A stretch of DNA of 64,000 bases from Candidatus Thorarchaeota archaeon (GTDB taxonomy: Archaea > Asgardarchaeota > Thorarchaeia > Thorarchaeales > Thorarchaeaceae). The position numbers were made by a program, and so were the translations under genes. The notes below the pieces were generated by a model that worked only from the letters and a program-made list of their open reading frames with translations, ran no database searches and was not told the DNA's origin. Below are positions 1-64,000 of this stretch, one piece after another; the first letter of the stretch is position 1; every line of letters begins with the position of its first letter. The stretch covers positions 32,001 through 96,000 of the forward strand of contig JAWOEX010000032.1 of NCBI GenBank assembly GCA_046482545.1, in the 5' to 3' direction.

Positions 1-1
1 C

Positions 2-3000
2 ACAGACCCCACACTCGAAGATACTGATGGCGATCAGCTCTCCGATTTTGTCGAAATTCATATGACACTAACAGACCCTCTTGTAAAGATGTATAATTCC
101 ACTCACACCGACTACGAAATTGATAGCGACGGTGACGGTATCATCAACGGTGACGAAGTTGACATATACGATACTTCACCAGGTGATGCTGATTCGGATG
201 ATGATGGAATCTACGATGGGCTTGAGGTATTCAGCTATGGTACAGACCCTCTTGATAACGACACTGATGGTGACGGCCTAACTGATTTCGAGGAGATATA
301 TGTATACTCGACTGACCCACTCTTAATGGATTCTGATGGTGATAGACTGTATGATGGCGTCGAAGTTAACCAACTGGGAACTGATCCTTCGAAGTATAGC
401 ACATATGAGAATGGTACATCGGACTACGATTTAGATATGGATGGAGACGGTTTGAGTAATGGGATCGAGATTTATGGCTACGGCACCGATCCCACAAACA
501 ATGATACTGACGGAGACGGCCTTTCAGATGGTGTCGAGGTCAACTACGCTGGATCGAGTCCAACCGACAAAGATACAGATGATGATGGTATCAGTGACTA
601 TGACGAGTATGTGATTTATGGTACAAATCCAAGGAACCAAGATTCTGATGCCGATGGACTGACTGATTATGACGAGATATATGTCTATGGCACGTCTCCA
701 ATTCTGTGGGACACAGATGGAGACGGGCTCAGTGATTATGATGAAATTAACGAATACAATACAGATCCGACTATGAAGGACTCTGATTCTGATGGTATAG
801 GTGATAAGAAGGAACTCGACTTAGGTACGGATCCGAATTCGAATGACACAGACTCCGACGGTCTGAGCGACTGGGAAGAGTGGAAGATTTACGGTACAGA
901 TCCTACCACTGCTGATGGTGACGATGACGGCCTTAATGATGCGGAAGAAATCGCTTTGGGGACTGATCCCGACAATCCGGATTCAGATTTTGATGGGTTG
1001 ACCGATGGTGATGAGGTGAACGTCTACGGTACAGACCCCTTGGATGAAGATACAGACAATGACAGGTTATCTGATTATGATGAAATTTTCAATAGTCACA
1101 CAGACCCTACATCTGCAGACACTGATGGCGATGGAATCCCCGACGACTTGGATGACGAAGATGGTGATGGCCTAAATAACTATCTTGAGATTTATCTTTA
1201 CGAGACCAATTGCACACTTATCGATAGCGATTATGATGGATTGTCTGACTACTATGAAGTTTTTGTAAGTGAGACAGACCCGAATGCGGCAGATACTGAT
1301 GGAGATGGGCTAGATGACTGGGATGAACTCTTCTACTACTCAAGTGACCCCAATATGATTGATACAGACTCAGACGGGCTCGATGATGGTGAAGAGGCTC
1401 TCACGTACCATACTCTCCTGAATAATTCCGATACGGATGGGGACGGGCTTTCTGATTACGATGAGATAAAGGTATTCGAAACCGATCCGCTTGAGCCTGA
1501 CTCGGATGACGACGGACTCGAAGACGGGGAAGAACTCAATATCTATAATACCGACCCGCTGTCTCCAGATTCTGATAATGATGGGTTGCTGGATTCACAG
1601 GAAGTGAATCTGGGAACTGATCCACTTGAGCGCGATACCGACCAAGATGGCCTGACTGATTTTCAAGAAGTAAACATAACCCTTACAGATCCTCTTCTTT
1701 ACAGTACCAAAGGAGACGGCACTCCGGATTCGGAGTGGGACATGGATTCTGACCGACTTACGAATTGGCAAGAAATAGTGCTAACGAAGACTGACCCCCG
1801 TTGTAATGATACGGATGGCGATGGCATTCTTGATGGTGATGATGATGAGGATCGAGATTTGCTTACCAACTATGAAGAATGTGTTCTGACAGAGACGGAT
1901 CCCCGCGACAAAGATAGCAACGATAATGGCATTTCGGACTTCAATGATGATGAAGATGGCGACGGGTTGACGAATGGGGAAGAAGTCCAGACCTACTTCA
2001 CAGATCCGCTTGATGAAGACACAGACGGCGATGGTCTGACTGACTATGAGGAGGTGGAGGAGTACTCAACAGATCCTTTGAGCAAGGATACGGATGTCGA
2101 TGGCTTATCCGATTTTGAAGAAGTGGAAGAATATGGAACCGACCCCCTCTGCAACGATACTGATGGCGATTCGTTGAGCGATTATGAAGAGGTCTACCTA
2201 ACCGATACTGACCCCACTACCAATACAACATATGGGGATACTCTAGACTCAGAGTATGATTCTGATGGCGATGGTCTCACGAATATAGACGAATTACGGA
2301 TTTACGGTACAACCGCGCTTGACCCAGATACTGATGACGATAATCTGGAAGACGGTTATGAAATCGAACTTGGAACAGATCCTCTTGATGAGGATTCGGA
2401 TTCAGACTCTCTACTGGATGGTGATGAGGTCTATATTTACGGCACAGACCCACTGAGTAACGATACTGATTCTGATGGTCTGTCAGATTATGAGGAAATC
2501 AGTGTTTTCGGTACAAACGCAACAGCTCCAGATACTGACGGCGATCGATTGAACGACTATGACGAAATTATCGTCTACGAGACGGATCCTCTGAACCCTG
2601 ATTCGGATGACGACGGTGTTGATGATTATGATGAAGTAATTACTTGGGAAATTGATCCCTGGGCAATAGATACAGACTCAGACGGACTTACAGATTACTT
2701 CGAGATTATGAATTTTGGATTGTTAGGTTGTCATCCAGGCAATAATGATACAGACTCAGACGGACTCGACGATGGAGAAGAAGTCAACGTGTACGGAACG
2801 GATCCCAGCGACGAAGACACAGATGGAGACGGCTTAACAGACTATGAGGAGGTTGTTATCTATGGGACCGATCCTCTGCGAAAAGACACAGATGGAGATG
2901 GCTTACCGGATGCGGATGACTTTCAGCCCACGATTCATTGGGCAATCCCATTAGGTGTTGCGACAGTTATGCTGGCTGTAGTTGCATTAGTTGCCAGACG

Positions 3001-3373
3001 AATTAAGAAAGAGATGGAAGTGGAAGAGTACATCACCAAGGCTGAGCCCACCAGTCCTGGCCTCGAAGCAGGTATGGACGTATCGGTCGAATATAAGATT
3101 CGCGAAGGCATGGTGGTCTTTGGTGTGGTTGTGAGAAACGGGTCTGATATGGGGATGCGTAATGCTCAGGTCGTACTTGGAGTACCAGAGCTTACTGAGA
3201 CGATTAAAAGCAAGCATATTGGCACCATATCTCCTGGCGAATTAAGCGTCAATGAGATTGAGTTTGAGTTGCAACCAGGGGCTAAGGGCGAACTGGTCGG
3301 GATGCTGGAATATGACACTGAAGAAGGCGAGCATAGAGTTGTAAACCTCCGTCCAGTAGAAATCACGGCTTAG
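2..3373 (+). CDS. Giant acidic Ca-binding repeat (thrombospondin type 3-like, TDPxxxDTDGDGLxDxxE) surface protein with C-terminal TM helix and cytoplasmic Ig-like domain; 5' end lies outside window
   Basis: Frame is open from base 2 ([21 protein letters not shown]), so M at 62 is internal; dozens of ~23-aa DxDxDG repeats; hydrophobic [21 protein letters not shown] followed by RRIKK. Confidence 0.9.
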
Positions 3374-3379
3374 TGAAAA

Positions 3380-4681
3380 TTGATAAGAAAACTTTTCCCT
3401 AAAACCTGGGAGGGAGAGCAGAAGTTGGAGTCAAAAAAGCTCCTAGGGAATATTCAGCGAGTTCTGGATTCCGTAGGAATTGACCGGCATATAGACACTG
3501 ACCGTCTCCGCCGGCCCGAAATTGGGGATTCTCGAAGGGAATATCTCACTGAACTCGAAGAAAATCTACGCAGCATGATTGATTCATTTAGTGATGATGA
3601 ACGTCTGGCCAGCACGCTCATGAGACTTGCCAATTTACACTTCCAGGACGGCAACCTAGGAAAGGCAATTATGCTGTATGAAGTGGTACTGGGCATTGAG
3701 CCAAATCGTCCAGAGCCCCTCATGTATATGGGCATAGCATATCTTTTTGCCGATAAGCCAAACGAAGCCGTGGAATGTTTCCGTGTTATCAATAGAATGC
3801 AACCAGATGAAGCAGAAGTACTAGCGTATTTGGCTTTGGCTGAAGTTCATGCTGGCGAATTATCTCGTGCAAGAAGACATTTGGATAGGGCTGTTGCTCT
3901 CGCACCTGAATCTGACAGAACAAAGTACGTTAAGGCGATTTTCTTGGAAGCGATGGGAAAGAAAGAAGAAGCAGTTAGTGAGATAGACCACCTCCTAGAA
4001 ATCAATCCCGGTTCATTTCCAGCACTCCTTGAGCTAGCGAGAATGAAAACTGAACAAGGGGAAATAGAGGCCGCCAAGAAGCTTCTCGATAGAGCTCTGA
4101 ATATGGACCCAGCTCATCCAATAGCTCTTTCTGCCCTAGGTGACATCTTCTATAAGCTAGACCAATATGAGGCGGCCCTCTACTATTTCGACAAAGCGAT
4201 TGGAATCAATTCCGAGTCTTCTGAGCTATGGGTGAAAAAGGGTGATGCTCATTTAGCTCTGAGAGCAATAGAACAGGCTCATAATGCATATGAAAAAGCC
4301 GTTGGTCTGGATCCCGAAAACGCCTCAGCTTGGATGAAAAATGGTGAACTGCTGGCTCTACAAGGTGACAAGTCTGCTGCACTGAAGTGTTATGATACCG
4401 CCATCTCACTAGAACCAGAGAATGCAGACTATGCACACCAGCGAGGTATGCTTCATGTCGCGATAGGACAGCTTGAGAACGCGTTGATAGATTTCGATAT
4501 TGCGCTCGCAGCAGAACCAAGCAATCCCATCCATGTCTATCAGCGGGCAATTGTATTGGAACTTCTAGATAGGCCAGAAGAAGCAAAGCGGACATGGGAA
4601 ATCGCGCGCGACTTGTATGAGAGCATCGGCAATGCCACCAAAGCAGCTGAATGCTCAGCTCGTGCTAGAAGACTTGCTTAG
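3380..4681 (+). CDS. Tetratricopeptide repeat protein
   Basis: Repeated ~34-aa A/L/G/Y helical pattern (e.g. AWMKNGELLALQGDKSAALKCYDTAISLEPENA); 6 bp after upstream gene. Confidence 0.9.
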   Translation: MIRKLFPKTWEGEQKLESKKLLGNIQRVLDSVGIDRHIDTDRLRRPEIGDSRREYLTELEENLRSMIDSFSDDERLASTLMRLANLHFQDGNLGKAIMLYEVVLGIEPNRPEPLMYMGIAYLFADKPNEAVECFRVINRMQPDEAEVLAYLALAEVHAGELSRARRHLDRAVALAPESDRTKYVKAIFLEAMGKKEEAVSEIDHLLEINPGSFPALLELARMKTEQGEIEAAKKLLDRALNMDPAHPIALSALGDIFYKLDQYEAALYYFDKAIGINSESSELWVKKGDAHLALRAIEQAHNAYEKAVGLDPENASAWMKNGELLALQGDKSAALKCYDTAISLEPENADYAHQRGMLHVAIGQLENALIDFDIALAAEPSNPIHVYQRAIVLELLDRPEEAKRTWEIARDLYESIGNATKAAECSARARRLA

Positions 4682-4685
4682 CTCA

Positions 4686-7600
4686 TTAGGGATCAGATTG
4701 AGAATGCTTCTTGTCTAACTCAAGGCTTCTCATGTTCTTGAGGTGATGGACCATGTTAGTACTTGGTGCGATTACAAAGAAAAACTCCAGGCTTTTGTTC
4801 TCCCCTGGGTCCAGACGAGCATCATCTTCGAATACAATCCATTGTACTTGCTCCCCTCCGTTTGACAATGAAAGTGCTCTATTGGCTTTATTGCTTGAAA
4901 TAATGCCAAGAATCTGGTTTGTTTCCGGATTGCGGAATGCACCCCATGCCTCTCTTGAGTCTGGACGGAGAACTGTTGAAACTGCAGTGGGCTTGTATGC
5001 GATTTTATTTCCCTCAACAATTGTATGAATTTCACTCTGAGCTCTTTCACCTAATCTGGGCACACCGCGGAGTCCGAAATGAATTCTGTTCCATTTTTTG
5101 CTTCTATTCTTGATACTCATACAGCTATTCACCACTGGCGCACCTTGCAGAAGCAAGTAAGTGATGGATGCCTCAATGCCTTCCATCTCGGGGCAATGCT
5201 TCAACGTAGCCCTCATTTCATACCCATGCCAGGGACCCTTCTGCACTCTTTCAATCGTCCATTTCTCTTTTGGAACTGCGCTCTGCCAATCCCAAATATT
5301 CCAGCCCCGAAGTATAGGCGTCATGCCGCTGTAATGCTCATCATCCCAGATGAAGGGGTTTGCTTCCGGGAATGTATCATAGAACACGTTTTCTTCCTTT
5401 CGACCAAATCGAACAAAGCTGGCAGAATAGCTTGGTGAAACTCCTATTTCATAGTCTTCGGATTCTACGAGATGAAGTTCTGTTCCGCTTTGGCTGTTTA
5501 TTTTGTAGTCTAATTTTGACTGGCTATCATACAGTATTGCTGTAAACGGAATTGTGACGATTCTATCAGGGAAACTGAGATTAATCTGTCCACCTTCACA
5601 GAATGTTCTACAATCAGTTTCACAGGTAATCTCAAGTTCCATGAGAAACGGCTGCTCGATACTGAAATCCCCTGTATGAAAATCGATGGTTTCTTTTCCT
5701 GCTGCAGTGATTCCTTGTGGAAGCCGAAGTACACCCTTGGCTTTTGTTGGGTCTCTGTGAATAATCTCAATCTGTAATCTGATTTGATTCGCTCTCGATT
5801 TATCTAGGAAAAGAATGGATTGTCCTGTTCCAAACGAATTATCATTCAGCTTCAGAAATGTCACTTCTAAATCTTCTCGAATTGGTGGTGGCTTGTGTAT
5901 ATCGATGCTATTAGCTCGAGCCTGTTCCCACACTTTCCTGACTTTTTGCCAACCACCTTGTCCAATCACAAGGCTGACTAGTTGTTTCTCAATACTTGCT
6001 CCTGAAGGCAAATCATCTAATTTGTACTCCAGGGTTGGCATCATGGGTCTTCTTGCAAGTTGAATGCTTTGTATATCTTCATGACTCCAAACTGATCCAA
6101 TTAGGGAGCTGGCATTGTCGACTTCCACAGAAGCCCATTCCTCCTTATAGTATTCCGGCTTCTTGGGTATCTGCCCCCTGCCTGTCCATTCAGAGTTCAC
6201 CAGCTGATAGAGCCCTTTTGCTAAGGGCACTAATATCCTGTCTCCACGTTCGTTAGACCACCCTCCTATTCTGACACCCAGGTTCTGATACTTGGAACCC
6301 CCCTTGTTGTGCAGATTCAATGATACTTGCAGCAAACCATCTTCAGTAGCGCAGTACTTTGCTTTGTAGTGGAGCCCTGGCCTTTCGTTTGAATCTTCAC
6401 TTAGTATGATTCTAGCGCTTTGCACATCATTCTCTAATTTCACTTTCAACTCTCTTTGACTCCACTCACTGCCAACATCGGGAAATGGATACCCAAGCTG
6501 GGGCAGGTAAAACCATCCGGTTATTGTATGACCAGTGATTTTGTTCTCAATTGCCCGGATTTCCATTGGGGGGATTGGATTCAGTCTCATTCGCCATGAA
6601 TTCGTTTCCAAGATATAGGAGCCACCAAGTGCCTGATAGGCTATTGCCTCCGATGCGTCGAGGACAGGTATGACAAGCTCCTCTTGTCTCAGTTTCTTGT
6701 ATTCCTCTCCATCTTTAACTTGGATTTCGACGAATATCTTTTCCCCCTGGTTTCTGATGTCCTCTTGTGCAATTACTTCTACTTCAAACGTAACAATGCT
6801 ATCGGATTCGAAATCAAAGGTCTTCTTTTGAGCTCGTACTATCTCCCCCTCATCTGGAGAAATCTGAACAATCCCTTCCAACGGTGTATTCGTATGATTC
6901 TCAAGGGTGAGGGTTAGCTCTCTGGTTTCTCCAGGAATAAGGCAAGGATACCGTGGACCAGTTGAAAGAGAAACAGGTTGAATCGGTATGATGCCGGAGT
7001 ATAACGTTATTCTCTCTCCATCAATTTCAAGATGAAACTCAGAATAAGTCGCCACTTTCTCATCAGGATTCTTATCCCTGTCCAAATGCCTTGCGCTATC
7101 GTCAAGAACGAATGTACCTACCAGCTTGAATTCATCACCAGGCTCAATCGCAACAGGAGTCGGATCTTTGGCTTCTATATGCAATGAACCGTTTACCTCT
7201 TTTTCGACTGACAAGTTCACAATCGATTCTGAGCTATTCTTTACTTCGAGAGTGAATTCTCTTGCACCAAAGCCGATATAGCCTTCATGCTGTTCCGGTT
7301 TCAACATAGCTGAAATGGTTTCGTCATCCAGCGTGAGCGAGAAACCACATATGCCTTTAGCCTCTCTATCGATGATGACCTCAAGCTCATCGCCATTCTT
7401 TCCCGAGAATCGATATCGGTAAATGCCAATTCCGTTCTCCTTTGTATCATCTGGCTCCTGGGTTAATACTCGATTTAGTGCGTCGTACCAGAAATATCGT
7501 TTGAAGAAAGAGCGGAACAGTTCACAGCCAATTATGCCCGGGATATAATTTTCCATCAAAACTCTAGTTTTGGGTACCCAATTCCAGCCAACTTTCTTGT

Positions 7601-8015
7601 AGAGTGGCATTGCTTTCAGGTTACCACCCCACGTGTGAAGGTCTAGCCTCCTTTTTTCCACTTCTGCAGCAGTCTCAGTAACCTCTAGGAGTAACGCTTT
7701 CCCAAATCCTTGACCATGAAACGCTGGGTTAACCCCGAGTAGGCCTACGTATGCAGATTCTGGGTCAAGTTCCCCCTCTGCAATATCACAGTAACCAACG
7801 ATTTCTTCACCTTCATATGCCGCGCAAGCTCTTATCCTCTCTCGTTTTTCATGATGTTCTAAGACTCTCTCTGCCGTAAACAGTGTACCATGAGTGAACC
7901 CTCCCGGCCAGCTATCAGCATCATCGAATGAGTTGAAACATTTGGCAAGAGCAGCCGCATCGGCTTTGTTGGTCTCAAAATCTCTTACCTTGTTTTTGGT
8001 ATATTTTTCTCTCAT
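4686..8015 (-). CDS. Large N-terminal GNAT acetyltransferase with long beta-rich C-terminal region
   Basis: GNAT motif A VNPAFHGQGFGKALL and NLKAMPLYKKVGW in first ~150 aa. Confidence 0.8.
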   Translation of the reverse strand: MREKYTKNKVRDFETNKADAAALAKCFNSFDDADSWPGGFTHGTLFTAERVLEHHEKRERIRACAAYEGEEIVGYCDIAEGELDPESAYVGLLGVNPAFHGQGFGKALLLEVTETAAEVEKRRLDLHTWGGNLKAMPLYKKVGWNWVPKTRVLMENYIPGIIGCELFRSFFKRYFWYDALNRVLTQEPDDTKENGIGIYRYRFSGKNGDELEVIIDREAKGICGFSLTLDDETISAMLKPEQHEGYIGFGAREFTLEVKNSSESIVNLSVEKEVNGSLHIEAKDPTPVAIEPGDEFKLVGTFVLDDSARHLDRDKNPDEKVATYSEFHLEIDGERITLYSGIIPIQPVSLSTGPRYPCLIPGETRELTLTLENHTNTPLEGIVQISPDEGEIVRAQKKTFDFESDSIVTFEVEVIAQEDIRNQGEKIFVEIQVKDGEEYKKLRQEELVIPVLDASEAIAYQALGGSYILETNSWRMRLNPIPPMEIRAIENKITGHTITGWFYLPQLGYPFPDVGSEWSQRELKVKLENDVQSARIILSEDSNERPGLHYKAKYCATEDGLLQVSLNLHNKGGSKYQNLGVRIGGWSNERGDRILVPLAKGLYQLVNSEWTGRGQIPKKPEYYKEEWASVEVDNASSLIGSVWSHEDIQSIQLARRPMMPTLEYKLDDLPSGASIEKQLVSLVIGQGGWQKVRKVWEQARANSIDIHKPPPIREDLEVTFLKLNDNSFGTGQSILFLDKSRANQIRLQIEIIHRDPTKAKGVLRLPQGITAAGKETIDFHTGDFSIEQPFLMELEITCETDCRTFCEGGQINLSFPDRIVTIPFTAILYDSQSKLDYKINSQSGTELHLVESEDYEIGVSPSYSASFVRFGRKEENVFYDTFPEANPFIWDDEHYSGMTPILRGWNIWDWQSAVPKEKWTIERVQKGPWHGYEMRATLKHCPEMEGIEASITYLLLQGAPVVNSCMSIKNRSKKWNRIHFGLRGVPRLGERAQSEIHTIVEGNKIAYKPTAVSTVLRPDSREAWGAFRNPETNQILGIISSNKANRALSLSNGGEQVQWIVFEDDARLDPGENKSLEFFFVIAPSTNMVHHLKNMRSLELDKKHSQSDP

Positions 8016-8117
8016 GGGGCAGAACTCCTAGAAGAAACTGGTAATTTCGTCGATTTAGATTGACTAAAGAGGTTTGTGACCAGCGCCACAGTTGGAGAGA
8101 GAAAGGGACTATGACCA

Positions 8118-9827
8118 TCAACTGAGAATGCTTCTCAACTCAGAAAGTCTTAGCGTGTTGATAATCTGGTCTTTCTCTAACCAACCCCTCCTCGCGTTTG
8201 ATAACCCCAGCTCCAAGTATCTGAGATGTTCGATGCTGTGAGCATCGCTTCCAAGCGAGAACTGAGCATCGTACTTCCGCGCCTGGAGTATGTCACTATC
8301 GCGCAGATCCAATCGAGAAGGGAAGCAGTTTACCTCAAGTATGGTTCCGTATTCTTCAGCAGCCGCGAAAACCTTGTCGAGATTAATTGCATACGGGTCT
8401 CTTTTCTGAATAATACGCCCAGTAGGATGCCCCAAAATATCGATATGTTCATTCTCCATTGCAGAAAGAATCCTCTCAGTCATCTCGTTTTCTTCTTGTT
8501 TGAATGAAGAATGTACTGCAGCAACTGTAACATCAAGATTCTCCAATGTGTCATCTTCCAAATCTAGGGTTCCATCTGGTAGAATATCCACTTCTGCCCC
8601 TGACAGGACTTCTATGTCATCGAATTGTTCATTTACCTCTGTGATTTCTTTTTCCCTTTCGCTAAACTCTTCATCAGAAAGGCCTTGAGCAATAGGCAGG
8701 CTTTCTGTATGGTCACAAATGGCGATATATTCGTGTCCAATTTCTCGCGCTTTCTCAACCATTTCTCCTATGGAATGCGAACCTTCACTCCAATTGCTAT
8801 GGATATGCAAATCTCCTTTGATGTCCTTCCAATTGACCAAGTCTGGTAGGTTATTCTGAGCCGCTGTTTCAATTTCCCCTCTATTTGTTCTGAGCTCTGG
8901 CGGAATATACTGGAGACCAAGCTTGTTGTAGATTTTCTCTTCAGTTGCCTGAGCTACTACTTCACCTGTGTCACGTTCCTCAAGACCATACTCACTCAGT
9001 TTCCAGTTGTGTTCTATCGCTCTTTTCCTCAGTTCCACATTATGCTCCTTAGATCCTGTGAAGTACATCAATGCTGCACCAAAGTTCTTCTCGTCGATTA
9101 CAAGAAGGTCAACCTGCAGCCCATTTCCTAGAACGATAGTGCTTTTCCTCTCGCCCTTCGATAAAACCCTATCAACTTGTTCCATCTGAACGAAACTGGT
9201 CATTACTTTGTTGGTCTTTTCGGATATGACTAGAATGTCAGCATCACCTATTGTGGCTTTTCTCCTTCTAATTGATCCTGCAAGCTCAATTCGTTTCACT
9301 ACATCAAGCTTGCCTAGTTTGTCAACGATTTTCTGTGCTGTTGGAAGCATATAGCCGAGCAGGAAGCGATCTTGATGGCTTCTGTACATTGAAATATTCT
9401 CTAAGATGTTATCCTCTGTCTTTTTGCCGAAGCCTTCAAGCTCTCTGATTTTCCCGTCTTCAGCTGCTTTCTGCAGTTCATCTACATTCCGTATTCCCAG
9501 TTGCCTGTAAAGCTTTACTGCTGTCTTAGGACCTATGCCTTCGATATCCATTATCTGACGAAGCTTACCTGGCATTTCTTGTTGCAGATTCTCTAGATAC
9601 TCAAGATGTCCAGTTTCAAGGTATTCCGCTATTTTGGATGCAATGCTTTCGCCAACTCCTGGGATATCTTGAAGATCACCTCGTTCAGCTACTTGCTCAA
9701 TATCGTCCGATAGAGTCTCAACTGCGCCTGCTGCTCTGCGATAAGCACGCGGCTTCCACTCTACTCCCTTTATTTCCAAGTAGTCCGCTATTTCATACAA
9801 TATCTCTGCTACTTCTGGATTTTTCAT
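8118..9827 (-). CDS. polX: DNA polymerase X / PHP 3'-5' exonuclease
   Basis: HhH motifs (IPGVG, IEGIGPK), GSIRR..GDADIL, YFTGSKEHN, PHP HIHSNWS/DH/SDAH; start taken at MKNPEVA (ORF track starts 9872). Confidence 0.95.
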   Translation of the reverse strand: MKNPEVAEILYEIADYLEIKGVEWKPRAYRRAAGAVETLSDDIEQVAERGDLQDIPGVGESIASKIAEYLETGHLEYLENLQQEMPGKLRQIMDIEGIGPKTAVKLYRQLGIRNVDELQKAAEDGKIRELEGFGKKTEDNILENISMYRSHQDRFLLGYMLPTAQKIVDKLGKLDVVKRIELAGSIRRRKATIGDADILVISEKTNKVMTSFVQMEQVDRVLSKGERKSTIVLGNGLQVDLLVIDEKNFGAALMYFTGSKEHNVELRKRAIEHNWKLSEYGLEERDTGEVVAQATEEKIYNKLGLQYIPPELRTNRGEIETAAQNNLPDLVNWKDIKGDLHIHSNWSEGSHSIGEMVEKAREIGHEYIAICDHTESLPIAQGLSDEEFSEREKEITEVNEQFDDIEVLSGAEVDILPDGTLDLEDDTLENLDVTVAAVHSSFKQEENEMTERILSAMENEHIDILGHPTGRIIQKRDPYAINLDKVFAAAEEYGTILEVNCFPSRLDLRDSDILQARKYDAQFSLGSDAHSIEHLRYLELGLSNARRGWLEKDQIINTLRLSELRSILS

Positions 9828-10086
9828 AAGCAACATTCCACCTCTTCTTACGTCCTTCCATGGCTGCTCCAATCAAGGCCCGCTTGGCCATTCTATTTCT
9901 TAGATACTTTAACTAGCGTTAGAACAAGAATAAGGTTTTTGACATGAAATGGTGGGGTTTTGTAGAGTCTTATTGCTTAGAGAATGGAAAAAAGCGGAAT
10001 GAGAAGGTCTATCAACATTTCTAAACCTAACACTTGATATCCATATTCGAAGCCGATTCGCGCTCCAACACATTCATACTTTCATG

Positions 10087-11034
10087 CTATTTGTAATCCC
10101 TGTCCAATGCACGCATGTAGAATTTGTTCCCTTCAAATTTTGCTTCAACAAGTTTCTCTTCATCTATCAATCTATGAATAGTATCCCAATTCTCTCCAGC
10201 TTTTGAGAGCAACGAATCGACCCCTTCTTCTCGCATTGGATGCACAGATGTAATATTGAGTATATCCTGTTCGAAGTTGCCTGTAAACGCGAATGCATTC
10301 CCCTCATAGCCAATCAGGTACTCGACGTGACTCAGCTTTTCACTGAATATCTGATACACTTCATTTATGGCTCGTTCAGTTGGAGGTCTGGCCCATGGCT
10401 CTGCGGGAGGTCTTGTGGGGATTGCAACGTAGGATTCCTCGGGTTCCACATCTGACAAGAATTCAGCAATCCTTAGAGCTTCATCGGTTTTGTCATTGAG
10501 ATCCGTAACTAGCATCGTTTCTGTTGCAAGTGCTCCATCATATTCATCTGCAAAAGTCATTATTCCTTCAAGAATATCATCATGATTCAGTTGCCTATGT
10601 GGCCTATTCACTTTACGCCACATAGACTCTGATGCTGCATCAACCTTTACGGAAACCCAGTCGGCAGCAAACAAGTCTTTCCTAACATCTTCATGGGAGA
10701 TTAGCGAGGAATTGGATATTACAGCAACCTTCTTTCCCAACCTCTTGACGTAATCTATCTCCTTTCCGAGGTTTGCATCAAGGGTTGGTTCCCCATCCGG
10801 CACGAATGTGAGATAGTCAATACGTTCATTCTTGTTCTGTGCTTTGTTGACTTGATCCTCTACCTTTCTATAGACTTCGTCTGGCGAATAGAACTTTTGA
10901 CGTTCTGACTGCATATGTATTGTTGGTCCGAGTTGGCAATATACACAGGAGTAGCTACAGATTTTGGGTGGGATGTTGTTTATTCCGATACTCTGTCCAA
11001 GTCTTCGAGACGGGACTGGCCCATAGGCTTCCAT
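10087..11034 (-). CDS. Radical SAM Fe-S protein (TYW1-related, COG0731-like)
   Basis: YGPVPSRRLGQSIGIN, CSYSCVYC, DGEPTL; start at MEAYGP inferred. Confidence 0.88.
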   Translation of the reverse strand: MEAYGPVPSRRLGQSIGINNIPPKICSYSCVYCQLGPTIHMQSERQKFYSPDEVYRKVEDQVNKAQNKNERIDYLTFVPDGEPTLDANLGKEIDYVKRLGKKVAVISNSSLISHEDVRKDLFAADWVSVKVDAASESMWRKVNRPHRQLNHDDILEGIMTFADEYDGALATETMLVTDLNDKTDEALRIAEFLSDVEPEESYVAIPTRPPAEPWARPPTERAINEVYQIFSEKLSHVEYLIGYEGNAFAFTGNFEQDILNITSVHPMREEGVDSLLSKAGENWDTIHRLIDEEKLVEAKFEGNKFYMRALDRDYK

Positions 11035-11132
11035 TGAATGCCCACGCATAATTAATTCATCATTATAATATTTGACGAGCTGCCACATAACTACTCTGAT
11101 AGCTCAAAATCCTTATTCCCCTCATGATTACT

Positions 11133-12125
11133 TCATGCGGTCAGTGCTTCTGAGTGTGCAAAGGTAGCTGGAAGGCCCCCAGTATGCCAGAAGAGAATTG
11201 ATCCATTCTTCTGGAGATCATCAACCATGGCCATTCTCATTAGTGCCAATCCGGCTTTGGCTGTATATACCGGGTCGAGAATAACTCCATCCATCTTGGC
11301 AAATGTTCCAATTGTGCTTCGTACTCCATCGGTTACTACACCATAACCCTCGTTGAGGAACGTATCATCTATTTGAATTGCTCTTCTGGTTTCGGGGATT
11401 GTATCGGGGTACTCATTGTGCATTTCCTTCAGAAGCGATGATATACGAGAGTGACAGCCATCGGTATCAAATAGCACACTAACGCCGACAATATCAATGT
11501 CCATTCCAGCTATTTCAGCTCCAGCCAACATACCTGCGAGAGTACCGCCAGTTCCGACGGGTACGATGATTTTGTCGATATCCAGTTCGTCTTCAATCAT
11601 CTGTTCTTTTAGTTCCAGCATTGCTTGAACATAGCCGAGGCATCCCGTTGCAGTAGCAGCACCGGCTGGAATAGCATAGGGGCTTAGGCCTAACTCGCAT
11701 AGTGTATCGACAACGTCATCGAGTCTTTCATGCAATTCTTCAAATCCCGCATCTTCATAATACTTGATTTCGGCTCCCAGCAAGCCATCTAGCAAATGAT
11801 TACCCTTAGGCACTTCAGGCTCTTTCCCTCCAAGCAACAATACACATCGCAGTCCCAAATTAGCCGCGAAAGCGGCCGTCTGTCTGCAGTGGTTGCTCTG
11901 TAGTCCCCCAACTGTAACGAGAGTATCCGCCCCTTGTTCAAGCGCTTTCCCAACAACGAATTCGAGCTTACGGGTCTTGTTACCGCCCGCGCCTATTCCT
12001 GTTAGGTCGTCTCTCTTTATGTAAAGACTGTTCACTTCTAATGAATCTGCTAGGTTGTGGAGTTCATGAATCGGAGTTGGAAGAAAAGCACGGTGCACCC
12101 GAGGGATGTGAGATAGCAATGACAT
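11133..12125 (-). CDS. PLP-dependent D-cysteine desulfhydrase / ACC deaminase family
   Basis: KRDDLTG..GGNKTRKLEF, QSNHCR, GTGGT, LDPVYTAK, WHTGG. Confidence 0.92.
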   Translation of the reverse strand: MSLLSHIPRVHRAFLPTPIHELHNLADSLEVNSLYIKRDDLTGIGAGGNKTRKLEFVVGKALEQGADTLVTVGGLQSNHCRQTAAFAANLGLRCVLLLGGKEPEVPKGNHLLDGLLGAEIKYYEDAGFEELHERLDDVVDTLCELGLSPYAIPAGAATATGCLGYVQAMLELKEQMIEDELDIDKIIVPVGTGGTLAGMLAGAEIAGMDIDIVGVSVLFDTDGCHSRISSLLKEMHNEYPDTIPETRRAIQIDDTFLNEGYGVVTDGVRSTIGTFAKMDGVILDPVYTAKAGLALMRMAMVDDLQKNGSILFWHTGGLPATFAHSEALTA

Positions 12126-12355
12126 TACCTGGTAACCCCTTTAGAGATATTGAAATTCACCCAGCACGTACAGCGTGAATGGTTCGTCCGACAGGAAATC
12201 AAATTCCTCTTCAAGGTAGTATCCTGCATTCTTCATCTGTTCTATGGTACGTATGTAACTGATGCATAAGTCTTCCGAGAGTTTCTTGGCTACCGGGTCA
12301 TGGCTATTGCGCTAAATCATGATGAACTCGTATCGTCTATTTCTATTACAGATTC

Positions 12356-13318
12356 CTACAGTGAGGCACCACAGTTCTTGCACTTGCTTAGTCCATGCCT
12401 ATTTTTGTGGCCACAATGCGGGCAAATCACAAGGTATGCTATACCGACCTCTGCTTCCTGTGAATTTTCTTGGGTAGAGCTAGTGGCTTTCTCCGGCCCA
12501 GATTGGGATTCGGTTAAGTAGGAAAAAAGCGGTTCGGATGAATTGGCCTCTCCATTCCCAATCACCGGCGATGATTCAATCCAGAGATATGCATCATCTT
12601 GCGTAACATCGAGCCTCCTGCCTTCCACCTTGCAAAGAGTCGCTAGCATGTCATAGTACACATATTCGATGCCCCAAGGCGCAAGCCTATTCTCGGACCC
12701 TCGGCTATCTACTTCGAGCACGCGAAACACTGTATTATTCTCTTTAAGATAGCTCAGTATGGGGCGGAGAGCCATCTCGATATAATGCCTGACTTCCTCA
12801 ATCGTATGATTGTGTTTAGAACGTTTTGTGATTACGAAGCCAAGATACTCGAGGTCCTTCCCGCGTTCTTGAATCATATAGCGGATTCCATCAATCAGCG
12901 GCTGTATCTGCCCCGATAATGCATCACCGAGAACACCGGAATCTGAGGGGTCGATAGTCACAAGGACAGCAGATACATTTTCAACCGCACGCTTAAATTT
13001 GGGTGTCGTTCGGGTATAGTCCTCTCCCCGCATATCTCCCACCCGAAGAGTCATCCCGCTGAACAACCAGCCTAGCTTTACTATTGAACCTTTGAACGAT
13101 ATTCTCTTCTTGAATTCTAAGGGATAGGCGTATTCTTTTACTGTCGGGGGAAGCGGCTTGCCTGATACCATCAAATCAATCCAAAGGCCATAGTCGTCTG
13201 GAAGCTTGTCGAGATTCGCCTCTATCCAGCCCATTTCTGAAAGTCGGTGAATGGAGGCCACCAAGAAGGTAGTTTTTCCCGTCCCCTTATTCCCCAGTAG
13301 TGCGATTGATTTGCCCAT
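12356..13318 (-). CDS. TRAFAC-type P-loop GTPase with C-terminal zinc ribbon
   Basis: G1 GNKGTGKTT, G2 PPT, G3 DMRG, G4-like TKRS; C-terminal CPHC-x10-CKNC; start at MGKSIALLG inferred. Confidence 0.8.
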   Translation of the reverse strand: MGKSIALLGNKGTGKTTFLVASIHRLSEMGWIEANLDKLPDDYGLWIDLMVSGKPLPPTVKEYAYPLEFKKRISFKGSIVKLGWLFSGMTLRVGDMRGEDYTRTTPKFKRAVENVSAVLVTIDPSDSGVLGDALSGQIQPLIDGIRYMIQERGKDLEYLGFVITKRSKHNHTIEEVRHYIEMALRPILSYLKENNTVFRVLEVDSRGSENRLAPWGIEYVYYDMLATLCKVEGRRLDVTQDDAYLWIESSPVIGNGEANSSEPLFSYLTESQSGPEKATSSTQENSQEAEVGIAYLVICPHCGHKNRHGLSKCKNCGASL

Positions 13319-13523
13319 AAGCGGTACACCCGACTCTCTTTGGATATTAATCACGATTAGAATAATAAGGATTGTTTGTCTGAGGAATAAATTCAATCAT
13401 CTGTGAGAACGGAATAAGTTTATCTTTGAAATAGTTGATGCTTGAATAACTGGACATGGCAGAACGCAGTTGATTGCCTGTCGGTTCATGTTTGCATAGA
13501 ATGATTGAGAATCTCGAGGGCTT

Positions 13524-14288
13524 GTGTGTATGTCAGTGTCTCTACCCGATGCAAAGAAGAAAGTAAGCGTTCTAGGTTGTCCTGGTGTTGGGAAGACGAC
13601 GTTCCTAGTGGCAGCAATTCATCAGCTTGACAAGGCTGGATGGGCCCGCGCAGATTTGGAGACACTACCAGCTGAATACGGCACGATAGTTGATAATCTC
13701 GTGGCTGGTAAACCGCTAGCTCCTACAGTAGGCCTTCATGGTTATGTATTTGATTTCAATGATTTCACATATCGGAACTCTGAGGTGAAGGCGGGCTGGT
13801 TTGGAAGTGTTAGCGTGCGCCTTACCGACCTAAGCGGAAAAGATTACCAACACAGTGCATCGCTTTTCAAGCAATCACTAAATGATGTGTATTCAGTGCT
13901 CATTTTGATTGATCCTGCACGGGAGCCCACACTCAAGCATTCTTTGGCTGGTCAAATGGGTCCGATAGTTGAAGCGATTAGGTATATCGCAGTATATGAG
14001 GACGATATCGAGCATATCGGGTTTGTCTTCACAAAGGCATTGTTGCACAATCACGAGTACGGGCGAATGGTTTTGATACTTGAAGAACAGCTTGCACCCG
14101 CTCTAAACAAAGCAAGGCGTGAGGGCATTGATATCAGCTTCATGGAAATTGACAGTAGAGGTCCTGATGAAACACTTGAACCGTTAGGTATCCGGCGCGT
14201 ATTCTATGATGTACTGAGTCGAGAATGCAAAGTCAAGAACGAGAGACTAGATGTAACTGGTCCACTTGAAAGGAGAATTGCAGCATGA
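13524..14288 (+). CDS. TRAFAC-type P-loop GTPase, paralog of the divergent upstream gene
   Basis: G1 GCPGVGKTT, G2 APT, G3 DLSG, G4-like TKAL; shares LSGQI/LAGQM and EVDSRG/EIDSRG blocks with 12356-13318. Confidence 0.8.
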   Translation: MCMSVSLPDAKKKVSVLGCPGVGKTTFLVAAIHQLDKAGWARADLETLPAEYGTIVDNLVAGKPLAPTVGLHGYVFDFNDFTYRNSEVKAGWFGSVSVRLTDLSGKDYQHSASLFKQSLNDVYSVLILIDPAREPTLKHSLAGQMGPIVEAIRYIAVYEDDIEHIGFVFTKALLHNHEYGRMVLILEEQLAPALNKARREGIDISFMEIDSRGPDETLEPLGIRRVFYDVLSRECKVKNERLDVTGPLERRIAA

Positions 14289-15226
14289 GAGCCTATATCC
14301 ACCTACCATTTCAACAGAAACCCGCAGTACTCGGAAAACCGGGTAGAGATGTTATGGAGTCCATACAGTCAAACACAGTACCTCGTAATCTGCCGGTTGA
14401 TTGGTTCAAGGATGCCAATCTGAAGATACTCAGTGCGTTTTGGGCGGGGGAATCCGAACTTGCGATAGCGGTAACGGTCCGTGGAGACAAAGATAGGGCC
14501 GGAAGGGAGAATCTCGTATCTCATGTGGTCGTGTCTGATCAGGAACACTTCCTAATGGATCCTTTGAGTTCACTCAATGTACTTGCTTCGATGTATTCTG
14601 ACTCCCAAATCGCTACGCCTGAAGGACTACTACGAGTTCTGGGTGCTTCGAACAGCATTGTCAAGGACGATGATGGCTGGAATTCCTGGATAAAGAGGAT
14701 ACGCGGCTTTGACCAGGTTTTCTTGAAGAATGCTTTGGGGACAGTTGCAAACAGGCCCTACACCTACTTAGCCTACTCCGAGGAAGACCGGCTTTTCGAC
14801 CTCCTCAGAGTCATCTTCATGATCATCCAGCCGTTTATGGGCAGGAAGTGCTCTTTTGTTTCACTTTTTGGCACATTTGATGAACCTGATAGCTTTGTGA
14901 TTCGTGCGTTTCGAAAAGAATCCAACAAGCTTGATTTGGCAACGGATGAGTTGGATTCCATCAAGGATCAGAATGCATCACTCATTGACCTTCAGGACGA
15001 AAAGATTCTCGAAAATCGGGAAAAGAAGAAGTTACCGGAAGTACTACTCAATGAGCTATACAATGACCCTTGGGTGCGGTTGGGTAGGTATGAACATCTT
15101 TCCATTCTTAGGTACATACTGCAGAAGAAAGCTGCTGGGAATGAAAAGGACCTTCATCCATATTCTGAACAGCTCTTGGAAACCCTCCGGCGACTCAAGC
15201 GAATTGATAAAGAAAGTATGCACTGA
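14285..15226 (+). CDS. GTPase-associated protein, DENN-like / GAP1-like
   Basis: ATGA overlap with upstream GTPase; DRAGRENLVSH motif; cDENN-like pattern (LLRVIFMIIQPF..SFVSL..EPDSFVI..SLIDLQDEKI). The CDS is secure, the family call is inference. Confidence 0.55.
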   Translation: MRAYIHLPFQQKPAVLGKPGRDVMESIQSNTVPRNLPVDWFKDANLKILSAFWAGESELAIAVTVRGDKDRAGRENLVSHVVVSDQEHFLMDPLSSLNVLASMYSDSQIATPEGLLRVLGASNSIVKDDDGWNSWIKRIRGFDQVFLKNALGTVANRPYTYLAYSEEDRLFDLLRVIFMIIQPFMGRKCSFVSLFGTFDEPDSFVIRAFRKESNKLDLATDELDSIKDQNASLIDLQDEKILENREKKKLPEVLLNELYNDPWVRLGRYEHLSILRYILQKKAAGNEKDLHPYSEQLLETLRRLKRIDKESMH

Positions 15227-15243
15227 CTGTGAGGCATCTACTG

Positions 15244-15945
15244 ATGGCGAAAACCATAGTTCTGCTAGGCCCTCCCAAGAGTGGAAAGACATTCTTCAAG
15301 ACTGCTTTCAGTATTGCACTTGAAAAAGAAGGCTGGGGCCATTTAACCCGCATTCTTCCATCATTGGGTCATATCGTGGATTATGCGCTTGCTGAACAAA
15401 CCCCTCCCTACCAAGGCAACAAGGTCCCCGAATATCATGAACTCGAACTAAGAGATGGAACCTCAGTTGAACTAATCGAAGTAACAACCCCTATAGAGAT
15501 GAACAAGCGGGCTGTCAAGAGATTCAAGGATTTCATTGGGAAAGCTCATTGCTTGATTCTATTCTTTCGGTCTATTGAACGAGTGAATCGCGTTACAGCT
15601 GATGACGTAGGAGTTACGGAAGAGCGGAAATACATGGAGCACGAGGTAATGGACCAAGCCAAATTTATGCAGCCACTACTCCTGAACGAACTGAAACCAT
15701 GGTGGAAATTCTGGCGTCGGATGAACCGACTAATGGTTGTGACCACGCTTTGGAAGGGAGACGCCTTGGGTGCCTTACAGTTCGAACAGGATGTAGCGGA
15801 AGCGATGCCTCAGGCTATGCGTTATTTGGGCAAACGCGGCGTAACATATTCTTTTCACACGCTGGATTTTTTGCGCGATGACGGGGGTGTTGCAATTGAG
15901 GAGGTTGAACCTCTAATCCCGCAGATAGTGCGAGCGGTGGAATAG
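15244..15945 (+). CDS. Degenerate P-loop GTPase paralog (probable pseudo-GTPase)
   Basis: GPPKSGKTFF..ALEKEGW matches paralogs; no DxxG G3 (EVTTP) and no TK at G4 (TTLW); alternative GTG start at 15229. Confidence 0.65.
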   Translation: MAKTIVLLGPPKSGKTFFKTAFSIALEKEGWGHLTRILPSLGHIVDYALAEQTPPYQGNKVPEYHELELRDGTSVELIEVTTPIEMNKRAVKRFKDFIGKAHCLILFFRSIERVNRVTADDVGVTEERKYMEHEVMDQAKFMQPLLLNELKPWWKFWRRMNRLMVVTTLWKGDALGALQFEQDVAEAMPQAMRYLGKRGVTYSFHTLDFLRDDGGVAIEEVEPLIPQIVRAVE

Positions 15946-16132
15946 CATGAATTGGCAAAACATGGATTCTGCGATAATGATATAGCGATACATCATGGCT
16001 AATGCGATGACAACAAGAGAGGTCTGAGAGCTACTTCTTTCTAATGTTACTACTCAAGCGTCTAACCTAGATTTACTCCAAGCATTGGTTAGAGAATGGA
16101 TTGAGAAGTATCTTGGCCAACTTTTCTATATG

Positions 16133-16230
16133 ATGTTTGTCAAACATTGATACGTTTGACATTTACCAAATTATTTATAAGGGAACGTGGCTTAGTTTGG
16201 CATACGTCAAACGATGCGAATACATCAAAC
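16133..16230 (+). promoter_or_regulatory. Archaeal TATA promoter flanked by TCAAAC/GTTTGA operator palindromes
   Basis: ATGTTTG-T-CAAACAT (16133-16147), TGTCAAAC-N8-GTTTGACA (16138-16161), TTTATAA (16174-16180), GTTTGGC-ATAC-GTCAAAC (16195-16212), ATCAAAC (16224-16230). Confidence 0.65.
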
Positions 16231-16259
16231 GTTCAACAATCATCGTATGGTGAATAAAA

Positions 16260-17168
16260 ATGGAAGATAAACAAACCACGTTCTTAACAATCTATGAGGA
16301 CATGAAGACAAGCCTAGGGCTGGCTAAGAACAACATGCTCTCTTGTCTCCTAGCTAATCTCGGCATGGCTTTACTCCTCGGTGTAATCTTCGCTATAGTT
16401 TCGATTCCTATTATCGCCGCTGTTGTATTGACTGGTCCCTATGATTGGATGTTAATGGGTCAGATGATGGCGGTTTGGTCTCAAAACAATCCATGGGCCA
16501 TAGGAGGCATACGGCTCATTTTCTTAATACCTATTGCGTCCTTGTTCCTCATTGTTGTGGGCTCGATTTATGGCATCAGCAAGGAAGTTGTCGAGACTGG
16601 CGAGACCAAAGCCGAATCTGCTTTCTCTTGGTTCAGGCACAACTTCTTGACCTTTGCAGGGGCAGGCGTCATGCTTACGCTGATAATTATAGTCCCACAG
16701 CTGGTCGTTGGAGGAGCTATCTCGATAGCTATGAATTACCAAGTGCCGCTTGTCATTTCACAAATCCTCTCAGCAGCTAGCTTCGTGTATACCTTCATTA
16801 CAGTTGGTCTATGTGCCATGGTCCTCCCTGCTATTGTCAATGACCAAGGCGTTCAGGAAGCCTTCAAGGAATCATTCAGTTTGGCTATCGAACACTTTGA
16901 TAGGGTATTCGGTCTTATGACTGGCCTCTTGGTGTTCTTTGTCCTGCTTTTCTCTCCCACCATAGTTTGGGGTTTGATTGCTGGACCTCGTCCCATGATG
17001 GTCCTGAACCCTGCCTCAATTGCTGTAGGTGTCTACACCGTGATTACAGGAATCCTCACGATACTCCTGTTCCTGCCGATGGCGATTATCTCCCTCGTCA
17101 AGGTATATCACGAACTGACCGGAGGTAAAATTGTCAAAGAAACCGAGCCAGAGATACCAATGATATAG
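16260..17168 (+). CDS. Multi-pass membrane protein (about 6 TM)
   Basis: Hydrophobic segments; LPAIV..GVQEAFKESF motif shared with next gene. Confidence 0.8.
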   Translation: MEDKQTTFLTIYEDMKTSLGLAKNNMLSCLLANLGMALLLGVIFAIVSIPIIAAVVLTGPYDWMLMGQMMAVWSQNNPWAIGGIRLIFLIPIASLFLIVVGSIYGISKEVVETGETKAESAFSWFRHNFLTFAGAGVMLTLIIIVPQLVVGGAISIAMNYQVPLVISQILSAASFVYTFITVGLCAMVLPAIVNDQGVQEAFKESFSLAIEHFDRVFGLMTGLLVFFVLLFSPTIVWGLIAGPRPMMVLNPASIAVGVYTVITGILTILLFLPMAIISLVKVYHELTGGKIVKETEPEIPMI

Positions 17169-17237
17169 ATGAATAACACTGGCAGTCCCTCTCTGTTGCA
17201 GAGGGCACTTGCTTGCTATTTACGAGATGAAAAAACA

Positions 17238-18161
17238 ATGTCTATGAAAAACACGGATTTCAAAACGCTATTGAATGATCTCAAGATTAGTCTTCGATTT
17301 GCTGCAAAGAATGTAATTTCCTTCATTCTAGGCATGATTGGTGTGCTTATCGTTTCAGCCTTACTCCTCGGAGTAATTGTGGCTGTCACCTTCCCGGTAG
17401 TCATCCTATCAGCAGGAATGCACCGGATAATCGATTTCATCACAACTCTAAGAACAGTTCTCGGATATATGGAAGGAACAGCGATTATGGCAATAATCGC
17501 CATGATAGCGGTGTCAGCCCTCGCCCCCTTCTTGGTGGCCATAGGTGCCCTATTTGGCATGGGTCGAGAAATTGTTGAGAGTGCGGGAACATCGGCTGAA
17601 GGCGTATTCAAGTGGTACAAGAACAAGTTCTTTTCCCTAGCTGGGGCCGGTATGCTGCAGTTCCTCATACTTGTTTTGCCAGTTGCACTATTGGTGATGT
17701 TCCCTGCACAAGCACCCTTGCCCATTTCCAGTGCTGGCACCTTTGCAATTACATCAACGATTGGAACTGCATACTTTTTGATTGCCGGAAGTATACTCTC
17801 AATGACATTTCCAGCAGTGATCGATGGTCATGGACCAATTGAAGCTGTCAAGGTTTCAGTAGGGCTGTCGATAGACTATGTGGATCGAGTCTTCTCCACG
17901 TGGCTTTCATATCTGGCAATAACAGTACTGCTTTTTGCCCCGATAGTTGTTAGTATCAGAGGGGTTGTATGGTCAGATTCATTCTCCCCTGTAGTAGCCT
18001 TCATGGGCATCTATGGTGTTGTTGCTGTAATCCTGTTAATTTTCTTGGTAATTCCAGCAGCGGTCATCGGCCTGACCAGAATCTATCTAATTTTGAGTGG
18101 GGAAGAGCGACAAATTCCGGAAGATGAACATCCGGACATCAATTTGGTTGGAGATGTTTGA
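17238..18161 (+). CDS. Multi-pass membrane protein, paralog of upstream gene
   Basis: EIVESAGTSAEGVFKWY vs EVVETGETKAESAFSWF; FPAVIDG..EAVKVS; start inferred (ORF track 17169). Confidence 0.8.
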   Translation: MSMKNTDFKTLLNDLKISLRFAAKNVISFILGMIGVLIVSALLLGVIVAVTFPVVILSAGMHRIIDFITTLRTVLGYMEGTAIMAIIAMIAVSALAPFLVAIGALFGMGREIVESAGTSAEGVFKWYKNKFFSLAGAGMLQFLILVLPVALLVMFPAQAPLPISSAGTFAITSTIGTAYFLIAGSILSMTFPAVIDGHGPIEAVKVSVGLSIDYVDRVFSTWLSYLAITVLLFAPIVVSIRGVVWSDSFSPVVAFMGIYGVVAVILLIFLVIPAAVIGLTRIYLILSGEERQIPEDEHPDINLVGDV

Positions 18162-18163
18162 AA

Positions 18164-18811
18164 ATGGCGAAGAAAAGCAATGCACCACCAATGAAAGACT
18201 TGAAGGTCATCGAAGATGCAAAGACAATCAAGCTGCTCTTCGAACCAACTCGAGCAAATATTGTCTTCAAATACCTGACCAAGGGTACCATGACTGTCAA
18301 ACAACTGGCTGATGCACTTGATAAAAATCCTGGGACAATTCTACATCATATTGACAAACTCAAGGATGCGGGATTAGTTGTTCAGGATTATACGGAACCA
18401 ACAAACACCGGAATAGTTCAACGTTACTACCGTGCTACAGCTAGGGAGTATCGCCTTGGTATCAGCGGAATGATGCAAACTGATGGCGGAGTAGCTGAGT
18501 TTGCAAAAGAACGGCTCAGGTCCATGGTCAAAAGTCTCTCAGTGTATGGAATCGACATTCCGGAAGATGAGATTCCAAACGCAACCGAGGTACTAAGGCG
18601 CTTAATCGAGCGGGAGAATGCAGTGAGTTCGGCCTTGTCCATTGTGGACGAGACAGAATATGAGGATCTCTCACGATCCCTCCGCAACGATGCATCGCGA
18701 ATCATGCGTCGATTTGCTCTAGAAGAAGATTCGCAATACAGAGAACGCAGGAGAGTATGGCATGAGTTTTTGCGTAAACACAAGAAGAATGATGTGATTG
18801 ACAATGAGTAA
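18164..18811 (+). CDS. ArsR-type winged-helix transcriptional regulator
   Basis: LFEPTRANIV..MTVKQLADAL..ILHHIDKLKDAGLV..RYYRATA. Confidence 0.88.
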   Translation: MAKKSNAPPMKDLKVIEDAKTIKLLFEPTRANIVFKYLTKGTMTVKQLADALDKNPGTILHHIDKLKDAGLVVQDYTEPTNTGIVQRYYRATAREYRLGISGMMQTDGGVAEFAKERLRSMVKSLSVYGIDIPEDEIPNATEVLRRLIERENAVSSALSIVDETEYEDLSRSLRNDASRIMRRFALEEDSQYRERRRVWHEFLRKHKKNDVIDNE

Positions 18812-19571
18812 TTACGAACGAAACAACGCGATGGTAGCTTGCATAATAGCCGTACTCATTATCGGAGCTGTAGGAGTAGGAGCTCTGGTATGGTTAGGCG
18901 GAACTAATTGGAGTGGCTTCGGAGGCCCGAATTGGAACACAACAACAGACTTCACTTTCGAAGAAATGGAATCAACCATGCCAGATTCAGTCTCTCTCGA
19001 TGTAGATTTGAATGCTGGTGAATTGAATATTGTCTTTGTTGACGATTCAGAGCTTCTATACCGTTTCGATTTGGAGGTACCCAACAGAACCATATCCCAA
19101 CATGGAAATCCATCAGTGAGCTATAGCTCGGATGTCATTGCGCTTGACTATGCGGCTGCCAAGGCTAACCTCACGCTTGGTAGTGGAACCAACTACACCA
19201 TGTCTTTCGATGTGCAAGCTGGAGGCGTTCAGCTGACAATCGGCGAGAATGCTCATGTTGGAGATTTGAATATCACAACTGAAGCAGGGGGCATTGACCT
19301 AACAGCAACCGATAGTGCCTTCTATAGTGGTGATGTTCAGTTCAATTTAGCTGCTTCAACAGGGGGCATAACGATGAATGTTGACCTGCCCTCTACCATT
19401 GGCGGCAGTTTCACTGGTACTACGTCTCTAGGTGGAGTGGATGTATCCACATCTACGTGGACCCAAACGTCAACAGGCAATTACGAAACTTCCAACTATG
19501 ATACGGCATCTCAAACGGTTACAATCACGGCCACGGCCACCCTAGGCGGAATTCAAGCTACCCTAGCTTAG
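18804..19571 (+). CDS. Membrane-anchored beta-strand-repeat protein (LiaG/DUF4097 toast-rack-like)
   Basis: N-terminal TM; repeated AGGV/AGGI/TGGI/LGGV/LGGI beta-repeats; S/T-rich. Confidence 0.7.
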   Translation: MSNYERNNAMVACIIAVLIIGAVGVGALVWLGGTNWSGFGGPNWNTTTDFTFEEMESTMPDSVSLDVDLNAGELNIVFVDDSELLYRFDLEVPNRTISQHGNPSVSYSSDVIALDYAAAKANLTLGSGTNYTMSFDVQAGGVQLTIGENAHVGDLNITTEAGGIDLTATDSAFYSGDVQFNLAASTGGITMNVDLPSTIGGSFTGTTSLGGVDVSTSTWTQTSTGNYETSNYDTASQTVTITATATLGGIQATLA

Positions 19572-19578
19572 TTAAACT

Positions 19579-19616
19579 GGGAGAGAGGCAAACCCTCTCC
19601 CTTCTGCTTTTCTTTT
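19579..19616 (+). terminator. Hairpin + T-rich tract after the operon
   Basis: GGGAGAG-N9-CTCTCCC followed by TTCTGCTTTTCTTTT. Confidence 0.6.
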
Positions 19617-19639
19617 GACATGTTTGGGGCTTCAATTTG

Positions 19640-19890
19640 AAACAGGTTATCTTGTGAGTGTGACAGTTACTCACTTTTCTGCAGATAGACATCGGCCCAA
19701 GCTCCTCCCCACTTGATTCACGAATTTCGATTCGCGTAGATAACTCTGTGATTTAAATCTTGGAGCAACATGTGAAAGGGTGTGCTGTCAAGGATTATTG
19801 CTTTCTTTCTTTCCGATTCTACTACCCTAAGATTAGCTCTCTTCTGTCTAGTCATATCTCATGGAATTATAGCCCCGGTTCCGTCACTTC
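19640..19890 (-). pseudogene. Decayed PAS/PAC sensor fragment
   Basis: Manual minus-strand translation gives DMTRQKRANLRVVESERKKAIILDSTPFHMLLQDLNHRVIYANR (PAC-PAS junction) flanked by stops and a frameshift. Confidence 0.55.
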
Positions 19891-20119
19891 TCGGGAAATC
19901 CATTAGACCTGCTATTTATTCTAATGAGTTGTATAATAATTCGGAGGTCATAAGAAATTGTCTTGTGACGAACAATTTCGTGTTCAATATTTGGGTCTAC
20001 ATTTCAAAGCGGATACATAGCTCTTTCACAATGAGCATATGAATTCAGACCCGAAACATTCTCACCAATTATAGTTGCAATCCACGGAGTTATAATGCGG
20101 TGTAGACTGTAAAAAATCA

Positions 20120-20797
20120 ATGCCAAACCAGAAATATGACCTACATGTACACTCGAAGTACTCGGATGGGACGTGTTCCATTGCCGACATCATCAAGAAG
20201 GCAAAAGAGAGGCGGCTAGCAATTATAGCAATTACAGATCATTTTTGGCCTTCGCGTGGATCGCAAAGGGGCGGCCTAGGTCTCATTCGACAACGTAGAA
20301 GAGAGATTGAGGAGTATCAGTCTGTGAATCACAAAATGCGAATTCTTGACGGCGCAGAAGTCGATATTCTTTCTGATGGAGAATTGGCTGAGGTTTCTGG
20401 AGGTCGTGACCAATTTGATCTTCTCATTGGGTCTGTTCATTGGGCTAGTGACTCCACCACGTGGGCTTCAGCTGTTATTCGCGCCGCCTCGAGATACGAT
20501 TTCGACATATTAGGTCACTATGACGGTTATCTGACTTCATATCGCGAAGAGGATGGCAAGAAAGTCGCCCAAACACTCGCGGACAATGATATCACAGTGG
20601 AGATCAGTACTCGATATCCGCCGCGTTATGAAAGCTTTCTTGCGTATGCAAAACATGCAGGGTGCTCATTTGTGTTTGGCAGTGATGCCCATATGACGAA
20701 GGAGATTGGCCGAATGAAAGAAACTCAACGACTGGCTGCTGCTCTAGGGTTAGAGATACTTCCTTCAAATCAGGTTATGAAGAAGTTCTGCCAATAA
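20120..20797 (+). CDS. PHP-family metallo-phosphoesterase
   Basis: DLHVHSKYSDG, ITDH, GAEVD, LGH, GSDAH. Confidence 0.9.
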   Translation: MPNQKYDLHVHSKYSDGTCSIADIIKKAKERRLAIIAITDHFWPSRGSQRGGLGLIRQRRREIEEYQSVNHKMRILDGAEVDILSDGELAEVSGGRDQFDLLIGSVHWASDSTTWASAVIRAASRYDFDILGHYDGYLTSYREEDGKKVAQTLADNDITVEISTRYPPRYESFLAYAKHAGCSFVFGSDAHMTKEIGRMKETQRLAAALGLEILPSNQVMKKFCQ

Positions 20798-21073
20798 CGT
20801 TCTTCCCGCAATTGGAAAAACAGGTTACAGTCGGTTGATGCTTGGTAGGCTCATAGGCGATGTTGATTTGGATACCGATGACTATGAAGCAAGAGTAGAG
20901 TTACCATCCGGCACTGTTGTCCACAAGAGAAATGAGGACAGGAACAGTAAGAGTTCGCTGCGCAAATTATTCTAAAGGCGATTTTGACGACCGCATGGCT
21001 AACTCACCAAACGAGTACGGTCCACCAACTTCTCCTCAACAGGTCTGCTCGATGCAGTCTCTATACGATCCTG

Positions 21074-21772
21074 TCATACTTGAATGAACAACATTGCAAA
21101 TAGAACCAGCCCATTCATCACGCCATAGAGTACGGCCAAGGAGACTAGAATCTCAACTATCTTCGTCTTGGAAGTAACACAGGGTAACAGGAAACCAACT
21201 TCATCTCTATACTCGCTCCATTTGCTTCCGTACGTCTCTGATAGATACATCTCTTCAATTGAAGCCAGAATGACATAGGCGACAAGCATCAGGAACCAAA
21301 CTAAGATTGCAGGTTGAATACCTATCCATCCGAGCTCGTCGTAGTTCATCAGAACCCATACTCTTCGATTTGTTAGTGCGGCAGTGAAAAGAACTAGTCC
21401 TAGATATTGAGGATGACGCACTAGCCGGTATGGTCCTTCTGAAACCATGCCATTGGTCTTGTTTCTGTGGAGAAAAACAACCGAGCATAGCACGAGTCCA
21501 CAGCCTATCAGAATGACCGCGATATCAAGCACAGAACTCACTAGAAACAAGTCCGTCAATACTACATGAATCTCCGGTTGAATCGTAAAAATCGTTATGA
21601 GATAGAGGAAAAACGGAAAAGTCATGGCCCCCATCCAAACTCCAGTAGATACTACTGGTGTGAACCAAGGGAGTAGGTATGCGACTGCGCGTACCCCTTT
21701 TATCTTAGCTCTTCCAACTACCCCCGATTCATCAACCTTTTGAGTTGTTTCTACATCACTCACCTTCCACAC
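21074..21772 (-). CDS. Isoprenylcysteine carboxylmethyltransferase / PEMT family membrane protein
   Basis: GPYRLVRHPQYLG, EEMYL..YG..W..Y. Confidence 0.85.
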   Translation of the reverse strand: MWKVSDVETTQKVDESGVVGRAKIKGVRAVAYLLPWFTPVVSTGVWMGAMTFPFFLYLITIFTIQPEIHVVLTDLFLVSSVLDIAVILIGCGLVLCSVVFLHRNKTNGMVSEGPYRLVRHPQYLGLVLFTAALTNRRVWVLMNYDELGWIGIQPAILVWFLMLVAYVILASIEEMYLSETYGSKWSEYRDEVGFLLPCVTSKTKIVEILVSLAVLYGVMNGLVLFAMLFIQV

Positions 21773-21898
21773 CGAAGTATACTACGAGCCTATGTTTATG
21801 TATGATTTGTTTTGCTTACCGCCTTCCGTTTTCATTCAGAATGCTTATCACCTCGAATCAAGTATAGATATGATTGGTATTCCCTATGGTGATGTGCA

Positions 21899-22318
21899 AT
21901 GAACGATGAGAAGTTTCTTTTTCCATCTCAAGAATGGATTGAAAGATATAAACAAATCCTGAACGAGAACGAAGCCTATCAAGACGCGGCAAGCGATTGG
22001 GAGGGTGATTTTATATTCGAGGTTGAGCCCGATGGTGACATCATAGAAGAACCAATCCGCTTCTATTTGGACCTGTGGCACGGGAAATGTCGAGGTGCGG
22101 AAATGGTCGAGGGTGAAAAATCGGCCGAATTCACCTATTCTGGATCGTACAAGAACTGGAAGCTACTTTTTGAGGGCGAAATCGGGCCCATTCGTGGTTT
22201 GATGTCTAGGAAATTCAAGCTTGAAGGCGAAATGTCCAAGATTATGCGGTATACGAAGGCTGCAAGCGAACTTGTAAGTACAGCAACTAAAGTGCCCACG
22301 AAGTATCTTGATGAATAG
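21899..22318 (+). CDS. SCP2 sterol/lipid-binding domain protein
   Basis: FPSQEW..Y..AASDWEGD; WKLLFEGEIGPIRGLMSRKFKLEG. Confidence 0.88.
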   Translation: MNDEKFLFPSQEWIERYKQILNENEAYQDAASDWEGDFIFEVEPDGDIIEEPIRFYLDLWHGKCRGAEMVEGEKSAEFTYSGSYKNWKLLFEGEIGPIRGLMSRKFKLEGEMSKIMRYTKAASELVSTATKVPTKYLDE

Positions 22319-22666
22319 TATTGCTAGGGGTCTGGATTCTGCTCATTATCCGCATCTTTGATGAAAGATAGAAGCTTCTCTGCTACTCCAACAACCTGTC
22401 GCGAATGAATCAATACTGTTCTCACTTGAATTCGATGTTATATTCACGATTTGCAACCATTCTCTGAACGAAAGAAGACCAAAATGATGGTCACCTTGTT
22501 CCAAATTTTGCATATTCGGTGACCAGACAACTATGCTTTGAGGACGGATAAATGAATTAAAGGGATTTGCAACGACATGGCTCAGAAACGACGAGAAGAT
22601 TATTAGTTCGGATTGAGCTACATATAATGTCTGCTGTAAAACGTTCTGTATTGGAGTGAAACAAGT

Positions 22667-24493
22667 ATGCAAACCCTCAAACAATTCAATAGAAAGAAAC
22701 AGCTATTCATTCTCTGTTTGATTCTGATTGGGTCTTCTGCATTGCTAGGCCATGGTATTCAACGGAATTTTGGTTCTATTGATGTGGAATACATTCGCAT
22801 AGTAGATGAGAACGGACTGGCTGTTGCTGGAAAACTATATCGTCCGGATACAGCGACCAAAGATGATCCAGCACCGGCAGTCTTACTACTTCATGGGATG
22901 AACAACGACAAAGATACTGAAGGCCCTGCCGCGCTTGAGCTTGCTAAACGAGGAATCGTTGCATTTGCCCTTGATGAGATAAGCCATGGCGATTCTGATC
23001 GAATCATAGATGTCCTAGGCTACCTGAGTGGAACGTCGTTGCAAACTCTCGGTGGAAATGCAGCTTATCACTGGCTGAAGACCCTTGGTTTCGTTGATGC
23101 CACACAGATAGGCCTTGTTGGGCATTCGATGGGTGCTAGTACAGCAAGTGCGATAGCTGAATTAAATCCAGATCACCGAGCAGTTGCGATTCAGGCAGAT
23201 GGACCCTACAATCTAACAGACCATGATTACATGACCAACTATCTTGCTGTCTGGTCATTCTACGAGGAGCTCTTCACAACGCAGGCCAGAGACGAATTTC
23301 TTGCTGATAGTCTTGAGATGATTGCACAGAATGAAGGCCTTTCGAATCCTGATGCTGCACAAGTTGACTATACCTATGGAGATTTTGAAAATGGTTCAGC
23401 CCATAGATACGCCAAATGTCCATGCACCCATCCAGGAGCAACCTGGAATCAAAAGGGCGTAGCAGAAATCACAGCATGGATGCTTCAAGCTCTGATGGGC
23501 TATTCAGAATCAGAAGCGTGGGCTGTTTCGGGAGTGAACACTCAGACATACATGATACGAGAAGGTGCAACACTCTTTGCTCTGATTGTTTCAGTTCTCT
23601 CGTTGATACCTCTGGCTGGTATTCTTTTAGAAGTACCATACTTCAGTAAGATTGCTAGGCCCCTTCCTGAACGAATACCAACGAAAGGGAAGGAGTGGTG
23701 GGCCTTTGCCTTGTTGAACGCAATAATAGCTGGTGTGACTTATCATATTTTACCAAACTTAGGGATGCAGATTGGGGTAGTTCTTGGTAGTATTGCGCCA
23801 ATCTTTCTTCTTGTCACAGGAAACGGTTTACTGCTATGGTTTCTAGTTAATGCCATAATAGCGTGGATCTTCTTCAAGTACTGGTTCAAAAAACAATCCG
23901 GTGGAGAAGATGGAATCACCTATGCCGATGTGGGCCGCTTTAAGTCAATAAGAGACCCTGAGAATCGAGGCATAATCTTCAGAACAATTCTGTTATCAGT
24001 TGTCTTGTTTGGATATCTGTATGTGCTTGTTTCGCTCTCCCAATTTTTCTTGGGTATTGAGTTCAGGTACATGTGGCCTGTTTTCAAGTCGTTTACACCT
24101 GAGAGATTTGGCCAATTCCTAGTCTATATTCTGCCTGTATTGCCTTTCTTCCTCCTCAACGGAGGGGTTTTTGCATTCGGCATGCTACGACAGTCCGAGT
24201 ATGGCTCATCGGTAAAGACCCAGCTGATTTGGTGGATCAAGATAGTATTGGCGATGGAATCTGTGCTTCTGATTATGATTCTCGTCAACTATCTGCCTAT
24301 GTTCCTGTTCGGAACAGGTCCAATTCTTCTAATGGGCCTTTATGGAATCTTTCTGATGGCATACCTACCCATTTTCGCGGGGATATTCTTCATAATGACT
24401 GCATTCTATCAGCAGACAGGCAGAATATACCTGGGTGCAATAACTGCAACACTGTTAGTAGCGTGGATAATGACAGCTGGAATGCTAATTTAA
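22667..24493 (+). CDS. Membrane-bound alpha/beta hydrolase (extracellular hydrolase domain + multi-TM C-terminus)
   Basis: LLHG, GHSMG nucleophile elbow; about 8 C-terminal TM segments. Confidence 0.85.
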   Translation: MQTLKQFNRKKQLFILCLILIGSSALLGHGIQRNFGSIDVEYIRIVDENGLAVAGKLYRPDTATKDDPAPAVLLLHGMNNDKDTEGPAALELAKRGIVAFALDEISHGDSDRIIDVLGYLSGTSLQTLGGNAAYHWLKTLGFVDATQIGLVGHSMGASTASAIAELNPDHRAVAIQADGPYNLTDHDYMTNYLAVWSFYEELFTTQARDEFLADSLEMIAQNEGLSNPDAAQVDYTYGDFENGSAHRYAKCPCTHPGATWNQKGVAEITAWMLQALMGYSESEAWAVSGVNTQTYMIREGATLFALIVSVLSLIPLAGILLEVPYFSKIARPLPERIPTKGKEWWAFALLNAIIAGVTYHILPNLGMQIGVVLGSIAPIFLLVTGNGLLLWFLVNAIIAWIFFKYWFKKQSGGEDGITYADVGRFKSIRDPENRGIIFRTILLSVVLFGYLYVLVSLSQFFLGIEFRYMWPVFKSFTPERFGQFLVYILPVLPFFLLNGGVFAFGMLRQSEYGSSVKTQLIWWIKIVLAMESVLLIMILVNYLPMFLFGTGPILLMGLYGIFLMAYLPIFAGIFFIMTAFYQQTGRIYLGAITATLLVAWIMTAGMLI

Positions 24494-24504
24494 CACGTGA
24501 TGAT

Positions 24505-24538
24505 GAAGGGATTTCGGTCCCTTCTTCTTTCCTTTTTT
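24505..24538 (+). terminator. Hairpin + T-tract terminator
   Basis: GAAGGGA-TTTCGG-TCCCTTC then TTCTTTCCTTTTTT. Confidence 0.65.
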
Positions 24539-24640
24539 GTAAATACACAGAAATGACTAGTTCATGGATTCATCTAGTGACAGTGAATACTTTGGGACAA
24601 TGAGGAATATGTCTAAAGGGCGGGAATCCTATTATAAGAT

Positions 24641-25729
24641 ATGCCCCGATTGAAGACATCTTTGAATGACATGCTGAATATCGAACATCCTATACTCCAA
24701 GGTGGGATGGGCCCTTACAAAACGGAGAACCTTGCAATCGCTGTTTCGAAAGCAGGTGCGTTAGGGGTAGTTAGCAGCATTGGAATGGCGGCCTCCCTTT
24801 TACCTGATGCTGCTCCCATAGACTCTGAGAAGATGTTCGGGCCTGACCCACCCAAAGTGCTTCTACAGAAGTCACTTGAGGCTGTTACAGACGCTCTCAA
24901 GGGTACAGATGCTGTCTTTGGAGTGAATGTCCCCGTTGCATCCGAATTTATTCTTGCTTCAAAGATGTTTGTGGAGCAGACCATTGAGGCCATTGAGAGC
25001 GATTCCGATATTGAGAAGCACTTACGAGTTCTAGTTACTTCTGCGGGAAATCCAGCCCCTTGGTCTGAAGTCAAGAAGCATGGACTAACGTGGATACACG
25101 TTGTCCCATCGGTATACCATGCAAAGAAAGCAGAGAAATCTGGAGCTGACATCATTGTCGCTTCAGGCCACGAGGGCGGTGCTCACATCTCTTGGGATCC
25201 AGTACACTCTATGGTTCTCGTGCCAGCCGTTGCCCGAGCAGTCGACACGCCGATCGTTGCTGCGGGTGGTTTCTGCGATGGTAATTCCATGGCTGCTGCT
25301 CTGTGTCTTGGTGCAGTTGGGATTCAGATGGGAACTCGTTTCATAGCAACAAAGGAAAGCGATTTCCAAGATATCTGGAAGGAACAAATCCTCCAAAAGG
25401 AAGAGCGTGAGACTCTAGCCGGCCGCGGTATTTTTGGCCCAATGCGTTTTCTCAGGAATCAAAGAGCCGAATCGATAGTGAAACAGACATTGAATGACCT
25501 TCCCAGTTTCTATCTTGGGAAGCCTGTTGAATCAAACGAGAAGATACTCCAATCCGAACGTGCCGGTTTCGAGGATTTACTAGAAAGAAAGGCTGACACC
25601 GCTCTTATGTTTGGAGGTGAAGTCATCGGAAGAATCGATACTCTTCTGAGTGTCGAACAACTCGTGAAGGAAATCATAGATGAAGCAACTTCCGTTCTTC
25701 ATAATCTACCAAGTCAGGTCATCGAATAG
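24641..25729 (+). CDS. Nitronate monooxygenase / FabK-like flavin oxidoreductase
   Basis: HPILQGGMG, GHEGGAH, AAGG..DG, GIQMGTRFIAT.ES. Confidence 0.9.
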   Translation: MPRLKTSLNDMLNIEHPILQGGMGPYKTENLAIAVSKAGALGVVSSIGMAASLLPDAAPIDSEKMFGPDPPKVLLQKSLEAVTDALKGTDAVFGVNVPVASEFILASKMFVEQTIEAIESDSDIEKHLRVLVTSAGNPAPWSEVKKHGLTWIHVVPSVYHAKKAEKSGADIIVASGHEGGAHISWDPVHSMVLVPAVARAVDTPIVAAGGFCDGNSMAAALCLGAVGIQMGTRFIATKESDFQDIWKEQILQKEERETLAGRGIFGPMRFLRNQRAESIVKQTLNDLPSFYLGKPVESNEKILQSERAGFEDLLERKADTALMFGGEVIGRIDTLLSVEQLVKEIIDEATSVLHNLPSQVIE

Positions 25730-25836
25730 AATTGCATCTATTCTCCTCAACACGTCAGACATATAGGGCCGCTTTGGTATGGTGAATTGGATAGTCCATG
25801 AGATGAAAGGAAAAAGGAAATGGAGCATGGTATGAA

Positions 25837-27012
25837 ATGCCTTGGTGGTTTATCGTTCCGAAGATTGCGTTCGGTGATGATGCACTTGACGAACTTACCG
25901 AATTGAAGGGGAAGAAGGCCTTCATTGTCACGGATCCAAATATCAACAAGATGGGGTTACCCGAGCAGATTTGTGACTTGTTGGTAGGCGGACAATGGGA
26001 AGCGGCGATTTGGGATCGAGCAGAACCCGACCCGCGAGTTTCAGTTGTGAAAGCAGCGGCAAAAGCCATGCGACACTTCGGACCCGATTGGATAGTGGCT
26101 GTTGGTGGAGGTAGTGTCATTGATACTGCAAAAGCCGCTTGGATTCTCTATGAGAATCCCGATGTAGACTTGGCAGCTGTTACCCCTCTTGAGCCCCTCG
26201 ATTTGAGAAACAAGAGTCATCTTCTATGCATACCGACTACAGCCGGCACAGGTTCTGAAGCAACAAAGGCGGTAGTCATCAGAGAGGACGAGACGGGCAG
26301 AAAATTTGCTACGAATAATAACGATCTGGTCCCTGATGTGGCTATTCTGGACCCAGCGCTTGTCAGTGACCTTCCCAAGGACCTCACCGCATACACTGGC
26401 TTAGATGCTCTGACTCATGCAATCGAGGCTTACACTTCAAGATGGAATAATGATTACTCAGATGCATGTGCAATCCAATCTGTCAGAATGGTGTTTGAGT
26501 GGTTGCCAAGGAGTGTGGCCAGCTTGGGAGATGAACAAGCTCGGGAGAAAATGCTTATTGCTGCAAACTTGGCTGGAATGGCTTTCAGCAATTCCCAAGT
26601 ATGTCTGGCTCATTCTCTGGGACACTGCATGGGTTCTGTTCTTGAAATTCATCACGGGATGGCCGTCGGTATAGCTCTTCCGTACACCATTGAATACAAT
26701 TCCTTTGAGAGCCCGGATACTGCTGAAATGTACGCCGAACTTGCCGGCTTTATTGGTGTCAGAGAGAAGGACAATAGAGCTAGTTCTCTTGCATTGGCTC
26801 GGGAAATCAGGGAATTGCAGGAACAAGTAGGAGCGCCCACCAACTTGAGGGAGGCTGGAGTGGACAGAGATATGTTAGAAGAAGGTTTAGACAAACTCGT
26901 TGAGTTTACCATGATGGATTCAAGTATCACAATGAATCCCCGTGACATTGACAGCAAGGGGATTCGACTGATGTATCGCTACATGCATGAGGGTAAATCA
27001 ATAGATTTCTGA
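25837..27012 (+). CDS. Iron-containing alcohol dehydrogenase
   Basis: GGGSVID, PTTAGTGSE, DALTHAIEAY, AHSLGH, HG. Confidence 0.93.
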   Translation: MPWWFIVPKIAFGDDALDELTELKGKKAFIVTDPNINKMGLPEQICDLLVGGQWEAAIWDRAEPDPRVSVVKAAAKAMRHFGPDWIVAVGGGSVIDTAKAAWILYENPDVDLAAVTPLEPLDLRNKSHLLCIPTTAGTGSEATKAVVIREDETGRKFATNNNDLVPDVAILDPALVSDLPKDLTAYTGLDALTHAIEAYTSRWNNDYSDACAIQSVRMVFEWLPRSVASLGDEQAREKMLIAANLAGMAFSNSQVCLAHSLGHCMGSVLEIHHGMAVGIALPYTIEYNSFESPDTAEMYAELAGFIGVREKDNRASSLALAREIRELQEQVGAPTNLREAGVDRDMLEEGLDKLVEFTMMDSSITMNPRDIDSKGIRLMYRYMHEGKSIDF

Positions 27013-27022
27013 GGTTGTTCAT

Positions 27023-28843
27023 TTGGATGGCTATCGAGGGAAGATACTCCGGATAAATCTTTCATCTCAGAACATATCAGACTATCAATTGGATGAAGAT
27101 TTGACTAGAGACTTTCTCGGAGGCTGCGGCTTAGGTTCTCGGCTTCTATATGATTGCATCACCAAATCTACAGATCCTCTGGGCCCGGAAAATCCCCTTC
27201 TGTTCATAACTGGCCCTTTTTGTGGTACAAGAGTCCCGACTGGCAGCAAAGCGACAGTGTGCGCCAAATCTCCACAGACCCGGCTCTTGGGCTACAGTAC
27301 GTTTGGGGGGCATCTGGGTGCTGATATCAGATTTGCTGGATATGACGGGTTGATGATAGAAGGAGCTTCAAGGAGCCCGGTCTACCTGCTTGTTGAAGAC
27401 TCACACGTGGAAATAAGAGATGCTGCGCATCTTTGGGGAATGGATACACAAGAGGTCTGGGAATCACTGAAAGAAGAAACAGGCCACAAAAGGGCAGGAG
27501 TAGCAAGAATTGGCATTGCAGGAGAGAATCTTGTCAAGTTCGCTAATATCATGATAGACCACTACAGAGCAGCAGGGCGAACGGGTATGGGGGCGGTAAT
27601 GGGTTCAAAACAGCTTAAGGCTGTCATAGTTCACGGTACGCAACGAGATATTCCCGTGGCTAAGCCAAACGAATTATCGGAGTTTGTGACCGCCCTCAAT
27701 CAAGAGAACAGAAGTAATCCGACTCTCAATATGTATTCAGAAGTGGGAACTGCGGGCTTTGTTGATATGGCCACTATGATGTATGGTTCGCTTCCCGTGA
27801 AATACTACACGGAATCGGAATTTGATGCATATTCCATCAGTGGGAGTACGGTAAAGGAAACGATTCTGACCGGGAAGAAGGCATGTTATAGATGTCCTAT
27901 CGGGTGTGGAAGAGTAATCGAAATTGACGAGGGTGAGTTTGCCACCGGCGAGTTTGTAGGTCCTGAATTAGAGGTCACCGGTACTTTGGGCACGCTTATC
28001 ATGAATGACAACCTCCAAGCTCTATCACTTGCTAACAAGAGACTTGACCTTCTTGGGATGGACACTATATCAGCTGGGAATATCATCGCCTTTGCTTACT
28101 ACCTATTTGACCAAGGAATCGCATCAAAGGATGATCTTGATGGTATTGCCCCCGAGTGGGGTGATATCGACGCAGCCCTTGCCTTCATGGAAGATATTGC
28201 ATCACGAGATGGAATTGGAGATTTGATGGCCCAAGGCAGTGTTGAATTTGGCCGGCATTTCGGGGCGGAGGATCTTGCGGCCCAAGTCAATGGATTAGAG
28301 CTACCACAACATGACCCGAGAGCTTTTTCTGGGATGACAATCGCTTATACCACTTCACCAAGAGGGGCCTGTCACATGACCGCTGACATGTACAACGTTC
28401 AGATGGGGGTCTCATATCCTGAATTTGGAATCGAAAGCAAAGACCGATTCGCAAATGAAGCAAAGATTGCTGCGCGATTACAGAATTTCCGTTCAGTGAC
28501 CAATTCCGCGGTTATCTGCAATTTCTACCCTGTACAAGGCGAGCAACTTGGCAGACTTCTTGAACTCGTAACCGGCCGGGCCTTCACATTGGACGAACTC
28601 AATCTTATTGGTGAGAGAATTTTCACCCTGCAGCGCATGTTGAATCTCAATCTTGGATACAATCCATCAGCCGAGGAATTACCTCAGATAGTGATGAATC
28701 CACTCGATGGTCCCACGGAAGGATATGTTCCGGATGTCGAAGAACAGCTCGAACTCTGGTATGAGATTCGTGATTGGGATCGAAAGACAGGTCAACCCAG
28801 CAAAGACAAACTCAAAACCCTCGGACTGTCTAATTTGGTTTAG
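27023..28843 (+). CDS. aor: Tungsten-dependent aldehyde:ferredoxin oxidoreductase
   Basis: KSPQT, AAGRTGMGAVMGSK, CYRCPIGC, GMDTIS, HDPR, RGACH. Confidence 0.93.
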   Translation: MDGYRGKILRINLSSQNISDYQLDEDLTRDFLGGCGLGSRLLYDCITKSTDPLGPENPLLFITGPFCGTRVPTGSKATVCAKSPQTRLLGYSTFGGHLGADIRFAGYDGLMIEGASRSPVYLLVEDSHVEIRDAAHLWGMDTQEVWESLKEETGHKRAGVARIGIAGENLVKFANIMIDHYRAAGRTGMGAVMGSKQLKAVIVHGTQRDIPVAKPNELSEFVTALNQENRSNPTLNMYSEVGTAGFVDMATMMYGSLPVKYYTESEFDAYSISGSTVKETILTGKKACYRCPIGCGRVIEIDEGEFATGEFVGPELEVTGTLGTLIMNDNLQALSLANKRLDLLGMDTISAGNIIAFAYYLFDQGIASKDDLDGIAPEWGDIDAALAFMEDIASRDGIGDLMAQGSVEFGRHFGAEDLAAQVNGLELPQHDPRAFSGMTIAYTTSPRGACHMTADMYNVQMGVSYPEFGIESKDRFANEAKIAARLQNFRSVTNSAVICNFYPVQGEQLGRLLELVTGRAFTLDELNLIGERIFTLQRMLNLNLGYNPSAEELPQIVMNPLDGPTEGYVPDVEEQLELWYEIRDWDRKTGQPSKDKLKTLGLSNLV

Positions 28844-28902
28844 TTGTCGTGTTCAGTTGAAGTCCTATTCCTTTGCTCGGAAGGCATAGACTAGGTCTTG
28901 CA

Positions 28903-30405
28903 CTATTGACCGGTTTCCGGCAGTTTTGTCACAATCGTTTGAAGCAGCTCATATATCTTGGCTACATCTTCAATTCGCACCCTCTCATCTGGAGTGTGGG
29001 GGTTTTCTATTGTTGGCCCGATAGATACCGTCTGCATTCCAGGGATTTTTGCTCCAATAAGACCACATTCAAGTCCTGCATGTACTGCTTCAATGACGAT
29101 CTCCTCACCGGTGGTTTCCGCATACTGCTTCTTTACAAACTTCAGGAACGGGCTCTTCGGTTTTGGTGTCCACCCGGGATATGCTTGCTGCAACTCGACT
29201 TCCCACTCACCAAGACGTCCGAGATCAGCCAACCTTCTTCTCAGAGCGTCAAGTTCAGAATCGATATTGCTTCGAGATGACAGATGGAACAGCAATTCTC
29301 TCTCGTCTGTACTGATAATCGCGAAATTATTAGATAATTCCACAAGACCTTCGATAGCAGGCGAAAACCGAATTGGGCCATGGGGTATTGCGTTAGCTGT
29401 TTCGATTATGACTTTCGACTCTTCAACATTGCTTAATGGCTCTGAGTCAGTTTCATCCCAAGATATCGAGATATTAGGTTCAAGTGGCTCATCTTCTTCG
29501 TGATAATATGACAATAACTGCTTCTTTTCTTCCTCAAGCACAAACGAAGCTTTATCCTTGTCATCAGCATTAACTGCGAATAGAACGACAGAATCACGTG
29601 CTATCGCGTTGTGTTTGCTTCCTCCATTCCATCGAGATAACCTGACTGGAATCTCTTCGGCGACAGCCGAGAGCATCCTGGCGACTAATTTGTTTGCGTT
29701 GGCTCGGGGCTGATGAATGTCAACCCCCGAATGCCCTCCAAGCAATCCTGAAACCTTCAGCTCCATATATTGCCCCTTCTTGTCGGTTTCTTCCAAATCC
29801 AGTTTGCGGGTGAGTTTAGTATTCCCTCCACCCGCGGCGCCGATAGTAATGTGATACATATCTTCTGTATCAATGTTGATCATCAGTTTGCTTGCGATTG
29901 GCAACTTGTCTACGTCAAGTCCGAAGGCTCCCGTTAGTCCTGTTTCTTCATCGACTGTTAGCAGAACCTCAATTGGACCGTGAGAGAGGTCTTCTTCAAT
30001 CAGCAGAGCCAAAGCAAGTGCTACTCCAATTCCGTTATCCGCACCCAGCGTAGTGCCCTCTGCATCAACCCACTCTCCATTTTCCTGTATTCTCACGGGG
30101 ATTGGTTCAGTATCAAAATCGAATCCATCGGGCCTGTCAGTTTCTGCAACTATGTCCATATGGCCCTGTAATAGCAATGGTGGTGCATGTTGCATATCAT
30201 CTGTAGCAGGCTTTTGGATTAGGATGTTGCCAACATCGTCTTCATAGATGCTTATCTCTAGATTCTTCGTCTCTGATTTTTCCTTTACCCATTTCTTGAT
30301 AGCTTTTCTGACTTTATCCTCCTTCTTGGACTCTCTTGGTGTTTGAGATAGAAGATTCTCGAAAATTTCCCAGACGACTGTTGGTTCAAGCTGCTCTAAG
30401 ACCAT
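28903..30405 (-). CDS. pepD: Aminoacyl-histidine dipeptidase (M20C)
   Basis: LQGHMD, TTLGADNGIG, DEETG, GGHSG, HAGLECG, PHTPDE. Confidence 0.93.
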   Translation of the reverse strand: MVLEQLEPTVVWEIFENLLSQTPRESKKEDKVRKAIKKWVKEKSETKNLEISIYEDDVGNILIQKPATDDMQHAPPLLLQGHMDIVAETDRPDGFDFDTEPIPVRIQENGEWVDAEGTTLGADNGIGVALALALLIEEDLSHGPIEVLLTVDEETGLTGAFGLDVDKLPIASKLMINIDTEDMYHITIGAAGGGNTKLTRKLDLEETDKKGQYMELKVSGLLGGHSGVDIHQPRANANKLVARMLSAVAEEIPVRLSRWNGGSKHNAIARDSVVLFAVNADDKDKASFVLEEEKKQLLSYYHEEDEPLEPNISISWDETDSEPLSNVEESKVIIETANAIPHGPIRFSPAIEGLVELSNNFAIISTDERELLFHLSSRSNIDSELDALRRRLADLGRLGEWEVELQQAYPGWTPKPKSPFLKFVKKQYAETTGEEIVIEAVHAGLECGLIGAKIPGMQTVSIGPTIENPHTPDERVRIEDVAKIYELLQTIVTKLPETGQ

Positions 30406-30540
30406 AATTGGTGACCATCCGCCGCAAAGATAGGGCCAGCTCTACCACTTTAGGTTTTTGATAACATGAAGAATTCGATGAGATTCATCTAGACATACTT
30501 TTGAGGGAGTATACAATAACCCCTTGTTGGCGAAGATACC

Positions 30541-31416
30541 ATGTTGTTTGACCCAGGATTTACTGATTTGCTGCGGGATGCATTGCCATGGGCAGGCCCT
30601 TTCTTTCGCATCATCACCGAGCTAGGGTCGGAGACTTTCTACATTGCTTTCATTCTGATTGTATACTGGGTGTTCGACAAACGGTCTGCCCTCAGAACGG
30701 CATTTGTTCTCCTATCTAGTCTTCTGCTTAATTACTGGCTAAAGGCTATTATTCAGAATCCTAGGCCAGATCCAAGCAATTGGTACGGGGATTATGAGGC
30801 AAGCAATTACAGTACTCCGAGTGGCCATGCTCAGAATTCGGCGTCATTCTTTGGATGGATTGCGGCAGAAGCAAAGACCTATTGGGTGTATGTGCTTTCT
30901 TCTCTGCTGATATTCCTCATCGGAATTTCGCGAGTATATCTCGGCGTTCATTATCTGACGGATGTTGTGTTGGGCTGGTTTGTTGGTCTACTCCTCATTC
31001 TGGTGGTTGTCTTGTCAGAGGATTGGATTCAGAAACAGCTTTCCAAGCTCAGTAGATCACAGCTATATGGAGGGTTATTTGTTGTCGGACTTGTGGTCAC
31101 TCTCGTCAGTACGTATCTACTCCCTTCGGCCCCGGGAGATAACTTCGGTGCGCTAGGTGGTCTTGTGATGGGCATCGCGGTTGCCTTACCTCTGGAACAG
31201 AGGTATGTCGGCTTTGAAAGCAGTATCTCCAAGGATGCGAAATGGAAATCAATCCTCAGAATAATCATTGGGCTTGTTTTGGTAATTGCATCATTGATTG
31301 GCCTTGGTATTTTTCTACCATCCGAAATTGTATGGCTCAGAGCCCTCCGGTACGCAATCGTCGTATTTATCGGGGTATTTATCTGGCCTTATCTGTTTCA
31401 GAAGTCTGGCCTCTAG
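30541..31416 (+). CDS. PAP2-family membrane phosphatase
   Basis: K..IQNPRP, PSGHAQ, SRVYLGVHYLTDV. Confidence 0.93.
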   Translation: MLFDPGFTDLLRDALPWAGPFFRIITELGSETFYIAFILIVYWVFDKRSALRTAFVLLSSLLLNYWLKAIIQNPRPDPSNWYGDYEASNYSTPSGHAQNSASFFGWIAAEAKTYWVYVLSSLLIFLIGISRVYLGVHYLTDVVLGWFVGLLLILVVVLSEDWIQKQLSKLSRSQLYGGLFVVGLVVTLVSTYLLPSAPGDNFGALGGLVMGIAVALPLEQRYVGFESSISKDAKWKSILRIIIGLVLVIASLIGLGIFLPSEIVWLRALRYAIVVFIGVFIWPYLFQKSGL

Positions 31417-31444
31417 TTGTCAAAGACCTCGAAAATCAATAGAT

Positions 31445-33160
31445 TCAGAGGTATTCAGTTGCTTCCACCTGTGCTATCTTGACACCCGCGCTGTGGGCAT
31501 ATTTCTGCAGTAACTGCCAACATACAGCAAGCAGAACCGGCAGAATGAGGTAGGAATAGATTGGTCCTGCTATGATTCCAGCTATTACTATGCCAAATAT
31601 TCCAACGTAACCTACCAGATACGGAATAAGCTGTGCTCGCAAGATGCTCCAGCCCCGTATTGGCATCTGCACACTCGAACCTCGTTGACGTGTAACCCGT
31701 CTTTCAGCTTTGAAATCCCCTCCCATAGCAGCGGCATTTGCAGCAATCGCTCCAGATGCTAGATTGACTCCGACACAGCCAACTATAACACCTGGTAGGT
31801 ATATCCACAACTGAGGTGCGATGAAGAGTATCAGAATGGAAACTATGATACTTGCGATAAAGGTGAAGGGTGTGGCGCTGTATATCTTCCCCTTGATGTA
31901 ATCCTCCATATTCGCCGCGGCGAGCTGCAGTGTCATCAGGTTTTCACCTTCATACACCAGCTCATATCCAGCGAAGTAAAGCCCGTATGATGTAGCAAAG
32001 GGTATGAGGGCCGCTACTATCAGAAATGGTGTAAACTCGATGAACATCTCGCCCCCAACAAAAACGGGAAGAATAATCCAGATGACAAACCTGATAGGAC
32101 CAAGTAGATACTGTGTAACTACTCTTGCCTCTCTTCTTATAGATGCCCAGTTTCGCCATATTGAAACCGAAACGGTCTGGTTGAAATTAAATCCAGGAAT
32201 CGGGTTCGGATCCCATGGCTCGTGCTCTATTTCGGTTTCATCCTTAGTTGTTCTTTCCGTAGGTTGTGCTAACCAACCACTGTAATGTGCCATTTCACTG
32301 GCGTAGGAATTGACATAGACTAGACTGATTCCGATTAGGGCCATCATAAATGCGTACAGGACGTCGGCAATCTGGAACTGTGCGCCAAACAGGAGGCCAA
32401 GAGAAAGTTTGCTCGCTATGTATCCCGGCGTGATATCTGAAGACAGTCCGAGACGTCCGGCCCATTCTAGGATAGTATCAAAGAATGCAAATCCGTTGCT
32501 TCTTCTTAGATAGAAACTTGCATACCAGAGTGTGCTTCCTACTATCGCGACTGCACTCACGATAGCAGTACCTACTTGTCTCAGCAAGCGGCGTCCGGCC
32601 ACAAGTCGTGCCGCGCCAAGTCCAATCAATCCGCCAGCAGATACGCCCATGATAATTAGGATTAACAATGATACCACGAAGACAGGTACTGCTAGGGGCG
32701 CCAAGAGTTGGGGGGAGACTATGCTGAAACCGATGAAAATCGGTGTACCGATAACAAGCCAAAAAATGGAATTGTACAGAACAATAACCAGCGTTTTTTC
32801 CAGAAAAATTGTTCTCAGCTGGACAGGAAATACCATTAGATATTCCATTCTCTTGCTATTGCCTACTGTACTCACAGAAACCATGATGGAACCGATAAAG
32901 GAAAATAACAACACCGCATTGAAGATGGTAGCAGCGAAGCCGAGATTCTGACTGGCAATCTCCGAGATCTGAGGCCATATTGGGGGCACTAGAGTCACAA
33001 TAATCCAAATGATGAATGCCCCAACCCCCCCAGCCAAAAGAATCGGCCAAGTCCTTTTCAAGATATTTTCTTTTTCTGTTCGTTTTCCTTCGGGTGCCCT
33101 GATACGAAGAGCCTTTCCTATATCATGCCGAAGTATGATGAGTAGGTCTGAGAGGTCCAC
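31445..33160 (-). CDS. ABC exporter permease (multi-TM)
   Basis: About 12-14 TM segments; directly downstream of ABC ATPase. Confidence 0.75.
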   Translation of the reverse strand: MDLSDLLIILRHDIGKALRIRAPEGKRTEKENILKRTWPILLAGGVGAFIIWIIVTLVPPIWPQISEIASQNLGFAATIFNAVLLFSFIGSIMVSVSTVGNSKRMEYLMVFPVQLRTIFLEKTLVIVLYNSIFWLVIGTPIFIGFSIVSPQLLAPLAVPVFVVSLLILIIMGVSAGGLIGLGAARLVAGRRLLRQVGTAIVSAVAIVGSTLWYASFYLRRSNGFAFFDTILEWAGRLGLSSDITPGYIASKLSLGLLFGAQFQIADVLYAFMMALIGISLVYVNSYASEMAHYSGWLAQPTERTTKDETEIEHEPWDPNPIPGFNFNQTVSVSIWRNWASIRREARVVTQYLLGPIRFVIWIILPVFVGGEMFIEFTPFLIVAALIPFATSYGLYFAGYELVYEGENLMTLQLAAANMEDYIKGKIYSATPFTFIASIIVSILILFIAPQLWIYLPGVIVGCVGVNLASGAIAANAAAMGGDFKAERRVTRQRGSSVQMPIRGWSILRAQLIPYLVGYVGIFGIVIAGIIAGPIYSYLILPVLLAVCWQLLQKYAHSAGVKIAQVEATEYL

Positions 33161-33162
33161 AC

Positions 33163-33942
33163 CTACTCCCCCGTGTCTTCTGAGTTTTGCAGGTACTGCA
33201 AAATCAATTGCATGTCAGGTCCGCCTGTGAGGTCGAGGAAGATCTCCTCAAGACTCTCTTCACCTTCAGCTTTCTGACGGAGCTTATCCATCGTACCTTC
33301 GGCAATGAGCTTCCCCTCATCAATAATGCCTATCCTATCACACATCTGCTCTGCAATTTCGAGAATATGTGTACTCATCAGAATCGAGGCCCCTCGTTCT
33401 TTCAAACCATTCAGAATCTCTTTAATAGTTGCGGCTCCCCTAGGGTCAATTCCCGCCTGCACTTCATCGAGAATGAGTACTTTGGGACGGTGTATTAGTG
33501 CGGCAACGAGACTAATCTTCCTTGCCATCCCTTTCGAATACGCTTCGATTAGGTCATTGCTTGCATCTTGAATATCAAGAAGAACGAGTAGGTCTTCAAT
33601 ATCCTCTTCTCTTTCAGGACCGCGGGGCATCCTCCATATGTCCGCCACATAATTTGTATATTCCCATCCGGTCATCCGTTCAGGTAGCACCGGATCTTCG
33701 GGTACATACCCCATCACCTTTTTCGCCTTAACTAGGTCTTTTCGAATATCGTGACCGTTGATGAGGGCGGTACCATTGTCTGGCCTTAGGAGGCCTAGAA
33801 GCATCCGCATGGTTGTTGACTTGCCAGAACCATTTGGACCTAGCAGACCGTATACAGCGCCTGATGCAACTTCAAAGGATAGATTATCCACCGCCTTGAA
33901 ATCCTCACCGAAGACCTTCGTCAAACCCTTAGATTGAATCAT
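33163..33942 (-). CDS. ABC transporter ATP-binding protein
   Basis: GPNGSGKS, YSKGM, LILDE, STH. Confidence 0.95.
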   Translation of the reverse strand: MIQSKGLTKVFGEDFKAVDNLSFEVASGAVYGLLGPNGSGKSTTMRMLLGLLRPDNGTALINGHDIRKDLVKAKKVMGYVPEDPVLPERMTGWEYTNYVADIWRMPRGPEREEDIEDLLVLLDIQDASNDLIEAYSKGMARKISLVAALIHRPKVLILDEVQAGIDPRGAATIKEILNGLKERGASILMSTHILEIAEQMCDRIGIIDEGKLIAEGTMDKLRQKAEGEESLEEIFLDLTGGPDMQLILQYLQNSEDTGE

Positions 33943-34039
33943 GGCGAGTCAGCTCTCTCACTTTTCCAATATGATTTATGCCTTGGCATCGTTGTCTAGT
34001 CCAAAGCTATTATTAGGTTGAGCATACCCCATAGTCGTT

Positions 34040-35134
34040 ATGACCGTTGAAACTTGGCGCCTGTTGGATCTAGGTGCAATAGACCCCCTTGAGACACAGA
34101 TTATTTACGACATGATAGCACAAGGCATCACTGAAGGCAAGTCCCCGAATACTATCATCATATGCTGGCCTGCTGAACCGCTTGTCAGTGTTGGATACTT
34201 CCAGGAAATTGAGAAGGATATTGACCTAGCATATTGCCAAACTAATGATATCGTTGTCACCCGCCGTGTCATTGGCGGTGGGGGGGTGTATCTGGATGAT
34301 GGACAGTTGTTCTATCAGATAATAGGCAGAATCGATAGCCCAACCACTCCCAGAGGAATTGATGCGTACTATCGCAAGTTCCTAGAAGCTCCAGTTCAAG
34401 CATACAGGAATCTAGGTATGGATGCTGAGTTCCGACCCGTTAATGATATCCAAGTAGCCGAGAAGAAGGTTTCTGGGAATGGTGCTGGTGATGTTGGTGA
34501 TGCACGCATTCTTACTGGCAATCTGATTTTGGACTTTGACTTCGAGATGATGGCTCGAGTATTGAAAGTACCCAGCGAAAAATTCAGAGACAAGGTTTTC
34601 CAGAGCCTCAAAGAACGCATGTCGACGATCAAGCTGGAAACTGGTTCCATGCCCGATAAAGAGGACTTGAAGAAGGACTTGGTGAAGCTCTATGAAGAAA
34701 CGCTTGACATCAAGCTAGAGCCTGGTAACCTAAGCGAGTGGGAAAAGAAGAAGATGAGTGACTTGCGAGGAAAATACCTTTCTGACGAGTGGTTACACTG
34801 GCGGAGTGGGGGAAGGCTCGATGTACGAACGGTGAAAATATCCGCAAATGCTTCGATTGGTACTGCAAATCACAAGGCACCTGGAGGGCTCATCAGAGTA
34901 ACTGCAAAGGAAGTTGATGATATAATCGATGAGATTGTAATCAGTGGCGACTTCTTTATGCTGCCTTCTGGTGCGATTGATGATTTGGAAAAGGCTCTTG
35001 TAGGGACCAAACTTGATGAACAGTCAGTACTCGAACGCATAGAAAAGGCATACTCTGAGCTTGATATTGACTCCCCAGGTGTGAAACCTGAAGATCTACA
35101 GAAGGCTGTTATGCTAACATTTGAGCAGAAGTAA
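34040..35134 (+). CDS. lplA: Lipoate-protein ligase A family (with C-terminal domain)
   Basis: RRVIGGGGVYLD, NDI..KKVSGNG, HKAPGGLIRV..ISGDFF. Confidence 0.88.
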   Translation: MTVETWRLLDLGAIDPLETQIIYDMIAQGITEGKSPNTIIICWPAEPLVSVGYFQEIEKDIDLAYCQTNDIVVTRRVIGGGGVYLDDGQLFYQIIGRIDSPTTPRGIDAYYRKFLEAPVQAYRNLGMDAEFRPVNDIQVAEKKVSGNGAGDVGDARILTGNLILDFDFEMMARVLKVPSEKFRDKVFQSLKERMSTIKLETGSMPDKEDLKKDLVKLYEETLDIKLEPGNLSEWEKKKMSDLRGKYLSDEWLHWRSGGRLDVRTVKISANASIGTANHKAPGGLIRVTAKEVDDIIDEIVISGDFFMLPSGAIDDLEKALVGTKLDEQSVLERIEKAYSELDIDSPGVKPEDLQKAVMLTFEQK

Positions 35135-35180
35135 AGGCGCAATCGATTTGCTCTTCAACTTCTGTTCGTATGTGGATTGC

Positions 35181-35999
35181 CTAACGAACTACAACATCCG
35201 TCGCTTCAATATCCTCTCCCTTGAGCAGAGCTTCAAGATTGCCATACTCCATCATTGAGAAGAGGGATACTTCCGACCCCGCTTCAACGAGATCTTTGGC
35301 CGGCACAATCGAATTCAATTTGCCTTTCATAGCTCCACTGGCATCAACGACATCTGATTTTCCCATCTCCTCTAAGACTGAATCAATCTGATTCAGGTTC
35401 ACTTCCTTCATGAGGGATGCATCTGGGTGAGTTTTGGGATCTGTATCGTATACGCCGGACACATCACATGCAAACAAGAGCCGCTTTGCTCCAAGCTCCC
35501 GGGCAATAACCACGGCCATCTGATCGCCGCTTCCTACACTCCATCCCATTGCAGGGTCGATGATGATATCCCCACCTAAGAGAGGAACCATTGCGATATC
35601 CACCCATCCCTTGAGCGGCTCGAAGAAGTATCTCACTATCTGCATTTCTTCTTGGATAAGCATAGATGACGGGTACATCAAGCATATAGGCACTCCGACT
35701 TCTTGAAACTGCTTCACAATGATGTTCCTCAGCTCAGCTACTTCCGACTGGGTTCTAGAAAGTGGGAGGAGCTGCTCTGACCCCAGGTATCCTTTGTGGA
35801 GCTTATGTTTCAGAACCGGTGGATGGCCATAAGACCCAACTCCGTGTATGAGAATCAAGCCCTGAATCAACCCCTCGTCGAGGCATTCTTTCACTTCTTG
35901 AGATACCCTCTGTAGAACTTCGTGCCGTACGGTATATGGTTGTGATTTGTCAGTTATGAGGGACCCGCCAAGTTTGAGGATAGTAAGTTCTTCTTCCAT
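35181..35999 (-). CDS. ipk: Isopentenyl phosphate kinase
   Basis: LKLGGSLITDK, HGVGSYGH, SGD, DVSGVY, DASGAMKGK. Confidence 0.9.
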   Translation of the reverse strand: MEEELTILKLGGSLITDKSQPYTVRHEVLQRVSQEVKECLDEGLIQGLILIHGVGSYGHPPVLKHKLHKGYLGSEQLLPLSRTQSEVAELRNIIVKQFQEVGVPICLMYPSSMLIQEEMQIVRYFFEPLKGWVDIAMVPLLGGDIIIDPAMGWSVGSGDQMAVVIARELGAKRLLFACDVSGVYDTDPKTHPDASLMKEVNLNQIDSVLEEMGKSDVVDASGAMKGKLNSIVPAKDLVEAGSEVSLFSMMEYGNLEALLKGEDIEATDVVVR

Positions 36000-36687
36000 T
36001 CTACCACATCACATCAGAAACATTCCAGATGGCCGCAGTTTTGTTCTCGCAGCCGGTAGCGCTTCTGGTTTTGTCAATGATCTACACCACCATGCCATTT
36101 GAATGTAGCAAGCTTGGTGACATGCCTACTCGTATCAACATCCTGCTTACGTAGACTTCTCATGGGTGTCCACTAGAAACATATCATTTTATTGTATAAA
36201 AAACGTTCTATCCATATTTTTGTTGAAGGGACTGAGGTGTTAATTCGGATGATGAAATGTTCAACCGGCGACTCGTGTTCTTGGATACTATTCTTGTTTG
36301 CGGCGTTATCTGCAAACAAGCCGTGAACCTCGAAAAGCGGGACCATGGTTCCCCTTCCTGCCGGAAAACCCACAGATGACCGGCTGGATTGATTAGGAAG
36401 TACTCCGACCACTTGCACGGCTTATTGCTTCTTGTTCTGCGGGGAAGTATGTAATGCAACAGTCAGTGGTCTCACTTTTGTCAATATTTGCCCTTGAATA
36501 ATTTCATAGTCAAATGCTAGAACCACTATTGAGCTTACCTAAATGTAGAGGGAATAATTGAGCATTGGAATGGAAGAAACCGCTTGTATGATTGGTCGTG
36601 ATTCTCAGTATGATTCTGAATATTAATGCAAGAACCGACACAAAATCTATTACGATACAGACCCTCTGATTCCCGGGAGGACGAGGA

Positions 36688-37152
36688 ATGGCGGACAACG
36701 AAAACGACGAACCGGACGTTTCTCCGAAGATGCTAAGCTGGATAATGGTGGCAATCTCTCTACTTGCACCAATGGCGTTCAGCTTCGGTTTCTATCCCGA
36801 GATACATTTTCAAATTGAAGCATGTCTATGGGTTCTTCATGTTGAAGGAAATACAATCTATGGACCTTTCTTTGCTCTTCTACCCTCTCTTGATAGATTG
36901 TTCATAATTTCTCTACGGATACTCTATGTGTATATGTTCTATCTTTACTATCAAAACAAGGTCTCAAGGAGAACTGCGCTAATAACAGGGATTCTCGTTG
37001 AAATGCTCCCATTTGCAGTAGTTCTGTATTTTGCAGGAAGTATTCCCCCTCTTGCCCCTGTGCCACTGTTACTTCTAAGCGGTATCTTACTAATGTATGG
37101 GCTTCCTGCCAAAGACATTCACTCTCCATGGGACAATGAATCCCCTATGTAA
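36688..37152 (+). CDS. Hypothetical membrane protein (about 4 TM)
   Basis: Hydrophobic 154-aa ORF with GGAGG upstream. Confidence 0.7.
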   Translation: MADNENDEPDVSPKMLSWIMVAISLLAPMAFSFGFYPEIHFQIEACLWVLHVEGNTIYGPFFALLPSLDRLFIISLRILYVYMFYLYYQNKVSRRTALITGILVEMLPFAVVLYFAGSIPPLAPVPLLLLSGILLMYGLPAKDIHSPWDNESPM

Positions 37153-37264
37153 TTTGCTAACCCAATTTCATGCAGATGCAGAGAACTTGCAGGATTACCA
37201 TTTCTCTAGTCGTATTATCAGCTGCGTTTGGTTAGAAAGAGAACTGTTTTAGTACTAGAAGGGC

Positions 37265-37822
37265 TTATCTTCTCTTGACCGCTACGAGGAGGACTACTGG
37301 TGCCATAACTAGCAGTGATACCCCCAGAAGCAGCGGAGTGATCCGAATAATGGTTTCAAGGGGCGAATGTTCGACCGCAGAACCTGTCTGTGTTATAGTC
37401 ATGTTGACTGACACCTCATCAATGACTCCCATGTTCGTGATATTGAGGATATAATCCTCGTAAAGTGGCGTAAAGGTGGTGTTGACGCAGGGGGCATCTC
37501 CCCGATACAGAATGTGTCTACCCTTGCCGTCTTTGGTTATCTCAATCTTCACAACAACATCAGAAGTATCCAGTGCTTTAGGACGAACGTTTGCGGTTAT
37601 TCTATGTGGTGCATTCTTGACCAGCACGAGATTGCGGCGGTAGCTTTCCCGTGCTGCTAAGGAAATATCTACTGCATGGAAAACAGAAATCTCTTCTCCA
37701 AGAACCGCCGTCAATTGCAGAGAGTGAAGGGAAAAAAGGAGAAAAACAAGCACTCCTCCCCTTAGTAGAGGTAAAGATGTTTTCTCCTTTTCGCAGTCTC
37801 TATTCAGTTCCAATACATCCAT
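37265..37822 (-). CDS. Type I membrane protein with small beta-sandwich ectodomain
   Basis: Signal-like N-terminus, beta-rich middle, C-terminal TM ending KRR. Confidence 0.65.
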   Translation of the reverse strand: MDVLELNRDCEKEKTSLPLLRGGVLVFLLFSLHSLQLTAVLGEEISVFHAVDISLAARESYRRNLVLVKNAPHRITANVRPKALDTSDVVVKIEITKDGKGRHILYRGDAPCVNTTFTPLYEDYILNITNMGVIDEVSVNMTITQTGSAVEHSPLETIIRITPLLLGVSLLVMAPVVLLVAVKRR

Positions 37823-38298
37823 AATTCAGGCTCGCGGCCGAAGATCCATCCATCACACTTAAAGTCCAAGGAGCTGGTGTCTATAAACTTCACTTGCAGT
37901 ACTGAGGATGTTGCGTCTGCAACTGTAATCTTCATATCTCCCAACCACCAATCACAATTACATATCCATATCCACTCACCTGAACTCCCCCATCCGTAGT
38001 AGACCTGCAATGTCTCCGGTCCAAGTGCCGTATAGCTATCATAATCTATTCGTATCTTGTATGTATGCGCGGATTGATCCACGTTCTCTATTATGAAAAT
38101 GATGACCATATCGTACATCCCCTGTGTACCTCCTTCGATGGCCTTGTTTTTATCTTCATCCCAAGTTCCCGGGTTGTCGTCGAAATCATCGTACCGTTCC
38201 ACACCAATCTCGCTCCAAGCTCTAACTGACACGATTAACAATAGTGAAACGGTCATGACTAAAAGTGCAAATGAAAATATTTTATATTTCGATTTCAT
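37804..38298 (-). CDS. Secreted hypothetical protein
   Basis: Signal peptide MKSKYKIFSFALLVMTVSLLLIVSVRA; D/W-rich mature part. Confidence 0.65.
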   Translation of the reverse strand: MKSKYKIFSFALLVMTVSLLLIVSVRAWSEIGVERYDDFDDNPGTWDEDKNKAIEGGTQGMYDMVIIFIIENVDQSAHTYKIRIDYDSYTALGPETLQVYYGWGSSGEWIWICNCDWWLGDMKITVADATSSVLQVKFIDTSSLDFKCDGWIFGREPELWMYWN

Positions 38299-38379
38299 TA
38301 TCCCACACCTTTCCACTCGTGAATAGGTAACTGTTCGTATAATCATATGGAGATTTCTTTATTAATATTATGCAAATAT

Positions 38380-39000
38380 TGACCGCGTGTAAAAAAGTAC
38401 CCGCGGTCACACTCCAAGAAATTGAGCTGCTTGATATTGTACAACCCACTTTGAGCAGTAGCTCTCCCCGTCGTTCCCTATAGCCTCTCGAACTCAGACT
38501 CCCTCCGAATCCCGCTTTCAGCATGCTGAACACGGTTTCCGCCAGACTCCGTCGCCCGTACTGGTGTATCTCTTTCCATTCTTCAGCTCCCTCCTGATAT
38601 TCGTGAACCAGCTGTCGGTAGGCAGGGCGTCCCTCGTGATCTGGGTACCGCGTTCTCCTTCGGCTCGGTGGCCGGGTACGCACCAACATCACTGATGAAC
38701 TGGACATTCTTCCGTGAGATGTAACCCTTGTCACCATACACGACCTCAAGGTGCGTAGGATTGACCCTGCGGACCAGCGCCACTAGGTGTTGCGCATCAC
38801 CACCTGGACTCGCCCGGACGCGGGAGGCAGTGATCATCAGACTATCGCTGTCGCCGGAGTGATGGACCGGAGCACGACAGGAGACAGAATCCAGGACCGC
38901 GGGAGGAATCCTGTTCCAGTGAACGCGGACAAAGCCCTTGCTGACCCACGGGCCTACGGGTACCGTGGGGGCGGCGACGCTGGCAGGGGAAGGGTGGAAC
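38380..39000 (-). mobile_element. Frameshifted IS5-family (DDE) transposase remnant
   Basis: Frame 1 has GDKGYISRKN..PKENA; frame 2 has YGRRSLAETVFSMLK..FG; GC-richer than flanks; ends approximate. Confidence 0.8.
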
Positions 39001-39004
39001 ACAG

Positions 39005-39268
39005 GAGTTTCCTCAGTTGGGTTCACTCACTCAACTGTAAGAAACAGGTTATCTGGACTCAAGTACCCTTTGTGGAGATTGCTTTAAACCGGCGGATGAC
39101 CTAGGCGTCGGCTCCATAAATCAGAATTAAGCACTGAATCGACCCCTCGTCTAGTCATTACTTCACTTCCATGGAAACGCCCTCTAGAATCTCGTTGCGT
39201 ACGGTTTGAGCTCTTGATTTATCGGTTTTGAGGGACCCGCCAAGTTTGAGGATGAGTCCCTGCTCCAT
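39005..39268 (-). pseudogene. Decayed 5' duplicate of ipk
   Basis: MEQGLILKLGGSLKTDKS..EVK**LDEGSIQ..GHPPV..LHKGYL aligns to IPK N-terminus; identical TGAGGGACCCGCCAAGTTTGAGGAT at ~35957 and ~39229. Confidence 0.85.
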
Positions 39269-39286
39269 CTTAAAGTACTGCTGAGA

Positions 39287-40090
39287 TTAGAACAGCGTAG
39301 TCATTGGATATGGCCAGTAAAACCCGAGATATGGTAGGAGCAGGACCATGATTATCGTTGCTATCGGTATGGAGAGGTTATCATAGCCCGAGGGAGTTAT
39401 TGCTTCCACAATAGTTGCTACGATGCTTACGACGACAATCGGAATAATCAAATCAATAACTGAGAATGCAGTTACTTCCAGAGAGAATATGGCAACGAGA
39501 AAGATACTGAAGAGAAATGAGCCAATGAACATTCCAATGGAACCGACGACCGTCTTCTCTGCACCGCCAAATCCAAATTTCTTGGCACCTCCGTATTTCC
39601 TTCCTATGACATCTGCCAGACCATCACCGCCTGCCAGACAACCAAAAACGACGAGTGCCATAGGTGTTGCACCGGCCAGGTTTCCACCAGCGGGTACATA
39701 GAACCACAGAATGCCCACAATCAGCATGATGAAGGCATAGTACAACGTACCTTCCAAGAGCTCTCTTGGATCTCCACTTCGCGACATTGAGCCGACAAAA
39801 TCTTCATTCTTCATGGCACCTGTTCCAATAGCTGCAAAGAGAAGCACAAAGAGCAAAGGCACAACCATAGCGAGCCAGCGACTGAATAGACCACCTGAAA
39901 ACAGTAACCAGCTGACCACCCACACGGGTGCTGCAAACGTGTGGATCGTCTTTCGAGTGACTGTAGCTGATAGTGCACCGCTCTTCTCAATTGCTGCGTT
40001 TATCTGAACTAACATCAACACCAAGATAAACGAAATGAAGAAGGCGACAATGTCCCATATTACACCGAGATTTAGGGGGTCAAATACCAT
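39287..40090 (-). CDS. CTP-dependent isoprenoid alcohol kinase (phytol/farnesol/dolichol kinase family)
   Basis: RKTIH, SMSRSGDPRELLEGTLYY, GDGLADVIGRKYG, KTVVGS, E..TPSGYDN. Confidence 0.88.
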   Translation of the reverse strand: MVFDPLNLGVIWDIVAFFISFILVLMLVQINAAIEKSGALSATVTRKTIHTFAAPVWVVSWLLFSGGLFSRWLAMVVPLLFVLLFAAIGTGAMKNEDFVGSMSRSGDPRELLEGTLYYAFIMLIVGILWFYVPAGGNLAGATPMALVVFGCLAGGDGLADVIGRKYGGAKKFGFGGAEKTVVGSIGMFIGSFLFSIFLVAIFSLEVTAFSVIDLIIPIVVVSIVATIVEAITPSGYDNLSIPIATIIMVLLLPYLGFYWPYPMTTLF

Positions 40091-40263
40091 CTCTTTTCCT
40101 CCGAAAACGGATTATATCAAAAGGAGAACCTACTATGGCCTAAAAATCTATTGAGTAGACGATTTCGAATACGTCATTTGTCGATGTTGACTCTGATGGT
40201 TTGTAGACCTCTGTGACACAAGCTTGAAGAACTTGGATTGCGCCGATATGGTAGGCGGTATAC

Positions 40264-41352
40264 TTGTCAGAACCAATGGATTCATTCGAAATCATTGCTC
40301 CAGGTAGAGTTTGCCTATTTGGTGAGCATAGTGACTATCTGGGTCTTCCTGTCATACCGGCGGCTATTGACCTATGCATTATGATGAGAGGGAATCCTAC
40401 ATCCGACAATCGTATATCCGTGCACTACCTTGACACAGAGGAATACGACGAGTTTGAAGTCACAGAACCGATTCGTTATCGTCATAATAGGGACTACTTG
40501 CGTAGCGCGTTCAATGTGATGGCAAGTAATGGGATCCGTCCTAAGACGGGGGCCGAAGTGGAGATTACAGGACAAATTCCCATAGCCGCAGGTCTTAGTA
40601 GTTCCTCTGCTCTGACTGTTGCGTCAATACTGCTTGTTGCTCATCTGAGTGGAACTCAGCTCGATGAATCTGAGTTGGCTAGGCTAGCCTACGAAGCAGA
40701 AGTGGTCGAATTCGGTGAAAGTGGTGGTATGCAAGACCATCTAGCGTCATCCTACGGTGGGATTATCCATCTCCGATTTACTGACGGGTCTCCAAATGTG
40801 ATTAGGTTGCCAGTCACTCTTGACGGCATAGTAATCGGAGACTCTTTAGAGAGTAAAGATGATACAGTTGGTGATTTGGCGTTTATCCGAGAAACCGTAG
40901 AACGTGGGTATGAATCATTATCACTTGTTATTGATGACTTCAATCCCCGAGATACCCCCCTCGAGAAGGTATCACAGCCCGTGGAAGAGCTTGAAGAACC
41001 AATGAGGACAATGACGAAGACAACCCTGCTCAACAGGGATTTAACGCGGAGGGCTTTGAAGCTACTTAATGCTGAATCTTTTGACTATGACAGAATCGGT
41101 CAACTACTAAACGAACATCATCGATTGCTGCGGGATGGTTTGAATAGGTCAACAGAAAAAATAGAAGCAATGATTTCCGCAGCACGTCAAGCTGGAGCCC
41201 TCGGATGCAAAATCAATGGCTCAGGAGGTGGGGGAACTATGATGGCCCTTGCACCGAACAAAGAGAAGGAGGCCGCAGCAGCTATTCGACAGGTCGGCGG
41301 GAAGCCCTATCGAATCGAAATCCACCGCGGTGCACATGTGACGAGTTATTGA
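40264..41352 (+). CDS. GHMP kinase, galactokinase-like
   Basis: APGRVCLFGEHSDY, PIAAGLSSSSA, KINGSGGGG. Confidence 0.85.
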   Translation: MSEPMDSFEIIAPGRVCLFGEHSDYLGLPVIPAAIDLCIMMRGNPTSDNRISVHYLDTEEYDEFEVTEPIRYRHNRDYLRSAFNVMASNGIRPKTGAEVEITGQIPIAAGLSSSSALTVASILLVAHLSGTQLDESELARLAYEAEVVEFGESGGMQDHLASSYGGIIHLRFTDGSPNVIRLPVTLDGIVIGDSLESKDDTVGDLAFIRETVERGYESLSLVIDDFNPRDTPLEKVSQPVEELEEPMRTMTKTTLLNRDLTRRALKLLNAESFDYDRIGQLLNEHHRLLRDGLNRSTEKIEAMISAARQAGALGCKINGSGGGGTMMALAPNKEKEAAAAIRQVGGKPYRIEIHRGAHVTSY

Positions 41353-41362
41353 GACACGACAG

Positions 41363-42922
41363 CTATTGTTCCGCCATTTCTTTCATTCTTCTCTCAACAA
41401 ATTCGAGAACTTCTTGCTTTATCTTCTTGCCATTCTCGATGAGTTCATCCACTTCTTTCTGTGTCTTCTTGACGTAGGATTCATCCTCAATACTATCTAG
41501 ATTGATTCGCACATTGAGAGCCGCGCCTTCAATGGCGGCCATCAATGCATGAGCAGCTACGCCAGCATCCGTGACTGCATTGATGTTGCCTTTCTTGGCT
41601 GCAGGTACTGCGTTCTCAAGCGCATGGTATGATTTTCGCATAGTCTTGAGTGGAACTTCTGCAGCGTTCTTGGTGGCTTCTTGGATTTGTTTCTGTTTCT
41701 CTTTCTTCTCTTCTTCGGTTTCTGCTTTCATCCTGTACTTGGCCATTACTTGGTCAAAGGCTTCAGAGTCTTCTTCCACCAAACCCATGAGCTTCCCACG
41801 GTCAGTCTCTGTAGAATGGCGAACATCCAGCATTTCCTGCTTGATAGCTGCGAACTTCCGCCCAGTTAGTGATAGACCAGTCACCATGCAGACGAGTGCA
41901 CTTCCGAACGCACCCATAGCAGCTGCAACACTTCCTCCACCAGGAGTGGCGCGTGCCCGTCTAACTGCGTCACTGAATTCGATTAAAGACATTTCCGAAA
42001 ATGGCTTCTTCCCGGGTTCCTCGCCGCCACCTAGATAATAAAGATCCAGAATCATATCTTCATCAAGATGCTCAGGCTGCAGGTAGTAATTCAGTGCATC
42101 AAGGAGAGCAAACAGTGGCACCATGCCGATTATTTCAGTTTCAACAACTGTTGCACCGAATCTTCTAGCTTCATTCCTGACCACTTCGAGGACTTGGTGG
42201 ATTTTCGTCTTTTTCGGATGGATCAAATTGCATGATACCTGTACCATGCCTTTTTCGGGCAGGTCAAGCCCGATACCCTGAACATACACAAAGCCGCCAG
42301 TCGTGGCACGAACTGCATTCGCACATTCCTTCGCTACTTCAACATCGGTCGTATCGAGGTTCATGTTGAAGGCAATAAGATAGTGCCGTGCTCCAGTTGC
42401 GGTAGCTCCTGCTTTGGGATTGATCTTGTTGGGGCCAAAATCCGGTTCTTTAGTTGGGTCTTCGCCGATTCTTTCACTCAACGCTTCATATTCGCCCTGG
42501 CGGATATTCGGAAGCTCTTCCCGTTCAGGTCGTGTTGCAGATTCTGCATACAGATAGACTGGAACATCATGCTTCTCTGCAAACTCCTTCCCAAATTCCT
42601 TCGAGAGTTCTATGCACTCACCAATGGTTGTCCCGTGCAGCGGAACAAAAGGCACAACATCTACTGCGCCCATACGGGGATGGCCGCCTTCATGCTTGCG
42701 CATATCTATTCTCTCAACCGCTACATCAGCAGCTTGGTGTGCGGCTTCTTTGACTTTCTGAGGTTGACCAATAAAGGTAAAGACTGATCGATTGTGATCA
42801 TAATCATATTCGACGTCCAGAAGTCTTACGCCTTCTACACTTTTGATAGCATCACCTATGGCATCAATGACTTCCTTATCTCGACCTTCGCTGAAGTTGG
42901 GGACGCACTCCACGTAACGCAT
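41363..42922 (-). CDS. ftcd: Bifunctional glutamate formimidoyltransferase / cyclodeaminase
   Basis: VECVPNFSEGR, HPRMGAVDVVPF, TPGGGSVAA, LNVRINL; start at MRYVEC inferred. Confidence 0.93.
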   Translation of the reverse strand: MRYVECVPNFSEGRDKEVIDAIGDAIKSVEGVRLLDVEYDYDHNRSVFTFIGQPQKVKEAAHQAADVAVERIDMRKHEGGHPRMGAVDVVPFVPLHGTTIGECIELSKEFGKEFAEKHDVPVYLYAESATRPEREELPNIRQGEYEALSERIGEDPTKEPDFGPNKINPKAGATATGARHYLIAFNMNLDTTDVEVAKECANAVRATTGGFVYVQGIGLDLPEKGMVQVSCNLIHPKKTKIHQVLEVVRNEARRFGATVVETEIIGMVPLFALLDALNYYLQPEHLDEDMILDLYYLGGGEEPGKKPFSEMSLIEFSDAVRRARATPGGGSVAAAMGAFGSALVCMVTGLSLTGRKFAAIKQEMLDVRHSTETDRGKLMGLVEEDSEAFDQVMAKYRMKAETEEEKKEKQKQIQEATKNAAEVPLKTMRKSYHALENAVPAAKKGNINAVTDAGVAAHALMAAIEGAALNVRINLDSIEDESYVKKTQKEVDELIENGKKIKQEVLEFVERRMKEMAEQ

Positions 42923-43024
42923 CTTCAATTCACTCTCTCCTTGATTATCATGCATCTGACGGTGCAATCGCCAAAAAAGCGTTTGGGATTGCTCCTTAGC
43001 CATGTGGTGAGTGAATATAATTCC

Positions 43025-43960
43025 CTATGTGGTATACGAGCCATAGTCAATGGCGTCCGTGGCAAGCACGTTTGCCTGAGCGGTCTGATACGCATATGCT
43101 GTCAATACGTTCTTGAGCAGCATGGTTATGGTCATGGGACCTACACCTCCAGGCACGGGCGTGATGTACTTCGCCTTCTTCTTGATCTGCTCAAAGTCGC
43201 AGTCTCCGTATGGCGAAGCTACATCTATGACTATTGCATCTTCTTTGACCATATCCTCTGTGATGAAGTACGGGTCCTCCTTTGATTCGCGGAGACCGAC
43301 CGCGGTTATCAGCACATCCGCATCATTGGTATAACTCTTCAAATTCTCGGTTTTGGAGTGACACACTGATACAGTGAGGTCACGGTTCAGGAGCAGAAAG
43401 ATGAGTGGCTTACCTACAATAATCGACCTATTGATGATGACGGCCTGCATGCCTTTCAACTTGACATTCAAGTGATCTAGTATAGTCACAATTCCCTGAG
43501 GTGTGGCCGCGGCTAGCATCTCTCCACCATGGAAAAGTCTGTAGATGTTGCGGGGAGCAAATCCATCCACATCTTTGTCAGGATCGATAGCGCTGATGAT
43601 ATTCTCCTTGTCCATATGCTTCGGCAAAGGAAGTTGAGCAAGTATGCCATGCACCTTGCTGTCACGATTCAACTCCTCAATTTTCATAATCAGCTCATCT
43701 TCTTGTATGTCAGCTGGCAGGTTGAAGTTCTTAGAGAGAATACCCACTTTCTTGGCCGCTCTCTTTTTGTATTTGATATACTTCTTAGAAGCGGCATCAT
43801 CGCCTACAAGAATTGTTGCCAATTTCGGCGGCAACTGATGCATCTCAGTTAATCGCTTGACCTCCTCCCCTATTTTTCCACGAATCTGGCTTGAGAGTTC
43901 GCGCCCATCGATGACGTTGCCATCGCAGAACGATTCGGGTGTGAAGTCGAGCGAAATCAA
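43025..43960 (-). CDS. folD: Methylenetetrahydrofolate dehydrogenase/cyclohydrolase
   Basis: YIKYK, QLPLP, KDVDG, IVGKP, TPVPGGVGPMT. Confidence 0.95.
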   Translation of the reverse strand: MISLDFTPESFCDGNVIDGRELSSQIRGKIGEEVKRLTEMHQLPPKLATILVGDDAASKKYIKYKKRAAKKVGILSKNFNLPADIQEDELIMKIEELNRDSKVHGILAQLPLPKHMDKENIISAIDPDKDVDGFAPRNIYRLFHGGEMLAAATPQGIVTILDHLNVKLKGMQAVIINRSIIVGKPLIFLLLNRDLTVSVCHSKTENLKSYTNDADVLITAVGLRESKEDPYFITEDMVKEDAIVIDVASPYGDCDFEQIKKKAKYITPVPGGVGPMTITMLLKNVLTAYAYQTAQANVLATDAIDYGSYTT

Positions 43961-43961
43961 T

Positions 43962-45560
43962 CTATATCACTCCGTGAATATTCCCGTTGTTGTCAATATC
44001 CATATCCTCGGCAGCAGGCTTCTTTGGCAGACCCGGCATCAACATAACATCACCCATGTACACAATGACGAATCCTGCTCCTGCGCTAACATCTGCTCCT
44101 CTGACGTTTACCCTGAAATCCTCAGGTTTTCCGAGAAGCTTGGAATTATCAGAAAGGCTGAATTGTGTTTTCGCGACACAAATCGGGAGATTACCATGGC
44201 CACGATTTTCAAGTGACCAGATTTCACCTCCTGCATTTCCCGAGTATATGACACCATCAGCACCATACACTGATTTGGCTAGCTTCTCAATCTTCGTCTT
44301 TATATTGTCATCGAGGCTATATGTGTATTTCAGATTGCTTTCTTTCTCCACAGCATCAAGCACGCTTTTGGCGAAGTCTCTTCCTCCTTCACTACCTTTC
44401 GCAAAGACTTCGGAGACCTCCATACTCCAACCGTTCTCCTCACAGAATTTTCTGAGAGACACGATTTCTTCGTCAGTATCATCTGGAAACCGATTGAGCG
44501 TAACAACGAAGGGAACACCAAATTCAGTAAGGTTTTCTGCATGTGCTTTCAGATTGGGAAAACCCTTGCTGAGGTCACCATCACCATGCTTCTTGAGGGC
44601 TCTTATCGATGTTAGAAGCACCGTGGCATCGACATCAAAATTTCCCGCCCGGGTGACAATATTGAAGAACTTCTCCGCTCCGAGGTCAGCACCAAATCCT
44701 GCTTCGACTACAACATAGTCAAACAAGCGGAGTGCCAGATCGATTGCAACTATAGAATTGGTTCCATGGGCTATGTTGGCGAATGGTCCGGTATGAATAA
44801 TGGCCGGGGTTCCTTCGGATGTCTGTACAAGGTTGGGTTTGAGTGCATCGCTGAGCAGAACCGACATTGCACCTTCAGCGTCGAGGTCTCTAGCGTATAC
44901 TTCATTCAAATCCAAGTCTCTGGAAACTAGTATTCCTCCAAGTCTGTTCTTCAAGTTATCGTAATCTTTTGCTAGAGCAAGAATGGCCATGATTTCGGAG
45001 GCTGCGGTAATGACAAATGTGTCTTCTCTCGGATAGCCACCAGATTTACCTCCAAGACCAACAACAACCTTCCTGAGGGCACGGTCATTCATATCGAGTG
45101 CTCTAGGCCAATATACCCGTCTACCGTCTATACCTACATCCGTATTGCGGTGTATATGATTATCAATGAGGGCGGATAACAGATTATGGGCTGAAGTGAT
45201 TGCCGGAAAATCAGCAGTGAACGATAGATTGATTTTGTCAGATGGTACAACTTTCGCTTTTCCACCCCCAGTAGCACCTCCCTTGATGCCAAACACGGGT
45301 CCCAGTGATGGCTCTCTGAGAGTTACTACTGCATTGTGTCCCAAGGCATTAAGAGCCATGGAGAGACCAATCGAGTTTGTGGTCTTACCTTCTCCAGCAC
45401 GTGTAGGGCTGGTTGCTGTTACGAGAATTAGTTTTCCCTTTCTTTCACCAAGCTCCTTGCGTATGCTCAAATCTACCTTGGCCATATGTTTACCATAAGG
45501 TTCAAGGTATTTGTCATCTATTCCTGCCTTTTCTGCTATTTTCGATATCTGAATCATCAT
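43962..45560 (-). CDS. fhs: Formate--tetrahydrofolate ligase
   Basis: PTRAGEGKTT, REPSLGPVFGIKGGATGGG, GPFANIAHG, EAGFGADLGAEKF, MPGLP. Confidence 0.97.
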   Translation of the reverse strand: MMIQISKIAEKAGIDDKYLEPYGKHMAKVDLSIRKELGERKGKLILVTATSPTRAGEGKTTNSIGLSMALNALGHNAVVTLREPSLGPVFGIKGGATGGGKAKVVPSDKINLSFTADFPAITSAHNLLSALIDNHIHRNTDVGIDGRRVYWPRALDMNDRALRKVVVGLGGKSGGYPREDTFVITAASEIMAILALAKDYDNLKNRLGGILVSRDLDLNEVYARDLDAEGAMSVLLSDALKPNLVQTSEGTPAIIHTGPFANIAHGTNSIVAIDLALRLFDYVVVEAGFGADLGAEKFFNIVTRAGNFDVDATVLLTSIRALKKHGDGDLSKGFPNLKAHAENLTEFGVPFVVTLNRFPDDTDEEIVSLRKFCEENGWSMEVSEVFAKGSEGGRDFAKSVLDAVEKESNLKYTYSLDDNIKTKIEKLAKSVYGADGVIYSGNAGGEIWSLENRGHGNLPICVAKTQFSLSDNSKLLGKPEDFRVNVRGADVSAGAGFVIVYMGDVMLMPGLPKKPAAEDMDIDNNGNIHGVI

Positions 45561-45732
45561 TCTCCTACTCCATAGCTAGACGCCGGTATTTAGAGTGTAC
45601 GTTACGAAACACTGTATCCATCTGCGTGAACTTGACAAATAAAGCCAGCTAAATAAGATATGTTACAGAATTCGGGTTTTGTCCTTGTCCGAAAGTCACT
45701 CCAAAAGGAAATAAGACCCTACTACTACTGAA

Positions 45733-47058
45733 ATGCTCGGAAGGATTACGATGGAGAAGATTCCATTTGATGCAATGCCTGATGCGATGCCCGACGCACT
45801 GAATTTTGAAGATTATATCATAGGTACCTACTATGTGGGATTACCGCCGTTCATGGACGCACGAGATGTAGCTCACGCTGCTGCGATTGAGCAGTCCACG
45901 GGAACTTGGACGATGGTACCCGGAGAAACGGTTGAAGTCAGGAAACGACATGTGGCAAAGGTTATCGGCATATATGAAGTACCATACTACGAATACAGCA
46001 AACCTAGTGATTTGGAACGGCGAGAATACATAATTCAGGTGGCTTTTCCCCACGAAAATTTTGGGCCACAGATTCCGATGTTACTCAGTACAGTGATCGG
46101 CAATATCTCTATGGGTGGACGTATCAAATGTTTGGATCTCCGTTTTCCGAAAACATGGCTCAAGGAGTTTTCAGGTCCGAAATTTGGTATGCAAGGTCTG
46201 AGAAAACTACTGGGTGTAAAGGAACGCCCTCTTCTCAACAACATGATTAAACCATGTGTCTACACCTCGGCGGAAATGGGTGCCGAGCTCTTCTATGAAG
46301 CGGCAGTGGGTGGATCCGATATAATAAAGGATGATGAATTGCTTGCCGATCCGCATTTCAACACACTGGAAGAGCGAGTTACCCTCTTCATGGAAGCTGC
46401 AGATAGAGCTGATGAGGAGAAAGGCGAGAAGACACTATATACGGCAAATATCACAGACCGGGTTCCGAAGGTCTTGGAGAATGCTGAAAGGGCACAAGAG
46501 TACGGTGCTAATGCTCTGATGGTGAACTTCTTGGCAGTTGGATATTCTGCCTTCAGAGCCGTGTGTGAGGATGAATCTGTGAAAGTGCCAGTCTTGGGTC
46601 ATATGGATATAGCAGGTGCGTTGTATGAATCCCCCATATCTGGAATTGCATCAAACCTTGTCATTGGTAAGTTTCCACGTCTGTGTGGGTCTGATATTAC
46701 TGTGTTTCCCGCCCCATATGGCAAGGCTCCCATTCTAAAGGAACGATTCCTAGGAATGGCACATGAAATGGTCATGCCTTTCCACCACATCGAACAGAGT
46801 GCTCCCATGCCAAGTGGCGGAATCTCTCAGGGGATGGTCGAAGAAGTAATGGACGATCTTGGCCCGGATATTGTCATTGGATCCGGTGGAGCAATACACG
46901 CACATCCTGATGGCCCAAAGGCAGGAGCAACAGCTTTCAGACAAGCAATCGATGCTAAGATGGAGGGTATCCCTGTTGGAAAATACGCTAAAGAGCATGA
47001 AGAATTGAAAGTTGCGCTCGAATCTTGGGGTTCAGGCAAGACTGGGTTCGCACTATAG
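45733..47058 (+). CDS. RuBisCO-like protein (form IV)
   Basis: EQSTGTW, FSGPKFG, IIKDDE, PSGG, GGAIHAHPDG; IKPC where bona fide RuBisCO has IKPK. Confidence 0.9.
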   Translation: MLGRITMEKIPFDAMPDAMPDALNFEDYIIGTYYVGLPPFMDARDVAHAAAIEQSTGTWTMVPGETVEVRKRHVAKVIGIYEVPYYEYSKPSDLERREYIIQVAFPHENFGPQIPMLLSTVIGNISMGGRIKCLDLRFPKTWLKEFSGPKFGMQGLRKLLGVKERPLLNNMIKPCVYTSAEMGAELFYEAAVGGSDIIKDDELLADPHFNTLEERVTLFMEAADRADEEKGEKTLYTANITDRVPKVLENAERAQEYGANALMVNFLAVGYSAFRAVCEDESVKVPVLGHMDIAGALYESPISGIASNLVIGKFPRLCGSDITVFPAPYGKAPILKERFLGMAHEMVMPFHHIEQSAPMPSGGISQGMVEEVMDDLGPDIVIGSGGAIHAHPDGPKAGATAFRQAIDAKMEGIPVGKYAKEHEELKVALESWGSGKTGFAL

Positions 47059-47147
47059 GCACTTGGAATAGCGCTTCCGATAACGTGGAATCACCTTCGA
47101 GCGTAGACTGCCCGCAGGTTCTTTGTTAATTCGCCATGGCTTAGTGC

Positions 47148-48773
47148 TTATTCCTGGTTAAGGGCCTTCCAAAGTCCCTTGTTCTTCTTGTAGTACTCCT
47201 TTAGAATTTCGTACAATCGATCGTACATGCTGGCATTAGCAGAATCTGGTTCGAATTCCTTGTCTGTGTCTACTCTTTCTGAAACAGTTGCAAAATCCGC
47301 GATTTCTCCCAGCCCGACCCACGCAACCATAGCTGCCCCAACGCTTCCTGCTTCCAAGTAGTGTTCCATACGATATACTGGTTTCTTGAGTATATCCGCG
47401 TAAATCTGGCACCAGATATCCGAATTTGCACACCCGCCAACCATGTTCACGCTGTCAACCTTGCCGAGCATTCTACGTTTCTCAACGCCTTCCATCATCC
47501 ATCGTGCATGATAGGCCGTACCCTCCATGACTGCACGTATCATATCTGCTTTGTCATGTGAAAGGGAGAGATTGAAGTAACCTCCACGAACATTATGGTC
47601 GTCTAGTGGTGTTCTTTCTCCAAACATCCATGGGGCAAAGAGTAATTTCTTGGATCCTGGTGGTGACTCTTCAGCGACGGCATCGAGTGTCTTGAACGGA
47701 TTCCGCTCACCGTTCCGGCATTTGGCGCATATCTCTTCGGCAGCACCCTTCACTCTTCTACACAGGTCACAATGCCAGTTCTCCCGTACGTGTTTAAGGC
47801 ATGCCCCCGCTGATTCCTGTTCTGCTATCATCAAGTACTTGCCAGGTATAGCGCTTCTAATTGAGCCGGTGTACGTGGAAATGTCCAGTTTCCGTTTCTT
47901 CACATGAGCCCCAAGCCAAGCAGAGGAACCAGCATAGAGGTGTACTTCTTTATCTCTTACAGCCCCAGACCCCACAGCAGCGGCTGTCATATCTCCACAC
48001 CCATTTACCACTACAGTCGAAGTAGTTAACCCCAAGTCCGAAGCTGCCTTCTCTGTAAGATGTCCAACGACCGCAGTCGATGGTGCCAATTCAGGTAACA
48101 TGTCCTTACCAATACCCATCCACCCCAGAATGGTATCTGACCATTCATTCTTTCCGGAGCGCGTATTCATGCACCACGTTAGGTTAGCGCAATCCCAAGA
48201 AGTAACAAATTTACCTGTGCTACGATGCACAAGGTAGTCCTTGCAATCGAGGAATTTATGAGTTCGCTCATAGATTTGAGGTCTCTCTTGCTTCACCCAG
48301 AGAATTTTCCCGATGATATCCTTGGCAGACGGCAGTCCCCCGGTTTGCCAAAGCATGCGCATCATCCTTATCGGGCCGGCTGCAATTTCCTTATTCTGCT
48401 TGGCTGCGCGGGTATCCATCCATGTCATACAGTTCATGAGAGGCTGCCCATGCGAATCGACAGGTATTGTACCCATCATCTGGGTGGAAAATGTGACAGC
48501 TGCCACATCCATGGGAACTGCATTGGACTTTGTCATCACGTCTCGGGATGTCTCAGTGATGGCACGCCACCAGTGCACATCAGGATTCTGTTCGGCGAAA
48601 CCTTCTGCAGGATAGAGCACAGGATAATCGCTAACTGCCGAAGCTACAATATCTCCGTTGATATCCACGAGGGAGGCCTTGTTCCCGCCCGTTCCCACGT
48701 CGTGCGCAAGTACATAGTTGCTCAGCGTAAGCACCTCAATAATAGACTGATGGCAATTCACACGATAAGACAA
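47148..48773 (-). CDS. FGGY-family carbohydrate kinase (xylulokinase-like)
   Basis: HDVGTGGNKA, WMDTRA, GCGD, GERTP, RAVMEG; true start probably ~48725. Confidence 0.9.
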   Translation of the reverse strand: MSYRVNCHQSIIEVLTLSNYVLAHDVGTGGNKASLVDINGDIVASAVSDYPVLYPAEGFAEQNPDVHWWRAITETSRDVMTKSNAVPMDVAAVTFSTQMMGTIPVDSHGQPLMNCMTWMDTRAAKQNKEIAAGPIRMMRMLWQTGGLPSAKDIIGKILWVKQERPQIYERTHKFLDCKDYLVHRSTGKFVTSWDCANLTWCMNTRSGKNEWSDTILGWMGIGKDMLPELAPSTAVVGHLTEKAASDLGLTTSTVVVNGCGDMTAAAVGSGAVRDKEVHLYAGSSAWLGAHVKKRKLDISTYTGSIRSAIPGKYLMIAEQESAGACLKHVRENWHCDLCRRVKGAAEEICAKCRNGERNPFKTLDAVAEESPPGSKKLLFAPWMFGERTPLDDHNVRGGYFNLSLSHDKADMIRAVMEGTAYHARWMMEGVEKRRMLGKVDSVNMVGGCANSDIWCQIYADILKKPVYRMEHYLEAGSVGAAMVAWVGLGEIADFATVSERVDTDKEFEPDSANASMYDRLYEILKEYYKKNKGLWKALNQE

Positions 48774-48821
48774 ATAGCTTTCGGGCCGAGCTGTTTGTGT
48801 GGACCTTTATCACCCTGATTA

Positions 48822-50036
48822 CTACAGTAATACCTGCTCGGTGTTACCCTCATGGTCTGTTGATTCGATGATGAGCGGCGATCCCTCGCCCCCAATTTCT
48901 TCCATCTTGAGTTGTTCTTGCATAAGACCTAGGAAATCAAGCGGATCTATACAACCCTCGGGTGGCAAAACTCCTTTCTTCTCAATTTTGCCCCGTAACA
49001 TCAATATCACGCCAAGTGCAGCCGGAATGCCGGTACCCTCACCCATTGATTGACCTTTTGAAGCAAGCCAAAAATCAAAGCGATGCTTCTTACCTTCCAT
49101 CAGTCCTTTCATCGTAATCTTTAGGCAGCCTTTCTGTTCGCCAAAACCCGTCCGCCGAAGAATCTTCTCACGTTGATTAAGAACATACGATATTGCAAAT
49201 TCGAGAGGAGAAATTTTGTGACCGGAGACATCGATTGGTTCTTCCTCGGTTATCCCAAGACGTACAATATCTCGGATGATGTCGTAATATTGGTCTGGTA
49301 GCACGCAGCCAAGATTTGTTACCCTGTTGCAGTCAATCCATTGAGGCAAGGTTATGGTTTCAGGATGTGGGTATGGATAGGACTTGTGAATACCCACCAT
49401 CTTGTAATCCACTTCTTCTTCCAAGGCTTTTCCATCCTCCCCAAAATATCTGACCGTTGTAAATTCACCATCTAGATACATTGGTATGTTCGCTTGCATA
49501 CTGTGTATTCGATGAGCTACAACAGCCCTCCCCTCGGTTGGCTCACCGCCATGAGCGTGATAAATATCAATTGAGTCTACTGAATCGAGCATATGATCGG
49601 CACAAAATTTGGCCAGCAGATTGGCTATGCCCGGAGAACTGCCCATTCCGGTAAGGGCACATATATCAGCCCGCTTTGCTTCTTCATCCATGTCCAATAT
49701 TTTTCTTGTTGCATCGAAATCATCACAGACATCAACATAGTCGATACCAGTATCGATTACTCCACGAAGAATACCTGGTCCAAATCGATAGAATGGGCCA
49801 CAAGTGTTGAGAACGACATCAGCATCTTGTATTGCTTCTTCTAAGCTCTCCGGCACGGTTACATCGACTTTTCGCACCGAGCATAGATCCGCATCAACTG
49901 CTTCTGCACGTTTTCTTGCCGCATCTTCCCGTATATCTGCTATGATGATGCTTGAAACTTCGTCGAAGGAAGCAAGAGTTTCTACCGCAATGCTCCCAAC
50001 AGTACCGCATCCGCCGAGAACCACCACACGTGACAT
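48822..50036 (-). CDS. Saccharopine dehydrogenase-family oxidoreductase
   Basis: GGCGTVG, NTCGPFY, YVDVCDD, GMGSSPG, HPETITLP, GVLPPE. Confidence 0.88.
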   Translation of the reverse strand: MSRVVVLGGCGTVGSIAVETLASFDEVSSIIIADIREDAARKRAEAVDADLCSVRKVDVTVPESLEEAIQDADVVLNTCGPFYRFGPGILRGVIDTGIDYVDVCDDFDATRKILDMDEEAKRADICALTGMGSSPGIANLLAKFCADHMLDSVDSIDIYHAHGGEPTEGRAVVAHRIHSMQANIPMYLDGEFTTVRYFGEDGKALEEEVDYKMVGIHKSYPYPHPETITLPQWIDCNRVTNLGCVLPDQYYDIIRDIVRLGITEEEPIDVSGHKISPLEFAISYVLNQREKILRRTGFGEQKGCLKITMKGLMEGKKHRFDFWLASKGQSMGEGTGIPAALGVILMLRGKIEKKGVLPPEGCIDPLDFLGLMQEQLKMEEIGGEGSPLIIESTDHEGNTEQVLL

Positions 50037-50121
50037 GGCTCAAGCAAGGAGTAACTCATGTATATAGGTATGTCGAGATTGATAACTTGATTCTGCTTGT
50101 GTTTTAGTAGAGATAAACCGA

Positions 50122-51333
50122 TTATTCCCTCGTTCTTATCATCACTAGAATGACTGCTGCAACAGCAAACACGCTGAGGGCTGAAGATACGAGTACATAA
50201 GGCGTACCTAATCCACCAAAAATGCTGTACATAACGATTACACGTACGCTGTCACTTCTTTGATTTCCTCCCCAGTCCGTCAATACAATAGTACAATTGT
50301 GAACACCATATGGCAAATTATCAACTTTGAATGACAGCTTGTTGTTATGCCAATCCAGTGGCTTCATTGTTACGTTATTTCGGATTATCCGTATTGACCG
50401 AGGGTAATCATCTGAGAAAGACCAATTGATCGCAAATCCCTTGGAGCCGTACTCGTATGTTATATCTTCGGGAGAATTAACCTGCGGTGGCTCCTCGTCT
50501 TCTAGCAAAGCAGGATGATAATCAACTGAGCTCGCATTGCCTGAAATAGGGTAGGTTTCGTTTCCGTCGTAATTCGCCCACGAATTGCCTTGAGTACTTT
50601 CGTTCCATGAATTATCCTGTCCCTCATCTTGTGCGTTACATGTTCCAGTCCAATCTTCATTCCAACCAATCGAGTTCTGGAAAACCGTACATCGATTGGC
50701 ATGGGGCCCAAGTGAGATACCCGCTATTTTATTTCCAAACACGCGGTTAGACTGGAAAATACAATTTTCCGATTCATACACCTTAACTCCAAAATTACAT
50801 CGATAGGCTGCACAATTATGCAACATCGAATTACCCACCTGTCGGAATAGAACCCCCGTATTACAGTTGTATATGCTACAATCAGTTACCTCGCAACCAG
50901 AGGAATTTTGAAGATGAATTCCCCATTCCATATCACCAATTGTACATTCTTCTATTAACGCATTTTTCACATCAACCAAACGAATACCCACGGCATCGTC
51001 CCCCTCTTTTGCTTCCAATGTACAGTTCCGTATAACGAAATGCACATCTACATTCACTACTTCAATGGACGCAGGCATACCGCTAATGTACAAATTTGCA
51101 ATAACATAGGGGTCTTCTTGAGTTCCAGCCCCTGGCCAGCCTTGATTTTCAAAATCAACATTTTCCGTTATTACGATCGGCGTGTCTGAACCGGGTTGTT
51201 GTTCAGCAATGAGAGTTGCGGTTGTTGGTACATCTACTGCTTTTCCCGATGCAGGCAATACGAGCAATAGAATATAAAGAATGGATACTATCAGACACGT
51301 CGTTCTTCTGCTGTGAAGCTTAATCATGTACAA
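50122..51333 (-). CDS. Surface protein with right-handed beta-helix (NosD/PbH1) repeats and C-terminal TM
   Basis: Signal peptide, GAGTQEDPYVI, GIxL repeats, NSW..GNSW, C-terminal TM. Confidence 0.85.
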   Translation of the reverse strand: MYMIKLHSRRTTCLIVSILYILLLVLPASGKAVDVPTTATLIAEQQPGSDTPIVITENVDFENQGWPGAGTQEDPYVIANLYISGMPASIEVVNVDVHFVIRNCTLEAKEGDDAVGIRLVDVKNALIEECTIGDMEWGIHLQNSSGCEVTDCSIYNCNTGVLFRQVGNSMLHNCAAYRCNFGVKVYESENCIFQSNRVFGNKIAGISLGPHANRCTVFQNSIGWNEDWTGTCNAQDEGQDNSWNESTQGNSWANYDGNETYPISGNASSVDYHPALLEDEEPPQVNSPEDITYEYGSKGFAINWSFSDDYPRSIRIIRNNVTMKPLDWHNNKLSFKVDNLPYGVHNCTIVLTDWGGNQRSDSVRVIVMYSIFGGLGTPYVLVSSALSVFAVAAVILVMIRTRE

Positions 51334-51391
51334 CCCCTCTCATCTGTAGTATCATGAAGCAATACTCGATTTATACATTTTGAGCCCATCT

Positions 51392-51934
51392 TCATCTCAA
51401 CCTTTCTGCATGTATTTCGTTCATTCCCAGCATCTTGGCGAAGTGGTCTTTATTCGTGAGATTGAGAATCACAAGGTCATTTCCTTTGTTAATGTGTTCT
51501 ATTCTAAAGGCGAGTTCCAATGACCTTGGAAAGAAGCTATAGATACCCAAGAATGTCAAGATGACGAGTATCGCCAACAATCCAATAATTGGCGCCAGCA
51601 AGGGATTTCCGAATCTTACAGCAGATATGATTTCGAGTAATGTATACAAAAATGGATAGAAGAGCAAAAGCAATCCACATATTCCAATATATTTCTCGCA
51701 TTCGGTTCGAACGTTGCAGTGGGCAGCACAACATGGAACGCATATGATTATAGCTCCACGGATGGCCTCTAGGCTGAGAGCAAGTTCATTGTTACCACTG
51801 TTCCATACGCTGCTTACCCTTTCAGCGAAACGCCCCGCGTTCTTTCTTTCATAAGCTATAATTGGCACGAGGTCATCAGCCTGTTCCATTCATACCGGAA
51901 AAACCTCCGGCAACTTCAACTTTGAGAGTTTCAT
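51392..51934 (-). CDS. Two-TM hypothetical protein with Cys/His motif; in-frame TGA near the N-terminus (possible pseudogene)
   Basis: MKLSKLKLPEVFPV*MEQA.. then CVPCCAAHC and two TM helices. Confidence 0.5.
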
Positions 51935-52013
51935 CTGTATGAGTCCGCTTATATTTCGGATTCGTTCTGCGTCTCTTTATCTTTCCTCATAAACTTCCAC
52001 GATTTCCCGTATC

Positions 52014-52394
52014 TCACTCCGGCGGCATGACAATGATTTGAACACTTGTCAAGTGGCGCTCTGGCTTCTCCGGCTCTATAGCATCAAAGGTATCAAATGT
52101 CATACGATAAAGGAACCTTTTCTCCATCTGCTTGAGCTTATGGGCTATACGAACAGAAAGACCAATCCCCTTGAAGGCATAACCTCTGATAGCAACCATC
52201 CGATTATCATTCTTCACAAGGTCGTATGCTGTTTTGGCGATTTGATATATGCTGATACGTCCCACATCCGGGGGGATTTCAAGTAGCACGTAATCACTGG
52301 TGGGATGAACCGAAACTTGGTTGTTATCTACATCAATAGAAACTAGTGCATTGCTAAGCTCCAGCTTGCTTGGAATTCGATCCCGGAGATTCAT
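52014..52394 (-). CDS. Divergent Alba-fold nucleic-acid-binding protein
   Basis: VAIRGYAFKGIGLSVRIAHKL and TFDAIEPEKPERHLTSVQIIV parallel Alba VxIKARGxAISxAVDVA and TE..RxVSxIEIxL. Confidence 0.55.
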   Translation of the reverse strand: MNLRDRIPSKLELSNALVSIDVDNNQVSVHPTSDYVLLEIPPDVGRISIYQIAKTAYDLVKNDNRMVAIRGYAFKGIGLSVRIAHKLKQMEKRFLYRMTFDTFDAIEPEKPERHLTSVQIIVMPPE

Positions 52395-52459
52395 GTTTCT
52401 TTTATATTGGTCATATCTAATCAATCTGGCGCCTGAAGCGTTCGTATCTCAATACTCAT

Positions 52460-53470
52460 ATGCCCTATTCGCCACATACTAGCGAGGAGAGCGACGAAGT
52501 GGAGAGAAGAAAGGCAATTGGGTTAGCTGTCAGCATTCTCGTAGTTTCATCTGTTGTAGCTTTTGTAGTACTTACTCCCAGTACCACTTCTGTAAGAATC
52601 GGCTATCTATCCCAGGATCTGCATCAACTAGCTCTCAAGGTTGCTCAATCCAAGGGATGGTTTGAAGAGAAAGGGCTGAGCATCGAGCTGCTTCAATATC
52701 AGAACGGAGCATATGAGATGAATGGATTTGGTGGAGGACAAATCCAGATGGGTTATCTGGGAGCTGCTCCCGCCATGGTCAAGGGTATCAATGAGGGAAT
52801 AGCCATCACTATTCTTGCTGCAGCGAACCTTGAAGGCTCAGCAATTAGTGTGATGAAATCTGCCTATGATGAAGGTGACATAACTGAAGTTGCTGACCTT
52901 CAGGGTAGGAAGGTTTACCATCCTGGCCCTTCAACAGTGCAGAATTTCCTCCTCAGACTTGCACTCAATAGCTCTGGGTTAACTATAGACGACATAAACC
53001 CCGAAGTGAAGCGGGTGCAGGATATGGCTATATCACTCTCAGAGTCAACCCCTGCTTTCATAGCATGGGAACCATTTCCGGCACAGTCCGATTTTGAAAA
53101 CACTACCATACCATTGATTCTGTCGGGAGATATATGGCCAAATCATCCCTGCTGTGTGGTGGCGGCAAAGAATGAATTTATGGCTAGCAACCCCGATGTC
53201 GTTCAGAAGGTTGTTTCAGTCCACAAGAGAGCCGAAGAATGGATTGTCCAGCATCCGAGTGAGGCCCTGCAGATTGCGATTGAATGGATGGGCATTGATG
53301 AAGGTGCAGTGGAACTAGCTTTTAATCGAATTATCTACGATTACCGCCTCAACCGTACTGGACTGCGCATGTACCTCGATTTTCTGATTCATCAGGATCT
53401 TGTGGAGATGGATGACCCGGAACAATTTCTCGACGGATTCATCAATACGACTTTCATTGAAAATGCTTAA
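52460..53470 (+). CDS. NitT/TauT-family ABC substrate-binding protein
   Basis: VRIGYL..LHQLA, GYLGAAPA, AWEPF, HPCCVV. Confidence 0.9.
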   Translation: MPYSPHTSEESDEVERRKAIGLAVSILVVSSVVAFVVLTPSTTSVRIGYLSQDLHQLALKVAQSKGWFEEKGLSIELLQYQNGAYEMNGFGGGQIQMGYLGAAPAMVKGINEGIAITILAAANLEGSAISVMKSAYDEGDITEVADLQGRKVYHPGPSTVQNFLLRLALNSSGLTIDDINPEVKRVQDMAISLSESTPAFIAWEPFPAQSDFENTTIPLILSGDIWPNHPCCVVAAKNEFMASNPDVVQKVVSVHKRAEEWIVQHPSEALQIAIEWMGIDEGAVELAFNRIIYDYRLNRTGLRMYLDFLIHQDLVEMDDPEQFLDGFINTTFIENA

Positions 53471-53534
53471 TGAATTTGAATTCCAACTTCAAAGCGACAG
53501 ACAAAAAAGAGATGTGCGAATGCTTCACTAGGCG

Positions 53535-54401
53535 ATGAGAGTGCCCACTAGCGAAAGAAAAGCAAGTAAAAGGATTGAGGAGACGGAGGGTACTTCGTAC
53601 TCCTTTGAGTGGAGAGGTCTCACTTCTCGAGGTCTCATCTTGAAGGTGTTGCTCCCTGCCATCATTCTTCTTATCCTCTGGCAGATCATTGGCTACATCG
53701 CTGATGAAATAACACTGATTGATGTTGGAGCGGCTTTCATCAAGCTCATCGTCAAAGGAGACACGGAAGGGAATACACTTCTTCTCCACACAAGCTGGAG
53801 CCTTTTCCGAGTCATATTTGGTTTCATACTCGCGATTGTTACTGCTGTTCCTTTGGGTATTGCAATTGGCCGCTACAAGACGGTTGATGCTGTGTTCGGA
53901 CCTGTGGTCGATGCTATGCGGCCTATACCGCCTATTGCATGGATTCCAATCTCCATATTGATGTTCAAAGGTCTGCAATATCCTTTCTCATTGTTAGTTG
54001 CACAGGTATTCATCATCTGGATAGGGGCCTTCTTTCCGATCTTGCTGAATACGACAGCAGGCGTTAAGCGAACTAACTCTGTTCATCTTGACGTGTGCGC
54101 AACATTTGGCGCTACCGAAAGACAAGTGCTCAGGCGAGTAGTCATTCCCTCGGCGCTTCCCGAGGTTCTTGCTGGGCTACGAGTTGGCTTTGGTATCGGG
54201 TGGATGTGCCTAGTAGCAGCCGAAATCATAGGTGGCGGATTGGGCCTAGGCTACCTCGTTAGTATGACTCAGCAGCTAGGGCGGACTGGCGAGACTATTT
54301 CTGCCATGCTTGTTATCGGTTTCATCGGTTTCGTGCTAAGCTATCTATTTCTTTATGCTGAACGCAAAATGCTTGCTTGGAGGCAAGATGTATCTGTATA
54401 G
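53535..54401 (+). CDS. NitT/TauT-family ABC permease
   Basis: RPIPPIAWIP, FFPILLNT, VVIPSALP, LVAAE. Confidence 0.93.
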   Translation: MRVPTSERKASKRIEETEGTSYSFEWRGLTSRGLILKVLLPAIILLILWQIIGYIADEITLIDVGAAFIKLIVKGDTEGNTLLLHTSWSLFRVIFGFILAIVTAVPLGIAIGRYKTVDAVFGPVVDAMRPIPPIAWIPISILMFKGLQYPFSLLVAQVFIIWIGAFFPILLNTTAGVKRTNSVHLDVCATFGATERQVLRRVVIPSALPEVLAGLRVGFGIGWMCLVAAEIIGGGLGLGYLVSMTQQLGRTGETISAMLVIGFIGFVLSYLFLYAERKMLAWRQDVSV

Positions 54402-54434
54402 GAAAGTACATGATTTTAGATCAATAGTTTACGC

Positions 54435-55223
54435 TTATCCTTCAATCCGAGCCATGGCTTTCTCTTGTTCTACTTTCAGGATATCAAGAACCTGTGCTCG
54501 ATATTCGATGCATTCTTTCGAGGTCCTATCCCTTGGACGCGGGATGTCTATATTGAACTCTGCAATGATTTGAGATGGAATATTGCTGAGCACCAGTATT
54601 CGGTCCGATGTATATACTGCTTCGTCAACATTGTGCGTCACGAACAGGATGCTCGAACCAGTATTTTCCCAGATTCGTAGGAACTCTTCCTGCAGATAGT
54701 TTCGCGTTTGCGCATCGAGATTTGAGAATGCCTCGTCAGAAACTAGGATATCTGGTTTGGTGATGAGACTCCGCCCCATCTCGACTCTTCTAGCTTGCCC
54801 CCCCGAAATCTCATGTGGGAAATTACTTTCCATACCTTCCAACCCGATAAGATCCAGCATCTCATTTGTTCTGGTCTCAGTCTCTTCAGGGGCATATCCC
54901 ATTATATCCAAGCCAAACTGAATGTTTTGCTCCACATTGAGCCAAGGAAATAATGATTCTTGCTGGAAGATGTATCCGACCCTACTGTGCCCGAGGCCCA
55001 TGATATTACCGTCTATTCTAACTTGCCCTCGATCTGCTTCTAGTAGGCCCGCAATAATCTTGAGTAGGGTTGTCTTGCCACAACCAGAGGGACCGACCAT
55101 TGCAGTAAACTCGCCTTCCTGCATGGCAAAACTAATGCCATCAAGTACCTTGGTATCTTCTAAACCGTCATTGACATATGACTTCTCGATATTCTCGACG
55201 GCGAGCTTGGACACATGTGTCAC
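54435..55223 (-). CDS. NitT/TauT-family ABC ATP-binding protein
   Basis: GPSGCGKTT, LFPWLNV, ISGGQ, DEAFSNLDAQTR, VTHNVDEA. Confidence 0.93.
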   Translation of the reverse strand: MTHVSKLAVENIEKSYVNDGLEDTKVLDGISFAMQEGEFTAMVGPSGCGKTTLLKIIAGLLEADRGQVRIDGNIMGLGHSRVGYIFQQESLFPWLNVEQNIQFGLDIMGYAPEETETRTNEMLDLIGLEGMESNFPHEISGGQARRVEMGRSLITKPDILVSDEAFSNLDAQTRNYLQEEFLRIWENTGSSILFVTHNVDEAVYTSDRILVLSNIPSQIIAEFNIDIPRPRDRTSKECIEYRAQVLDILKVEQEKAMARIEG

Positions 55224-55405
55224 CTACACCACTTTCGCCATCAAAGATGTTTAAATAATATGTGTCGAAGAAGTATTCCCGCAAAAGGTCTAAAAGGTAT
55301 CTTCTCCTTCGAAGAACTGCGTAGCACTGATGTTACCACCCTTGACAGTCATTTGGAAATTACTACGGCTACTCAGAACTTCATAATACATGAGGATGAC
55401 ACAGC

Positions 55406-57709
55406 TTGGATTCACCTAAGATACTCTTTGAAGTAGAAGACGATATTAGCACTAGTGCGTCAGCCACAGGCGACCTTACAGGCTCAACTAGGTCAGAGAT
55501 TTGCACAGGTGGACGGGATGGAATTCTCCGGTTATACAAAGCGAACGAGGATCACCTAGACTTTCTGGCACAGTCATCTGTTGAAGGAAGTATCCTATCC
55601 ATCAGCGTAGAAGATGCAAATAACGATGGCCAAATGGAGATTATTGTTGGTCGGAGTGTAAGTGGTTCTGACGTACCGGGCGAAGCAGGAACCCTTCAAG
55701 TATATCGGTATGCTCCCAGCGGTCAAATTGAACTTATTGCGGAACAGCCAATTGGTCGCTTTGTAACTTTTGTTGAAGTTACCGATGTTACTGGTGATGA
55801 TAAGAACGAGATTATCGCAGGCGGAAGTGATTCAACGCTTAGAGTCTTCAAGATGGGTTCTGATAACGTGCTTGAAGAGATTGTTTGCTGTACTCTTGAT
55901 GATATGCCTCTCTGCATTGGCACGTGCGATGTTATTGGCGACGAAATCGATGAGATTGTAATAGGCAATCGAGACAAGACATTGCGTGTTTTCAAGGTTA
56001 GAGGAAATTCAGCCGACGAAATCACGATACTAAATCTTCCGAGTCCAGTCATCTCATTAGCAGCAGGAGACATCCTTGGAGACAGGAAGATGGAACTAGG
56101 GGTTGTGACTCATGACGGTTCCATCAGGATATACCGAAACGAAGAGAGTGAGTTGAACCTATTTTCTAAGCTCAAGCATGTCGATGCGCTGTCAATTAGA
56201 ATGGCAGAAATCAATGCTGACCACATGGATGAAGTCATTATTGCAAATTCTAAGCAAGAAATTGTCTTCTATAGTGTTTATATGGCTGAGCTGAAGAAAC
56301 TTGCTACTACGGATATTGGAAATAAGATTCTCTCCATAAGCGTAGGTGATGCAGGGGGCGATGAACGAAAGGAAGTTCTGGTAGGTGTTTCAGATGCCCC
56401 TCTCAAGATTCTGGAAGGACTCTATGAAATAATACCTCGGTTTGAAGTTAGTCGTGAAGCTGCTGCCGGTGAAGAGTTGAAAGGGACCATTACTGTCACT
56501 AATGCTACGGATAAAGAAATTTCAGGCATAAAGGGTAAGATTTACTGGTTTCCGAAGGACAACATGGTAGTTGAACCCAATGAGCTTGCTTTTGATATCG
56601 GTCCTAATGATTGCAAATCTGTTCAAGTTCATCTCACGCCGGTTGAAGAAGGCACAGTTGTTGTACGCCCTATTGTTCTCATGTGGACTGACAAGTCTGG
56701 GAATGTCAAGCAGGTAACAACTCCCGAGACAGCGATATCGGTTGAGGAAAATGAGGCAAAGGCTTCCCCTGTAGCTGCACCTGAGGTGAGTCTGGATACC
56801 TCTTCTGAATCACAGGAAGAAAATGTGGAACTATCTTCTTCTGCAAGTGATCGAAGTACCGGATTTGGCAGGGTGGCAAAGGAAAGCGAAGTAGAAACCG
56901 AGGATACCTACACTGAAAGTGAAAAGCAGCAGCTGGAAGAAGCATCAAAGATGCTGGATTCCATCTTCGGCGAGACAGAACCTGTGGGTCCGACTGGTGG
57001 CGATTTGAAGGCGATGACAGAAACGGTAACTGAGCCTGAAGAAGAGGTAGCTCCTGAAGAACCTGAAGAAATCGAGAGCGAACTAGTAACTGAGATACGA
57101 AATCGAGAACCTAAGCCGTTACCGCCTGGTAAATCCGAGAACGCCTATGAATACCTTATGAAAAGCATGATTGTTGGACCTGGTGCAGTTGGTAAGACCG
57201 CGCTCGTAACTCGCTATACAACTGGCAGCTTCGAGAAGGATTACAAGACCACAATCGGTAGTCAATTCGCTGTGAAACTAACTCATATCTATCCGGAAGA
57301 GAAGGATCACGCTATTGGTTTAAAGCTGCAGGTGTGGGACGTTGCGGGGCAGGCTCGTTTTCAAGCTGTGCGCAAGATGTACTACAGTGGGGCAGCAGGA
57401 ATTATCCTAGTGTATGACGTAACTAGACGAAGATCTTTCGCTCAGCTTCCACAATGGGTGGAGGAAGCGTACGAATCAATTGGCCGTCAGGTACCTGCAC
57501 TTGTTGTGGGAAACAAGATTGATCTTCCTGATAGAGCGGTTGATCCATACGAAGCGAAGGAATGGGCCGAGAGCAATGGATTTCTGTACATGGAGACCAG
57601 CGCTAAGACTGGCGACGGTGTAGCTGACATGTTTACAATCCTAGCCAACATGATGTATGAAGATGCGCAGGAAACAGCAAAACAGAAGCAGGAAGATAAC
57701 CAGATTTAA
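55406..57709 (+). CDS. Beta-propeller + Ig-like + acidic linker + Rab-like small GTPase fusion
   Basis: Seven D-x(3-5)-E[ILV]xxGxxD-type blades; GTPase from ~57146 with GPGAVGKT, YKTTIG, WDVAGQARF, YYSGA, NKID, ETSAK. Confidence 0.88.
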   Translation: MDSPKILFEVEDDISTSASATGDLTGSTRSEICTGGRDGILRLYKANEDHLDFLAQSSVEGSILSISVEDANNDGQMEIIVGRSVSGSDVPGEAGTLQVYRYAPSGQIELIAEQPIGRFVTFVEVTDVTGDDKNEIIAGGSDSTLRVFKMGSDNVLEEIVCCTLDDMPLCIGTCDVIGDEIDEIVIGNRDKTLRVFKVRGNSADEITILNLPSPVISLAAGDILGDRKMELGVVTHDGSIRIYRNEESELNLFSKLKHVDALSIRMAEINADHMDEVIIANSKQEIVFYSVYMAELKKLATTDIGNKILSISVGDAGGDERKEVLVGVSDAPLKILEGLYEIIPRFEVSREAAAGEELKGTITVTNATDKEISGIKGKIYWFPKDNMVVEPNELAFDIGPNDCKSVQVHLTPVEEGTVVVRPIVLMWTDKSGNVKQVTTPETAISVEENEAKASPVAAPEVSLDTSSESQEENVELSSSASDRSTGFGRVAKESEVETEDTYTESEKQQLEEASKMLDSIFGETEPVGPTGGDLKAMTETVTEPEEEVAPEEPEEIESELVTEIRNREPKPLPPGKSENAYEYLMKSMIVGPGAVGKTALVTRYTTGSFEKDYKTTIGSQFAVKLTHIYPEEKDHAIGLKLQVWDVAGQARFQAVRKMYYSGAAGIILVYDVTRRRSFAQLPQWVEEAYESIGRQVPALVVGNKIDLPDRAVDPYEAKEWAESNGFLYMETSAKTGDGVADMFTILANMMYEDAQETAKQKQEDNQI

Positions 57710-58317
57710 ACTTGTTTTCTCAATGCATTGGCCCCTGCTTTCAATCCCCCTTTGAATGCTTTGAGATTTGAAATCCCAGAGCCAACCGTATCGATGAGCC
57801 CTGCTTTAACGCTTTCTTGGGTGAGTTCTGTGTACTCAATGCCGCACAATGCCCCCATCATATACGAGTTGAGTACGCGATATGTTCCCAATTTTTTGAG
57901 TGTTTCTACAGGGTCTACCACACAGAACTTCTTTGTTAGAGCAGACACAGAACTACGTAACTTGTGGATTGAGGGATACGAACTTCTTTCAGCGAGGGTA
58001 TCTGCTGTTTGTACTGAGGTGGTGCTCATGAGTGCGATAGTGCTAGGGCCTGCATACTCTGTCGCTGCACGAAGGGTTTCCATTGGCTCAAGGCCAATAA
58101 TAATATCGGCATCACCACGGGGAATGAGCGGTCCCAAACAGCTGTTGCTTAAGCGGATATGTGTCTGTACCGTCCCTCCTCGCCTTGAGGCACCAAATAC
58201 CTGACCTACTACCGGTTTGTAACCATCTCGTATTGCTGCCCGGGCAAGCGCTTTGCCGCATACAATATTTCCTTGACCACCTACCCCTGCTATGAGAATG
58301 CTATGACTTCCCTTCAT
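57706..58317 (-). CDS. iorB: Indolepyruvate:ferredoxin oxidoreductase beta subunit
   Basis: AGVGGQG, GASRRGGTV, LEPMETLR; adjacent to iorA. Confidence 0.88.
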   Translation of the reverse strand: MKGSHSILIAGVGGQGNIVCGKALARAAIRDGYKPVVGQVFGASRRGGTVQTHIRLSNSCLGPLIPRGDADIIIGLEPMETLRAATEYAGPSTIALMSTTSVQTADTLAERSSYPSIHKLRSSVSALTKKFCVVDPVETLKKLGTYRVLNSYMMGALCGIEYTELTQESVKAGLIDTVGSGISNLKAFKGGLKAGANALRKQV

Positions 58318-58323
58318 CTTACA

Positions 58324-60186
58324 TCACTCCCTTTGTATTGCATCATGTGGACATACATCGACACAATCGCCACATCTTACGCATAGATTTTCTATAATTT
58401 CCGCATGGTTCCTTTCTTCGTTCCAGCCAATAGCTAAACAACCAAATTGAGTCTTGCAGATCTTACATTTTTCGCCAACACAAGCATCTTCATCAACGCA
58501 GACCCTCGATTTGTCCGCTGTTGTATCCTTCTTCTCAGCGAGTCTACAGGTTCCCTTCAGGACGATGATTTTGAGTCCATCGCGTGTAAGGCTTTCATGA
58601 ATCAAATCCGTCATTGCATGTATATCTGAAGCGTCGCCAATATTGAAATAATCGGGGAGCATAGATCGAGCCAAATTCTCTATATCAACAGCAAATGTTT
58701 CTGTCCCCTTAACATGGGAGCTTGGACTTGGTTGAAATCCGGTCATGGCGGTGGTGTCATTGTCGATGATAATGAAAGTAAGGTCTGCATTCTTGTTCCT
58801 AGCGCTAACAAGGCCTGGCAAGCAAGCGTGGAAGAACGTGGAGTCGCCAGCAACTGCAATCACTTTCTGCTCAAATCCGAATCTACCCAATTGCCCTAAT
58901 CCTGACGCTGTACCGATGCTGGAACCCATGGCTTGCATCGTATCCATTGCTGAGTCATAGAATATGCCCATCGAATAGCATCCAATATCCCCAGTAACCA
59001 CCACCGGATTGCTGAATCTTTGTTTCGCTTTTTTGATTGCCCAATATACTGCTCGATGACTACAACCCGGACAGAATGTTGGTGGCCTATCTAATAGTAG
59101 ATCTTGAGACTGTTCTGCTGTCTTCTCGAACTTGGGTGAGACAGGCTGGAAATCTGAACCTGTAACTTGAGCTAATGCTTGGGTTACTTTGTCTACATTG
59201 AGCTCCCCATAGCGTGGGATAACTCCATCTATTTTTCCGTGAATCTCTAGAGACTTACCCTCCTCGAATCTCGTAAATAACACTCCAACATTCTTTTCAA
59301 TAAATGGTTGCCCCTCTTCGGTGAAAAGAATGTTATCAACAGAATCCAATGCCCTTAGGATTGCCTTCCTTGGAATGGGGAAAGATGTTCCCAGAGTCAA
59401 TACCTCTGCGTCTCTCAGTTCAAGTTTTCTTACCGCTTCTTCTGAATACCATTTGGTTATTCCAGATGAGATAATCCTCAATCCCTTCGCAGCGGTATCT
59501 AATTCGTTGAACTGTGAGACCTCGAACTCCTCTCTGATTTTCTCAAGCTTCTCCAGTAGGTCTTTGTGTTTGAGGTCGGGTCTTGGAACATTGTAAAGAT
59601 TGGGCGGAATATCATGGGCGGGCTTGGATGTGATGTCTGGAAGTGTGCCTGTGTCCACTAGTGACAGGGTGTGACTTAGTCGGGTTGTGCTTCTCACTAG
59701 AACTGGCGTTTCATAGGTTTTCGAAAGATTGAATGCATAAGGAATCATCTTTTTGGCTTGTTGACATGAGCTGGGCTCAAGTAACGGTAAGCAGGCTGCT
59801 TCTGCATAGAAACGGGAATCCTGTTCATTGCTCGAACTATGTCCTTTTGGATCATCACAAACCACAACGACCAATCCCCCATCTCCAGTTCCTGAGAGAT
59901 TGACGTTCAGAAGAAAATCAGCGGCAACATTCAATCCTAGGGATTTCATTGCACAAAGAGCTGGCAATCCTGCCCAGCTCGCCGCAGCACTGGCTTCTAG
60001 AGCAACTTTTTCATTCGTTGACCATTCAGCATGAATATCTCTTGCTTCGGCTTCTTGCATAATGTGCTCTGTGATTTCAGTCGATGGTGTTCCTGGATAC
60101 GATGCACAAAACCTGACTCCAGCTTCGAGTGCGCCTCTGGCAATCGCCTCATTCCCACTCATCAAGACTTGGTCACCTTCAGCCAT
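58324..60186 (-). CDS. iorA: Indolepyruvate:ferredoxin oxidoreductase alpha subunit
   Basis: GNEAIARGA, YPGTPSTE, NEKVALE, CPGCSHR, GDIGCY, GDSTFFH, C-terminal ferredoxin CVRCGDCVDVCP. Confidence 0.95.
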   Translation of the reverse strand: MAEGDQVLMSGNEAIARGALEAGVRFCASYPGTPSTEITEHIMQEAEARDIHAEWSTNEKVALEASAAASWAGLPALCAMKSLGLNVAADFLLNVNLSGTGDGGLVVVVCDDPKGHSSSNEQDSRFYAEAACLPLLEPSSCQQAKKMIPYAFNLSKTYETPVLVRSTTRLSHTLSLVDTGTLPDITSKPAHDIPPNLYNVPRPDLKHKDLLEKLEKIREEFEVSQFNELDTAAKGLRIISSGITKWYSEEAVRKLELRDAEVLTLGTSFPIPRKAILRALDSVDNILFTEEGQPFIEKNVGVLFTRFEEGKSLEIHGKIDGVIPRYGELNVDKVTQALAQVTGSDFQPVSPKFEKTAEQSQDLLLDRPPTFCPGCSHRAVYWAIKKAKQRFSNPVVVTGDIGCYSMGIFYDSAMDTMQAMGSSIGTASGLGQLGRFGFEQKVIAVAGDSTFFHACLPGLVSARNKNADLTFIIIDNDTTAMTGFQPSPSSHVKGTETFAVDIENLARSMLPDYFNIGDASDIHAMTDLIHESLTRDGLKIIVLKGTCRLAEKKDTTADKSRVCVDEDACVGEKCKICKTQFGCLAIGWNEERNHAEIIENLCVRCGDCVDVCPHDAIQRE

Positions 60187-60320
60187 TGGTATTCATCTAG
60201 TTGTATTATGACTTGACTGACAAGAAAACCGTTTCGAAATCACTTCAAAATGATTCAAAATCGGAAATAATATCAGGGTGATACGGAGAACCCATTGAAC
60301 TATAAGCCGAAGATGCATTC

Positions 60321-61397
60321 ATGGTGGTTTTGTTTATGCCAGAAGAACCGACTCGGAAGAAACGTAGGCTAGATTCACTATTGAGCATAAGCCACGATAA
60401 AGACGTTGATGGCCTGAATTCAGCTGCTATTGTATGGCGCTATGCGAAATCACGAGAGCTTGATTTCGATGTTATTCTGACCGACTACGGTGGATTTTCT
60501 GATACTTTCTCAGCAGTTGCTGCAAGACGGAACACACTTTTAGTTATAACCGACTTGGCCATGGATGAGAATGAGCTTGATTCAATCATGTCTGCTCTCA
60601 AACGAGCGGTGTCTCAGGGGTGCCGAGTTGTCTGGCTTGATCATCATCAATGGTCCAAGAAAGCCGCAGCTGCTGTTTTAAGCTTGGGCAATTCTCCAGT
60701 CTTGAAAGTGAATACAGATTTTTGTGCAGCTGAGATTGCCTACAAGGTACTTATGCCTAAGGATGAGATATCTGCTGAACTGGCAGAAATCGCTCATGAT
60801 ACGGATTTCAATTTGAGGGAGATAGATGCGGCAAATGCATTAACCGATGCGCTTTCTGTATTGAGATTTGAAGCTCTTTCTCGAAGAGAAGATATCACAG
60901 AGGCCCTGTTGCCTTTGCTTTCCGAATTGGCAAAAGAAGGGATTTCTGGTCTCTGGGATGAAAATAGGAAACGGTTCAAGGAACGGCTTCTCAACAGAAA
61001 AGTGAAGCATTATCGAAAAGAAAAACGAAAGAAGATGAAAAAGGCACTGGCCCAAAAGTGCGATGACATAATACACGATCGCCTTGTGAGGATACTCAAA
61101 ATTCCAAATGGTGTAACGACTACAGATATGGGAACCTTCGCTGCGAAAAAGGAGAATCTGGCTGTTGCTGGTCAACAGATGGATGTAGCCGATCTCTTGA
61201 TTACAGTAAGTAACGGTGGAATGCTCGGGTTCAGAAGGGGAAGTGAAAAAGTACTCTGTGATGTTGCTGCTAGCCTTTTCGATGGTGGTGGTCATCCGTT
61301 TGCTGCTGGCGGAGAATACGGTATGTATGATGACTTTGATACCGTATGTGTTGACATATTCACTACGCTAGAAAATAACCCTGAATGGATGGTCTAG
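60321..61397 (+). CDS. DHH/DHHA1 phosphoesterase
   Basis: SHDKDVDG, TDL, LDHH, GGGHPFAAG. Confidence 0.9.
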   Translation: MVVLFMPEEPTRKKRRLDSLLSISHDKDVDGLNSAAIVWRYAKSRELDFDVILTDYGGFSDTFSAVAARRNTLLVITDLAMDENELDSIMSALKRAVSQGCRVVWLDHHQWSKKAAAAVLSLGNSPVLKVNTDFCAAEIAYKVLMPKDEISAELAEIAHDTDFNLREIDAANALTDALSVLRFEALSRREDITEALLPLLSELAKEGISGLWDENRKRFKERLLNRKVKHYRKEKRKKMKKALAQKCDDIIHDRLVRILKIPNGVTTTDMGTFAAKKENLAVAGQQMDVADLLITVSNGGMLGFRRGSEKVLCDVAASLFDGGGHPFAAGGEYGMYDDFDTVCVDIFTTLENNPEWMV

Positions 61398-61408
61398 CTT
61401 TGCGTCTG

Positions 61409-62365
61409 TTACTTAGCTTGTGAAATAGCGGATTTCATCATAGCAGTCATATCTGCAGCTTGCTCCCAGTACTGATCAAATGTGTTGGCAGTATCTCGAA
61501 TCAACAATTCATTATCCTGCTTGGTTACTAGGAAGGCTGTATTCGCTTTGTACGTATCAGTGAAATATAATATCATCAGTTCGTCGTCTCTAATAACGGC
61601 CCGATATGTATCGCTTTTCTCTTCAATAACCCGAAATTTCAAACATCCTGAGGATACTGCCTTGCCTAAGAGCGGTAACGCATCATGCATGAATGACGAT
61701 ATTGATTTCGGTTCATTTGTTTCCTGCTGCTCCCTGAAGAGAAGCACCCGAAACTCAACTCCCTGTACTGCTTGTTCAAGCATTCTAACCTCAACCGGTC
61801 CTCTCTCATCAAGATCACCGCCAAGAGAATTCGAGGAGTTTGAAATTCTGATGATGCTATCTTCTCCTGCAGCGTTGCAGATTTGCCTGACCAATGCATT
61901 TCTGATATTCTCATTTCCTTGGATTAACTGAGAATACTGTCTGGAAGGCTGCTCAGATTTGCCTGCGAGTTCTCTGGCAAGGTTAGAGCTGCTTGCGTTT
62001 AGAACAGCCCTTCGGGCTCTTCTGTTATCATCTAAATCCTTCTGCAGCTTAGCAATTCGTCTTGATTTGATGGTTTCAAGGGCTTTGGCTATGGTCTCCT
62101 TTGTAGCCATATACTTGTTCGGGGTACTAATGCGGTCCACAACTACAAACTTGTCTTCTTCAAGTTCTCCCAGACACTTGTAAATCCAAGCCTTCGACAG
62201 GTTATCATCACGCCCATCGTTGACTATCTCAAAGATTGTGTCAAAATCAGATGTGGCGGATTCGCCTTCTACTGACTTCAGAACAGCTTTAAGAACCTTC
62301 ATCTTCCGTGATTCCATATCTAGATTAAAGAGTGCGAGCTCGGAAAGATGTTTTCGACTACTCAT
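61409..62365 (-). CDS. TrmB-like regulator (wHTH, coiled coil, PLD-like effector domain)
   Basis: LSKAWIYKCLGELEEDKFV; GVEFRVL; FDQYWEQA; TAATG overlap with upstream paralog. Confidence 0.7.
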   Translation of the reverse strand: MSSRKHLSELALFNLDMESRKMKVLKAVLKSVEGESATSDFDTIFEIVNDGRDDNLSKAWIYKCLGELEEDKFVVVDRISTPNKYMATKETIAKALETIKSRRIAKLQKDLDDNRRARRAVLNASSSNLARELAGKSEQPSRQYSQLIQGNENIRNALVRQICNAAGEDSIIRISNSSNSLGGDLDERGPVEVRMLEQAVQGVEFRVLLFREQQETNEPKSISSFMHDALPLLGKAVSSGCLKFRVIEEKSDTYRAVIRDDELMILYFTDTYKANTAFLVTKQDNELLIRDTANTFDQYWEQAADMTAMMKSAISQAK

Positions 62366-63276
62366 TAGGCAACACACTCAAGCAGGTTAACCGATGACAA
62401 GAACTCTGCATCAAAGCTGTCCATAACATCGTCCAATAGTGATGGATTCTCATTTCGAGGTACACATATCGATGCCAATGGCTCTTCTGCTACTGTCAAC
62501 ACGAGAACATCTGTGTTCCTCGCAACTATCTGGTATGTTAGATCTCCCGTTCGAATGCGAAAATCAACATCCAGCCCTTCACTTTTGAATGAGATATACT
62601 CCTCTTTTGTATCTCTCCATTTGTCCTTCACTTGCTTACATGCCTCAGTGAACAAGGCTCTCACTCTGACCCCTCTTGATGCGAGATTTCCGAGCCCCTC
62701 TAGTCTTTTGTTCCATTTATCAGACAGGAGATCCACATCATCAACAGTAATTCGAATAGTGTCTCCTTTGACCGCTTGGGCGTAGGCTTCTCGGTCCGCC
62801 ATAAGTTGTAGACTTCTGAGGCCCATACCGAAACGTGATCTATCTGTCCATTTTGCATCAGTTATTGCCTTGATGAGCCTGTCGACCAGAAGACCTATAT
62901 CCATATTTCTGAGCCGTTCTAGTTGCCTTTCCAGTTTGACTTCCCTTTCGGATAGTTCGTCTAGGGTGCGCTCTCTTTTCTTTTGCAGAGTTTTCTCTAT
63001 TCGCTCCAAGTCTGAGGAGTATCTATGTCTATAGCCGCTCCTGTCTACCTCAATGAAGCCATCAGCCTCCAAGGAACTCAGCAAGCGATAGATCAATGAT
63101 TTGTTGGGTTTCTCTGTATCATCGCTCTGAAGACGCTTGAGAATTTCGGAGAAACCAACCCTGGATTCATTCTCACCTGCTTGAAGGAGTGCTCGTAATA
63201 CGTCCATCTTCTTCTCATGTGAATCCACATCAAGAAACCGGAGTACTGATAATTCATCCTTCCTTGCTGCGGTCAT
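62365..63276 (-). CDS. TrmB-like regulator paralog
   Basis: NKSLIYRLLSSLEADGFI; RGVRVRAL; SFDAEFLSS. Confidence 0.7.
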   Translation of the reverse strand: MTAARKDELSVLRFLDVDSHEKKMDVLRALLQAGENESRVGFSEILKRLQSDDTEKPNKSLIYRLLSSLEADGFIEVDRSGYRHRYSSDLERIEKTLQKKRERTLDELSEREVKLERQLERLRNMDIGLLVDRLIKAITDAKWTDRSRFGMGLRSLQLMADREAYAQAVKGDTIRITVDDVDLLSDKWNKRLEGLGNLASRGVRVRALFTEACKQVKDKWRDTKEEYISFKSEGLDVDFRIRTGDLTYQIVARNTDVLVLTVAEEPLASICVPRNENPSLLDDVMDSFDAEFLSSVNLLECVA

Positions 63277-63278
63277 TA

Positions 63279-63998
63279 TTATCCCTTTCCCTCCAGGAAG
63301 ATTTTCGTTATCTCCACATCTGTGTCTACTCCAAACGCTTCAATATCAGAAGTTTCAAGATTAAGAACAGATTTTGACTCGCTCCAGATTTTGTCGAAAG
63401 ACTCAATTGCAGAGTCAATTAGATCGGCATTGAAACGGCGGCTTATCCATGCTCCCGTAATTGGCTGTTCCGTAATCATCAACGCCATGCTCTCATTATT
63501 CACCGCAACAAATTGGTAATGCTTTTTGCTGACATTGAAGAAACGCGCATCTGCATCACAACCATTTTTTTGAAGCTGAACTAGCTCAGCTAGACTTCTT
63601 TCAACAAACTTGCGTAGTTGCTGGTTGTTCTGGATATTACTCTTCTTTATTATGGCGGTTGGAACTCCATATCGGAGTTTGATATCCTTTTGAGCCATTT
63701 TCAATATCTTCTTGACTCTTGATTCGAGTCTATGCATGAATGGGTTAAGTGTCAGTATACAGATTCTGAGAACATCTCCCTGTTTGAGGTTGTTGTATAG
63801 TGTGGTATCGACAATACGATGGAATTCATGTACCCCCTTGATGAACCTGGCCTTAAGGGCCTGCCTTTTTCCGGTTATCCTTTCAGTAATTTCCTGAGCA
63901 AGGGTAGCAGAATCCAGATTCTTGATTGTTTCCAGCTCTTGCTTTTTTTTGGCTATTGTGTTCTTTACTCTCTCAATTGCTTTCTTTCTCAGGACATC
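63279..63998 (-). CDS. TrmB-like regulator paralog, 5' end outside window
   Basis: Frame is open to the window edge (DVLRKKAIE..ARFIKG..GDVLRI); ends SFDKIWSES. Confidence 0.7.
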   Translation of the reverse strand, partial: DVLRKKAIERVKNTIAKKKQELETIKNLDSATLAQEITERITGKRQALKARFIKGVHEFHRIVDTTLYNNLKQGDVLRICILTLNPFMHRLESRVKKILKMAQKDIKLRYGVPTAIIKKSNIQNNQQLRKFVERSLAELVQLQKNGCDADARFFNVSKKHYQFVAVNNESMALMITEQPITGAWISRRFNADLIDSAIESFDKIWSESKSVLNLETSDIEAFGVDTDVEITKIFLEGKG

Positions 63999-64000
63999 TA

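Follow-up and report, generated by a model that had tools for sequence, protein, structure and literature searches.

GAP1 (GTPase-associated protein 1) belongs to the DO-GTPase 'GTPase-centric' systems of Kaur, Burroughs, Iyer and Aravind (2020; PMC7159879), which were predicted computationally for hundreds of prokaryotes with neither a fold nor a mechanism attached; their account assigns no fold to GAP1 and mentions neither DENN nor longin domains. Systems of the GAP1-N2 type are represented in Pfam by the models PF20013 and PF20014. The origin of DENN and dDENN domains has been placed in the eukaryotic stem (PMC3521125). DENN proteins of Asgard archaea are already published, as is an operon, reported in most Asgards, that combines a DENN-type gene with a Rab-like GTPase and a Roadblock gene (Liu et al., bioRxiv 10.1101/2020.10.19.343400), and a 2026 paper remarks in passing on DENN-like folds in bacteria and archaea, naming none (PMC13392464). 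In the Avl9 preprint (10.64898/2026.01.05.697756), two features mark monomeric DENN GAPs, namely conservation of the longin surface and an arginine finger located between b4 and b5. The paper on TagF, a protein of type VI secretion, reports no GTPase and no homologue for the TagF C-domain (bioRxiv 10.64898/2025.12.08.692957). The literature searched, which left most subscription papers outside its scope, held no work joining GAP1 or TagF with DENN or longin domains and no experimental test of DO-GTPase/GAP1 systems.

The window analysed here comprises 64,000 nucleotides of a Candidatus Thorarchaeota genome and encodes a small protein that the initial annotation had read as a stand-alone DENN-like protein embedded between GTPases. 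A fold link between GAP1 and DENN is well supported by the present analysis; the system type itself has been known from computation since 2020.

Gene cassette and genomic context

The GAP1 gene is part of a DO-GTPase cassette of three genes, sometimes joined by a fourth, divergent paralogue (Table 1). Its start codon shares bases with the stop codon of the upstream GTPase A gene (ATGA overlap), and the likely ATG of the downstream gene B lies 17 bases past its own stop. Differences from three close orthologues at codon positions 1/2/3 number 60/27/165, 44/23/136 and 64/28/165, and since they fall mostly at third positions the reading frame represents a real gene, which is under purifying selection. 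An overlapping 139-aa ORF in another frame (14904-15323) was set aside, the codon-position divergence backing the 313-aa frame. GC content is flat along the cassette and so gives no sign of recent transfer. Scanning the cassette with bacterial promoter and terminator models returned hits at chance level only.

Table 1 Features of the GAP1 cassette and of the GAP1 protein (window positions; residues refer to the GAP1 protein unless stated)
Feature	Position	Strand	Basis
GTPase C, divergently transcribed paralogue of A, likely start ATG 13315	12356..13396	-	alignment, profile
GTPase A, DO-GTPase relative, 252 aa from ATG 13530	13530..14288	+	profile, alignment
Minimal GAP1 (GAP1-N2 + GAP1-M like), 313 aa, longin-DENN fold	14285..15226	+	sequence, profile, predicted structure
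N-lobe, longin/uDENN-like, residues 1-121, b1-b2-a1-b3-b4-b5-a2-a3	14285..14647	+	predicted model
VTVRG...VVSD hairpin, residues 63-85	14471..14539		
G67-x2-D70-x2-G73-R74-x-N76 loop, between b4 (59-66) and b5 (77-84)	14483..14512	+	model, alignment
Alpha/beta core, GAP1-M/cDENN-like, residues about 122-243	14648..15013	+	structure match, alignment
ALGTV...IIQPF stretch, residues 150-184	14732..14836		
Helical tail, residues 244-313	15014..15223	+	predicted model, alignment
Pseudo-GTPase B, 233 aa from likely ATG 15244	15244..15945	+	alignment

The order A, GAP1, B was found at 12 loci, namely the window and 11 others, three of the latter being cut by contig ends. Within the family, the 6 genomes (of 86) with a full-length match to GAP1 are also those with a full-length match to the GTPase; as these genomes are related, the agreement does not amount to a statistical test. 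Across the phylum the GAP1 gene is present in 7 of 400 genomes, and a search for related loci with the single GAP1 protein added none. The 1-8 kb flanks of the cassette loci, on contigs that are in several cases short, contained no conserved fourth gene and no conserved membrane or effector gene, nor the FNIII component of N2-type or the GASH component of N1-type systems.

A number of other arrangements were observed. An E2-CBASS-family gene (L039:330-749, minus strand) precedes one homologous cassette, a single case that is possibly a defence neighbourhood. Another cassette layout is seen at L045:1-3480 (genome G289): downstream of a distant homologue (E 1e-10) come a 282-aa gene and one for a protein of 619 aa that carries DnaJ-type zinc fingers and has a GTPase-like end. 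Pfam-positive GAP1-N2 systems occur in other Asgard lineages (L043:4348-6800, L044, L046, L047:290-8957, L048 and L049), either as stand-alone forms of 327-341 aa or as forms of 1100-1550 aa with two DO-GTPases; at L048 and L049 the long forms stand opposite two short coiled-coil genes together with one of 384 aa, which by eye resemble ESCRT-III and Vps4. Elsewhere in the window, 62-3373 (plus strand) encodes a probable surface protein of 1103 aa that contains 28 TSP3 repeats of the bacterial, calcium-binding kind.

Assignment to the GAP1 family

The gene product is very probably a divergent minimal GAP1 of the N2 type. It consists of N and M domains with a short helical tail and has no membrane anchor or effector part; a GAP1-C domain is absent, the protein ending 70 residues past the M-like core, and no longer, fused homologues were returned by a search without a length limit. 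In the ESM Atlas it groups with GAP1-N2/GAP1-M clusters (features 0.96; structure TM 0.63-0.70). An independent test set was assembled from eight Asgard proteins chosen solely by the Pfam GAP1-N2 model. The profile of these eight aligned with that of the family over residues 18-249 (hhalign probability 94.4, E 9e-8), and the same profile ranked the gene first among the 8,374 ORFs of the genome. Reciprocal HMM ranks agree with homology to both GAP1-N2 and GAP1-M. The profile comparison suggested by the initial annotation is therefore borne out on its GAP1 side; the DENN families gave no sequence-profile match to the protein.

About a dozen homologues were recovered (302-323 aa at full length, 23-80% identity), the close ones carrying the NCBI names Thorarchaeota, Lokiarchaeota or Promethearchaeia; P0011, a short repeat match, was excluded from the set. 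Pfam, including the GAP1-N2 cut-off, yielded no match for the protein or 8 homologues. Searches with the protein against NCBIfam, PADLOC and PDB sequences returned nothing relevant, a viral fold search gave no match at E<=0.001, and an Atlas feature search excluding GAP1 families gave no usable match. Weak matches of the tail to cytochrome bc1 subunit 7 (E about 0.5) were rejected as chance.

Predicted structure

A predicted structure had been set beforehand as the test that could refute a DENN-like protein, and the model contains both a longin-like N-lobe and an alpha/beta core, so that a longin plus cDENN fold is predicted with high confidence. The model assigns GAP1-N to the longin (uDENN) domains and GAP1-M to the alpha/beta domains of cDENN type. 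The best structural matches of the core are the cDENN domains of FLCN, C9orf72/SMCR8, DENND1 and DENND10, and TagF is a top match over both lobes. All the motifs that the initial annotation had quoted are present: the N-terminal hairpin likened to GAP1-N and uDENN, whose GAP1 resemblance is backed by profile and structure, and, in the middle, the ALGTV...IIQPF stretch, SFVSL (190-194), EPDSFVI (200-206) and SLIDLQDEKI (232-241) of a cDENN pattern, upheld by the matches of the core. Invariant residues of the core are Y161, Y164, S193, R207 and A231. The tail proposed as dDENN-like, which has no invariant residue, agrees with that description in its first two helices, which align with dDENN regions; structural alignments extend to residues 285-295, and the poorly modelled end has pLDDT <50.

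The DENN likeness stands as a matter of fold, but the protein belongs primarily with GAP1, to which it is far closer: the TM range given above compares with 0.26-0.39 against solved DENN structures. Pfam DENN models have no match above cut-off among 301 genomes of the phylum, and hence there was no Asgard DENN alignment for a direct profile comparison. The proposed connection of GAP1 with DENN gains from the GAP1-N2 homology combined with the longin-DENN fold of the model.

Neighbouring GTPases

Both flanks of the GAP1 gene encode P-loop GTPase-type proteins, as claimed at the outset, but the downstream one is degenerate. GTPase A has G1 (GxxGxGKT), G2 (PT) and G3 (DxxG), a G4 reading TK without Asp, and Lys in place of the Walker B Glu. 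GTPase C likewise keeps G1, G2 and G3, the last as DxRGED with the DO-GTPase glutamate, has a G4 without aspartate and ends in a zinc ribbon. At the Walker B position Glu occurs in paralogue C and one A, Lys in the A of the window, and Asp, Gln, Arg or Ala elsewhere. Two distinct and supported clades are made up of A and of C; following duplication, A of this genus carries Lys or Arg behind the G3 glycine and C retains Glu and the ancestral motifs. Judging from these sequences, C may be the catalytic client of the GAP1 protein. In one genome (G322) a second GTPase match, probably C, lies on another contig.

B mostly keeps its P-loop, which is partly lost in two copies, and has lost G3 DxxG and G4 in 9 of 9 aligned copies. 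Its residues about 148-155 read PWWKFWRR, and (P)W(W)KF(W)R, kept across homologues, is a candidate membrane-binding or partner-binding segment.

Pfam DO-GTPase matches of the flanking genes are weak (E 0.0005-0.2). A profile of A and C picks up the GTPases encoded next to Pfam-positive GAP1-N2 genes (E about 1e-10) and leaves the Rab-like domain at 57146-57709 unmatched. The tie to Rabs drawn in the initial annotation is not supported: the neighbours are DO-GTPase relatives, and nothing links the GAP1 protein to that domain. The Rab-like domain (Pfam Ras, E 1e-46) forms the C-terminus of a 767-aa fusion (55406-57709, plus strand) with an FG-GAP/BBS2-BBS7-like beta-propeller, an Ig-like middle and an acidic linker, a BBSome/coat-like architecture in an Asgard.

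Conserved arginine and proposed mode of action

Conservation is concentrated in the longin lobe, which holds 14 of the 19 invariant residues, five of them forming the b4-b5 loop. Those five, G67, D70, G73, R74 and N76, do not vary among 13 homologues whose identity drops as low as 23%, and a joint alignment that adds Pfam-positive GAP1-N2 proteins retains G73-R74 at a level of at least 90%; the motif thus exceeds chance. R74, present in 13 of 13 homologues, is the one arginine invariant in this family and the Pfam-positive proteins alike. From its conservation and its place in the model, R74 is a candidate arginine finger. At the level of the loop its position agrees with the Avl9 class, in which a conserved arginine (R116 in Avl9) lies between longin b4 and b5 in a conserved longin patch, and Arg147 of SMCR8 is a structurally confirmed arginine finger on a longin domain. 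A D-x-x-A-R motif occupies the finger loop of FLCN and SMCR8, its Asp and Arg spaced as in the GAP1 protein. By this analogy the position of the arginine favours a GAP rather than a GEF.

Family, fold, gene order, co-occurrence and an invariant Arg74 in the b4-b5 loop are established computationally. The protein is likely to bind the GTPase of its own cassette, and binding as an arginine-finger GAP is an evenly balanced proposition. Given the conserved b4-b5 Gly-Arg and the precedent of Avl9 and SMCR8, we take GAP activity through Arg74 on the cassette's own GTPase as the most likely reading, with about an even chance that this explanation is correct as a whole. The longin lobe would bind the GTP-loaded cognate GTPase, A and/or C, and insert Arg74 into its active site, switching the GTPase off as the monomeric DENN GAP Avl9 does for Arf1. 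Pseudo-GTPase B probably pairs with the active GTPase as a scaffold. By family analogy the whole might act as a threshold switch in a response to conflict or stress, the effector being encoded elsewhere. A complex prediction of GTPase A with the GAP1 protein scored 0.00, with controls not folded, and has no bearing on binding.

A protein of the same family and fold could instead be a non-catalytic scaffold or adaptor, its conserved loop serving to bind the GTPase pair or some other protein, much as TagF binds T6SS parts by conserved loops of its N-lobe. This is rather unlikely, yet TagF is among the top structural matches over both lobes, and its conserved loops at the surface are where it binds other proteins (bioRxiv 10.64898/2025.12.08.692957); Kaur et al. 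present GAP1 only as a GTPase-associated core part deploying effectors (PMC7159879), and the GP motif, a feature of FLCN/NPRL2/SMCR8 longins (PMC12290439), is not evident in the b1-b2 region. Against it, the sole arginine invariant across both protein sets sits exactly in the b4-b5 loop, and the surroundings of the cassette hold no conserved effector or additional partner.

The likeness to DENN might also be convergent, a PAS/longin-like lobe joined to a generic P-loop-like alpha/beta domain, a question of ancestry only that leaves the mechanisms unaffected. We consider this unlikely and homology to DENN probable: each lobe independently picks the matching DENN sub-domain in the same order, the alignment continues into the dDENN helices, and a GTPase-linked protein carries an arginine in the same loop.

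A GEF of the DENND1 type, loading GTP onto the GTPase of the cassette, appears still less likely, as conservation centred on the longin lobe around R74 follows the GAP pattern of the Avl9 preprint and differs from the GEF surface of DENND1B, and a GTPase lacking the G4 Asp may release its nucleotide unaided. Regulation of the genome's Rab- or Arf-like GTPases, for example the Rab-like domain of the fusion, by a eukaryote-type DENN of Asgard membrane trafficking is highly improbable: the genome has 24 Ras-family matches and zero Pfam DENN or folliculin matches, and Asgard Roadblock/Rab/DENN operons are published (bioRxiv 10.1101/2020.10.19.343400), but this rare gene has DO-GTPase relatives next to it in every case, bacterial GAP1 proteins are its closest kin, and the Rab is 42 kb off and unlinked in other loci.

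Arginine-finger GAP activity on the cassette's GTPase can be approached directly. Given the fold, the candidate catalytic residue and the three or four small soluble proteins that the cassette supplies, a single point mutant and a single hydrolysis assay could be informative, both on how DO-GTPase/GAP1 systems switch and on whether DENN GAP chemistry predates eukaryotes; the cassette offers a small, testable prokaryotic model of longin-DENN switch control. More tentatively, GAP1-N/GAP1-M of the widespread prokaryotic DO-GTPase systems might be a true longin-DENN homologue and an arginine-finger GAP. If so, the longin-cDENN fusion and GAP chemistry would predate eukaryotes and extend beyond Asgards, TagF would be a GTPase-free offshoot, and the effector-less Asgard cassette would be the minimal working unit.

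Comparison with known systems

The closest systems are those of the GAP1-N2 type, which share the N-M domain order, the DxxGR..H hairpin, a patchy spread and a GAP1 gene directly downstream of a DO-GTPase-type gene, with two GTPase paralogues there and three here. In contrast, the Asgard protein falls below all Pfam cut-offs, has 313 aa and lacks GAP1-C and membrane segments. The second GTPase is degenerate, the zinc ribbon is C-terminal on the divergent paralogue, and in A the Walker B Glu is replaced by Lys. The cassette is without an FNIII or GASH gene and without a conserved membrane or effector gene, which sets it apart from the systems of Kaur et al.

TagF (A. baylyi, PDB 9T0N) has the same two-lobe fold, but is described as binding Hcp and TagZ (bioRxiv 10.64898/2025.12.08.692957). 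The operon of Liu et al. (bioRxiv 10.1101/2020.10.19.343400) likewise has an Asgard host and a DENN-type gene beside a GTPase, whereas, by the operon's description, the present cassette differs in being rare, in having no Roadblock gene and in encoding DO-GTPase relatives. The Rab GEFs DENND1A/1B share what is probably the same tripartite fold over 208-249 aligned residues, at rmsd 5.8-6.2, but here conservation lies on the longin lobe and no Rab is linked. Avl9, DENND6A, FLCN and SMCR8 share the longin, cDENN and helical tail, the b4-b5 arginine and the conserved longin lobe; they differ in identity (about 10%), in having no sequence-profile link and in lobe orientation (TM <0.4), and the putative client of the GAP1 protein is a DO-GTPase relative rather than Arf or Rag.
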